Positions 1 to 36,555 of a DNA stretch of 36,555 nucleotides are shown one piece after another. The stretch comes from Gaiellales bacterium. Lineage in GTDB: Bacteria > Actinomycetota > Thermoleophilia > Gaiellales > JAICJC01. The stretch is taken from positions 1-36,555 of the forward strand of contig DASQYY010000137.1 of the NCBI GenBank assembly GCA_035638975.1, written 5' to 3'. The first letter of the stretch is position 1. Each line of letters begins with the position of its first letter. The notes under the pieces were generated by a model. That model worked only from the letters and a program-made list of their open reading frames with translations. It was not told the DNA's origin and searched no databases. Made by a program: the position numbers and the translations under genes.

Positions 1-324
1 GTCGAGCACAGCCGCCGCCACCTCGGCCCGGTAGGTGTCGACCGAGACCACCGCGTCGCAGCCGCGTGCGCGGATGCCCTCCAGCACGGGGATCACGCGC
101 GCCAGCTCCTCCGCGGCCGCCAGCACCGGCCCCGGCCGGGCGGTCATACCGCCGACGTCGATCACCGTCGCCCCGTGCTCGACCAGCTGCAGCGCCCGGT
201 GCACGGCCGCCTCCGTCGTGGCCGTGGCCCCATTGTCATAGAACGAATCGGGTGTGACGTTGACGATGCCCATCAGATACGGCATGCCGGTGGCGGGCAG
301 CGTGCGGGCGCGCAGCTTGAGCAT
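1..324 (-). CDS. folP: dihydropteroate synthase, N-terminal part (gene runs off the left window edge)
   Basis: Reverse-strand translation from ATG (324-322) reads MLKLRARTLPATGMPYLMGIVNVTPDSFYDNGATATTEAAVHRALQLVEHGATVIDVGGMTARPG... This carries the GIVNVTPDSF and D(V/I)GGxxxRPG motifs typical of DHPS. The frame stays open to position 1. Confidence 0.85.
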   Translation of the reverse strand, partial: MLKLRARTLPATGMPYLMGIVNVTPDSFYDNGATATTEAAVHRALQLVEHGATVIDVGGMTARPGPVLAAAEELARVIPVLEGIRARGCDAVVSVDTYRAEVAAAVLD

Positions 325-367
325 GGGTTCAGCGTAGACGCGCTCGTACGCCGCGCAGCACGTTCCC

Positions 368-396
368 TTGACACCGAACACCTGTTCGTCTACACT
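368..396 (+). promoter_or_regulatory. sigma-70/SigA-type promoter, TTGACA-17 nt-TACACT, driving a leaderless LysM gene
   Basis: TTGACA at 368-373, exact 17-nt spacer, TACACT at 391-396. The ATG at 404 lies 7 nt after the -10 hexamer and has no Shine-Dalgarno sequence. Confidence 0.6.
375..388. promoter_or_regulatory. LexA (SOS/Cheo-type) box 1, CGAAC-ACCT-GTTCG
   Basis: Perfect GAAC-N4-GTTC palindrome with matching flanking C/G. It lies inside the -35/-10 spacer. Confidence 0.6.
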
Positions 397-410
397 CGAA
401 CGCATGTTCG
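396..410. promoter_or_regulatory. LexA (SOS/Cheo-type) box 2, TCGAAC-GCAT-GTTCG
   Basis: Perfect GAAC-N4-GTTC palindrome overlapping the end of the -10, the predicted transcription start and the ATG at 404. Its centre is 22 bp from box 1. Confidence 0.65.
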
Positions 411-670
411 CTTCAGTCGCACTTCCCAGACTGACCGTGGCAGTGGCCGCCGCGGTCTGCGCCCTGGCCATGATGCTGGGGTTCGCGTCGCCGTCGACCG
501 GCGCGGCGACGCCCACGAGCTACCGCGTGAAGCCGGGCGACACGCTGTGGGCGATCGCAGCGGCTCACGGCTCGGGCGGCGACGTCCGCGCCGCGGTCTA
601 CGCGATCCGCTCAGCCAACCACCTGTCCGGGGCGACCATCGTGCCGGGCCAGACCCTGATGCTGCCATGA
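404..670 (+). CDS. small single-pass membrane/secreted LysM-domain protein (88 aa), YneA/ChiZ-like architecture
   Basis: MFASVALPRLTVAVAAAVCALAMMLGFASP is a hydrophobic N-terminal segment. YRVKPGDTLWAIAAAHG...IRSANHLSGATIVPGQTLMLP is a LysM motif. I prefer the ATG at 404 over the track start at 368 because 368 lies inside the -35 hexamer. Confidence 0.8.
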   Translation: MFASVALPRLTVAVAAAVCALAMMLGFASPSTGAATPTSYRVKPGDTLWAIAAAHGSGGDVRAAVYAIRSANHLSGATIVPGQTLMLP

Positions 671-861
671 GCACGGCAACCGTGATCTCACTCGACGAGC
701 ACCGCGCCCGCCGCACGGGCATCCCCACGCAGGTGCGCCCGCCGATGCTGCGGATCGTCCGGCCGGACGATCCTCCCGTCGGCCAGGTGTTCACGCTCGA
801 GGTGTTCCTCGCCCGCGCCCGTGCGGTGATGAGCGAGCCGCACACCGACCTCGCGTCATAG
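667..861 (+). CDS. hypothetical 64-aa protein, translationally coupled to the LysM gene
   Basis: Its ATG overlaps the LysM stop (ATGA at 667-670). Codon third positions are overwhelmingly G/C, as in neighbouring real genes. A strong hairpin follows at 892-915. I recognise no family for it. Confidence 0.5.
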   Translation: MSTATVISLDEHRARRTGIPTQVRPPMLRIVRPDDPPVGQVFTLEVFLARARAVMSEPHTDLAS

Positions 862-891
862 GGTCGGGTCCTCGTCCGCGAGGTGCCTGAT

Positions 892-915
892 GGGGCCAGG
901 CTTCAGCCTGGCCCC
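892..915 (+). terminator. terminator-like hairpin without U-tail, GGGGCCAGGC-TTCA-GCCTGGCCCC
   Basis: Perfect 10-bp GC-rich stem with a 4-nt loop, 31 nt after the stop of the 64-aa ORF. There is no T-tract, which is common in high-GC actinobacteria. Confidence 0.5.
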
Positions 916-941
916 GGTTGCATCCGTGGTGTCTCAACCGC

Positions 942-961
942 GGTCATCCTGAAGGCTGACC
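942..961. repeat. GGTCAxCC-N4-GGCTGACC hairpin (member of the GGGGTCAG/CTGACCCC family, one stem mismatch)
   Basis: GGTCATCC-TGAA-GGCTGACC followed by CCCC. It lies in the intergenic region just upstream of rnz. Confidence 0.4.
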
Positions 962-983
962 CCCCGGATACCATGTCTTCACC

Positions 984-1961
984 ATGGACCTCGATGTCCT
1001 CTTCCTTGGCACGGCGGGTGCCGTACCGACCGCGCAGCGCGCTCCGGCCGCCTACCTCGTCCGCCGTGGGGGCGAGCGCATCCTGGTCGACTGCGGCGAG
1101 GGCACGCAGCGTCAGATGCTGCGCTCGTCCGCCGGGCTTGCCGACATCGACCTCGCCCTGGTCACGCACTTCCACGCCGACCATGTCCTCGGCCTGCCGG
1201 GGCTGCTGAAGACGCTCAGCCTGCGCTCACGGGAGGCGCCGCTCACGATCTGCGGCCCGCCCGGCCTGCGCTCGCTCATGGGCTCGCTCGACCGCGTGAT
1301 CGGCCGGCTGTCGTTTCCGCTCACGCTCGCGGAGGTGTCGGCCGGGGACGCGATCGAGCGGGACGGCTACCGGATCGAGCCCTATGCGACCGTGCACGGC
1401 GTCTCCAGCGTCGGCTACGCCCTCTGCGAAGATATCCGGCCGGGTCGGTTCGACATGGAGACGGCCTCCGCGCTCGGCGTCCCGTTCGGCCCGCTCTGCG
1501 GCGCCCTGCAGCGGGGCGAGCCGGTCACGCTGGAGGACGGCACCGTGGTCCGGCCGGAGCAGGTGGTGGGCCCGGCCCGGCCCGGCCGCCGGATCGTGTT
1601 CTCGGGCGACACGCGGCCGTGCGCCGGCACGCGCGAGGCAGCGGCCGGAGCCGACCTCCTCATCCACGAAGCGACCTTCCTCGACGACGAGCGCAGGCGC
1701 GCCCGCGACACCGGTCACAGCACGGCTGCCGAGGCCGCTCGGCTCGCAGCGGACGCGCAGGTGTCGATGCTCGCCCTGACGCATCTCTCCACGCGCTACA
1801 CCGGTGGGCAGATCCGGCGCGAGGCGCGGGAGCTGTTCGAGCACACCGTCGTGCCGCGGGACTTCGACTCGATCGAGCTGCCGCTGGCCGAGCGCGGGGA
1901 GCCGCGGCACGTGCGCGCAGACGGCGAGCACGAGGCGCCGATCCCGGCACCCGCCGGCTGA
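984..1961 (+). CDS. rnz: ribonuclease Z / MBL-fold metallo-hydrolase
   Basis: MDLDVLFLGTAGAVPTAQR...LVDCGEGTQRQM...THFHADHVLGLPGLL...FSGDTRP...LIHEATF...GHSTA. These are the HxHxDH and downstream RNase Z motifs. Confidence 0.9.
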   Translation: MDLDVLFLGTAGAVPTAQRAPAAYLVRRGGERILVDCGEGTQRQMLRSSAGLADIDLALVTHFHADHVLGLPGLLKTLSLRSREAPLTICGPPGLRSLMGSLDRVIGRLSFPLTLAEVSAGDAIERDGYRIEPYATVHGVSSVGYALCEDIRPGRFDMETASALGVPFGPLCGALQRGEPVTLEDGTVVRPEQVVGPARPGRRIVFSGDTRPCAGTREAAAGADLLIHEATFLDDERRRARDTGHSTAAEAARLAADAQVSMLALTHLSTRYTGGQIRREARELFEHTVVPRDFDSIELPLAERGEPRHVRADGEHEAPIPAPAG

Positions 1962-2707
1962 TGGACTTCGGCCCGCTGGCCGAACGCTACGACCGGCTAC
2001 GGCCCGCGGGCGAGACCTGGGAGCAGCTGGCCGACGCGACGCTGGCCGAGCTCGGTGACATCCGCCGCCTGCTCGACGTCGGGTGCGGCACCGGCCGCTT
2101 TGCGGAGCATGCCGCCGCCCGCACCGGCGCTCGCGTGTGGGGTGTTGACCCCTCGCCGGAGATGCTGGCGCGGGCGAGGGCGCGTGACATCCCGGCCGCC
2201 GGGTGGAAGCTCGCAGCGGCCGAGCGGCTCCCGTTCCGGGACGGGTGGTTCGACGGAGTCCACGCCCACCTCGTGCTCCACCTCGTCGACGACCCGGCCC
2301 GCGCGGTGGACGAGATGGCGCGAGTGGCCGCGACGGGGGGCCGGGTGGTTGCCGTCACCTTTCGCCTCGAGCACTTCCAGGCGTTCCACCTGAACCCGTA
2401 CTTCCCGTCGGTGCGCGCCCTCGATCTCGCGCGGTTCCCGGCCCCCGAGCGTGTCGCCGGCCTGTTCGAGGCTGCCGGCCTGGAACGGGTGTCGGTGCGT
2501 CCGGTGACCCAGCAGCTCTCACTCGCGCCCGGCGACGTGCTGGAGCGCGTCCGCGGCCGCTACATCTCGACGCTCCACCTGATCCCGGAGCAGGAGTACC
2601 GCGACGGGCTCGAACGCCTGGAAGGTGACCTGACCGACCGCGAGCAGCCGGTGCCGGCAGAGCTGCACTGGGCCCTCGTCACCGGCCGTCGCGCAGCGCC
2701 GCGGTGA
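1961..2707 (+). CDS. class I SAM-dependent methyltransferase
   Basis: MDFGPLAERYDRLRP...LLDVGCGTGRFAEH...VWGVDPSPEML...FDGVHAHLVLHLV (motifs I-III). Its ATG overlaps the rnz stop (TGATG). Confidence 0.8.
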   Translation: MDFGPLAERYDRLRPAGETWEQLADATLAELGDIRRLLDVGCGTGRFAEHAAARTGARVWGVDPSPEMLARARARDIPAAGWKLAAAERLPFRDGWFDGVHAHLVLHLVDDPARAVDEMARVAATGGRVVAVTFRLEHFQAFHLNPYFPSVRALDLARFPAPERVAGLFEAAGLERVSVRPVTQQLSLAPGDVLERVRGRYISTLHLIPEQEYRDGLERLEGDLTDREQPVPAELHWALVTGRRAAPR

Positions 2708-3263
2708 TGCCCGCGGCGAACGCCGACGCACCGCCGTTCGCCGGATGGCGGATGTAGGCAGCGCGGTCACCGAGCACCCCCTCGGCGATGCGGCCGACGG
2801 CAAGCACGAGGCGCGGCTGCGCGATCTCGATCAGGCGCTCTGCGAAGGCGGCGCCGGCGGCCACCTCGCCGACGGTCGGCCGGCGGTTGGAGAGCGGCCT
2901 GCCCGGGTGATGCGGATGGTGCGGGACCGTGTTCCAGAGGATCACACGGCGCTCGGCATCCAGCTCGTCGAGCACGCGATGCACGATCGTGCCGGACGGC
3001 TCGGTCCATCCGTTCGGCCGGTCGCTGGTCGCCCGGTAGGGAGGGCCCCAGCGAGCGAGATCGCGCTCGCTGGTGAACGCGATGCCCGACCATCGCATCC
3101 CCTGGTAGCCGGCGGCCTCGCCCAGCGCGACCACATCGGCGCCGCGGCGCTCCTCCAGGTACGCCCGCAGGTTGGCGAGCCGCACCGCCCCGTCCTCGCC
3201 CGCGTAGAGGTTGAAGGCCGAGCCGATGCTCGCCGCCCGCAGATCGTCCAGCAGCCGATCCAT
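2679..3263 (-). CDS. uracil-DNA glycosylase superfamily protein (194 aa)
   Basis: MDRLLDDLRAA...VVALGEAAGYQGMRWSGIAFTSE...LWNTVPHHPH...RIAEGVLG is a UDG-fold GExxG...G(I)xFT motif pattern. Only the C-terminal 194 codons of the 430-aa track ORF look like a real protein; the upstream part is Arg/Pro/Ala junk. Confidence 0.7.
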   Translation of the reverse strand: MDRLLDDLRAASIGSAFNLYAGEDGAVRLANLRAYLEERRGADVVALGEAAGYQGMRWSGIAFTSERDLARWGPPYRATSDRPNGWTEPSGTIVHRVLDELDAERRVILWNTVPHHPHHPGRPLSNRRPTVGEVAAGAAFAERLIEIAQPRLVLAVGRIAEGVLGDRAAYIRHPANGGASAFAAGITAALRDGR

Positions 3264-3295
3264 CGGGCGGCAGCGTACTGGTCTAACGTCCGGGT

Positions 3296-4054
3296 GTGGA
3301 CGAGCAGCACCGGGAGCGCGCACGGTCGTTCGGCGAGGTGGCCGAGGCGTACCAGCAGGCGCGGCCGACGTACCCGACGCATGCCGTACGCTGGCTGCTC
3401 GACGTCGCGCCCGGGCGGGAGGTGCTCGATCTCGCCGCGGGCACCGGCAAGCTGACGCGGGTGATCGCCGAGCAGGGATGCTCGGTGACCGCGGTCGAGC
3501 CGCTGGACGAGATGCGGGCGCAGCTGCAGCACGCGTATCCGAACGTGCGCGCGGTGGCGGGCAGCGCCGAGCAGATCCCGCTCGAGGACGACAGCGTCGA
3601 CGCCGTGCTGGTCGGCCAGGCGTTCCACTGGTTCGACCCGGAGCGGGCGCTCCCGGAGATCGATCGCGTGCTGCGGCCGTGGGGGGTGCTGGGACTGCTC
3701 TGGAACATCCGAGACGACTCGATCGGGTGGGTGGCCGAGCTGTCGAGCTCGCTTGCGGTCGGGCGCGATGTGCTCTCCCAGGTCGACGGCTCGGACTGGG
3801 TGCCGGTCGAGGAGCATCCCCGGTTCGGCCAGGTGGAGCGGCGGGACTTTCCCAACCCGACGCCCTTCGACGCCGCGCGGCTCGTGACCTGGGCCGCGTC
3901 CACGAGCCATTTCGCGACGATGCCGCCGGGCGAGCGGGAGTCGACGCTGCAGCGCGTCCAGGAGTTCGCACTGCGGCATCCCGGCCTCGGCGACGACGAT
4001 CACTTCACGATGCCGTTCGTGACCGTCAGCGTCCGGGCCCGCGCGCACCGATAG
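3296..4054 (+). CDS. class I SAM-dependent methyltransferase (252 aa)
   Basis: VLDLAAGTGKLTRVIAEQGCSVTAVEPLDEMR...VDAVLVGQAFHWFD. GTG start. Confidence 0.8.
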   Translation: MDEQHRERARSFGEVAEAYQQARPTYPTHAVRWLLDVAPGREVLDLAAGTGKLTRVIAEQGCSVTAVEPLDEMRAQLQHAYPNVRAVAGSAEQIPLEDDSVDAVLVGQAFHWFDPERALPEIDRVLRPWGVLGLLWNIRDDSIGWVAELSSSLAVGRDVLSQVDGSDWVPVEEHPRFGQVERRDFPNPTPFDAARLVTWAASTSHFATMPPGERESTLQRVQEFALRHPGLGDDDHFTMPFVTVSVRARAHR

Positions 4055-4101
4055 CCGGGACCGACGTGCCGCCGTCCGCCGGCGCTGATAGGCTGTTCTC
4101 C

Positions 4102-4122
4102 GGCTCGAGCGGTCAGAGAGCC
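4102..4122 (+). promoter_or_regulatory. candidate PyrR-binding RNA hairpin in the pyr leader
   Basis: GGCUC-GAGCGGUCAGA-GAGCC hairpin. The loop and 3' arm read GGUCAGAGAGCC, which resembles the conserved (U/C)CCAGAGAGG(C/U) core of PyrR binding loops. It lies about 55 nt upstream of the leader ORF and pyrR. Confidence 0.4.
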
Positions 4123-4176
4123 ACCAACCTTGCACCCCTTTAATCCGCGGCCTGCGAGCCCGGGAAGGAGTTGACG

Positions 4177-4218
4177 ATGATCTGCGCCTGCACACCGACG
4201 CCCACCGCACGCGGGTGA
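4177..4218 (+). CDS. 13-codon leader ORF (MICACTPTPTARG) coupled to pyrR
   Basis: A strong SD, GGAAGGAG (4163-4170), sits 6 nt before the ATG at 4177. The stop TGA (4216-4218) overlaps the pyrR GTG (4215-4217). pyrR has no SD of its own. Confidence 0.4.
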   Translation: MICACTPTPTARG

Positions 4219-4763
4219 GCGCGTTCGAGACGACCGGGCGCGTCCTGCTCGACGAGGCCGATCTGCAGCGCACGCTGCGCCGGATCGCCCACGAGATCGT
4301 GGAAAAGCACCCGGATCTCGACGAGCTCGCACTGGTCGGCATCCACACCCGCGGGGTGTACCTGGCCGAGCGCCTGGCCGACCTGGTCGAGCAGTTCACC
4401 GGCACCCGCGTCCCCACCGGCGCCCTCGACATCTCCTTCTACCGGGACGACGTGCGCGTCCACCCGCATCCCGTGGTGAAGGCAACGCGGCTCGATTTCG
4501 ACCTGGACGGCCGGTCGGTCGTCCTGGTCGATGACGTGCTCTTCACCGGCCGCACCATCCGCAGCGCGATCGAGGCCCTGTTCGGCTTCGGGCGCCCGCA
4601 GCGGGTGCAGCTTGCGGTGCTCGTCGACCGCGGGCACCGCGAGCTGCCGATCCGCCCCGACTACGTCGGCAAGAACCTGCCCACCGCGCGCACCGAGCGC
4701 GTCAACGTCCAGCTGTCCGAGGTCGACGACGTCGACCGCATCGTCCTCCTCACCGCCGAATAG
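4215..4763 (+). CDS. pyrR: bifunctional pyrimidine operon regulator / uracil phosphoribosyltransferase
   Basis: LLDEADLQRTLRRIAHEIVEKH...LVGIHTRGVYLAERL...VVLVDDVLFTGRTIRSAIEAL (PRPP-binding motif). It sits at the head of the pyr operon. Confidence 0.92.
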   Translation: MSAFETTGRVLLDEADLQRTLRRIAHEIVEKHPDLDELALVGIHTRGVYLAERLADLVEQFTGTRVPTGALDISFYRDDVRVHPHPVVKATRLDFDLDGRSVVLVDDVLFTGRTIRSAIEALFGFGRPQRVQLAVLVDRGHRELPIRPDYVGKNLPTARTERVNVQLSEVDDVDRIVLLTAE

Positions 4764-4774
4764 GAGCCGCCGCA

Positions 4775-5773
4775 GTGGATCTCTACCCGCCAACAGGACT
4801 CGCCCGGCGCCGACACCTGCTCTCGATCGGCGACCTCGAACGGGCCGACGTGGAGCGGATCCTGGAGACCGCCGAAGGGTTCGAGTCGGTCATGCACCGA
4901 GACGTCAAGAAGGTGCCGACGCTGCGTGGCCGGACGGTCATGAACGTGTTCTTCGAGTCGTCGACTCGCACCTCGAGCTCGTTCGAGCTCGCGGCCAAGC
5001 GGCTCTCGGCCGACACCGTCAACCTGAAGGCGTCGGGGTCGAGCGTGGACAAGGGTGAGTCGCTCAAGGACACGGTGCTGACGCTGTCCGCCTACGACCC
5101 GGACGTGATCGTCATCCGCCACCCGCAGGCGGGCGCGCCGGCGCTGGTGACGCGGCACACGGATGCCCACGTCGTCAACGCCGGTGACGGCAAGCATCAG
5201 CACCCGCCGCAGAGCCTGCTCGACCTCTACACGATCCGCAAGGCGCTCGGGCAGGTGGAGGGGCTGCAGGTCGCCATCGTCGGGGATGTGCTCCACTCGC
5301 GCGTGGCCCGGTCGAACATCCAGGCGCTCAGGCTGCTGGGGGCCGAGGTGCTCCTGGTGGGGCCTCCGGCACTGATTCCGCGCGATGCCGCCGCCGCGAT
5401 GGGCGTGACCGTCTCGTACGACATCGGTGACATCGCCGAGGCCGACGTGGTGTATGTGCTCCGCATGCAGCGCGAGCGGATGCTGGAGGGTGCGAACTAC
5501 GTACCGTCCCTGACGGAGTACTCGGCGCTCTGGGGCGTGACACCCGAGCGCGTGCAGCCGAGCCAGCTGGTCATGCACCCGGGGCCGATCAACCGTGGCG
5601 TCGAGATCGCGGCCGAGGTGGCCGACAGCGCGAGCTCCAGGATCGTCGATCAGGTGCGCGCCGGCCTGGTGACACGGATGGCGGTGCTCTACGACCTGCT
5701 CACGGAGCCGACAACGCGCGGCGGCCAGGCCGCGCTGCGAGCGGTGGAGCCGGCCGGTCAGGAGGTGGCGTGA
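4775..5773 (+). CDS. pyrB: aspartate carbamoyltransferase catalytic subunit
   Basis: FFESSTRTSSSFELAAKRL...HQHPPQSLLDL...HPGPINRGVEI. These are the STRT and HPxQ motifs. Confidence 0.95.
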   Translation: MDLYPPTGLARRRHLLSIGDLERADVERILETAEGFESVMHRDVKKVPTLRGRTVMNVFFESSTRTSSSFELAAKRLSADTVNLKASGSSVDKGESLKDTVLTLSAYDPDVIVIRHPQAGAPALVTRHTDAHVVNAGDGKHQHPPQSLLDLYTIRKALGQVEGLQVAIVGDVLHSRVARSNIQALRLLGAEVLLVGPPALIPRDAAAAMGVTVSYDIGDIAEADVVYVLRMQRERMLEGANYVPSLTEYSALWGVTPERVQPSQLVMHPGPINRGVEIAAEVADSASSRIVDQVRAGLVTRMAVLYDLLTEPTTRGGQAALRAVEPAGQEVA

Positions 5774-7095
5774 TGCAGCTGACCCAGCGTGAGGCCCCGC
5801 CGGCGGATCTCCTGATCAAGGGCGCCAGGTTGGTCGACGGCGCCAGCGGGCTCGAGGGGCCGCAGCTCGACGTCCGCATCGCCTCCGGCGTGATCGCCGA
5901 GGTCGGGAGCTCGCTCGACCCCGCTGGGGCCGAGATGATCGATGCCGACGGCCTGACGATGACCCCCGGCCTGGTCGACCCGCACGTGCATCTGCGCACA
6001 CCGGGCGACGAGGACGAGGAGGACATCGCGTCGGGGACGCGCGCGGCAGCGGCGGGCGGGTTCGTCGCCATCCTGGCGATGCCGAACACGAGCCCGGTGG
6101 TCGATTCCGCCGCGGTGCTGAACGGGCTGATCACGCGCGCGTCCGAGCAGGCGGTCGTCGCCACCGGCTTCTTCGCGGCGATCACCCGCGGCCTGGAGGG
6201 CCGCGAGCTGGTGGACATGGCGGAGCTGGCCGCACGTGGAGCGGTGGGGTTCTCGGACGACGGCCGTCCGGTGGAACGTGCCGGCATGCTGCGGCGGGCG
6301 CTGCAGTACAGCTCTGTCACCGGCCGCAAGCTGTCGCTCCACGAAGAGGACCTGACCCTGACCGCGGGCGCCCAGATGCACGAGGGCGCCGTCTCGGCCG
6401 AGCTGGGGCTGCACGGCTACCCGAGCATCGGCGAAAGCGTGATGGTCGGCCGCGACCTGCAGATCGCGCGCTACGAGGGCGCCCCGCTGCACCTCTGCCA
6501 CATCTCGGCCGCGGAATCCGTGGCCGAGATCCGGCGTGCCAAGGAGCTGGGAGTGGCGGTGACTGCCGAGGTGTCGCCCCATCACCTGTGCCTGACGGAC
6601 GAGCTGGTGCGCGACCTCGACCCGGCCGTGAGCAAGATGAGCCCGCCGCTGCGCTCGGACGCCGACCGGGCGGCGCTCGTCGAGGCGCTCGCCGACGGGA
6701 CGCTCGACTGCGTCGGCACCGACCATGCGCCACATCGCGCGCACGAGAAGGAGGTGCCGTTCGAGGCGGCGCCCAACGGGGTGATCGGGCTTGAGACGGC
6801 GTTCGCGGCGGTGTACACCAACCTGGTCGAGCCGGGCCTCGTGCCGCTGGCGACCGTGCTCGAGCGCATGTCGACCGGCCCGGCCCGGGCGTTCGGCCTT
6901 CCGGCGCCGGCGCTGCGAGTGGGAGAGGTTGCCAACCTCGCGCTGTGGGACCTGGCGGAGCGGTGGGTGGTCGGGCCGCCCTATGCATCACGGTCGCGAA
7001 ACTGCGCCTTCGGAGGGCGCACGCTGCAGGGACGGTGCACGATGACCGTCGCCGGCGGCTCGGTGGCCCACCGGCTGGCGGAGGTGGCCCGATGA
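5770..7095 (+). CDS. pyrC: dihydroorotase
   Basis: PGLVDPHVHLRTPG...LSLHEED...GTDHAPH. The start (GTG 5770 or ATG 5773) overlaps the pyrB stop. Confidence 0.93.
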   Translation: MMQLTQREAPPADLLIKGARLVDGASGLEGPQLDVRIASGVIAEVGSSLDPAGAEMIDADGLTMTPGLVDPHVHLRTPGDEDEEDIASGTRAAAAGGFVAILAMPNTSPVVDSAAVLNGLITRASEQAVVATGFFAAITRGLEGRELVDMAELAARGAVGFSDDGRPVERAGMLRRALQYSSVTGRKLSLHEEDLTLTAGAQMHEGAVSAELGLHGYPSIGESVMVGRDLQIARYEGAPLHLCHISAAESVAEIRRAKELGVAVTAEVSPHHLCLTDELVRDLDPAVSKMSPPLRSDADRAALVEALADGTLDCVGTDHAPHRAHEKEVPFEAAPNGVIGLETAFAAVYTNLVEPGLVPLATVLERMSTGPARAFGLPAPALRVGEVANLALWDLAERWVVGPPYASRSRNCAFGGRTLQGRCTMTVAGGSVAHRLAEVAR

Positions 7096-8201
7096 GCGCG
7101 CTGCTGGTGCTGGAGGACGGGACGGTGCTGGACGGCGAGGCCTACGGCGCGGTGGGACGGGCCGTCGGCGAGCTCGTCTTCATCACCTCGATGACGGGAT
7201 ACCAGGAGATCGTGACGGATCCGTCCTTCGCGGGGCAGGTCGTGACCTTCACCCAGCCGATGATCGGCAACTACGGGGTGGAGCCGGACACCTCCGAGTC
7301 CGACCGGCCGCAGGCGCGCGCGGTGGTCGTCCGCGAGGGCCGCAACGCCTCGCCGAACGGCCGCGAGGGGTTCTCGGACTGGCTCGCGCGCCACGATGTC
7401 GTGGGGATCCAGGGGATCGACACGCGCATGCTCACGCGCCGGCTGCGCGACGGGGGGACCGTGCGCGCAGCGATCGGATCGGACGGGGCGTCGGTCGCGG
7501 ATCTCACGCAGCTGATCGCACGCGAGCCGCTGATGGCAGGCCAGGCGCTGGCGGGCGACGTGTCCTGCCACGAGCCGGCGACGCTGCCGGCGATCGGCCC
7601 GGAGCGCGCGCATGTCGCAGTCCTCGACTACGGGGTGAAGCGGTCGATCGTGCGCATCCTCCAGGAGCACGGCGCGCGGGTGACCGTGCTCCCGTGGGAC
7701 GCGACCGCCGACCAGGTGCTGGAGGTCAACCCGGACGGGGTGCTGCTCGGTAACGGGCCCGGAGACCCCGCGGCCCTTCCCGGCCCGATCTCCGAGGTGC
7801 GAGAGCTGGTCGGCCAGGTGCCGGTGTTCGGGATCTGCCTCGGCCACCAGCTGCTCGGCAGGGCGCTCGGCCTGGAGACCTTCAAGCTGCGCTTCGGCCA
7901 CCGCGGCGCGAACCATCCGGTGCTCGAGGTGGACTCCGGCCGCGTGCTCGTGACCGCACAGAACCACGGGTTCGCCGTCCGCGTGCCCGAGGGCGGGGGA
8001 GACCTCGATACGGACTTCGGGCCGGCACGGATCACCCATATATCGCTGTACGACGGGACGGTCGAGGGCCTGGCGCTGCGCGATCTGCCGGTCGCCTCGA
8101 TGCAGTTCCATCCCGAGGCGAGCCCCGGGCCGCACGACGCGCGCGCTGCGCTCGCGGGCTTCGTCGACAGCCTGGCGGAGGTGGCCGTTGCCAAGGCGTG
8201 A
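7092..8201 (+). CDS. carA: carbamoyl-phosphate synthase small (glutaminase) subunit
   Basis: [20 protein letters not shown]...[31 protein letters not shown]...GICLGHQLL...[12 protein letters not shown]. An ATGA overlap with the pyrC stop supports 7092 over the upstream track start at 6945. Confidence 0.95.
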
Positions 8202-11200
8202 GGACATCTCGAAGATCGCGGTGATCGGCTCCGGGCCGATCGTGATCGGTCAGGCCTGCGAGTTCGACTACTCCGGCACCCAGGCGCTCCGCGTGCTGCG
8301 CGAAGAGGGCTACACGACGGTGCTGATCAACTCGAACCCGGCCACCATCATGACCGACCCCGGCTGGGCCGACCGTACCTACCTGGAGCCGCTCGACCTC
8401 GACGGCGTCCGCGCGGTGCTCGAGGCCGAGCGACCGGACGCGCTCCTGCCGACGCTCGGCGGCCAGACGGCGCTCAACCTCGCATCCCTGCTCTCCGAGG
8501 CGGGCGTGCTCGACGAGCTCGGGATCGAGCTGATCGGTGCCTCCTACGACGCCATCCACTGCGCCGAGGATCGTGAGTTGTTCGCGCGCACGATGGAGTC
8601 GATCGGGCTGCGCGTGCCCCGCAGTGCGATCGCCCACACCGTGGAGGAGGCACGCGCCGCCGTCACGGGCGACCTGCAGCTGCCCGTCGTCATCCGGCCG
8701 GCCTTCACGCTCGGCGGCCAGGGCGGCGGGTTTGCGCGGACGCCGGAGCAGTTCGAGGAGATCGTCGGCCGGGGCCTGCGGGAGAGCCCGATCAGCCAGA
8801 TCCTGCTCGAGGAGTCTGTCGCCGGCTGGGGCGAGTTCGAGCTCGAGGTGATCCGCGACCGCAACGACAACGTGGTCATCATCTGCTCGATCGAGAACGT
8901 CGATCCGATGGGCGTGCACACCGGCGACTCGGTCACCGTCGCGCCCGCGCAGACGCTGACTGACCGCGAGTACCAGCTGCTGCGCGACGCCTCCGCCGCC
9001 GTGATCCGCGCCGTGGGCGTCGAGACCGGTGGATCCAACGTGCAGTTCGCGCTCAACCGCGAGACGGGTGAGCTGGTGGTGATCGAGATGAACCCGCGCG
9101 TGTCGCGGTCGTCGGCGCTCGCGTCGAAGGCGACCGGCTATCCGATCGCGAAGGTCGCGACCAAGCTTGCGATCGGGTACACGCTGGACGAGATCCCGAA
9201 CGACATCACGGGCACCACGCCGGCGTCCTTCGAGCCGGCGCTCGACTACGTCGTCGTCAAGCTGCCGCGGTTCGCCTTCGAGAAGTTCCCCGGCGCAGAC
9301 GCGGGGCTGACGACGCAGATGAAGTCGGTGGGCGAGGCCATGGGCATCGGCCGCACGTTCGCGGAGGCGTGGGGGAAGGCCATGCGCAGCCGGGAGCTGG
9401 ACGGCACCTCCCGGCGCCATGGAAGCGTCGCCGAGGGCAGCTGGGACCGCTTCGACGTGATCGCCTCACGGCTGTTCGACGGGGAGTCGCCCGAGGCCCT
9501 GTCCGTGGAGTCGCAGGTGCATAGATGGTTCCTGGACGAGTGGGCGACCGTCGCCGAGGCGGAGCGCCGGTTGCGTGGAGCCGAGGCGGGCGCCATCTCC
9601 GAGACGGAGTGGCGACGGCTGAAGCGACTTGGCATCGCCGATGCGCGCATCGCCGAGCTGACCGGCGAGGCGGAGCGAGAGGTGCGACGGCTCCGGCGGG
9701 AGGCCGGCGTGCGGCCGGTGTTCAAGGCCGTGGACAGCTGCGCGGCCGAGGTCGAGGCGCAGGCGCCGTACTACTACTCGGCGTACGAGATGGAGGATGA
9801 GCTCCGTCGCGGCGAGCGCGAGAGCGTCGTCATCCTGGGCGCCGGCCCCAACCGGATCGGGCAGGGCATCGAGTTCGACTACTGCTGCGTCCAGGCCGCC
9901 CAGACGTTCCGCCACCTCGGCTACGACGCGGTGATGGTGAACTGCAACCCGGAGACGGTCTCGACCGACGCCGACTCGTCCGACCGGCTCTACTTCGAGC
10001 CGCTCACCGTCGAGGACGTGCTCGAGGTGATCGAGCGGGAGCGGCCGGTGGGCGTGGTCGCCCAGTTCGGCGGCCAGACGCCGCTGCGCCTGGCGCGCCG
10101 GCTCGAGGAGGAGGGCGTGCGCCTGCTCGGCACGCCGTTCGAGGCGATCGACATCGCGGAGGACCGCGAGCGGTTCGGCGGGGTGCTGGCCGAGCTCGGC
10201 CTCGAGGCGCCGGCGTGGGGGATCGCGAACGATGTCGAGGACGCTGCACGCATCGCGTCGTCGATCGGCTACCCGGTGCTGGTGCGGCCGTCCTACGTGC
10301 TCGGCGGGCGGGAGATGCGGATCTGCTACGACGAGTCGATGCTTCGCGCCCGGCCGGTGCAGCGGGGATCGCTGGTCGACCGATTCGTCGAGGATGCAAT
10401 CGAGGTGGACGTCGACGCCGTGTGCGACGGCACCCGCGCGTGGATCGGCGCTGTCATGCAGCACGTCGAGGAGGCGGGCGTGCACTCCGGGGACTCCGCA
10501 TGCGTCATCCCGACCCTGTCGCTGGGCGACGAGGTCGAGCGCGAGATCCGCAGCCAGACGCGCTCCATCGCCATGGCGCTCGGCGTGCAGGGGCTGATCA
10601 ACGTGCAGTACGCGGTGCAGGGGTCGCGGGTGTTCGTCATCGAGGCCAACCCGCGCGCCTCGCGCACCGTGCCCTTCGTCGCCAAGGCGACCGGCCGGAA
10701 CCTGGTCGAGGCCGCCTGCCGGGCGGCGTTGGGGCTGCCGGTCGAGCTGGCCGAGGAGCCACCCGACCACATCAGCGTCAAGGCGGCGGTGCTGCCGTTC
10801 CAGCGGTTCATGGGATCGGATCCGGCGCTCGGCCCGGAGATGCGCTCGACCGGCGAGGTGATGGGCATCGGCCCGGACTTCCCGACCGCGTTCGCCAAGG
10901 CGGAGCGGGCAGCCGGCAGGCCGCTGCCCCGCGAGGGTCGCGTGTTCCTCTCGGTGCGCGACGCCGACAAGGCGGCCGCGACGATGCTCGCAGCGCTGCT
11001 GCAGTCGCTCGGCTTCGACCTGATCGCCACCGCCGGCACGGCCCTGGCGCTGCAGCGCATCGGCATCCCCGTCGAGCGGGTGCTGAAGGTCACGGAGGGG
11101 TCGCCGAACGTCGTCGACCTGATCCGCGAGTCGTCGATCAACCTGATCATCAACACGCCGTTCGGCCGTGGAGCCCGCACGGACGGCTACGAGATCCGCG

Positions 11201-11343
11201 AGGCCGCCATCCGCCATCAGATCCCCTGCATCACGACCCTGGCCGGCGCGTCCGCAGTGGTGCAGGCGATCGCGCAGGCGCGCGCCGTGGCCCCGGTCGC
11301 CCTCCAGGATCTGCACGCCGCCGGAACCCATGCCGCCCGCTAG
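8188..11343 (+). CDS. carB: carbamoyl-phosphate synthase large subunit
   Basis: [33 protein letters not shown]..., a duplicated ATP-grasp halves pattern, and a C-terminal MGS-like domain. TTG start with a 14-nt overlap onto carA. Confidence 0.97.
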
Positions 11344-12055
11344 CCGCGTGCTCGCGGTCGACCGCGTGGAGGCGGTCGGCGGCTACACGCTGCTGGTGCT
11401 TCGCCGCAGCGGTGCCGACGCAGGGGTGCCGGGGCAGTTCTTCATGTTGCAGGCGCGCCCCCAGCCGGCCGGCGCATACCTCCCCCGGCCGCTTTCCGCG
11501 GCATGGGCGGATGAGCGCGAGATCGCATTCCTGCTCGACGTGCGCGGCCCGGGCACGGCTGCCCTCGCGGGGTGCCGGGAGGTCACCGTGACCGGTCCGC
11601 TGGGCCGCGGCTTCCCCGCGATCACCGGCCCGGCGATCCTCGTGGGCGGCGGCATCGGCGCCGCCATCCTGCCCTGGCTGGTTCGTACGCTGGCGCCTCC
11701 CGTGACGACGCTGCTCGGGTTCCGTGGCGAGGCCCAGGCCGTGTGCGCCGCCCTCGTCGATCCCAGCGCGACGGTCGTCCTCGAACCGACGCTCGTCACC
11801 GAGCCGCTCGCCCGGCTGCTCCCGGCCGAGGCGACCGTCATTGCCTGCGGCCCGGACCCGATGCTGCGCGCGGTTGCGGCGCTCTGCGCCGAGCATGGCA
11901 CACCCTGCCTGCTGGCAATGGAGGCCGCCATGGCATGCGGGTTCGGTGCGTGCTACGGCTGCGCGGTGGAGCTGGACGGCGAGTGGAAGCGGCTCTGCAT
12001 CGAGGGGCCCGTGGTGGAGGGAAGCCGGATCCTGGCGGGGCGGGGGAGTGGGTAG
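11330..12055 (+). CDS. pyrK: dihydroorotate dehydrogenase (class 1B) electron-transfer subunit
   Basis: GQFFML...RPLS...GPLGRGF...LVGGGIGAA...[11 protein letters not shown]...[13 protein letters not shown] (2Fe-2S Cys cluster). Its ATG at 11330 overlaps the end of carB by 14 nt. Confidence 0.88.
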
Positions 12056-12980
12056 CTCGCTGGCCACGACCTTCTGCGGCATCGAGCTCGAGCACCCGGT
12101 GGTGAACGGCTCGGGGACACTCGACGCGCTCGTGGCCGGCACGCTGGGCGCGTCGGCGTTCGTCACCAAGACCGTGACGCTGCGGCCGCGGGCCGGGAAC
12201 CCGCCACAGCGGATCGCTGAGACGCCGGCGGGCATGGTGAACTCGATCGGGCTCGCGAATCCCGGGCTCGACCGCTTCTGCGACGACCACCTGCCGCGGC
12301 TCGCCGACCTGGGCGTCCCGCTGATCGTCAGCGTCGGTGGGTGGAGCCGGGAGGAGTACGCCACCGCCGTCGCACGGGTCGGCGCGCAGCCCGCGGTGGC
12401 CGCGATCGAGCTGAACGTGTCGTGCCCGAACGTCGACACCGGGTGCATCTCGATCGGCACCGACGCCGCGGAGACGCGTGCGCTGCTCGAGCGCTGCCGG
12501 GCCGAGACATCGGTGCCGCTGCTGGCGAAGCTGACGCCGAGCGTCGCCGACCTACCGGCGATCGGGCTCGCCGCCGCGGAGGGTGGAGCGGACGGCCTGG
12601 TGCTGATCAACACCGTGCGCGGAATGGCGATCGACCGCACAACGCTTCGGCCCCTGCTCGGCGGCGGTGGCGGGGGCTTATCGGGGCCGGCGGTCAAGCC
12701 TGTCGCGCTGCACGCGGTCTACCACGCGCGGGCCGTGACCGGCCTGCCGATCATCGGCCTCGGGGGCATCCAGTCGGCGCAGGATTGCATCGAGTTCGCG
12801 GCCGCGGGCGCCTCGGTGGTCGCGCTCGGCACGGCGCTCTTCCGCGACCCGCACCTGCTGCGCCGCGTTGTGGAGGAACTGCCCCGCTTGCTCGGTGATC
12901 GAGGCGTTTCCACCTTTGACGACATCGTTGGGGCCGCGCATCTGGGCTTACCTCATCCTATACTTGAGGTTGATGGATAA
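12048..12980 (+). CDS. pyrD: dihydroorotate dehydrogenase (class 1B) catalytic subunit
   Basis: FCGIELEHPVVNGSGT...NSIGLANPG...IELNVSCPN...INT...GGLSGPAVKP...GLGGI. GTG 12048 overlaps the pyrK stop. The exact start is uncertain. Confidence 0.9.
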   Translation: MGSSLATTFCGIELEHPVVNGSGTLDALVAGTLGASAFVTKTVTLRPRAGNPPQRIAETPAGMVNSIGLANPGLDRFCDDHLPRLADLGVPLIVSVGGWSREEYATAVARVGAQPAVAAIELNVSCPNVDTGCISIGTDAAETRALLERCRAETSVPLLAKLTPSVADLPAIGLAAAEGGADGLVLINTVRGMAIDRTTLRPLLGGGGGGLSGPAVKPVALHAVYHARAVTGLPIIGLGGIQSAQDCIEFAAAGASVVALGTALFRDPHLLRRVVEELPRLLGDRGVSTFDDIVGAAHLGLPHPILEVDG

Positions 12981-13018
12981 CACTGTAAAAACCGCCTATT
13001 TTGGCCGTTTATTGGGGC

Positions 13019-13046
13019 TTGCACGAGTGCCCAACCGTGGTATCAT
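13019..13046 (+). promoter_or_regulatory. strong extended -10 promoter for mihF, TTGCAC-16 nt-(TGG)TATCAT
   Basis: TTGCAC at 13019-13024 and TGG-TATCAT at 13038-13046. It is preceded by an unusually A/T-rich stretch (about 12960-13018) that could act as an UP element. The ATG at 13058 is 11 nt past the -10, so the leader is only a few nt long. Confidence 0.55.
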
Positions 13047-13057
13047 CGCCCCGCACG

Positions 13058-13381
13058 ATGCCCCAACTCCTCTCGCAGGCCCCCTCCCGTTCCCTCGACC
13101 AGCGACTCGACGCACTCGATCGAGCGAACCGGATCCGGGTACAGCGGGCGCAGCTGAAGCGGGCGCTCAAGGCCGGCCAGACGACGTTCGATCAGATCCT
13201 CCTCGACCCGCCGGACTACGTGCTCACCGCCAAGGTGTACGACATGCTGCTCGCCGTTCCGCGCCTCGGGCGCGTTCGCGCGGGCAGGCTGCTGACGCAG
13301 TGCCGGATCAGCCAGTCGAAGACCATCGGCGGGCTGTCCGAGCGGCAGCGCGGCGAGCTCGTCGAGCTCTTCAACTCCTAG
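13058..13381 (+). CDS. mihF: actinobacterial integration host factor mIHF (107 aa)
   Basis: MPQLLSQ...LDALDRANRIRVQRAQLKRALKAGQTTFDQIL...VYDMLLAVPRLGRVRAGRLLTQCRISQSKTIGGLSERQRGELVELF parallels mycobacterial and streptomycete mIHF/sIHF. Its position before gmk-rpoZ is conserved. The track start at 13001 lies inside the promoter and is rejected. Confidence 0.85.
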   Translation: MPQLLSQAPSRSLDQRLDALDRANRIRVQRAQLKRALKAGQTTFDQILLDPPDYVLTAKVYDMLLAVPRLGRVRAGRLLTQCRISQSKTIGGLSERQRGELVELFNS

Positions 13382-13397
13382 CGCCCGGGGCGTCCCG

Positions 13398-13970
13398 GTG
13401 AGCGCCCGCCGCGGCGGGCGGCTGTTCGTCATCTCGGGACCATCCGGCGTCGGCAAGGGGACGTTGATCCGGCTCGCCCGCGAACAGGTGCCCGACCTCG
13501 AGCTTGCCACCTCGGCGACGACGCGTCCCATGCGGCCGGGCGAGGTCGACGGCCGCGAGTACCACTTCCTCACGCCGGAGGGGTTCGAGCGGCGGGTGGG
13601 GGAGGGGGCGTTCCTCGAGCATGTAGAATTCGCAGGCCATCGGTACGGCACGCTGCGCAGCGAGGTCGACCGGCGCCTGGCGCACGGGGCGAGCGTGATG
13701 CTCGAGATCGACGTGCCGGGGGCTCGGGAGGTCGCGCGCCAGCTGCCGGACGCGGTGCTGGTGTTCATCGCACCACCGGATGTGACTGACCTCGAGCGGC
13801 GCCTGACGGCGCGCGGGACGAACTCGCCCGAGGACATCGCAAACCGGCTGCGGATCGCCAGGGCAGAGCTGGAGGCGCGGGACGATTTCGCGCACGTGAT
13901 AGTGAATGACGACGTCGACAGAGCAGCGGCGGAGCTGGTAACGCTGATCCGAAGCGCACTCGCAGAGTGA
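13398..13970 (+). CDS. gmk: guanylate kinase
   Basis: LFVISGPSGVGKGTL...TTRPMRPGEVDGREYHF...EHVEFAGHRYGT. Confidence 0.95.
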   Translation: MSARRGGRLFVISGPSGVGKGTLIRLAREQVPDLELATSATTRPMRPGEVDGREYHFLTPEGFERRVGEGAFLEHVEFAGHRYGTLRSEVDRRLAHGASVMLEIDVPGAREVARQLPDAVLVFIAPPDVTDLERRLTARGTNSPEDIANRLRIARAELEARDDFAHVIVNDDVDRAAAELVTLIRSALAE

Positions 13971-13979
13971 GGAGAGAAC

Positions 13980-14231
13980 ATGATCTACCCGAAGGTTGAT
14001 GTGCTGCTGGAGCACGTGGACAGCAAGTATGCGCTCGTGATCGCGGCCGCCAAGCGGGCCAGGCAGATCAACGACTATCACCACCAGCTCGGCGAGGGCA
14101 GCTTCGAAGGGTTCGCGCCGCCGCTGATCGAGTCGCGGTCGAAGAACTTCCTGACGATGGCGCTCGAGGAGATCGCCGAGGGCAAGCTCGAGGTGTCCAC
14201 CTCGGACGCCGGCGCGCGCGAGAAGCATTAG
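13980..14231 (+). CDS. rpoZ: DNA-directed RNA polymerase subunit omega
   Basis: MIYPKVDVLLEHVDSKYALVIAAAKRARQIN is the typical omega N-terminus. Synteny after gmk supports the call. Confidence 0.9.
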   Translation: MIYPKVDVLLEHVDSKYALVIAAAKRARQINDYHHQLGEGSFEGFAPPLIESRSKNFLTMALEEIAEGKLEVSTSDAGAREKH

Positions 14232-14244
14232 GCGAGAAGCATTG

Positions 14245-14264
14245 GGTCAGCCGTCGGGCTGACC
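14245..14264. terminator. GGTCAGCC-GTCG-GGCTGACC hairpin after rpoZ (terminator-like; member of the GGGGTCAG family)
   Basis: Perfect 8-bp stem with a 4-nt loop, 14 nt after the rpoZ stop. No U-tail. Confidence 0.5.
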
Positions 14265-14324
14265 GCGGTTGACGCGGCAGCCCGGTCGTCACGAATCCGT
14301 TACCGCGGGGCACCGGCGCGGCCG

Positions 14325-14330
14325 TACACT
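14325..14330 (+). promoter_or_regulatory. candidate -10 hexamer TACACT for a leaderless coaBC transcript
   Basis: This is the same hexamer as the LysM promoter, located 6 nt before ATG 14337. There is no SD and no convincing -35. Confidence 0.3.
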
Positions 14331-14336
14331 TCCGCC

Positions 14337-15536
14337 ATGATCCTGGTGGGGGTGAGCGGGGGAATCGCGGCATACAAGACCTGCGAGCTCGTGCGCCTGC
14401 TGGTGCGCGCCGGCCGGGACGTGCAGGTCGTTATGACGCCGGATGCCGAGCGCTTCGTCGGCGCGACCACGTTCGCAGCGCTGTCACGGCGTCCCGTGCT
14501 GACCGAGAGCTCCGCTGACGTCTTCCCGCACCTCGAGGCGTCGCGCGAGGCGGAGCTGTTCTGCGTCGCACCGGCCGGTGCGAATACCCTCGCCCGCATC
14601 GCCCGCGGCGAGGCGCCGAACGTGCTCACCCAGAGCGCACTCGCGTTCGGCGGCCCGCTGCTGCTCGCTCCCGCAATGAACCCGCGCATGTGGGAGTCTC
14701 CGGCCACGCGGGAGAACGTCGCGCTGCTGGAAGCGCGCGGAGTCGAGCTGGTGGGACCGGGGTCCGGTGAGATGGCCGAGGGCGAGCACGGCCGCGGCCG
14801 GATGGCCGAGCCGGATGAGATCGCGGCGCGGATCGAGCAGCGCCTGGCGACGATGGCATCGCTCGCGGGGCGGCGGATGGTGGTGACCGCCGGCGGGACG
14901 CGCGAGCCGCTCGACGTGGTGCGCTACCTCGGGAACCGGTCGAGCGGTCGCATGGGCGTCGCCGTCGCCGACGAGGCCGCCCGGCGCGGAGCCGCCGTCA
15001 CGCTCCTGCTGGCGGCGGCCATCGCGTCCCCCTCGGCGCCGATGCGGACAGTGCGGGTCGAGACGGCCGCGGAGCTGCGCGCGGCGACCCTGCGCGAGGC
15101 CGAGACCGCCGACATCGTCGTCATGGCTGCGGCCGTGGCCGACTACCGGCCCGCGGCGCCGGTCGCCGGCAAGCGCACGAAGGGCGAGGACGCCTGGCTG
15201 GTCGAGCTGGAGCCGACCACCGACATCCTTGCGGAGCTCGGCGCTGCCCGGCGCGCCGGCACCACGCTGGTCGGGTTCGCGGCCGAGCACGGGGACGGCG
15301 CAGTGGAGCGGGCGCGGGACAAGCTGCGGCGCAAGGGTGCGGACATGATCGTGGTGAACGACATCAGCCGCAGCGACATCGGATTCGACAGCGACCTCAA
15401 CGAAGTCGTGCTGGTGACGTCAAACGATGAGACGCTGGTATCGCGCCGCTCCAAGCAGGCCTGCGCGGCCGCCATCCTGGACTGGGTCGCGAACCGGCCG
15501 GCGAGTGCCGCCGTAGAGCAGCGTACGACGGTCTGA
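14337..15536 (+). CDS. coaBC: bifunctional phosphopantothenoylcysteine decarboxylase / phosphopantothenate-cysteine ligase
   Basis: MILVGVSGGIAAYKTCELVRLL...APAMNPRMW...TAGGTREPLDVVRYLGNRSSGRMG...MAAAVADYRP. Confidence 0.93.
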   Translation: MILVGVSGGIAAYKTCELVRLLVRAGRDVQVVMTPDAERFVGATTFAALSRRPVLTESSADVFPHLEASREAELFCVAPAGANTLARIARGEAPNVLTQSALAFGGPLLLAPAMNPRMWESPATRENVALLEARGVELVGPGSGEMAEGEHGRGRMAEPDEIAARIEQRLATMASLAGRRMVVTAGGTREPLDVVRYLGNRSSGRMGVAVADEAARRGAAVTLLLAAAIASPSAPMRTVRVETAAELRAATLREAETADIVVMAAAVADYRPAAPVAGKRTKGEDAWLVELEPTTDILAELGAARRAGTTLVGFAAEHGDGAVERARDKLRRKGADMIVVNDISRSDIGFDSDLNEVVLVTSNDETLVSRRSKQACAAAILDWVANRPASAAVEQRTTV

Positions 15537-15551
15537 CGAGAGGACATTCCT

Positions 15552-16529
15552 GTGGAAGCACACGAACTGCACGACACGCCGCCCTCGGAGGCCATCGCGG
15601 GAGCCGGCGAGACGGCCCGGCGTGTGATCGAGAACGTCGCCCGGGTGATCCACGCGCCGCAGGAGCTGCTGGAGCGGTGCGTGCTGGCCATGCTCTGCGA
15701 GGGCCACATCATCCTCGAGGACTTCCCCGGCGTCGGGAAGACGATGCTGGCGAAGTCGCTCGCGCGGTCGCTCGACTGTGAGTTCGCGCGGATCCAGGCG
15801 ACCCCCGACCTGCTCCCCTCGGACATCACCGGCGTCAACGTCTACAACCTGCAGGCGAACGAGTTCGAGTTCCGGCCCGGCCCCGTCTTCGCGAACCTGG
15901 TGCTGGTCGACGAGATCAACCGCGCCAGCCCGAAGACCCAGTCCGCGCTGCTCGAGTGCATGCAGGAGGGACAGGTCACGATCGACGGTGCAACGCACCG
16001 GTTGGCACGCCCCTTCATGGTGATCGCGACGCAGAACCCGATCGAGTACGAGGGCACATTCCCGCTGCCCGAGGCACAGCTCGACCGGTTCACGATGCGG
16101 CTGCACCTTGGGTACCCGCCGATCGCCGAGGAGGCGCGCATGCTCGCCGAGCACTCCGCCTCCGAGCCGCTCGAGGAGCTCGAGCCGGTTGCCTCGGCGG
16201 CCGACCTCGAGACCGCGGTGGACGCGGTCAAGCGGGTCTACGTCGAGGACAGCTTGAATCGCTACGTGGTTGCCATCCTGCGGCAGACGCGGGCCGATTC
16301 GCGGCTCGCGCTCGGCACCAGCCCGCGGGCCGGCATCTCGCTGCTGCGGGTCGCAAAGGCCCACGCCGTGCTGCGCGGCCGGGAATACGTGATCCCCGCC
16401 GACGTCAAGGACGTGGCCGCCGACGTTCTCGCCCATCGCGTCATCCTCGCGGCCGACGCCCGCACCGGCGGGGTCGATGCGGCCGAGGTGATCGGCGAGG
16501 CGGTGGCCCGCACCCCGGTCCCGGTGTAG
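15552..16529 (+). CDS. moxR: MoxR-family AAA+ ATPase
   Basis: HIILEDFPGVGKTMLAKSLARSL (Walker A)...LVLVDEINRASPKTQSALLECMQE (Walker B / sensor)...ATQNPIEYEGTFPLPEAQLDRF. Confidence 0.93.
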   Translation: MEAHELHDTPPSEAIAGAGETARRVIENVARVIHAPQELLERCVLAMLCEGHIILEDFPGVGKTMLAKSLARSLDCEFARIQATPDLLPSDITGVNVYNLQANEFEFRPGPVFANLVLVDEINRASPKTQSALLECMQEGQVTIDGATHRLARPFMVIATQNPIEYEGTFPLPEAQLDRFTMRLHLGYPPIAEEARMLAEHSASEPLEELEPVASAADLETAVDAVKRVYVEDSLNRYVVAILRQTRADSRLALGTSPRAGISLLRVAKAHAVLRGREYVIPADVKDVAADVLAHRVILAADARTGGVDAAEVIGEAVARTPVPV

Positions 16530-16542
16530 CGGTGGGGCCGAC

Positions 16543-17781
16543 GTGACCAGCCGCGGGACCGGCACGCTGCTGCTCGCATTCGCGCTCTACATCGCGTCCT
16601 GGGGCTTCGGCACCAGTGCGATGTACCCGGTTGCGGTCGGCCTGTTCGCGGCACCGCTGATCGCGTGGCTCTGGGTGCGCCTGACCGCGAAGCCGACCAA
16701 CCTGCGCCGGCGGACCGGCCACCGGGAGCTGGTCGAGGGCGGCCGGGTCGGCGTCGAGGTGGAGGTGCGAGGCGACGGCGGGTTGCTCCCGGCACGGGCC
16801 ACGATGCTCGAGAAGATCGGTGATCTCGGCACCCAGGAGGTGCCGCTGCGCCACGTCGGCCATGCACTGCGCGGCCGGTACGTGATCGACCCGGCCCCGC
16901 GCGGCCGCTACACCCTCGCAGCCGCCGAGCTTCGCGTCGACGACCCGCTCGGCCTGGCGGAGTCGCTGACCGCGCTCGAGCGGTCGGACACGCTGCTCGT
17001 CTATCCCCGTGTCTACGCCCTGGACGGCCTGTTCACGGACGCCGGCACCGCCGGCGGAGACGAGGGGCGGGCGCTGCTGCACCGCACCGCCGGATACGAC
17101 CTGCACTCGATCCGCGACTTCCAGCAGGGGGAGAGCCTTCGCCGGGTGCACTGGCGCTCGACTGCGAAGCGGCGCAAGCTGATGGTGAAGGAGCTGACCG
17201 AGCTTCCCCGCGACGAGTCGGCCGTGCTGCTCGATTGCGATCGCACGGCCGAGGTGGGCCCGCCCGGGTCGAGCAGCTTCGACGCGCAGGTGCGCGTCGC
17301 GGCCTCGCTGATGAACCGGATGGTGGAGACGGGCCAGCGCTGCTCGCTGGTCATCCACGGCCCGACACGTCGGCGGATACGCGTGCAGGCCGGCGGCGGG
17401 GACTGGGGGGCGGCCCTGGCGGCGCTCGCAGCCGTCCGGGCAGACGCGCACCGTCCGCTGGCGGCGATGCTCTCGGAGGCGCTGGGCGCGACCGGCGCGG
17501 CGGAGGCGATCGACGCTGCGCGGCTCTACATCGTCACGGGCGCGCTCAGCCCGCAGGTCGCGAGCCGTGTGCTCGCGCTCCGCTCCGCGCGCCGCGACGT
17601 CGCCGTGGTTGCCGTCGATGCAGCGTCGTTCGCCGGCGTCGAGCACGTCCCGGGCTCTGCCGACTCGGCGGCGCTCCAGCTCGCTGCGAGCGGGGTGGCG
17701 GTCGCGCGCGTGCGGGCGGGCGACGACATCGGCGATGTGCTCTCGTCCGCAATGGCGCGGAAGGCGGCCCTCCGTGGCTGA
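16543..17781 (+). CDS. DUF58 domain protein (MoxR partner), with N-terminal TM segments
   Basis: YDLHSIRDFQQGESLRRVHWRSTAKRRKLMVKE is the DUF58 hallmark. It lies immediately downstream of moxR. Confidence 0.88.
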   Translation: MTSRGTGTLLLAFALYIASWGFGTSAMYPVAVGLFAAPLIAWLWVRLTAKPTNLRRRTGHRELVEGGRVGVEVEVRGDGGLLPARATMLEKIGDLGTQEVPLRHVGHALRGRYVIDPAPRGRYTLAAAELRVDDPLGLAESLTALERSDTLLVYPRVYALDGLFTDAGTAGGDEGRALLHRTAGYDLHSIRDFQQGESLRRVHWRSTAKRRKLMVKELTELPRDESAVLLDCDRTAEVGPPGSSSFDAQVRVAASLMNRMVETGQRCSLVIHGPTRRRIRVQAGGGDWGAALAALAAVRADAHRPLAAMLSEALGATGAAEAIDAARLYIVTGALSPQVASRVLALRSARRDVAVVAVDAASFAGVEHVPGSADSAALQLAASGVAVARVRAGDDIGDVLSSAMARKAALRG

Positions 17782-20062
17782 GCGGCTGGTCGTCTTCTTC
17801 GCGGTCGCGGCGTTCAGCGCATGGCATTGGCAGCAGCTCGAGCACCCGCAGATCGCCGCCGGCGAGATGGCGCTCCTGATCCTGCTGGCGCTCGGCCCGG
17901 CCCTGCTGGCGGCGGCCAGGCGATGGGCCGCGGCGATCGTGGCCACGGTGGCCGCCGCCGTCATCGTCGTCTGGCGCGCCTTCGGCTACCTGCCCTGGGA
18001 GCGTGATCACGCGCTCTACCCGGTCAGGGTGGCCTCCGCCGTCCACGATGGCGCCCAGGCCTGGTTCGGCACGATCACGCCCTTCGACCCCGGGCGCTTC
18101 GCCCAGACGGACGGCCTGGTGCAGCTGTCGTTCGCGCTGCTCCTGGGGCTGTTCGCATGGCTGCTGCTGGACGGGCGCTTCGCGCTCACCGCCGTGTCCG
18201 CGGCGTTCGCGCTGTTCGCGATCCCGAGCACCGCCGTTGGCATGGGCGACCGCGGCCTGCGCGCGGCCATCTTCCTTGCCCTGGCGCTGGCGATCCTGGC
18301 GGTATGCCAGCGGCGCATCCCGGCGGGAGGTTCCGCGATCGCGCAGCTGGCCGCCATCGGCGCCGCAACCGTGGTGGCCGGCGTGGTGGTGGGGTCGGCG
18401 CCGGGGGTGGCGAAGGGCGCGTTCTTCGACTGGCGGCACTGGAACCCGCTGGCAGGCGGCGGCGCACGCATCAGCGTCGGCTACGTCTGGAACGAGACGT
18501 ACGGGCCGCTGCACTTCCCCAAGAACCCGACGACGATGTTCACCGTCTCGTCGATCAACCCGCACTACTGGAAGGCGGGCGTGCTGACGGACTTCAACGG
18601 AACGAGCTGGGTGGCGCAGGACATCACCCAGACGCCGTTCCATGACACCGACGGCATCGGCGCACCGCCCAGCATGCTGCCGCCGAACGCCCAGGACCCG
18701 AAGCGCGGCGACATGGTGCAGATCGGCATCAAGATCGACGGGCTGGCGGACCCCCACCTGATCGGCACCGGCCAGCCGACGCGCTTCACGCTCACGTCAC
18801 AGCGGGTGGACGCCACGCTCAGCACCGACGGGACCGTGGTGACGAGCACCGACCTGCCCCGCGACGCCACCTACACCGTGCGGTCGTACTCGCCGAACCC
18901 GACGGTGAAGGAGCTCGCAGGAGCCGGCACGCATTTTCCGGCCGACGTGGCGGCCGGCATCATCGTCAACAACCAGCGCATCCCCGTCTGGGGGAGCGGG
19001 CGCGGGGTCCGTCGCATCTCGCTCGACCCGGGCCTCGTGCGCGCGTCAAACCAGGCGTGGCACGAATCCGGCGCCGATGATCCCACGGCCAGCGAATATG
19101 GCGCCGTCGCCGCCCTCGAGTCGTACTTCCACAGCAAGAAGTTCCACTACGACCAGACCCCGCCGCGCGGCACCGGGCCCGTGCTGGCCGACTTCATGCT
19201 GCGGTCGCACCGCGGCTACTGCCAGATGTTCTCGGGGTCGATGGCGCTCGTGCTGCGTCTGCACGGCATCCCGGCACGGGTGGCGTACGGCTTCACGGAG
19301 GGCCATGAGACCAGCAGCGGCGATTACACGGTGCTCGACCGCGACGCCCACGCGTGGGTGGAGGCCTACTTCCCCGGCTACGGCTGGATGCCCTTCGAGC
19401 CGACGCCCACGCGCCATCTTCCGGTGCTGACCTCGACGACCAACAACAAGCTGCTGACGCTGGTGGCGAACCGCCAGGAGGCGTCGAAGCTGGGCCTGCC
19501 GATCAAGCTGCAGCAGACGCTCGGCCTGCCCTCCTCGCTGCAGGCCGGCGGCGGAAACCCGGATGCGAGGCACAGCAGGCTCACCCGCCCCAGCGGCCGC
19601 GGTGGCACCTTGACGGCTGCGCCGTCAGGCGGGCACACGAGCTTCTTCGTCTGGGCGGTGTCGGCCACGATGGTGGTGCTGCTGGTGCTGGCCGGGGTCA
19701 AGCTGGTGGCCGTGCGCTGGCGCTATCTGCGCCGCGGCCCGCGCGGGCAGGCGTCCGCGGCCTACCACGAGATGGCCACCTACCTGGGTGACCAGGGGAT
19801 CACGGTGCCGCCGAACGCGACGTTCGAGGAGCTGGCCGCGATCGTCGATTCCGCCTGGGGCGTCGACGCCTCCGAGCTCGCCGCGGCAGGGAGCGCCGCG
19901 CGGTACGCGCCGCCGGCGAGAGCACGGGAGGCGGGCCGGCAGGTGCGCCCCGCGCTTCGCCGGATTCGGCGGGAGATGCGCGCCGCCCTGAGCCTGCGCG
20001 AGCGCGCCATGGGCGCGCTGCGGCTGCGCTCGATGCTCGCGCAGACGACGCATCTGGAGTGA
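17774..20062 (+). CDS. polytopic membrane transglutaminase-like protein (TgpA/DUF3488-type)
   Basis: Multiple N-terminal hydrophobic helices. Transglutaminase core HRGYCQMFSGSMALVLRLHGIPARVAYGF...DAHAWVEAYFPGYGWMPFEPTP (Cys-His-Asp). A late TM helix follows. The start is uncertain: GTG 17774 overlaps the DUF58 stop by 8 nt, and earlier in-frame starts exist. Confidence 0.85.
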   Translation: MAERLVVFFAVAAFSAWHWQQLEHPQIAAGEMALLILLALGPALLAAARRWAAAIVATVAAAVIVVWRAFGYLPWERDHALYPVRVASAVHDGAQAWFGTITPFDPGRFAQTDGLVQLSFALLLGLFAWLLLDGRFALTAVSAAFALFAIPSTAVGMGDRGLRAAIFLALALAILAVCQRRIPAGGSAIAQLAAIGAATVVAGVVVGSAPGVAKGAFFDWRHWNPLAGGGARISVGYVWNETYGPLHFPKNPTTMFTVSSINPHYWKAGVLTDFNGTSWVAQDITQTPFHDTDGIGAPPSMLPPNAQDPKRGDMVQIGIKIDGLADPHLIGTGQPTRFTLTSQRVDATLSTDGTVVTSTDLPRDATYTVRSYSPNPTVKELAGAGTHFPADVAAGIIVNNQRIPVWGSGRGVRRISLDPGLVRASNQAWHESGADDPTASEYGAVAALESYFHSKKFHYDQTPPRGTGPVLADFMLRSHRGYCQMFSGSMALVLRLHGIPARVAYGFTEGHETSSGDYTVLDRDAHAWVEAYFPGYGWMPFEPTPTRHLPVLTSTTNNKLLTLVANRQEASKLGLPIKLQQTLGLPSSLQAGGGNPDARHSRLTRPSGRGGTLTAAPSGGHTSFFVWAVSATMVVLLVLAGVKLVAVRWRYLRRGPRGQASAAYHEMATYLGDQGITVPPNATFEELAAIVDSAWGVDASELAAAGSAARYAPPARAREAGRQVRPALRRIRREMRAALSLRERAMGALRLRSMLAQTTHLE

Positions 20063-20136
20063 GCCCGGGGCCATTTGCCCACAGCGCTATCGTGAAGTTC
20101 GCGGGCGGTTTGCCCGATGAATTCGGAAGGCTGCGG

Positions 20137-20499
20137 ATGCACGGCGACGACAACACCTATGACCTGTTCCAGCGGGGCCGCGCGCATCTGGAGCGTGGTG
20201 ACAACGCGCAGGCGACGGTGTCGCTCGAAAAGGCGAAGCGGCGCGAGCCGGACAAGGCATCGATCCGCGAGGCGCTTGGCCTTGCCTATCTGCGGCTGCG
20301 CCGCTACCGGGAGGCGGCGGCGGAGTTCGAGTACATCCTGGATGCCGCGCCGGCGAACGACTACGCGCACTACTGCCTGGGACGCTGCCTGACGAGGATG
20401 GGCGAGGAGGGCCTGGCGGCCGGGCACTACAAGATGGCGCTGTGGCTCCGACCCGAGGTCGACTACTACCGCGAAGCGGTCGACCGGCTGAGCGCCTGA
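20137..20499 (+). CDS. small TPR-repeat protein (120 aa)
   Basis: YDLFQRGRAHLERGDNAQATVSLEKA...ALGLAYLRLRRYREAAAEFEYILDAAPANDYAHYCLGRCLTRMGEEGLAAGHYKMAL is TPR-like periodicity. ATG 20137 has GGAAGG 6 nt upstream. Confidence 0.65.
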   Translation: MHGDDNTYDLFQRGRAHLERGDNAQATVSLEKAKRREPDKASIREALGLAYLRLRRYREAAAEFEYILDAAPANDYAHYCLGRCLTRMGEEGLAAGHYKMALWLRPEVDYYREAVDRLSA

Positions 20500-20578
20500 G
20501 GCCGGTATCGGTAGGTGACGAATCGGCCACGGAGTCGTGCCGCGGGTCGACACCGGCTCTGAGGCGGTTGACGCTGGC

Positions 20579-21016
20579 CTAAAGGTCCACCCAGATCGTG
20601 ACCGGCCCGTCGTTGACGAGCGCCACCCGCATGTGCGCGCCGAAGCGGCCGGTCTGCACCGGTAGGCCGAGCGCGCGCAGCTCCTCCGCCACCGCATCCA
20701 CCAGCCGCCGGCCCAGCTCGGGCTCCGCCGCCCCCGTGAACCCCGGCCGGTTGCCCCGCGATACGTCGGCGTAGAGCGTGAACTGCGAGACAACAAGCAC
20801 CTCGCCGCGCACGTCCACCACCGACCTGTTCATGCGGCCCTCGTCGTCGGCGAACACCCGCAGCCGCGCGATCTTGCCGGCCAGCTGGGCCGCTTTCGCC
20901 TCGTCGTCGCCCTCGCCCGCGGCGACCAGCGCGAGCAGGCCCGGCCCGACGGCGGCGATGCGCTCGCCGCCGACCTCCACCGACGCCTCGGCCACCCGCT
21001 GCAGCAGCGCTCGCAC
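20579..21016 (-). CDS. dtd: D-aminoacyl-tRNA deacylase (145 aa)
   Basis: (V)[14 protein letters not shown]...GPGLLALV...SQFTLYAD...GNRPGF...[20 protein letters not shown]. The GTG start at 21016 gives the canonical length. The 189-aa track ORF is an upstream run-on. Confidence 0.9.
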
Positions 21017-21094
21017 GGCGTCCGGATTCACCCTCTGGGGGGAAGTCCCTGCTATCCTTCGGCTCACTGTCAGCGTGAGAGGGCGGGCCGAGCA

Positions 21095-21119
21095 GGTGGG
21101 TGAGAACCCACCTTTTTTT
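21095..21119 (+). terminator. canonical intrinsic terminator in the rimP-nusA-infB leader, GGTGGGT-GAGA-ACCCACC-TTTTTTT
   Basis: 7-bp stem, GNRA-type tetraloop and a 7-T tract. It is the only U-tailed terminator I see in this window. It lies 30 nt upstream of the rimP ATG and is nested in an outer 7-bp helix, GAGGGCG (21079-85) / CGCCCTC (21120-26). Confidence 0.7.
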
Positions 21120-21148
21120 CGCCCTCGTGGAGGTTCGAGGAGGTGCAA

Positions 21149-21592
21149 ATGGGACGCTCAGCAGAGTTGGCGCAGCAGATCGAGACGACCCTTCGGGACC
21201 GTGTCCCGGAGGTCGAGGTGCTGCTCGCGGAGCAGCCCAGCCCCGGCCTTGTCCGCGTCACCATCGACCGGCCCGGCGGCGCCGTCGACCTCGACCTGTG
21301 CGAGCGTGTCACCCGCGAGCTCGCGGCCGTCCGGCAGCGCTACGCGCTGGAGGTGTCGTCCCCCGGCCTCGACCGCCCGCTCGTCAAGCCCGAGCACTAC
21401 CGGCGCGCGGTCGGCAGCCGCGTGCACGTGCGCACGGAGCAGCCGGTCGCCGGGCGGCGGCAGTTCACTGGCACGTTGATCGACGCACGGAACGACGAGA
21501 TCGAGATCGACCTCGACGGTGAGCGCACGAGCTTGCCGTATGCGGCTATCCGCCGGGGGAATCTGGTCGCTGAGGTGGGAGGCAAGCGGTGA
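21149..21592 (+). CDS. rimP: ribosome maturation factor RimP
   Basis: ...[14 protein letters not shown]...FTGTL... is the RimP signature. ATG 21149 is preceded by GAGGAGG. It lies upstream of nusA. Confidence 0.88.
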
Positions 21593-22887
21593 GCAAGGAA
21601 CTCTTGGAGGGCGTGAAGCTGCTCGAGAAGGAGCGCGGGATCGAGGCGGAGACGCTGCTCTCGGCCATTGAGGAGGCGCTGCTGGCGGCATACAAGAAGA
21701 TGCCCGACGCGCGCCATCCGGTGCGCGTCGACCTCGACCGCGAGTCCGGCGATTACGTCGTCTGGTCGGTCACCCCCGACGCCTGGGAGGCATACCTCGA
21801 GGTGCATCCGCACCACCGCCCGGTCGAGCCCGAGGAGGAGCCGGAGCGGCCGCTCGACGCCCCCGCCGCGCAGGGCGCCGAGGGCGAGCAGCCCGCCGAG
21901 GAGGAGCCCGAGCCCGAGATCGAGTGGGGCTGGTTCCAGCCTGCGCAGATGGTGGACGTCACGCCCGAGGGCTTCAGCCGCATCGCCGGGCAGACGGCGA
22001 AGCAGGTGCTGCGCCAGCGCATCCACGAGGCGGAGCGCTCGATCATGTACGACGAGTACGCCGACCGCGTCGGCGAGATCGTCACCGGCATCGTGCAGCA
22101 GGACGACAACCGCTATGCCTTCGTCGACCTGGGCAAGATGGAGGCGATCCTGCCGGGGTCGGAGAAGGTGCCGGGCGAGCGCTACGAGCAGGGCAGCCGC
22201 ATCAAGGCCGTGATCATCGAGGTGCGCTCCGAGGGCAAGGGCCCGCAGGTGGTCCTGTCGCGCCGAAGCGACGAGCTGATCCGCCAGCTGTTCGAGCTCG
22301 AGGTGCCCGAGATCGCCGACGGCCTGGTCAGCATCCGCGCCATCGCCCGCGAGCCCGGCTACCGCGCCAAGATCGCGGTCGAGTCGCGTGTCCAGGGCGT
22401 CGACCCGGTGGGCGCGTGCGTCGGCCCCCGCGGCTCGCGCGTGCGCATGGTCGTGTCCGAGCTGCGGGGTGAGAAGATCGACATCATCCCGTGGAACGAC
22501 GAGCCCGCGCGCTTCGTCGCCAAGGCGCTCGCGCCGGCGAAGGTACGCGAGGTCTACGTCGACGACGACGCGCAGCAGGCGACGGTGGTCGTCCCCGACG
22601 GCGAGCTGTCGCTCGCGATCGGCAAGGAGGGCCTGAACGCCCGCCTCGCGCACAGGCTGACCGGCTGGAGGATCGACATCGTCTCGGAGACCGAGCACTA
22701 CGCCGAGGCGGAGGACGTGCCCTATACGGGCGCCGAGGGCGAGGAGGACGAGTTCCCGGGCCGCTGCATCGCGGTGACGTCGTCCGGCAAGCGCTGCCCC
22801 AACCAGGCGCTCGACGGGAGCCGCTACTGCGGCGTCCCGGCGCACCGTGAGCTGGCCGCCAAGGAGGAGGGAGCAGCCGCGTCGTAA
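21589..22887 (+). CDS. nusA: transcription termination/antitermination factor NusA, with a Cys3-His C-terminal tail
   Basis: NTD (FSRIAGQTAKQVLRQRIHEAER), S1 (GEIVTGIVQQ...), KH1/KH2 (...VGACVGPRGSRV...LAIGKEGLNARLA). GTGA overlap with the rimP stop. Confidence 0.95.
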   Translation: MSKELLEGVKLLEKERGIEAETLLSAIEEALLAAYKKMPDARHPVRVDLDRESGDYVVWSVTPDAWEAYLEVHPHHRPVEPEEEPERPLDAPAAQGAEGEQPAEEEPEPEIEWGWFQPAQMVDVTPEGFSRIAGQTAKQVLRQRIHEAERSIMYDEYADRVGEIVTGIVQQDDNRYAFVDLGKMEAILPGSEKVPGERYEQGSRIKAVIIEVRSEGKGPQVVLSRRSDELIRQLFELEVPEIADGLVSIRAIAREPGYRAKIAVESRVQGVDPVGACVGPRGSRVRMVVSELRGEKIDIIPWNDEPARFVAKALAPAKVREVYVDDDAQQATVVVPDGELSLAIGKEGLNARLAHRLTGWRIDIVSETEHYAEAEDVPYTGAEGEEDEFPGRCIAVTSSGKRCPNQALDGSRYCGVPAHRELAAKEEGAAAS

Positions 22888-22895
22888 GCGATCCG

Positions 22896-23156
22896 ATCAG
22901 GCAGTGCGCCGGGTGTGGCCGGCGCCGCCCACAGGCAGAGCTGGTGCGGCTGGCGGTCGCCGACGAGGTGATCGTGGCCGATCCCACCAGGCGGCTGCCC
23001 GGGCGCGGCGCCTATCTGTGCCCTGATCGCAGCTGCCTTGGCCAGGCGCTCAAGCGCGGCGCGCTGCCGCGGAGGCTACGTGTGAGCGCTGAGGCCGCGG
23101 CGGGGTTGGAGGAACGGGTTCGCCTTGAGGGCGGGCCCGGTGTCTGGGAGAATTGA
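22896..23156 (+). CDS. ylxR: YlxR/DUF448 family protein; start codon unresolved
   Basis: In-frame translation from 22893 reads PIRQCAGCGRRRPQAELVRLAV...LPGRGAYLCPDRSCL..., the DUF448 signature. The first canonical start (GTG 22944) lies after the CxxC-ELVR motif. ATC 22896 occupies the position where the Met normally is. The 3' end is firm. The 5' end is either 22896 (non-canonical) or 22944. Confidence 0.75.
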   Translation: MRQCAGCGRRRPQAELVRLAVADEVIVADPTRRLPGRGAYLCPDRSCLGQALKRGALPRRLRVSAEAAAGLEERVRLEGGPGVWEN

Positions 23157-23162
23157 GGTGAG

Positions 23163-25247
23163 ATGGCAAAGAAGACGGTGACCGATATCGCGCGCGAGCA
23201 GGGCGTCTCCGAGGCCGAGGTCAAGCAGAAGCTGGACGAGGCCGGCGCAGCCGCGCCCGCTGACGACCTGGTCGACGACGAAGACGTCCGTCGCGCCTTC
23301 GGCGCCAAGGCAACCGTGCCGGCCCAGGAGCCGGGCCAGCCCGCACGGCATGCGCGCCCCCAGCGCGGCGCCCAGCCCGGCCGCCGCCGTAGGGTTGTGA
23401 TCGACTCGCAGGCCGGCCGCCGCCCCGGGCAGGGGAAGCGCGAGCGCGGTCCGCGGCCCGAGGCCAAGCGCGAGCCCGAGGTGCCGACCGGGCCGGTGAA
23501 GGTCGAGTCCGGCGTCACGGTCAAGGATCTCGCCGAGAAGCTCGGCATCAGCCCCGCCAAGATCATCGCCTACATGATGGGCGAGGGGCAGATGGTGACG
23601 ATGACCGTGTCGCTCTCCGACGACGACGTGCAGCTGATCGGCCTCGAGTTCGGCCGTGAGGTGATCATCCAGCACGCCGCGGATGAGGAGGAGCCCGAGG
23701 AAGCGTCCTACGAGGACGCGCCTGACTCCCTCGTCACACGGCCGCCCGTCGTCACGATCATGGGCCACGTCGACCATGGCAAGACGACGCTGCTCGACGC
23801 CATCCGCGAGTCCTCGGTCGTCGAGACGGAGGCAGGCGGCATCACCCAGCACATCGGCGCCTACCAGGTCGACGTCGACGGAGGGCGCAAAGTCACCTTC
23901 CTCGACACCCCGGGCCACGAGGCCTTCACCGCCATGCGCGCCCGCGGGGCGAAGGTGACGGATGTCGCCGTGCTGGTCGTCGCGGCGGACGACGGCGTCA
24001 TGCCGCAGACGGTCGAGGCGATCGACCACGCGAAGGCGGCCGAAGTGCCGATCGTGGTGGCCGTGAACAAGATCGACAAGGAGGACGCGAACCCCGAGCG
24101 GGTGCGCGGCGAGCTGGTCAACCAGGGCCTGCAGCCGGAGGAGTGGGGCGGCGAGACCATCTTCGTCGACGTCTCCGCCAAGGCCAAGCAGAACCTCGAC
24201 CAGCTGCTCGAGATGCTGCTCCTGCAGGCTGACGTGCTCGAGCTCAAGGCCAACCCGAAGGCCGAGGCCAGCGGCGTCATCATCGAGTCGCGGCTCGACG
24301 TCGGGCGCGGGCCGGTGGCGACGCTGCTCGTGCAGCGCGGCACCCTGCGCGTCGGGGATGCGGTCGTCGCCGGCGACGCCTGGGGGCGCGTCAAGGCACT
24401 GAACGACGCCAACGGCAAGCGCGTCAAAGAGGCCGGCCCGGCCGTGCCGGTCGAGATCCTCGGATTCGACAAGCCGCCGCCGGCCGGCGAGTTCTGCCGC
24501 GTGGTCGAGAACGACCGCGTGGCGCGTCAGCTTGCGCAGAAGCGCGCCCAGCGCATCCGCACCGAGATGCTGGCCCGCCGCAGCAAGGCGGTCAGCCTCG
24601 AGGATCTCTTCTCCGCCGTCCAGGAGGGCGCGGTGCAGGAGCTCGGCCTGATCATCAAGGCCGACGTCCAGGGTTCCGTCGAGGCCGCCGAGGGCGAGAT
24701 CGCGAAGATCCAGCACCCGGAGGTCACGGTCAGCGTCATCCACTCCGGCGTCGGCGGCATCACGGCCAGCGACATCAACCTGGCCGCGGCGTCGAACGCG
24801 ATCGTCGTCGGCTTCAATGTCCGGCCAAACGCCGAGGCCAAGTCGCTGGCCGAGCGCGAGGGCGTCGACATCCGCACCTACCGGGTGATCTACCAGCTGA
24901 CCGAGGACATCCAGCAGGCCCTGATCGGCATGCTCGCCCCCGAGCAGGTCGAGGAGGTGATCGGTGAGCTGGAGGTGCGTCAGACCTTCAAGGTCTCGCG
25001 CCTGGGGACGATCGCCGGCTGCATGGTCACAAGCGGCGTCGTCACGCGCGGCGCGCAGGTGCGCCTGATCCGCGACGGCACGATCGTCCACGACGGCCGG
25101 ATCGGCACGCTGCGCCGCTTCCAGGACGACGTGCGCGAGGTGCAGCAGGGCTTCGAGTGCGGCGTCACGATCGACGGCTACAACGACGTCAAGGAAGGCG
25201 ACGTGCTCGAGGTCTACACCGTCCGCGAGGTCGCCCGCACCGCCTAG
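23163..25247 (+). CDS. infB: translation initiation factor IF-2
   Basis: N-terminal IF2_N ([20 protein letters not shown]), G domain ([14 protein letters not shown]...DTPGHEAF...NKID), and C-terminal domains. Confidence 0.97.
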
Positions 25248-26830
25248 CTCGGCCGCGGCGCGAGCAGCCGGGCCACCCGCTCGGTGCCGATGCCGCTGAC
25301 CAGCAGCCGTTCACGCCGGTCGGAGAGCAGATGCTGCGTCCAATCGACGGTGCCTCCGTCGGCGACCGAGTACGTCGTGCCGGCCAGCTCGGCGTCGATG
25401 TTGAGCGAGATGCCGCGGTAGTAGCCGACCGCATGCAACCGGCCGGGCCGAAAGCCGAGCCGGGCACCCGGGAACCGGTCGGCCAGCGGCGCGAGCACCC
25501 GGTCGGCCATGCGCCCCAGCCGTTCCCATCCCGCGGGGGCGGAGGCCGAGAAGCGGGGCAGCTCGACCCCGGCGCCGGCCAGGATGTGCTCGGGGTCCGC
25601 GCCGCTGATCCGCCACTCGGCGGCGAGGTCGAGGAGATCGACACCGGCGCCGCGGCACCGGGAAGCGAGGGCGGCAGTGTCGCTGACCTCAACGGTGACC
25701 CGGCCGACCGCATGGCCGCTGCGTCGGAGCCGCTCGAGCATCTCCAGGTAGACGGCCAGCTGCGCACGGAGCGCCCAGGTCGCAAACCCGTCGCCGGGCA
25801 TGGCCCGCCCGCCGCTGGCGAGCGTGAACAGGCCGAAGTGGCGTTGCCAGCCGGCCGGTGGCTGCTGCATCCGCAGCACCCGAGCGTTCGCGGCGAGCGC
25901 GGGCTGCGCCTCGCCGGCCCGCCGGCGAAGCGCGACCTCGAGCGCAAGGCTGCTGGTTGGATCGGCGAGCACCTCGCCGCCCCTCACCGTCGCCACGCTG
26001 AGGTTCTGGTCGAGCCCGGCGAGCACCGCGTTGGTCGCTCCCGGGGCGACCGGCGGGAGGGTGACCGCCTCGAACGCCTGGGCGGCGTCCAGCGCCGATG
26101 CCTCCACCTCGTGGAGCAGCCGTGCATCGACCGGCGCCGGCTGGTACACGTCGCTGCCGAGCCGATCCGACAGCAGATCGGCCGGGGCCCTGCGACGGGC
26201 CCGCGAGCGCGCCAGGTGGAGCATCAGCGACCGCTGGTCGCCGGCCGGCAACGCCTCGATCAGGGCGAGCGGGTCGTGACCGGCCAGCGCACCACGCAGC
26301 CGGGCGATCACGGCCCCGTCCGGCGGACGGTCGAGCGGCCGCGCCATCCGCAGCTCCATCAGCTCCGGAGCCGCCGCCGCCGGGTGCGGCCCGGCGATCA
26401 CCTCGAATCCGGCGCGCCGGTAGAGGTCGATCGCGGCGCGGTTGTGCTCCCGCACGTCGAGCTCCACCGTGGTCGCACCGACGCGCTTCGCCCACGCACA
26501 GACCGCCTCGACCAGCTCGGAGCCCAAACGGCGGCCGCGGGCGGCCGGCTCCACCCACATGGCGACCAGCAGGGCGGCCCGGTCCTCGCCCAGCCGAAGC
26601 CCGGTCGCGCTGCCCAGGTGCCGCTCGCCGTCGACGGCAACGAAGGTCGCGACACCCAGGTCGCCCGCCGCTCTGCGGGCACGGTCCTCCCAGAACGCGG
26701 GCGGCTCGGCGGCCTCCTCGTCCAGCCGGCTGTGGAAGGCGTCCGGCGAATCCGCGAGCATCGCCAGCCGCACCCGCCGCAGCTCCTCCGCCTCTGAGGG
26801 ACGCAGCCGGCGGACGACCACGCCGCTCAC
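25244..26830 (-). CDS. fusion protein: N-terminal GNAT acetyltransferase plus a C-terminal class II aaRS-like (HisRS/HisZ-like) core, 528 aa
   Basis: GNAT part: LLVAMWVEPAARGRRLGSELVEAVCAWAK...LDVREHNRAAIDLYRRAGF. C-terminal part has motif-like strings: AFEAVTLPPV; VRGGEVLADPTSSLALEV; ARVLRMQQPPAGWQRHFGLFTL; AVGYYRGISLNI...ADGGTVDWTQ...LVSGIGTERV. GTG 26830 overlaps the antiporter stop (GTGA). Its stop overlaps the infB stop on the other strand (CTAG, 25244-25247). Confidence 0.7.
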   Translation of the reverse strand: MSGVVVRRLRPSEAEELRRVRLAMLADSPDAFHSRLDEEAAEPPAFWEDRARRAAGDLGVATFVAVDGERHLGSATGLRLGEDRAALLVAMWVEPAARGRRLGSELVEAVCAWAKRVGATTVELDVREHNRAAIDLYRRAGFEVIAGPHPAAAAPELMELRMARPLDRPPDGAVIARLRGALAGHDPLALIEALPAGDQRSLMLHLARSRARRRAPADLLSDRLGSDVYQPAPVDARLLHEVEASALDAAQAFEAVTLPPVAPGATNAVLAGLDQNLSVATVRGGEVLADPTSSLALEVALRRRAGEAQPALAANARVLRMQQPPAGWQRHFGLFTLASGGRAMPGDGFATWALRAQLAVYLEMLERLRRSGHAVGRVTVEVSDTAALASRCRGAGVDLLDLAAEWRISGADPEHILAGAGVELPRFSASAPAGWERLGRMADRVLAPLADRFPGARLGFRPGRLHAVGYYRGISLNIDAELAGTTYSVADGGTVDWTQHLLSDRRERLLVSGIGTERVARLLAPRPS

Positions 26831-28305
26831 GCCTCGACCTCCGCCTCCGCCTGGCGACCCTCGAACAGCCCGGCCAGCCCGTCGCTCGCACCGAGCAGCA
26901 GCACCTCGTCTCCGGCCTCGAGCACGGTGCTCCCGCGCGCCTGGAGGGCTGCGCCGTCGCGGATCAGGAGGCTGATCCAGGGGTGGCGGCCCAACGGCAG
27001 GTCGCGGATCGCGACGCCGTCGGCGGCAGACCCGGCCTCGACAAGAACCCGGCGCACGCCGCGCGGCTCGTCGCGCAGCCCCACCGAGACGTGCCACGGC
27101 TCCCTGTCGCTCTGCGTCATGGGAACGCCCGCCAGGCGCGCGGCCACGCTGACCAGCGACCCCTGCACGACCACCGAGAACATCACCACGACGAACACGA
27201 TCCCATAGATCCGGTGCGCGTCCTGGGCGCCGTCCAGCAGGGCGAAGGCGGCGAGCAGGATCGGCACCGCGCCGCGCATGCCGGCCCAGGAGATGAAGGC
27301 CTTCTCGCCCCGGCGAAGGTCGGCCGGGGCCAGCATCGCGGCCACGACCACGGGCCGCACGGCGAACGTCAGCACCGCGGCGATGAGGAGCCCGTCCAGC
27401 CACACGTTCTGCAGGCCCAGCGTGCCGATATCGATGGTCAGCCCCAGCGCCACGAACACGACGATCTCGCCCAGGCTGGCGAGCACCGACGTGACGTGCT
27501 CGACCTCCTGCTTGTAGGGCGCCCGGAGGTCCCCGACCATGATGCCAGCGACGAACACGGCGAGGAACCCGGATCCGTGCGCCACGGCGGCGACGCCGTA
27601 GACGATGCCCGCTCCGGCGAGCGTGAGCAGCGGATACAGCGCCTCGTCGGGGAGGGTGACGCGGCGCATCGCCCGGCCCAGCAGCACCCCGCCCAGGACG
27701 CCGACGGCCAGCCCCACCGCCATCTCCACGGCGAAGTCCGACAAGATCGTCGCGACCCCGCCTCCGCCGCCGTCCGCCGCGTCGAGCAGCCCGATCACGA
27801 GCGCGATGCCGACCGGATCGTTCATGCCTGACTCGCCCTTGAGGATGTCGTCGCTGCGGCCCGCCACCTCCCGTCCGCCGAGCACCGAGAACATGACCGC
27901 AGGGTCGGTCGGGGCGACGGCGGCGCCGATCAGCAGAGCCGGCGTCCAGCCGAAGCCCAGCACCGCGTGGACGAAGACGGCCACCAGGCCGGCCACCGCG
28001 AAGGTGCCCGGGACCCCCAGCGCGACGATCGGCAAGAGCGATCGGCGAAACCGGCTGAGGCCGATGTCCATGCCGCCGTCGAACAGGATCACGATCAGCG
28101 CGACCAGGCAGATCCGCTCGACGTCGCGGATGGAGAGCAGCGGGGTCAGCGACGGGGTGATGTCCGACGACACCGCCGCGACCGCGAGGAAGAGCGCGGG
28201 CGCGGGGATGCGCAGCCGGTCGCTGACACGGCTGGAGAGGATGGCCGCAGCGAAGCCGACCGCCACGATCAGCACCGCGCGGCCGATCTCGGCGGCGTCG
28301 GTCAT
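26827..28305 (-). CDS. K+/H+ (cation:proton) antiporter, NhaP2/CvrA-type, with a C-terminal TrkA-C domain
   Basis: Polytopic: ...ILFDGGMDIGL...APTDPA...ESGMNDPVGIALV... Soluble C-terminus: ...VAIRDLPLGRHPWISLLIRDGAALQARGSTVLEAGDEVLLL. Confidence 0.9.
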   Translation of the reverse strand: MTDAAEIGRAVLIVAVGFAAAILSSRVSDRLRIPAPALFLAVAAVSSDITPSLTPLLSIRDVERICLVALIVILFDGGMDIGLSRFRRSLLPIVALGVPGTFAVAGLVAVFVHAVLGFGWTPALLIGAAVAPTDPAVMFSVLGGREVAGRSDDILKGESGMNDPVGIALVIGLLDAADGGGGGVATILSDFAVEMAVGLAVGVLGGVLLGRAMRRVTLPDEALYPLLTLAGAGIVYGVAAVAHGSGFLAVFVAGIMVGDLRAPYKQEVEHVTSVLASLGEIVVFVALGLTIDIGTLGLQNVWLDGLLIAAVLTFAVRPVVVAAMLAPADLRRGEKAFISWAGMRGAVPILLAAFALLDGAQDAHRIYGIVFVVVMFSVVVQGSLVSVAARLAGVPMTQSDREPWHVSVGLRDEPRGVRRVLVEAGSAADGVAIRDLPLGRHPWISLLIRDGAALQARGSTVLEAGDEVLLLGASDGLAGLFEGRQAEAEVEA

Positions 28306-28364
28306 GCGGCCATCGTAGTTGCCGCGGGCACCGCCACCCGGCCCGCCCTCCTAGACTGGGGTGG

Positions 28365-28673
28365 ATGACGGAGGGCTTCGTCGGCATCCTGCGGTTCGAG
28401 CTGCATCTTCCCGCGAACGGCTCCCTCAAGGGCAAGCGGAAGGTGCTGCTGCAGGTGAAGAGCAGGCTCGAGCGCAGGTTCGGGGCGTCCGTCGCCGAGA
28501 CCGGCTATCACGAGCTCTGGCAGCGAGCCCAGCTCGTGATGGTGGTCGCACGCCGGGAGTCGTCGGAGGCCGTGCACGCCCTCGAGCAGGCCCGCGGCTA
28601 CCTTTCGTCGCAGGAGTTCGAGCTTTCGCGCTCGGACTGGCAGGTGGTGTCCGTCGAGGAGGCGATCGGGTGA
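28365..28673 (+). CDS. ylxP: DUF503 (YlxP-like) protein
   Basis: GILRFELHLPANGSLKGKRKVLLQVKSRLERRF... is typical DUF503. Its position immediately before rbfA is conserved. Confidence 0.85.
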   Translation: MTEGFVGILRFELHLPANGSLKGKRKVLLQVKSRLERRFGASVAETGYHELWQRAQLVMVVARRESSEAVHALEQARGYLSSQEFELSRSDWQVVSVEEAIG

Positions 28674-29047
28674 GCGAGCGGATGCGGCGGGTGAACGAGT
28701 CGCTGCGCAAGGTGCTGGCCGACGGTGTCGAACGCCTCGGCGACCCGTCGATCGGGTTCGTCACCGTGACCGGCGTGCGCGCCACGACCGACTTCAGCCA
28801 GGCTGTCGTCTACGTCAGCGTGCTCGGCAGCGACAAGCGGCGCGCGCGGTCGCTGGCTGCCCTCGAGCGCGCCCACGGCGTGCTGCAGCAGCGGGTCGCC
28901 CGGGAACTGCGCCTGCGGCGTACCCCTCAGCTGATCTTCCAGTATGATGAGACCGTTGACCGCGCGCTGCGCATGAGCGAGCTGATCGATCAGGTCGTGC
29001 CAGCGTCATCGCAGGAGCAGCGCGGCGACGACGACTCCTCCACATGA
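28670..29047 (+). CDS. rbfA: ribosome-binding factor A
   Basis: RMRRVNESLRKVLADGVERL.DP..GFVTVTGVRATTDFSQAVVYVSVLG...LRRTPQLIF. GTG 28670 overlaps the ylxP stop; ATG 28682 is the alternative start. Confidence 0.9.
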   Translation: MSERMRRVNESLRKVLADGVERLGDPSIGFVTVTGVRATTDFSQAVVYVSVLGSDKRRARSLAALERAHGVLQQRVARELRLRRTPQLIFQYDETVDRALRMSELIDQVVPASSQEQRGDDDSST

Positions 29048-30066
29048 CCGATACCGAGACGACGACCCGCGACCTCGCCGAGGTGGTGGCCGCCCTTGCG
29101 GCCGCCGACCGGATCCTGATCGCGTCCCACGAGAACCCCGACGGCGACGCGATCGGCAGCATGTCCGCCGCGGCTCAGGCGCTGCGCGGTGCCGGGAAGC
29201 AGGTGCGCCTCTACCTGCACGCCGACTCGCCGCTGCCCCACGAGTACGGGTTCCTGGCCATGGACGGCCTCGAGCGCCAGATCGATCCGGGCTCGACCGC
29301 GGGCTGGACGCTGCTCGCTGTCGACTGCGGCAACGAGTCGCGGCTGGGGCCTGACCACGAGCAGCTGCGGGCGGGGTTCGACCAGGTGATCGACGTCGAC
29401 CATCATCACGACAACTCACGGTTCGGCGACGTCAACTACGTCGACGGCCATGCCTCGTCGACCGCCGAGATCCTGGCCCGCATCTTCGACGGGCTCGGCA
29501 TCGAGCTGACGCCACCCGTCGCCGAGGCCCTGTACGTCGGCCTCGTCACCGACACCGGCCGCTTCCAGTACCGCACCACCAGCCCCGCAGCGCTGCGCCT
29601 GGCAGCCCACCTGGTGGAGGCCGGCGCCGACGTGCACAAGGTGTTCGAGCTCGTGTTCGAGACTGTGCCCTACGGCAAGAAGCGGCTGCTCGGCCGGGTG
29701 CTCGAGCACATGCAGCGTTACGAGGGCGGTCGGCTGCTCGTCAGCTACGTGACGCGCGACGACCTGGCCCTGGTCGAGGGCGACGAGGCCACGACGGAGG
29801 GCCTGATCGACGATCTCCGCGAGGTGGACGGCGTGCAGGTGGCGGCGCTGATCCGCGAGCAGGTGCCGCTGGACGACGGGACGATCACCCCCAACCGCGT
29901 GTCGCTGCGGTCGCGCGGCTCGATCGACGTCTCGCGCATCGCCCGCAAGTCGCAGGGCGGGGGCCACAAGCAGGCGGCCGGATTCTCGCATCCGGGCTCG
30001 ATCGAGCAGATCCGCCAGTTCATCGTCGACGAGGTGGCCAGCCAGCTCGCCGAGTCGGCGGCCTGA
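29044..30066 (+). CDS. nrnA: DHH-family phosphoesterase (NrnA-type oligoribonuclease / pAp phosphatase)
   Basis: ILIASHENPDGDAIGS...AVDCGN...IDVDHHHDN...GLVTDTGRFQY...GGGHKQAAG. These are the DHH and DHHA1 motifs. Confidence 0.88.
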   Translation: MTDTETTTRDLAEVVAALAAADRILIASHENPDGDAIGSMSAAAQALRGAGKQVRLYLHADSPLPHEYGFLAMDGLERQIDPGSTAGWTLLAVDCGNESRLGPDHEQLRAGFDQVIDVDHHHDNSRFGDVNYVDGHASSTAEILARIFDGLGIELTPPVAEALYVGLVTDTGRFQYRTTSPAALRLAAHLVEAGADVHKVFELVFETVPYGKKRLLGRVLEHMQRYEGGRLLVSYVTRDDLALVEGDEATTEGLIDDLREVDGVQVAALIREQVPLDDGTITPNRVSLRSRGSIDVSRIARKSQGGGHKQAAGFSHPGSIEQIRQFIVDEVASQLAESAA

Positions 30067-30088
30067 TCCGCTCCGTAGACTGCGCGGC

Positions 30089-30934
30089 GTGACAGGGTTG
30101 CTGCTCGTCGACAAGCCCGCGGGCCCGACGTCCTTCGACGTCATCCGGCGCCTGCGCCCGGTGCTCGGCTCCAAGCTCGGTCATGCCGGCACGCTCGACC
30201 CGTTCGCCACCGGCCTGCTGCTGATCCTGGCCGGGAGGGCCACCCGGCTCGCCACCTTCCTGTCCGGGCTGGACAAGAGCTATCGCGCGGTCGTCCAGTT
30301 CGGATCCGAGTCCTCGACGCTCGACCCCGAGGGCGAGCTGCGGCCAACCGGCCGCGTTGCGGACGAGGCCTCCGTGCGCTCGGCCGCCGCAGCGATGACC
30401 GGGACGCTCATGCAGCAGGTGCCGCTGGCGTCGGCCGTGCGGGTCGGCGGTGAGCGCTCCTACGCCCGCATGCGGCGCGGCGAGCGCACCGCGCCGCCGC
30501 CGCGCGAGGTGCGGATCGACGCGCTCGACGTGGAGGCGTTCGACCCGCAGGCGCAGCGCGCGACGATCCACGTGCGCTGCTCGAAGGGCACGTACGTCCG
30601 CCAGATTGCGGCCGATCTGGGAGCCGCCACCAGCGCCGGCGCGTACTGCGCCGAGCTGCGGCGCCTCACCGTCGGCCCGTTCTCGGTGGACGACGCCGGG
30701 GCTCCTGCTGCGATCGACGAGCAGCCGGACGGGCCCTGGCACCGCAGCCTGCGCGAGGCGCTGCCGCACCTGCCGGAGCGCCTCCTCACCGAACAGGAGC
30801 GTGACGGCGTGCGTCACGGCCGGACGGTGGCGGGTGAGGCGGCGGGGCCGGTGCGGCTCGTCTACGGCGGGGAGCTGATCGCCGTCGCGCGAGGCGGCGA
30901 GAACGGCCTGCAGCCGGTGACGGTGCTTCAGTGA
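30089..30934 (+). CDS. truB: tRNA pseudouridine(55) synthase
   Basis: GLLLVDKPAGPTSFDVI...GHAGTLDPFATGLLLIL...KSYRAVVQFG. Confidence 0.93.
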   Translation: MTGLLLVDKPAGPTSFDVIRRLRPVLGSKLGHAGTLDPFATGLLLILAGRATRLATFLSGLDKSYRAVVQFGSESSTLDPEGELRPTGRVADEASVRSAAAAMTGTLMQQVPLASAVRVGGERSYARMRRGERTAPPPREVRIDALDVEAFDPQAQRATIHVRCSKGTYVRQIAADLGAATSAGAYCAELRRLTVGPFSVDDAGAPAAIDEQPDGPWHRSLREALPHLPERLLTEQERDGVRHGRTVAGEAAGPVRLVYGGELIAVARGGENGLQPVTVLQ

Positions 30935-31860
30935 TCGTCGCCGGCCTGGATGCGGTCGATCCGGCGCCGCGCGTCGTTGCGCTGGGGAGCTTCGACGGCG
31001 TCCACCTGGGGCACCAGCGCGTGATCGGAAGGACGGTGGAGGCCGCCGGCGAGCGGGGCGTCCGCCCGGCCGTCGTCACGTTCGAGCCCCACCCGATGCG
31101 CGTCCTGCGGCCTGAGCTGGCCCCGCGCGAGCTGTCCACCCCCGCGCGGCGCGCCGGGCTGATCGAGCAGCTCGGCCCCGATGAGCTGGTGGTGATCCCG
31201 TTCACCCATGAGTTCTCGCTGCTCGACCACGAGCGGTTCGCCGAGGAGGTGCTGCGCGACCGCCTGAGCGCCGTGCTCGTCATCGTCGGCAGCAACTTCC
31301 GCTACGGCCACCGCGCTCAGGGCACCATCGAGACGCTCGCCGCCTCGGGGGCGCGCCTGGGGTTCGACGTCGAGCCCTCACCGCTGGTCGAAGTGGACGG
31401 CACGCCGGTCTCGTCGTCACGCGTCCGTGACCTGCTCTCGGCCGGCGAGGTGGCGCATGCCGAGCGGCTGCTCGGGCGCCACCCCTGGCTGGACGGCGTG
31501 ATCGTGCGCGGCGACGGTCGCGGGCGCGAGCTCGGGTTCGCGACGGCGAACCTCGAGTGCTCGCCGCAGACCGCCTTCCCGGCGACCGGCGTCTACGCCG
31601 GCCGTGCGCACGTCGCCGCGGGCAGCCACCTCGCGGCCATCAGCGTGGGATACAACCCGACCTTCACGGACGACCGCGAGCACCTGCGCGTCGAGGCGCA
31701 CCTGCTCGACTTCAACGCCGACCTGTACGGCCAGCCGATGCACCTTGAGTTCACGCGTCGGCTGCGGGGTGAGGAGCGGTACGGCTCAGTGGAGGAGCTG
31801 GTGGAGCAGGTGCACCGGGACATCGCGGCGGTGCGATCCGGGGGTCAGGCGGAAGCCTGA
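30931..31860 (+). CDS. ribF: bifunctional riboflavin kinase / FMN adenylyltransferase
   Basis: VALGSFDGVHLGHQ...VTFEPHP...G.NFRYGH...SSSRVR...V.RGDGRGRELGFATANL...GVYAG. GTGA overlap with the truB stop. Confidence 0.93.
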   Translation: MIVAGLDAVDPAPRVVALGSFDGVHLGHQRVIGRTVEAAGERGVRPAVVTFEPHPMRVLRPELAPRELSTPARRAGLIEQLGPDELVVIPFTHEFSLLDHERFAEEVLRDRLSAVLVIVGSNFRYGHRAQGTIETLAASGARLGFDVEPSPLVEVDGTPVSSSRVRDLLSAGEVAHAERLLGRHPWLDGVIVRGDGRGRELGFATANLECSPQTAFPATGVYAGRAHVAAGSHLAAISVGYNPTFTDDREHLRVEAHLLDFNADLYGQPMHLEFTRRLRGEERYGSVEELVEQVHRDIAAVRSGGQAEA

Positions 31861-31862
31861 CC
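31843..31862. terminator. GGTCAGGC-GGAA-GCCTGACC hairpin spanning the ribF stop codon (possible bidirectional terminator; GGGGTCAG family)
   Basis: Perfect 8-bp stem with a 4-nt loop. The ribF TGA (31858-60) lies in the 3' arm. The convergent S51 gene stops at 31865-67, 3 nt beyond the hairpin. Confidence 0.45.
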
Positions 31863-31864
31863 GC

Positions 31865-32545
31865 TCATAGGCTCCGCACCGCCAGCGGCGTCTCGCCCGT
31901 CGCCTCCACCCGGAACGCCCGCCCGCCGTCGCGCTCGCTGATCGCCTCGTGCAGCTCCGTGCCGATGAAGTGCAGGCCGACGCCGTCGTCGGCGGCCCAG
32001 CCGGGCGGCAGTGCGCCCTTGGCAACCCACCTGGTGTAGGTCGGCCGGCGGAGCGGCTCTCCGTCGTAATGCGGGCAGAAGCTCCCCGGCAGCAGGCCGA
32101 GCCCGTCGTTCATCGGCCCCAGCCCCGCGCCGAACGAGTCCGTCGAGCAGCCCTCGAACCAGCAGTTGGCCCCGGCCGACAGCCCGCACAGGATCACGCC
32201 CGCCTCCCAGGCCGCGCGCAGCGCGGCATCGACGCCGTGCAGGCGCCAGACCGCAAGCATGTTGGCAGTGTTCCCGCCGCCCACGTAGACCACGTCCTGG
32301 TCGAGCAGGAACGCCGTGATGTCCGAGACCTCGCGCCAGAACAGGCCGAGCACCTCGGTCTCCGCGCGGTCACCCAGCGCCTCGTGGAAGCGCGCGATCT
32401 TCTCCTGGCTGTCGCCGGCGGCGGTGGGCACGTAGCAGACCCGCGGGCGCGACTTGCCCGTCAGCCCGAGGATGTGGTCGTCCAGCGGCCGGCCGTCCAT
32501 CGAGAATCCGCCGCCGCCCATGGCGACGATCTGCCGCGTGCTCAC
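31865..32545 (-). CDS. peptidase S51 family (dipeptidase E / cyanophycinase-like) protein, 226 aa
   Basis: [11 protein letters not shown]...CYVPTAAGD...[21 protein letters not shown]...[19 protein letters not shown] 32545 overlaps the stop of the upstream gene (GTGA). Confidence 0.8.
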
Positions 32546-33480
32546 ACGGCGACGGGCGTCACGCCCAGGCTCTCGAGCGTGCGTCGCAGGCCCTCGTCGA
32601 GCCCCACCTTCGGCTCCCACCCGAGGATCTCGCGTGCCCGCGTGATGTCCGGCTGCCGCACCTTCGGATCGTCCTCCGGAAGGCCCTCGAAGACGATCGG
32701 CGACGTCGTGCCGGTCACTCGCTGCACCCGCTCGGCCAGCTCGAGCAGCGTCATCTCGTTCGGGTTCCCGATGTTGACGGGCATGTGGTAGTCGCTCATC
32801 GCGAGCCGGAAGATGCCCTCGATCAGGTCGTCGACGTAGCAGAACGACCGCGTCTGGCTGCCGTCGCCGAACACTGTCAGCGGCTTGCCCTGCACCGCCT
32901 GGCGGATGAAGGTCGGGATGGCGCGCCCGTCGTGCTGCCGCATCCGCGGCCCGTAGGTGTTGAAGATGCGGACGATGTGCGTGTCCACGCCCTGCTGGCG
33001 GTGGTACGCCATCGTCATCGCCTCGGAGTAGCGCTTCGCCTCGTCGTAGACCCCGCGCGGGCCGACCGGGTTGACGTTGCCCCAGTACTCCTCCTGCTGC
33101 GGGTGCACCTCGGGATCGCCGTACACCTCGGAGGTGGAGGCGAGCAGGAACCTCGCGCGCTTGAACTTGGCCAGGCCGAGCGCGTTGTGCGTCCCGTAGG
33201 AGCCGACCTTCAGCGTGTGCAGCGGCAGGCGGAGGTAGTCGACCGGGCTGGCCGGGCTGGCCAGGTGGAACACCGCCTCGACCTGGCCCTCGACGTCGAT
33301 GTAGTCGACGCAGTTGTGGTACCGGAACTGGAAGGCGTCGTCACGCAGGTGCTTGACGTTCTCGAGGGAGCCGGTGTCGAGGTTGTCGAGGCAGACCACA
33401 CGCCAGCCGCGCTCGAGCAGGTACTCACAGAGATGGGAGCCGAGAAAGCCGGCGCCGCCGGTGACGACTGCAGTGCTCAA
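32542..33480 (-). CDS. UDP-glucuronate decarboxylase (UXS-type SDR epimerase/dehydratase)
   Basis: [35 protein letters not shown]...[10 protein letters not shown]...YDEAKR...[13 protein letters not shown] start at 33480. Confidence 0.9.
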
Positions 33481-33646
33481 GCGATGAGAACCTCCTGGTT
33501 GCCTGGCTCAAGCCTACAGCCGTCGCCCGGGAGCGGAAGCACCCCTGTGCTACCCTGCCAGGCGACCGCACCGCGGACCGGCGCCGCTTGCCAGCGCCGA
33601 TCTGGGATGCAGGCGACTACGAGCACACGGCAAGGAGGTGGTAGGC

Positions 33647-33916
33647 GTGCCGCTTACCCAGGAGCAGAAGCAGGAGATCGTCGGGAAGCACGGCCGGGAC
33701 GAGAAGGACACCGGCTCCACGCGAGTGCAGATCGCACTCCTCACCCAGCGGATCACCGAGCTCACGGAGCACATGAAGGTGCACCAGCATGACCACCACT
33801 CACGCCGCGGCCTGCTGAAGCTGGTCGGCCGCCGGCGCCGGCTTCTGACATATCTGCAGAAGCACGACCTGGAGGGCTACCGGGCCCTCATCAAGGAGCT
33901 GGGCCTGCGCCGCTAG
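33647..33916 (+). CDS. rpsO: 30S ribosomal protein S15 (89 aa)
   Basis: (V)[72 protein letters not shown] 33647 lies 8 nt after AAGGAGG and gives the canonical length. Confidence 0.95.
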
Positions 33917-33985
33917 GGCGCGATGGCAGCTCAACGGAGGATGGGCCGGCGATCCGGCCGGCCCGCGGAAGGGACAGACGAGGAC

Positions 33986-36463
<2,478 letters not shown>

Positions 36464-36477
36464 GGAGAACGGCGGGG

Positions 36478-36513
36478 TCAGCTGGGGTCAGCCTTCGGGC
36501 TGACCCCAGCTGA
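36478..36513. terminator. long perfect hairpin after pnp, TCAGCTGGGGTCAGCC-TTCG-GGCTGACCCCAGCTGA
   Basis: 16-bp perfect stem with a UUCG-type tetraloop, 15 nt after the pnp stop. No U-tail. The core is identical to the hairpin after rpoZ. Confidence 0.6.
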
Positions 36514-36515
36514 GA

Positions 36516-36548
36516 ACCCCGGCCGCAACCGGGGTCAGGCTAGACCCC
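36516..36548. repeat. two overlapping, mutually exclusive short hairpins built on GGGGTC
   Basis: ACCCCGG-CCGCAA-CCGGGGT (36516-36535) and GGGGTC-AGGCTA-GACCCC (36531-36548) share nt 36531-36535. The window ends at 36555, so the element may continue. Confidence 0.4.
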
Positions 36549-36555
36549 GCAACTG

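Follow-up and report, generated by a model that had tools for sequence, protein, structure and literature searches.

A putative SOS checkpoint operon in a Gaiellales bacterium pairs a YneA/ChiZ-like LysM membrane protein with a new family of small proteins

Does the Gaiellales lineage possess an SOS-induced inhibitor of cell division, and does that inhibitor work alone? To our knowledge, SOS-induced membrane division inhibitors are known only from a few cultured Firmicutes, Mycobacteria, Corynebacteria and Caulobacter. Gaiellales are an abundant, almost uncultured soil order. In Streptomyces, no SOS-induced membrane division inhibitor has been recognised (PMC9380542). Both questions are raised by one locus in a 36,555-base stretch of DNA from a Gaiellales bacterium, called the window here. 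Within it, two LexA-type palindromes cover the promoter of a gene for a small LysM protein (ORF1), whose stop codon overlaps the start of a second small gene (ORF2; Table 1). Our analysis suggests that the locus is probably an SOS checkpoint operon of this bacterium, combining a YneA/ChiZ-like inhibitor with ORF2.

Table 1 Features of the candidate operon and its flanks in the window.
Feature	Position	Strand	Basis or remark
folP (dihydropteroate synthase), 5' part, divergent neighbour	324->1	-	Pfam Pterin_bind 4.7e-27; gene truncated by the window edge
Candidate folP -10, TACGCT	331-336	-	6 nt before folP ATG
-35 hexamer TTGACA	368-373	+	Direct reading and promoter scan
SOS (Cheo-type) box 1, CGAAC-ACCT-GTTCG = CGAACACCTGTTCG	375-388	+	Occupies the -35/-10 spacer
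-10 hexamer TACACT	391-396	+	17-nt spacer from TTGACA; direct reading and promoter scan
SOS box 2, CGAAC-GCAT-GTTCG = (T)CGAACGCATGTTCG	396/397-410	+	Covers the ORF1 ATG and the site where transcription is predicted to start
ORF1, 88 aa	404-670	+	Short cytoplasmic N-tail, one transmembrane (TM) helix (about 7-28), 12-residue linker, C-terminal LysM
ORF2, 64 aa	667-861	+	Start overlaps ORF1 stop (ATGA); soluble, basic (pI 9.1), mostly disordered
Two stacked G+C-rich hairpins	863-891; 892-915 = GGGGCCAGGC-TTCA-GCCTGGCCCC	+	Directly past the ORF2 stop
Metallo-beta-lactamase / RNase Z-like gene	984-1961	+	Pfam Lactamase_B_2 1.3e-21

Re-reading the window recovered every promoter element of the original prediction, namely TTGACA, a 17-nt gap, TACACT and two perfect palindromes, each at its predicted place. 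The palindromes are 14-mers (375-388 and 397-410) that match the consensus of the Gram-positive LexA operator, the Cheo or SOS box, without a mismatch. A promoter scan of positions 250-1050 returned TTGACA-17-TACACT as its sole sigma-70-like match (0.0 expected), and the palindromes are so placed as to occlude this core promoter, with box 1 inside the 17-nt spacer and box 2 reaching from the -10 hexamer to position +7 of the reading frame. The ATG of ORF1 (404-406) thus lies inside box 2, 7 nt past the -10, with no GGAGG-like element on either side of it. Exactly two GAAC-N4-GTTC sites were counted in the 36,555 bases against 0.22 expected, as had been claimed for the window; two sites were reached in 2 of 100 shuffles of the window sequence.

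Comparison with relatives revealed how strongly this arrangement is kept. We fetched 71 related loci (437 kb) and compared the promoters of 66 of them, which comprise 50 distinct sequences. The 437 kb contain 134 GAAC-N4-GTTC boxes, all of them paired on the promoter of a LysM gene. Across the 66 loci, the -35 hexamer, both pairs of half-sites and the TA...T of the -10 persist, and variation is seen in the N4 spacers, in the sequence 5' of the -35 and in the linker from the -10 to box 2; in box 1 the half-sites are invariant and the N4 is free. This is the pattern expected of a dimeric repressor that binds palindromes. TTGAC stands immediately 5' of box 1 in 48 of the 50 distinct promoters, TAnnnT is kept at the place of the -10, and an ATG lies within box 2, again in 48 of 50. 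The promoter and both boxes form a strong phylogenetic footprint. The operator architecture is unusually clear: the ATG-TTC-G of box 2 encodes the conserved N-terminus Met-Phe-(Ala/Gly/Val), so that a half-site doubles as coding sequence and ORF1 homologues begin MF[AGV]. Searching metagenomes for this N-terminal signature could bring more members of the family to light.

Two finer points of geometry hold for the window and less generally. The boxes had been described as centred 22 bp, or two helical turns, apart, and so they are here; among the distinct orthologous promoters, however, the spacing is 22 bp in only 13 of 50, 24 bp in 32, and 23, 25, 29 or 32 bp in the remainder. Because the spacing varies among orthologues, helical phasing is not the constrained feature. 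A leaderless mRNA had likewise been predicted from the 7 nt between -10 and ATG. That distance recurs in 15 of the 50 distinct promoters, in the clade of the window and one other, but most relatives have 10 nt (32 of 50). About 5 of 50 have a downstream ATG led by a Shine-Dalgarno sequence, which in one subclade reads GGGAGG.

The product of ORF1 has the layout that had been proposed for it, that of YneA and ChiZ. Its LysM domain matches Pfam PF01476 over the whole model length (E 2e-12, 47.3 bits) and runs right up to the stop codon, bearing out the original assignment. Hydrophobicity peaks at residues 10-28 (KD19 2.35), and in the AF2 model a helix (7-26) precedes a beta-alpha-alpha-beta domain (block-mean pLDDT 82-93). 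Foldseek matched this model to peptidoglycan-binding LysM domains at 1.7-1.8 A rmsd. The dN/dS of the gene is 0.13-0.36, and an Arg or Arg-Arg precedes the TM helix in its homologues; by the positive-inside rule, the predicted topology is N-in/C-out. The top NCBIfam match is YneA (PRK14125), covering residues 16-88 (73 of 88), at 42.6 bits, below the cut-off of 60, and most of this score is carried by the generic LysM domain; ORF1 is thus not a member of the curated YneA equivalog. It is laid out like YneA without being its equivalog and, by analogy, may work in a YneA-like manner. A G-F-A|S-P sequence after the hydrophobic segment is a candidate signal-peptidase site; if cleaved there, ORF1 might be released instead of anchored.

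Gram-positive SOS division inhibitors are described as small proteins that combine one TM helix with one LysM domain and are expressed from an SOS-box promoter (PMC6851548; PMC13396833). In YneA of Bacillus subtilis, the TM helix binds TM7 of FtsW and the LysM domain is required; LysM binding to peptidoglycan together with the FtsW contact stops septal synthesis, and a similar action is predicted for ChiZ (PMC13396833). Like ORF1, the LexA-controlled YneA is small and bitopic, with its TM helix at the N-terminus and a single LysM domain outside the cell, and both promoters carry CGAAC-N4-GTTCG boxes. Unlike YneA, ORF1 stops at the end of its LysM domain, with no C-terminal tail. Its gene also differs from yneA in lying away from lexA, in having its start codon in the operator and an mRNA predicted to be leaderless, and in being followed by a partner from an unrelated family. 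ChiZ is about twice the length of ORF1 and has a roughly 64-residue, Arg/Pro-rich, disordered cytoplasmic N-region. ORF1, in contrast, has a cytoplasmic tail of about 9 residues, with a separate disordered basic protein, ORF2, encoded downstream.

In several respects ChiZ (Rv2719c of Mycobacterium tuberculosis, from the same phylum) is like ORF1: it has one TM helix, its LysM domain is C-terminal, and its promoter, too, has multiple LexA boxes; ChiZ is damage-inducible (PMC3381160; PMC6851548). Its boxes are imperfect and chiZ is divergent from lexA, whereas the ORF1 boxes are perfect and the gene is divergent from folP. The original prediction had cited ChiZ as LexA-controlled, which holds in that LexA binds three imperfect boxes (2-3 mismatches) but not for most of the induction, which is RecA-independent (PMC3381160). 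SosA of S. aureus, DivS of C. glutamicum and SidA/DidA of Caulobacter are likewise small membrane proteins, induced by damage, that stop division at a late step (PMC6851548, PMC13396833); they lack a LysM domain and are not similar to ORF1 in sequence, and the likeness is a functional analogy only.

The prediction that the LysM gene does not adjoin lexA also stood: no lexA occurs in the window, nor within 6-10 kb upstream in syntenic relatives, and in the window and all Gaiellales-type loci the gene is divergent from folP. The window holds no other SOS genes, its remaining genes being housekeeping. Among the 27 database matches to ORF1 are LysM proteins from two Chloroflexi-like contigs, L070 and L071, whose genes are divergent from lexA. 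Their promoters follow the same plan, with one box between TTGACA and the -10 and a second box enclosing the ATG, and the proteins begin MFV or MYA; the boxes are partly degenerate in L071. Unlike ORF1, these genes lie beside lexA, encode longer, Arg-rich cytoplasmic tails and have no ORF2 homologue. The best 120 matches of a search seeded with the L070 LexA fragment were all Chloroflexi-like proteins. The lexA-divergent arrangement has been described for yneA, chiZ and sosA (PMC6851548). Shared promoter design and divergent lexA in the distant homologues thus tie the ORF1 family to the YneA/ChiZ class. The locus extends this design to Gaiellales, and probably to Chloroflexi.

The new element of the locus is ORF2, a conserved partner strictly linked to the LysM gene. 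It is a real gene, with GC1/2/3 of 0.71/0.51/0.91, a dN/dS of 0.16-0.88 that points to purifying selection, conserved length and three motifs that are kept down to about 40% identity: V-I-S-L-x-E-x-R-x-R-R, P-x-L-R-x-V and F-T-L-E-V-F-L-A-R-A-R-x-V-M. The 64-aa frame had been called an orphan with no recognisable family. Scans against Pfam and NCBIfam (27 family members) and PHROGs were indeed empty, and a PDB profile search gave nothing at E<=10, but the orphan label is too strong: homologue searches found relatives in 28 clusters at 60-100% identity and a profile search added about 20 further small proteins; the family is small, with about 45 clusters, and confined to Gaiellales-like lineages. 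In about 60 evaluable loci, ORF2 occurs solely directly 3' of the LysM gene and never without it, and the predicted ATGA overlap of the two frames is present in the window and, as ATGA or GTGA, in all lineages. The reverse does not hold, as L014, L016 and L070 keep the LysM gene and operator and have no ORF2; the 77-aa downstream frame of L014 and the overlapping frame of L070 do not match the ORF2 profile. The AF2 model, of low confidence (pTM 0.30), is not globular, contains helices at 9-15 and 44-55 and suggests no analogy of function; ORF2 C-termini end in small residues (LAS, LASA, AEPA, RIA). A mobile-element or phage origin was rejected, as a search of viral contigs returned no ORF2 and the locus sits in conserved housekeeping synteny. 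Motif 3 (LDVFLRRAR) resembles the FtsZ C-terminal peptide only with a 2-residue gap, and we do not claim it as a mimic.

We propose that the locus would operate as follows. Two LexA-type repressor dimers would occupy a strong sigma-70-type promoter, the first between -35 and -10 and the second across the transcription start and start codon, so that the promoter would be off in undamaged cells. After damage, RecA-stimulated self-cleavage of LexA would let it fire, producing a leaderless or near-leaderless bicistronic mRNA that would end at the G+C-rich hairpins. ORF1 would enter the membrane N-in/C-out by its single TM helix, set its LysM domain on peptidoglycan and, by analogy with YneA and ChiZ, block the synthesis of septal peptidoglycan, with FtsW or the divisome as the probable target, delaying division while DNA is repaired. 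ORF2 would be translated by stop/start coupling at ATGA and stay in the cytoplasm, a small and basic protein that is mostly disordered but has an amphipathic helix near its C-terminus. From that side of the membrane it may assist ORF1 as a co-effector or act on it as a modulator.

What ORF2 contributes can be suggested only tentatively. One possible reading, which we hold with limited confidence, is that it is the founding member of a new family of SOS checkpoint proteins that work in the cytoplasm and are produced in a fixed ratio to a YneA-like inhibitor. These proteins would be disordered and basic, 64-97 aa long, and would share an amphipathic helix and three short linear motifs. In ChiZ the cytoplasmic arm is part of the inhibitor itself, in cis; a protein like ORF2 could provide that arm in trans and make contact with FtsZ, the membrane anchor of FtsZ, FtsW or the membrane. 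It could instead be a second effector with a task of its own, or a timer built into the system. If ORF2 is a checkpoint protein, the Gaiellales damage checkpoint would have two components and act on the membrane from both faces. Should it modulate or complement the inhibitor, ORF2 would add a new component to the checkpoint and offer a way into the cytoplasmic control of such inhibitors.

Other explanations fit parts of this evidence. The operon might be damage-inducible while ORF1 serves as a secreted or anchored peptidoglycan-binding protein with some other role in the envelope during stress, for instance in remodelling or protecting the wall, and ORF2 has nothing to do with division. This would agree with the generic nature of LysM as a peptidoglycan-binding module, the sub-threshold YneA match, the possible signal-peptidase site and the lack of both the YneA tail and the long N-region of ChiZ. 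We nevertheless consider it unlikely, given that the layout of ORF1 is that of the described inhibitors (PMC6851548; PMC13396833), that its distant homologues share their lexA-divergent position, and that its 19-residue hydrophobic stretch resembles a TM segment and not the short core of a signal peptide. Quite unlikely, in our judgement, is that ORF2 is the antidote or timer of ORF1, a labile cytoplasmic antagonist whose degradation or dilution would set the length of the block, in the manner of a toxin-antitoxin pair or of DdcA acting on YneA. YneA does have a dedicated antagonist and proteases (PMC13396833), ATGA coupling would give a fixed stoichiometry, ORF2 is disordered, and its small-residue C-termini could, speculatively, be protease tags. 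However, three loci without ORF2 retain the LysM gene and its operator, ORF2 shows no similarity to known antitoxins or DdcA, and with only about 9 of its residues in the cytoplasm ORF1 offers little surface to a cytoplasmic antagonist.

The identity of the repressor bears on whether the signal would be DNA damage at all. CGAAC-N4-GTTCG is the LexA site of Firmicutes. It is also established for Actinobacteria (PMC9380542; PMC3381160): TCGAAC-N4-GTTCGA is the experimentally defined site of M. tuberculosis (PMC3381160) and tCGAAC-N4-GNNCGa that of S. venezuelae (PMC9380542), though the host's own site may differ from either. A regulator other than LexA could bind the palindromes, or the lineage could be without LexA, as is the deep-branching actinobacterium Rubrobacter radiotolerans RSPS-4 (PMC4148983), and the window offers no other SOS gene for comparison. 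We regard this as highly improbable: half-sites kept perfectly in 66 loci imply that a cognate repressor has been retained, and in L070 and L071 the same promoter design is physically paired with lexA. To the notion that chance produced the boxes or ORF2 in a G+C-rich sequence, in which many long spurious reading frames arise, we give next to no weight. It is refuted by two adjacent boxes where 0.22 were expected, by the conservation of both in the 66 loci and by the coding signature of ORF2, in which GC3 far exceeds GC2.

The divergent neighbour of the candidate operon was correctly predicted to be folP, and it recurs in syntenic Gaiellales-type loci wherever visible. A TAnnnT lies 6-7 nt ahead of the folP start in all relatives, and the DNA between it and the -35 of the LysM gene is not conserved; folP is probably leaderless itself and is context, outside the SOS unit. 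Scans of the window for Rfam families and tRNAs gave no match, and an RNA element was rejected. At the other end, the hairpins at 863-915 (fold energy -43.3 kcal/mol, z = -3.7) are a probable operon terminator without a T tract; a consensus terminator scan of 250-1050 returned none because there is no T-run. Hairpins of unrelated sequence occupy the matching place in four other lineages, with z about -4.8 in L001, where the hairpin is canonical with a U-run, and in L008, and weaker folding in L004 (z -2.2) and L005 (z -1.65). The metallo-beta-lactamase gene beyond them is a separate transcription unit in the window lineage; it is syntenic in all relatives and adjoins the LysM gene in L014, where ORF2 is absent.

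Rechecking against the sequence of the window, a Gaiellales MAG contig (Actinomycetota, Thermoleophilia), confirmed every coordinate of the originally predicted promoter, its paired operators and the ATGA fusion of the 88-aa LysM gene (ORF1) to its 64-aa downstream partner (ORF2). A promoter scan of positions 250-1050 returned no other sigma-70-like match (0.0 expected), and the two GAAC-N4-GTTC sites are the only ones in the 36.5 kb of the window (0.22 expected), as had been claimed. In M. tuberculosis, experiments define TCGAAC-N4-GTTCGA as the LexA site (PMC3381160), and the Streptomyces site is near-identical to it (PMC9380542). We consider it likely that the ORF1 promoter is LexA-type and damage-inducible.

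Features of the LysM/ORF2 locus and their positions in the window
Feature	Position	Strand	Remark
-35 TTGACA	368-373	+	17-nt spacer, then -10
Box 1, CGAACACCTGTTCG	375-388	+	read from sequence
-10 TACACT	391-396	+	read from sequence
Box 2, CGAACGCATGTTCG	397-410	+	read from sequence
ORF1 start codon ATG	404	+	inside box 2
ATGA junction of 88-codon and 64-codon ORFs	667-670	+	read from sequence
Stable hairpin pair after ORF2	863-915	+	-43.3 kcal/mol, z = -3.7
folP, divergent neighbour	324 to 1	-	Pfam

We compared the window with 71 related loci (437 kb) drawn from ORF2 and ORF1 homologues, a scan of GTDB species genomes and a JGI metagenome scan. All GAAC-N4-GTTC sites in this set (134/134) are paired and lie on the LysM gene promoter; none was found away from it in the 437 kb. 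Across 50 distinct promoters, the -35 TTGACA, both CGAAC/GTTCG half-site pairs and a TAnnnT -10 are kept; the N4 spacers, the linker from -10 to box 2 and all DNA upstream of the -35 drift. Judged from sequence, a dimer that binds palindromes and occludes the promoter would be expected to leave this footprint. The 22-bp, two-turn box spacing singled out in the original prediction holds for the window and its clade but not as a general rule, with 24 bp in most other loci and 23, 25, 29 or 32 bp elsewhere. Since spacing varies, the conserved feature is placement relative to the promoter rather than helical phasing.

The ATG lies within box 2 in 48 of the 50 promoters, so that the right half of the box also codes for the first residues (ATG-TTC-Gnn, Met-Phe-Ala/Gly/Val); nearly all homologues, very distant ones included, begin with MFA, MFG or MFV. 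In the window's clade and a 79-aa clade, 7 nt separate the -10 from the ATG and no Shine-Dalgarno sequence is present, which is compatible with a leaderless mRNA. The leaderless start proposed earlier is thus plausible in the window but not universal among relatives. The largest clade has 10 nt between -10 and ATG, giving a leader of ~3 nt. Within a subclade of genome MAGs (L021-L025), box 2 precedes a GGGAGG and an in-frame ATG lying 18 nt further on; at L021 the start codon inside box 2 is gone. Evolution seems here to have switched the same gene between leaderless and Shine-Dalgarno-led starts.

The LysM gene is divergent from folP and not beside lexA, as predicted, both in the window and at all Gaiellales-type loci whose upstream side is visible. 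The setting is a conserved housekeeping block, with M29 peptidases and folP upstream, LysM and ORF2 as the central unit, and a metallo-beta-lactamase (MBL)/RNase Z-like gene, a methyltransferase, UDG and the pyr operon downstream; no SOS genes were found elsewhere in the 36.5-kb window. In the small LysM family, two distant members do stand divergently beside lexA: L070, where the neighbouring gene codes for the N-terminal domain and hinge of LexA and its best relatives are labelled Chloroflexi, and L071, from a Chloroflexi MAG. Both share the promoter plan (TTGACA, box in the spacer, -10, second box with ATG), which links the family to the classical inhibitors encoded next to lexA and favours LexA as the putative repressor of ORF1. 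A point against is that at least one deep-branching actinobacterium, Rubrobacter radiotolerans RSPS-4, is without lexA (PMC4148983). The conserved perfect palindromes argue that a cognate repressor, presumably LexA, has been retained. The start codon at L070 (918-1046) and L071 (3877-4000) sits inside a partly degenerate second box, and a TGATG-overlapping ORF follows the L070 LysM gene, cut by the contig end and without an ORF2-profile match.

ORF1 matches the full length of Pfam LysM (PF01476, E 2e-12), ends exactly where that domain ends, and has one hydrophobic N-terminal helix (hydropathy maximum over 19 residues 2.35, residues 10-28). Its AlphaFold model comprises a helix (7-26), a 12-residue linker and a beta-alpha-alpha-beta domain (block-mean pLDDT 82-93) that superposes on peptidoglycan-binding LysM domains at 1.7-1.8 A. 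The gene has dN/dS of 0.13-0.36, and its best NCBIfam model is YneA (residues 16-88; 42.6 bits, below the cut-off of 60). The anticipated layout, a transmembrane helix plus C-terminal LysM, is that of the Gram-positive SOS division inhibitors YneA and ChiZ (PMC6851548). In YneA, the transmembrane helix binds FtsW TM7, and the block of septal peptidoglycan synthesis requires the LysM domain; the same mode of action is predicted for ChiZ (PMC13396833). With the LysM gene, this known class gains a member from a new lineage, and the locus is a variant rather than a copy: relocated away from lexA, with a perfect dual operator, an operator-encoded N-terminus and a strictly linked, undescribed partner protein. 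ORF1 will not surprise specialists; ORF2 is the genuine unknown.

NCBI lists a protein identical to that of ORF2 as 'hypothetical protein VE824_07705 [Gaiellales bacterium]'. ORF2 lacks a recognisable family, as first noted, with no relatives in Pfam, NCBIfam, PHROG or PDB, and is absent from viral contigs. Its conservation is nonetheless clear: relatives form 28 clusters (60-100% identity, all 63-68 aa), and searching 1.84 billion representatives with a profile added ~20 further small proteins of 49-97 aa. Three motifs, V-[IV]-S-L-x-E-W-R-x-R-R, P-x-L-R-L-V and F-x-L-[DE]-V-F-L-x-R-A-R-x-V-M-x-E, persist down to ~40% identity and are set apart by variable Pro-rich linkers. GC by codon position is 0.71/0.51/0.91 and dN/dS 0.16-0.88; on all these counts ORF2 is a real gene. 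The protein has pI 9.1, no transmembrane segment and only two AlphaFold helices (9-15 and 44-55; pTM 0.30). Homologues end in small-residue tails (DLAS, GLASA, HLVG, DAEPA, HAQPA, RIA; alignments A1 and A3), and within the ORF2 C-terminus (window 844-861) L62-A63-S64 is nearly invariant in the window's clade; the tail may be a candidate protease recognition tag. At L025 (9062-10102) ORF2 is frame-shifted over its N-terminal half, with near-identical L023 and L024 intact, probably through an assembly indel (long-read sequencing is suspected) rather than as a pseudogene.

Linkage of ORF2 to the LysM gene is absolute where upstream DNA suffices: the LysM gene and two boxes lie directly upstream, with an ATGA or GTGA overlap, in the window, the homologue loci, 9/9 genome loci and 40/40 metagenome loci. 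LysM genes with the same operator also exist without ORF2 (L014/L015, L016, L070, L071), so ORF2 is an accessory gained within a Gaiellales-type clade. A very acidic 77-aa ORF at L014 (2696-2929) and L015 (2159-2392), overlapping the MBL gene end by 4 nt, was considered as a counterpart and proved unrelated. Hairpins of unrelated sequence follow ORF2 in four other lineages too, including a canonical one with a U-run at L001 (z ~-4.8 at L001 and L008; weak at L004, -2.2, and L005, -1.65). Given these hairpins, the transcription unit most likely comprises ORF1 and ORF2.

We propose that LexA dimers on both boxes would shut a strong promoter and that DNA damage would relieve repression. A leaderless bicistronic mRNA would then yield the TM-LysM protein, which would block septal wall synthesis as YneA does, and termination-reinitiation at ATGA would supply roughly stoichiometric, cytoplasmic, largely disordered ORF2. 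ChiZ has a long disordered Arg/Pro-rich cytoplasmic arm, whereas ORF1 exposes only ~9 residues to the cytoplasm; from this difference, it is attractive to read ORF2 as supplying a cytoplasmic function in trans. The main alternative casts ORF2 as an antagonist or timer. Our confidence in any specific ORF2 role is low, and we lean modestly towards the whole model, division inhibition included.

A TAnnnT element (TACGCT in the window) stands 6-7 nt before the folP ATG (322-336, minus strand), with no Shine-Dalgarno sequence, and is kept at the same place in L001-L012; the folP mRNA, too, is probably leaderless. The 30 bp that separate the element from the LysM -35 show no conservation. LexA control of folP is improbable, because the SOS boxes lie upstream of its promoter. 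Relatives of the MBL gene (984-1961) at L001, L005, L007 and L010 carry a conserved CCCTAAGATCT 7-8 nt before the ATG, which we read as another leaderless-type promoter. An anti-defence role for the MBL gene was rejected (anti-Pycsar Apyc1 Pfam match 25 bits, cut-off 50). Long ORFs at 25157-26797, 31949-32791 and 32785-33792 had no Pfam matches and failed a codon-position GC filter; they may be wrong-frame ORFs of high-GC sequence, and 25244-26800 was left without annotation. Positions 15552-20062 hold a typical three-gene cluster of a MoxR-type AAA ATPase, a DUF58 protein and a transglutaminase-like membrane protein.

Follow-up and report, generated by a model that had tools for sequence, protein, structure and literature searches.

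In active class II aminoacyl-tRNA synthetases the arginine of motif 3 is required for ATP binding, and AsnA, EpmA/PoxA and the amino-acid:carrier-protein ligases keep the motif-2 and motif-3 arginines. R116 and Q118 of Escherichia coli HisRS recognise G-1:C73. A ligase is combined with a GNAT acetyltransferase in mycothiol synthesis (MshC plus MshD) and in Ngg, which is a single GNAT::ligase polypeptide (GNAT and ATP-grasp N-acetylglutaminylglutamine synthetase). The characterised HisRS paralogs HisZ (PMC9437257) and GCN2 (PMC4335047) are non-catalytic regulators that act via a pseudo-active site; the HisRS-like domain of GCN2 binds uncharged tRNA (PMC4335047) and HisZ is the sole bacterial HisRS paralog given in reviews of aminoacyl-tRNA synthetase paralogs (PMC9437257). 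Here we describe a bacterial protein in which a GNAT is fused to a HisRS-like module that belongs to a previously unannotated, widespread family.

A two-module protein conserved in Gaiellales

The window, a stretch of 36,555 nucleotides from a Gaiellales bacterium, carries the fusion gene on the minus strand at 25244..26830 (528 codons and a TAG stop); all segments of the protein listed below lie on the same strand. Database protein P0001 has the same sequence, identical copies are found on two further contigs, and full-length homologues have 56-82% identity. The mechanical ORF in this frame is 1063 amino acids long, but this extent is an artefact of high GC content, as the 528-amino acid form matches P0001 and agrees with the N-termini of 15 homologues. 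Directly upstream, and translationally coupled to the fusion gene, is a gene for a K+/H+ antiporter of the NhaP2/CvrA type (26827..28305, minus strand; PF00999, E=1e-55) with a C-terminal TrkA_C (RCK_C) domain (PF02080); it reaches 341 bits with the NCBIfam model NF003716, whose cut-off is 355. The antiporter gene ends with TGA and the fusion gene starts with GTG, and these two codons overlap as GTGA (26827..26830, minus strand). At its other end the fusion gene converges with infB (IF-2; 23163..25247, plus strand; Pfam IF-2, GTP_EFTU and IF2_N), which is context only and outside the system: the stop of the fusion gene reads CTA on the plus strand (25244-25246), the infB stop TAG occupies 25245-25247, and both stops thus have CTAG (25244..25247) in common, as is also seen in five of nine related loci. 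A previous interpretation of the same DNA, made from the letters only (the sequence-only reading), had given a single 528-codon frame with GTGA coupling to a K+/H+ antiporter and a CTAG shared with infB; ORF, frame and ends agree with ours and both overlaps are real and conserved in related loci.

The sequence-only reading had named a sequencing frameshift as an event that would leave two separate genes here, and an open frame without coding function could also be imagined: the GC content of the window is 70-76%, mechanical ORFs are plentiful and this frame stays open over 1063 codons. However, the fusion ORF is unbroken in at least 11 independent Gaiellales assemblies, with 510-537 amino acids and 52-82% identity (loci L002, L005-L012 and L014; proteins P0003-P0024), and in these assemblies it is always start/stop-coupled to the NhaP2-type antiporter by four nucleotides and wedged against infB. 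The protein recurs unchanged on two other contigs, and both domains fold with confidence in predicted structures. The intact fusion across these assemblies refutes an artefact, which has practically no chance of being true: the GNAT::HisRS-like fusion is a genuine protein of two modules.

The N-terminal module (residues 1-165; 26336..26830) is an acetyl-CoA-type GNAT, just as had been read from the sequence for the first ~165 residues. PF00583 matches residues 42-142 (E=2.3e-17; 63.8 bits with a cut-off of 20.7) and PF13302 spans residues 9-143; the full-length model has pLDDT values of 80-94 in this domain. The structural neighbours of the domain are small-molecule N-acetyltransferases (PA4866, PaiA, ArsN, YncA and SpeG), and the nearest of them act on amino-acid analogues and polyamines. 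RimI is among the best NCBIfam GNAT matches, at 37.5 bits far below the cut-off of 86.4, and TIGR03103 (Ngg) matches weakly, with the GNAT part only. Motif A, the acetyl-CoA pyrophosphate loop, reads RGRRLG (residues 98-103; 26522..26539): the canonical RxxGxG is present in 15 of 16 clade members, while the window genome deviates in the first glycine (G101R), which might weaken acetyl-CoA binding of this particular GNAT.

The HisRS-like module and its family

For the C-terminal region of the window protein there is no significant sequence match in Pfam, NCBIfam or the PDB, but its predicted structure (AlphaFold2; pLDDT 84.3, pTM 0.84) has a HisRS/HisZ-like class II catalytic-core fold at residues 236-528 (25247..26125). 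The best 50 Foldseek matches are exclusively HisRS, HisZ and GCN2 HisRS-like structures; the top match has E=7.2e-14 and a probability of 1.00, TM scores are 0.5-0.6, and the best structural match is HisRS 1wu7 (E=7e-14), with 4rdx and 4phc also found. At the sequence level, six of 17 relatives match PF13393 (tRNA-synt_His; best E=6.8e-6), and a profile of 147 sequences matches Thermus thermophilus HisRS 1adj (E=0.006), with RxxxxGYY, DGG and SGxGxE[RL] falling on RGLDYY, GGGRYD and motif 3 of HisRS, respectively. Profile alignments for the N-terminal half of the core are not significant and residues there were mapped by motif alignment. There is no anticodon-binding domain: the protein ends ten residues past the motif-3-like strand. 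The models and profiles thus support the earlier view of a HisRS/HisZ-type class II core without anticodon-binding domain.

Conservation was determined from 172 family members with ~30-40% overall identity. GNAT and core are connected by a linker and a family-specific N-terminal helical extension (residues 166-235; 26126..26335), which forms four helices in the model of the C-terminal region, has low confidence in the full-length model and holds a conserved D-x-x-S-L-[LM]-L segment (columns in alignments A1 and A3). It is followed by a motif-1-like helix end and strand, AFEAVTLPPVAPG (residues 252-264; 26039..26077), with L258, P260 and P263 in at least 93% of the sequences, and by a HisA-like hairpin, TVRGGEVLADPT (residues 281-292; 25955..25990), which is a low-pLDDT part of the model and has R283, E286, D290 and T292 in at least 94%. 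In the motif-2-like strands and loop, RVLRMQ...RHFGLFTLASG (residues 317-340; 25811..25882), R317, R320, H331 and F332 are conserved to 99-100% and Q322 to 92%; the hydrophobic L319 stands in place of the motif-2 acidic residue and the position of the motif-2 loop arginine is variable across the family. Helices at 25475..25678 are missing from short family members (~310 amino acids): these have a gap there in alignment A1 and their matches are split in two stretches. RLHAVGYYRG (residues 464-473; 25412..25441) is the counterpart of HisRS RGLDYY, with R464 at 94%, Y470 at 98% and Y471 at 100%; R464 sits two residues upstream of the position of HisRS R259. DGGTVDW (residues 491-497; 25340..25360) corresponds to the HisB motif GGGRYD (D491 at 99%; G492, G493 and W497 at 100%). 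Last comes the motif-3-like SGIGTERV (residues 512-519; 25274..25297), with S512 and G515 conserved and, at E517, an acidic residue in 95%.

Altogether, R283, E286, D290, T292, R303, R317, R320, Q322, H331, F332, R464, Y470, Y471, D491, G492, G493, W497, E507 and R508 are found in at least 90% of the 172 members, and we infer that the ~20 near-invariant polar residues form a pocket, rich in arginine, where synthetases have their active site. The motif-3 arginine is less uniform: R518 is invariant in the clade of the window (16/16), while across the family the position is Arg in 68 and Leu in 82 of 172 sequences, and L, Y, F or R in GNAT-linked members. Where HisRS contacts histidine (Q127 and E131), motif alignment gives hydrophobic or small residues.

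The family comprises about 1,500-2,200 clusters at 50% identity from several phyla, and its members are named "hypothetical protein" or merely "GNAT" in the source databases. Neither Pfam nor NCBIfam has a model for the HisRS-like domain, and literature searches found no described family for the fusion or its core, in line with the earlier remark that the architecture was not recognisable as a described one. More than 90% of the family members are stand-alone and have no conserved neighbour; the gene of one of them, L001, adjoins a gene for inositol-1-phosphate synthase.

Links to GNATs have arisen repeatedly and independently. GNATs are fused N-terminally in P0015, P0063, P0091 and P0150 and C-terminally in P0070 (a Bryobacteraceae protein) and P0079, and the GNATs of these other fusions have only 28-33% identity to the window GNAT or belong to a different Pfam subfamily. 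Separate GNAT genes lie directly upstream of the HisRS-like gene at three loci, with ATGA overlap in L044 and L051 and at a distance of 10 nt in L073, and L024 has one convergent GNAT neighbour. This independent recurrence, in both fusion orders and as coupled adjacent genes, suggests that HisRS-like core and GNAT work together.

Possible functions and relation to known systems

We favour a function in the style of HisZ and GCN2 over a pathway of ligase plus GNAT, by analogy and because some canonical residues are missing: the core may be a remodelled, ligand-binding pseudo-active site that works with the GNAT (probability about 40%). The HisRS-like module would most likely not take part in aminoacyl-tRNA synthesis and probably not perform canonical ATP-dependent adenylation. 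Instead, it would bind a small anionic or amino-acid-like ligand, which is either handed to the fused GNAT or gates the GNAT allosterically on binding, parallel to the control of HisG by the HisZ pseudo-active site and of the fused kinase by the HisRS-like domain of GCN2. In the Gaiellales clade, the protein would be made in fixed stoichiometric coupling with the NhaP2-type antiporter and this suggests, more weakly, that acetylation output may be linked to the homeostasis of ions, pH or osmotic pressure.

The sequence-only reading had proposed that the fusion activates an amino acid and acetylates the product. In this scheme, an active class II ligase would activate histidine or another amino acid and join it to a non-tRNA acceptor (amine, thiol or hydroxyl), followed by N-acetylation by the GNAT. 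It has the motif-3 arginine R518 of the window clade on its side, together with R317 and the adenine-stacking F332 of motif 2 and the block of R464, YY and DGG that aligns to HisRS catalytic motifs; as these residues, including the GG of HisB, are all present, an ATP site is possible in the window protein, which speaks against a regulatory function. Strong conservation of ~20 polar residues is expected of an enzyme, recurrent GNAT association of a tailoring step, and AsnA and EpmA are similarly distributed as lone genes; the many stand-alone members are at least as compatible with an autonomous enzyme as with a regulatory subunit. The GNATs nearest in structure transfer acetyl to the alpha-amino group of amino-acid analogues, the inositol-1-phosphate synthase next to L001 would suit biosynthesis, and the antiporter coupling would fit a compatible solute or thiol buffer as product. 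However, canonical adenylation by the core is doubtful, because only 40% of the family have the motif-3 arginine (Leu, Phe or Tyr in ~60%, GNAT-fused members included), motif 2 has a hydrophobic residue instead of the acidic one and histidine-specific residues are replaced. The variable motif-2 loop arginine, the lack of conserved acceptor-providing or pathway genes near family loci and the non-catalytic nature of both HisZ and GCN2 point the same way, and we regard two-step biosynthesis as possible, yet doubtful.

Could the protein be an accessory or regulatory subunit of the antiporter instead, with the HisRS-like part (with or without GNAT) binding the cytoplasmic TrkA_C/RCK domain and tuning transport by a metabolite, comparable to KefF/KefG on KefC/KefB? 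All ten related loci examined (52-82% protein identity) have the four-nucleotide [AG]TGA overlap, even L003, where the GNAT is missing and the HisRS-like gene is kept, and RCK_C is a ligand-gated domain. Yet the pairing, kept in 11 loci, is limited to one Gaiellales clade and a single syntenic site and may thus simply be inherited: an antiporter is never adjacent at 13 distant genome loci, and a distant CPA gene at 1-2 kb is seen in only three of 80 metagenome loci, all of one lineage. As the recurrent GNAT link of the family would also be left unexplained, a subunit role appears unlikely. We consider it very unlikely that the core holds the 3' or 5' end of a tRNA for a GNAT that acetylates either a translation component or, like the TacT/AtaT toxins, aminoacyl-tRNA. 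R320 and Q322 are invariant and do map, by motif alignment, to R116 and Q118 of E. coli HisRS, the surface is rich in arginines (R283, R302-304, R508), GCN2 offers a tRNA-binding precedent (PMC4335047) and both the weak RimI match and the position inside the nusA-infB-rbfA cluster would suit a role in translation. Against this, the protein has neither an anticodon-binding nor another RNA-binding domain, its placement among translation genes is clade-specific, PADLOC and toxin-type models gave no match, an antitoxin-like partner gene is absent and the structurally nearest GNATs act on small molecules.

Among known systems, KefF/KefG with KefC/KefB resemble the Gaiellales locus in that the gene of a small cytoplasmic protein overlaps, and is translationally coupled to, that of a CPA-type K+/H+ transporter bearing an RCK-type domain, but KefF/KefG are flavodoxin-like quinone oxidoreductases with genes upstream of the transporter, whereas the protein described here is HisRS-like (plus GNAT), is encoded downstream and is paired with an antiporter in one clade only. 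MshC plus MshD and Ngg share the logic of a ligase and a GNAT leading to an N-acetyl-aminoacyl product; this is a functional analogy and not homology, as MshC is a class I CysRS paralog, the Ngg ligase is an ATP-grasp enzyme and neither has a HisRS-like core. AsnA, EpmA/PoxA and the carrier-protein ligases are likewise lone genes for stand-alone class II cores with non-tRNA acceptors, but stem from the AspRS/AsnRS, LysRS and SerRS/GlyRS lineages, not from HisRS.

The catalytic domain of HisRS itself (class IIa) is both the top structural (1wu7) and the top profile match (1adj) and has motif 1, HisA-like, motif 2, RGLDYY-like, HisB-like and motif-3-like segments in matching order; unlike HisRS, the family has no anticodon-binding domain, no conserved histidine-contact positions, no motif-2 Glu and no family-wide motif-3 Arg. 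GCN2 (Foldseek matches 8t7t and 9f58) resembles the proposed arrangement in that a HisRS-like pseudo-enzyme module is covalently joined to the enzyme under its control, but it is eukaryotic, keeps an anticodon-binding-like region, binds tRNA or ribosomes and has a kinase rather than an acetyltransferase as output. HisZ is similar in size, is also a HisRS-like class II core without anticodon-binding domain, is among the best Foldseek matches (8oy0, 6fu7, 3od1 and 1z7m; E ~1e-12) and shares non-canonical catalytic motifs and pairing with a partner enzyme. The two differ in sequence (only ~12-15% identity; NCBIfam HisZ is not among the 25 matches listed, and Pfam tRNA-synt_His does not match the window protein significantly) and in genomic context (hisG is not nearby), and the partner of HisZ is a phosphoribosyltransferase instead of a GNAT; the new family has its own helical N-terminal extension and its own invariant DPT, RxxRxQ, HF, DGGxxxW and KER motifs.

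Gene structure and genomic setting

The fusion protein of 528 residues is encoded by the minus-strand frame 25244-26830. The same frame remains open for 1063 codons as a mechanical ORF, but this longer frame is a by-product of the 70-76% GC content and the 528 amino acid form is the real gene, because the database protein P0001 is identical across all 528 residues and 15 full-length homologues (56-82% identity) share the start position of the window protein. This confirms the single 528-codon reading frame that had been proposed from the sequence. A frameshift that joins two genes, or an artefact of high GC content, is refuted with near certainty by the intact fusion in independent assemblies and by the full-length homologues.

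Both ends of the gene overlap with a neighbour: the GTG start overlaps with the TGA stop of the upstream antiporter gene as GTGA (26827-26830), and the stop codon shares one CTAG (25244-25247) with the stop codon of the convergent infB gene (23163-25247, +). The translational coupling to a K+/H+ antiporter and the common CTAG were thus found as the sequence-only reading had described them, and the GTGA-type overlap recurs at related loci. The upstream gene (26827-28305, -) encodes an NhaP2-type antiporter with the domains Na_H_Exchanger and TrkA_C; its score for the "potassium/proton antiporter" model NF003716 of NCBIfam is 341 bits (cut-off 355 bits). Antiporter and fusion gene form a two-gene cassette (25244-28305, -) that lies antisense inside the housekeeping cluster nusA-infB-(DUF503)-rbfA-nrnA-truB-ribF-...-pnp (21589-36460), in all other respects canonical, and parts infB from rbfA. 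There is no spacer at the infB end and transcripts from each side must therefore enter the other gene as antisense; on the other side, about 59 bp separate the divergent starts of the antiporter gene (28305) and DUF503 (28365). Two further ORFs of the housekeeping cluster, 20778-21479 (+, 233 amino acids) and 32785-33792 (+, 335 amino acids), have no Pfam match at E<=1e-5; they are placed about where rimP and rpsO would be expected and may be mis-called high-GC frames.

Tblastn searches with the window proteins identified the same arrangement at the related loci L002, L004-L012 and L014, all from Gaiellales or Thermoleophilia MAGs, which makes a Gaiellales origin of the window very probable. 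In this arrangement, rbfA and DUF503 are on one strand, the NhaP2-type antiporter gene followed by the GNAT::HisRS-like gene is on the opposite strand, and infB is convergent. All ten loci examined share the start/stop overlap of 4 nt between antiporter gene and HisRS-like gene, and five of nine have the CTAG that is common to the infB stop codon. At one Gaiellales locus (L003:226-2744) a HisRS-like gene is at the same site and has kept the overlap with the antiporter gene, and the GNAT is absent. The GNAT was therefore gained or lost within the clade and, as L003 has retained the other two, the constant pair of the clade consists of the antiporter and the HisRS-like protein. The pairing with the antiporter is thus conserved within the Gaiellales clade, but among 13 genome and 80 metagenome loci the link was found nowhere beyond this clade.

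Two domains and their conserved residues

Residues 1-165 are an unambiguous member of the GNAT superfamily: PF00583 matches the window protein with E=2.3e-17 (63.8 bits, Pfam cut-off 20.7), PF13508, PF13302, PF13673 and PF08445 likewise score above their Pfam cut-offs on this part, and GNAT matches were also found in the PDB. The closest GNAT structures (PA4866, YncA, ArsN, PaiA and SpeG) are small-molecule N-acetyltransferases for amino-acid analogues and polyamines. The 25 NCBIfam matches listed at E<=1 are all to GNAT models, and all scores are far below the equivalog cut-offs (for example 38.5 bits for the N-acetylglutamate synthase family with a cut-off of 280, and 37.5 bits for RimI with a cut-off of 86.4), which places the GNAT in no named subfamily. 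The acetyl-CoA pyrophosphate loop in motif A of GNATs has the consensus [QR]-x-x-G-x-[GA]. A clade alignment has RxxGxG in 15 of 16 members; the window protein has RGRRLG (26522-26539, -), with an arginine at the first glycine position (G101R). The identical database protein carries the same change, which is therefore no one-off read error, and G101R might weaken the binding of acetyl-CoA.

The relationship of the C-terminal module to HisRS is visible only via family profiles and a structure model and not by direct sequence search. Residues 160-528 alone have no match in Pfam, NCBIfam or PDB by sequence, and the window protein has no match to PF13393 (tRNA-synt_His) at E<=1. PF13393 is matched by 6 of 17 homologues (best E=6.8e-6). 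Where a relative's score is listed, it is above the cut-off of 25 bits for P0057 alone (33.8 bits); P0091 has 24.7 bits. A profile of 147 family sequences identified HisRS of Thermus thermophilus (1adj) with E=0.006; this alignment puts R-x5-Y-Y on RGLDYY of HisRS, D-G-G on GGGRYD and S-G-x-G-x-E-[RL] on motif 3. Hhalign to an approximate E. coli HisRS sequence aligned only these C-terminal motifs; for the N-terminal half, both global and forced local alignments to this sequence were meaningless or had about 0% probability. As profile alignments of the N-terminal half are not significant, the equivalences of motif 1, HisA and motif 2 are based on motif order.

An AF2 model of the C-terminal region was built from 17 homologues (pLDDT 84.3, pTM 0.84). 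In a Foldseek search of the PDB with this model, the best 50 matches are all HisRS, HisZ or the HisRS-like domain of GCN2 (E 7.2e-14 to about 2.5e-11, probability 1.00, TM 0.5-0.6, 12-18% identity), and the model supports the assignment of the C-terminal module to the HisRS-like branch of class II aaRS cores by fold. The fusion protein ends 10 residues past the motif-3-like strand and has no anticodon-binding domain. Model, Foldseek matches and family profile agree with the fold that had been called by eye, a HisRS/HisZ-like class II core without anticodon-binding domain. The full-length AF2 model has a pLDDT of 74, with low confidence in the linker and in loops. In the model of the C-terminal region, the part of lowest confidence (pLDDT <50, residues 274-289) is the most conserved hairpin of the family (25955-25990, -), with R283, E286 and V287; this suggests a mobile flap that could become ordered upon binding of a ligand or partner.

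An alignment of 172 near-full-length family members, with an overall identity of about 30-40%, has at least 90% conservation at each of the following positions (numbering of the window protein): R283, E286, D290, T292, R303, R317, R320, Q322, H331, F332, R464, Y470, Y471, D491, G492, G493, W497, E507 and R508. The alignment thus shows about 20 near-invariant, arginine-rich residues at predicted active-site motif positions, and they probably line one single pocket. Of the motif 2 pair within RxxRxQ...HF, assigned by motif order and secondary structure, R317 is present in 170 and F332 in all 172 members; by motif order, we take R317-x-x-R320-x-Q322 to match fR113-x-E-R116-x-Q118 of HisRS and F332 to match the adenine-stacking F125. 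In place of the acidic residue of motif 2, the family has a hydrophobic one (L, V or I, position 319). The histidine contacts of E. coli HisRS are E83, Q127, E131 and Y264; of these sites only the YY pair is retained in the family, and the positions of Q127 and E131, by an inferred mapping of the N-terminal half, are L334 and A/V/C338 (A338 in the window protein), hydrophobic or small throughout the family. The arginine of motif 3 is a ligand of the ATP gamma-phosphate. This position is Arg in 68 and Leu in 82 of the 172 members; it is R518 in the window protein, invariant across its clade, and L, Y, F or R in the other GNAT-linked members. The set of adenylation motifs is therefore partial: R317, F332, R464 and R518 are present, the acidic residue of motif 2 is absent and the motif-3 arginine is lost in most members.

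A HisRS-like family with recurrent links to GNATs

A word-indexed search returned only 38 relatives. When 1.84 billion cluster representatives were searched exhaustively with a profile, 2,213 were identified at E<=1e-3; stricter thresholds leave 1,564 (E<=1e-10) or 815 (E<=1e-30). The family has a size of about 1,500-2,200 clusters at 50% identity and is distinct, because bona fide HisRS and HisZ would yield far more matches. For the most part, members stand alone and have a length of 290-390 amino acids; in the short forms, the helices inserted between motif 2 and motif 3 are missing. Members are present in Actinomycetota, Acidobacteriota, Proteobacteria, Myxococcota, Patescibacteria and Clostridia; genome matches are from Streptomyces hoynatensis, Pseudonocardia acaciae, Steroidobacteraceae, Blastocatellia and Haliangiales, and further members are found in a Paceibacterota MAG, a Clostridia MAG and as a Bryobacteraceae protein. 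Database names are "hypothetical protein" or, if fused, "GNAT family" or "RimJ/RimL" N-acetyltransferase; pipelines that label only the GNAT, or only a hypothetical protein, overlook the larger domain. Surveys of aaRS paralogs give HisZ as the sole bacterial paralog of HisRS (PMC9437257, PMC5388404), and literature searches for HisRS-like or HisZ-like domains with GNATs returned nothing relevant beyond GCN2 and HisZ. The architecture had not been recognised as a described family from the sequence, and no profile model, family name or literature match was found for it. The fusion represents an undescribed family of HisRS paralogs with a new and recurrent GNAT architecture. What existing lists of aaRS paralogs lack is this separate HisRS-like family, which has neither profile model nor name.

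Of the best 150 representatives, all that exceed about 490 amino acids are fusions, one of them with a domain other than a GNAT (P0080, below). The GNAT is N-terminal in the database proteins P0015, P0063, P0091 and P0150 and C-terminal in P0070 and P0079; these GNATs either share only 28-33% identity with the window GNAT or are of another Pfam subfamily, Acetyltransf_3. Separate GNAT genes occur too: at the metagenome loci L044 and L051 a GNAT gene is directly upstream with an ATGA start/stop overlap (identity to the window protein is 40% for this GNAT and only about 31% for the HisRS-like proteins), at L073 it is upstream with a gap of 10 nt, and L024 has a convergent GNAT neighbour with 39% identity to the window GNAT. 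An apparent fusion ORF of 500 amino acids at L051 was rejected, as the GNAT is in a different frame and the genes are separate and overlapping, as in L044. Only about 5% of the family members are linked to a GNAT. Both fusion orders together with the operon pairs are a classic Rosetta-stone signal, which predicts functional coupling from gene organisation.

No other conserved partner was found: the genes that flank family members at 13 genome and 80 metagenome loci are either unrelated or restricted to a single, closely related lineage. GGDEF, PEGA, GntR-aminotransferase, BCAA permease, GH39, DUF4317 and CoA ligase genes next to stand-alone members are unrelated and were rejected as functional clues. 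At 24 of the loci between L058 and L107 (for example L100:3999-4919), with family proteins that are 67-100% identical, a gene for an AlkZ-related winged-helix protein precedes the family gene by 27 nt in the same orientation, and the genes of an ArsR regulator and of an AHSA1/SRPBCC protein follow downstream in convergent orientation; three of these 24 loci have a gene for a distant CPA-type antiporter 1-2 kb upstream. The AlkZ/ArsR/AHSA1 neighbourhood was also rejected as a clue because it is lineage-specific, and probably is inherited synteny.

In a single case, P0080 (615 amino acids), the protein has a C-terminal domain with metallo-beta-lactamase fold in place of a GNAT; enzymes with this fold include thioester hydrolases, and the fusion may hint at thioester chemistry. 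In a Paceibacterota MAG (L023:4634-8665), a distant member (25% identity) is co-directional with genes for an ATP-grasp protein, RpiB and a class II synthetase-like protein of the Asp/Lys/Asn type (PF00152), which at 372 amino acids is seemingly too short for an anticodon-binding domain; these genes could form a cluster of ligase paralogs. The stand-alone member P0030 (L001:6648-11512) is encoded between genes for a GFO/IDH/MocA oxidoreductase and an NAD-dependent epimerase, with a myo-inositol-1-phosphate synthase gene just past the latter; this single instance fits sugar or inositol-conjugate chemistry.

Possible functions and comparison with known systems

Time and again, class II aaRS paralogs that lack tRNA-binding domains have proved to be unexpected enzymes or regulators, such as AsnA, EpmA, HisZ and the amino acid:carrier protein ligases. 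Our preferred reading, with a probability of roughly 40%, is that the core is a pseudo-synthetase that works with the GNAT. Its pocket would bind a small anionic or amino-acid-like ligand, and this would either be handed to the GNAT, or the GNAT would be gated allosterically; gating is proposed by analogy, because HisZ and GCN2 use the same fold for control. The main rival is the model of the sequence-only reading, in which the core is an active adenylating ligase and the GNAT acetylates its product. The enzyme-like conservation of the core, the distribution of the family as lone genes and the presence of all four residues R317, F332, R464 and R518 in the window protein argue for such a ligase, but the motif-3 arginine seems dispensable across the family, and we regard the ligase as somewhat less probable than the pseudo-synthetase.

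The antiporter is the constant partner within the Gaiellales clade, and the HisRS-like protein could be its accessory subunit; the confinement of the link to this one clade makes such a role unlikely. The core is unable to read an anticodon, and we consider it more improbable still that it serves as a module that binds the end of a tRNA for acetylation of aminoacyl-tRNA or protein. A function in anti-phage defence or as a toxin was rejected, with no match in PADLOC.

After HisZ and GCN2, the family could be a third functional class of HisRS paralogs, namely bacterial pseudo-synthetases that sense a metabolite or a tRNA end and gate a dedicated acetyltransferase; the alternative is a ligase with a re-invented ATP site without the motif-3 arginine. 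Either way, we tentatively suggest a new amino-acid-linked acetylation pathway, which in Gaiellales would be translationally coupled to K+/H+ exchange. If the core is catalytic, class II adenylation is possible without the arginine of motif 3; if it is a sensor, the pseudo-active-site allostery of HisZ and GCN2 extends to acetylation in bacteria. The near-invariant pocket residues and the recurrent independent link to GNATs make the fusion suitable for direct experiment, and for specialists of aaRS paralogs it is a tractable lead: a single polypeptide with two predicted pockets that can be addressed with few point mutants.

Among the known systems, KefF and KefG resemble the fusion protein only in the arrangement of overlapping genes: they are flavodoxin-like NAD(P)H quinone oxidoreductases, whereas the fusion protein consists of a GNAT and a class II core. 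Bona fide HisRS has the C-terminal anticodon-binding domain that the fusion protein lacks; in addition, the histidine contacts are not kept and PF13393 remains below the profile threshold. The likeness to HisZ is one of fold only, at 12-15% identity: there is no HisZ model among the 25 NCBIfam matches listed for the whole protein, all of which are GNAT models, and no HisG domain among the scanned window genes or the annotated neighbours at related loci. HisZ is the partner of short-form HisG. The family of the fusion protein has its own set of invariant residues. GCN2 likewise joins a HisRS-like domain to an enzyme domain, an analogy of architecture alone. Both HisZ and GCN2 use this fold for control, HisZ for the control of HisG by histidine (PMC9437257) and GCN2 for the control of its kinase by tRNA (PMC4335047).
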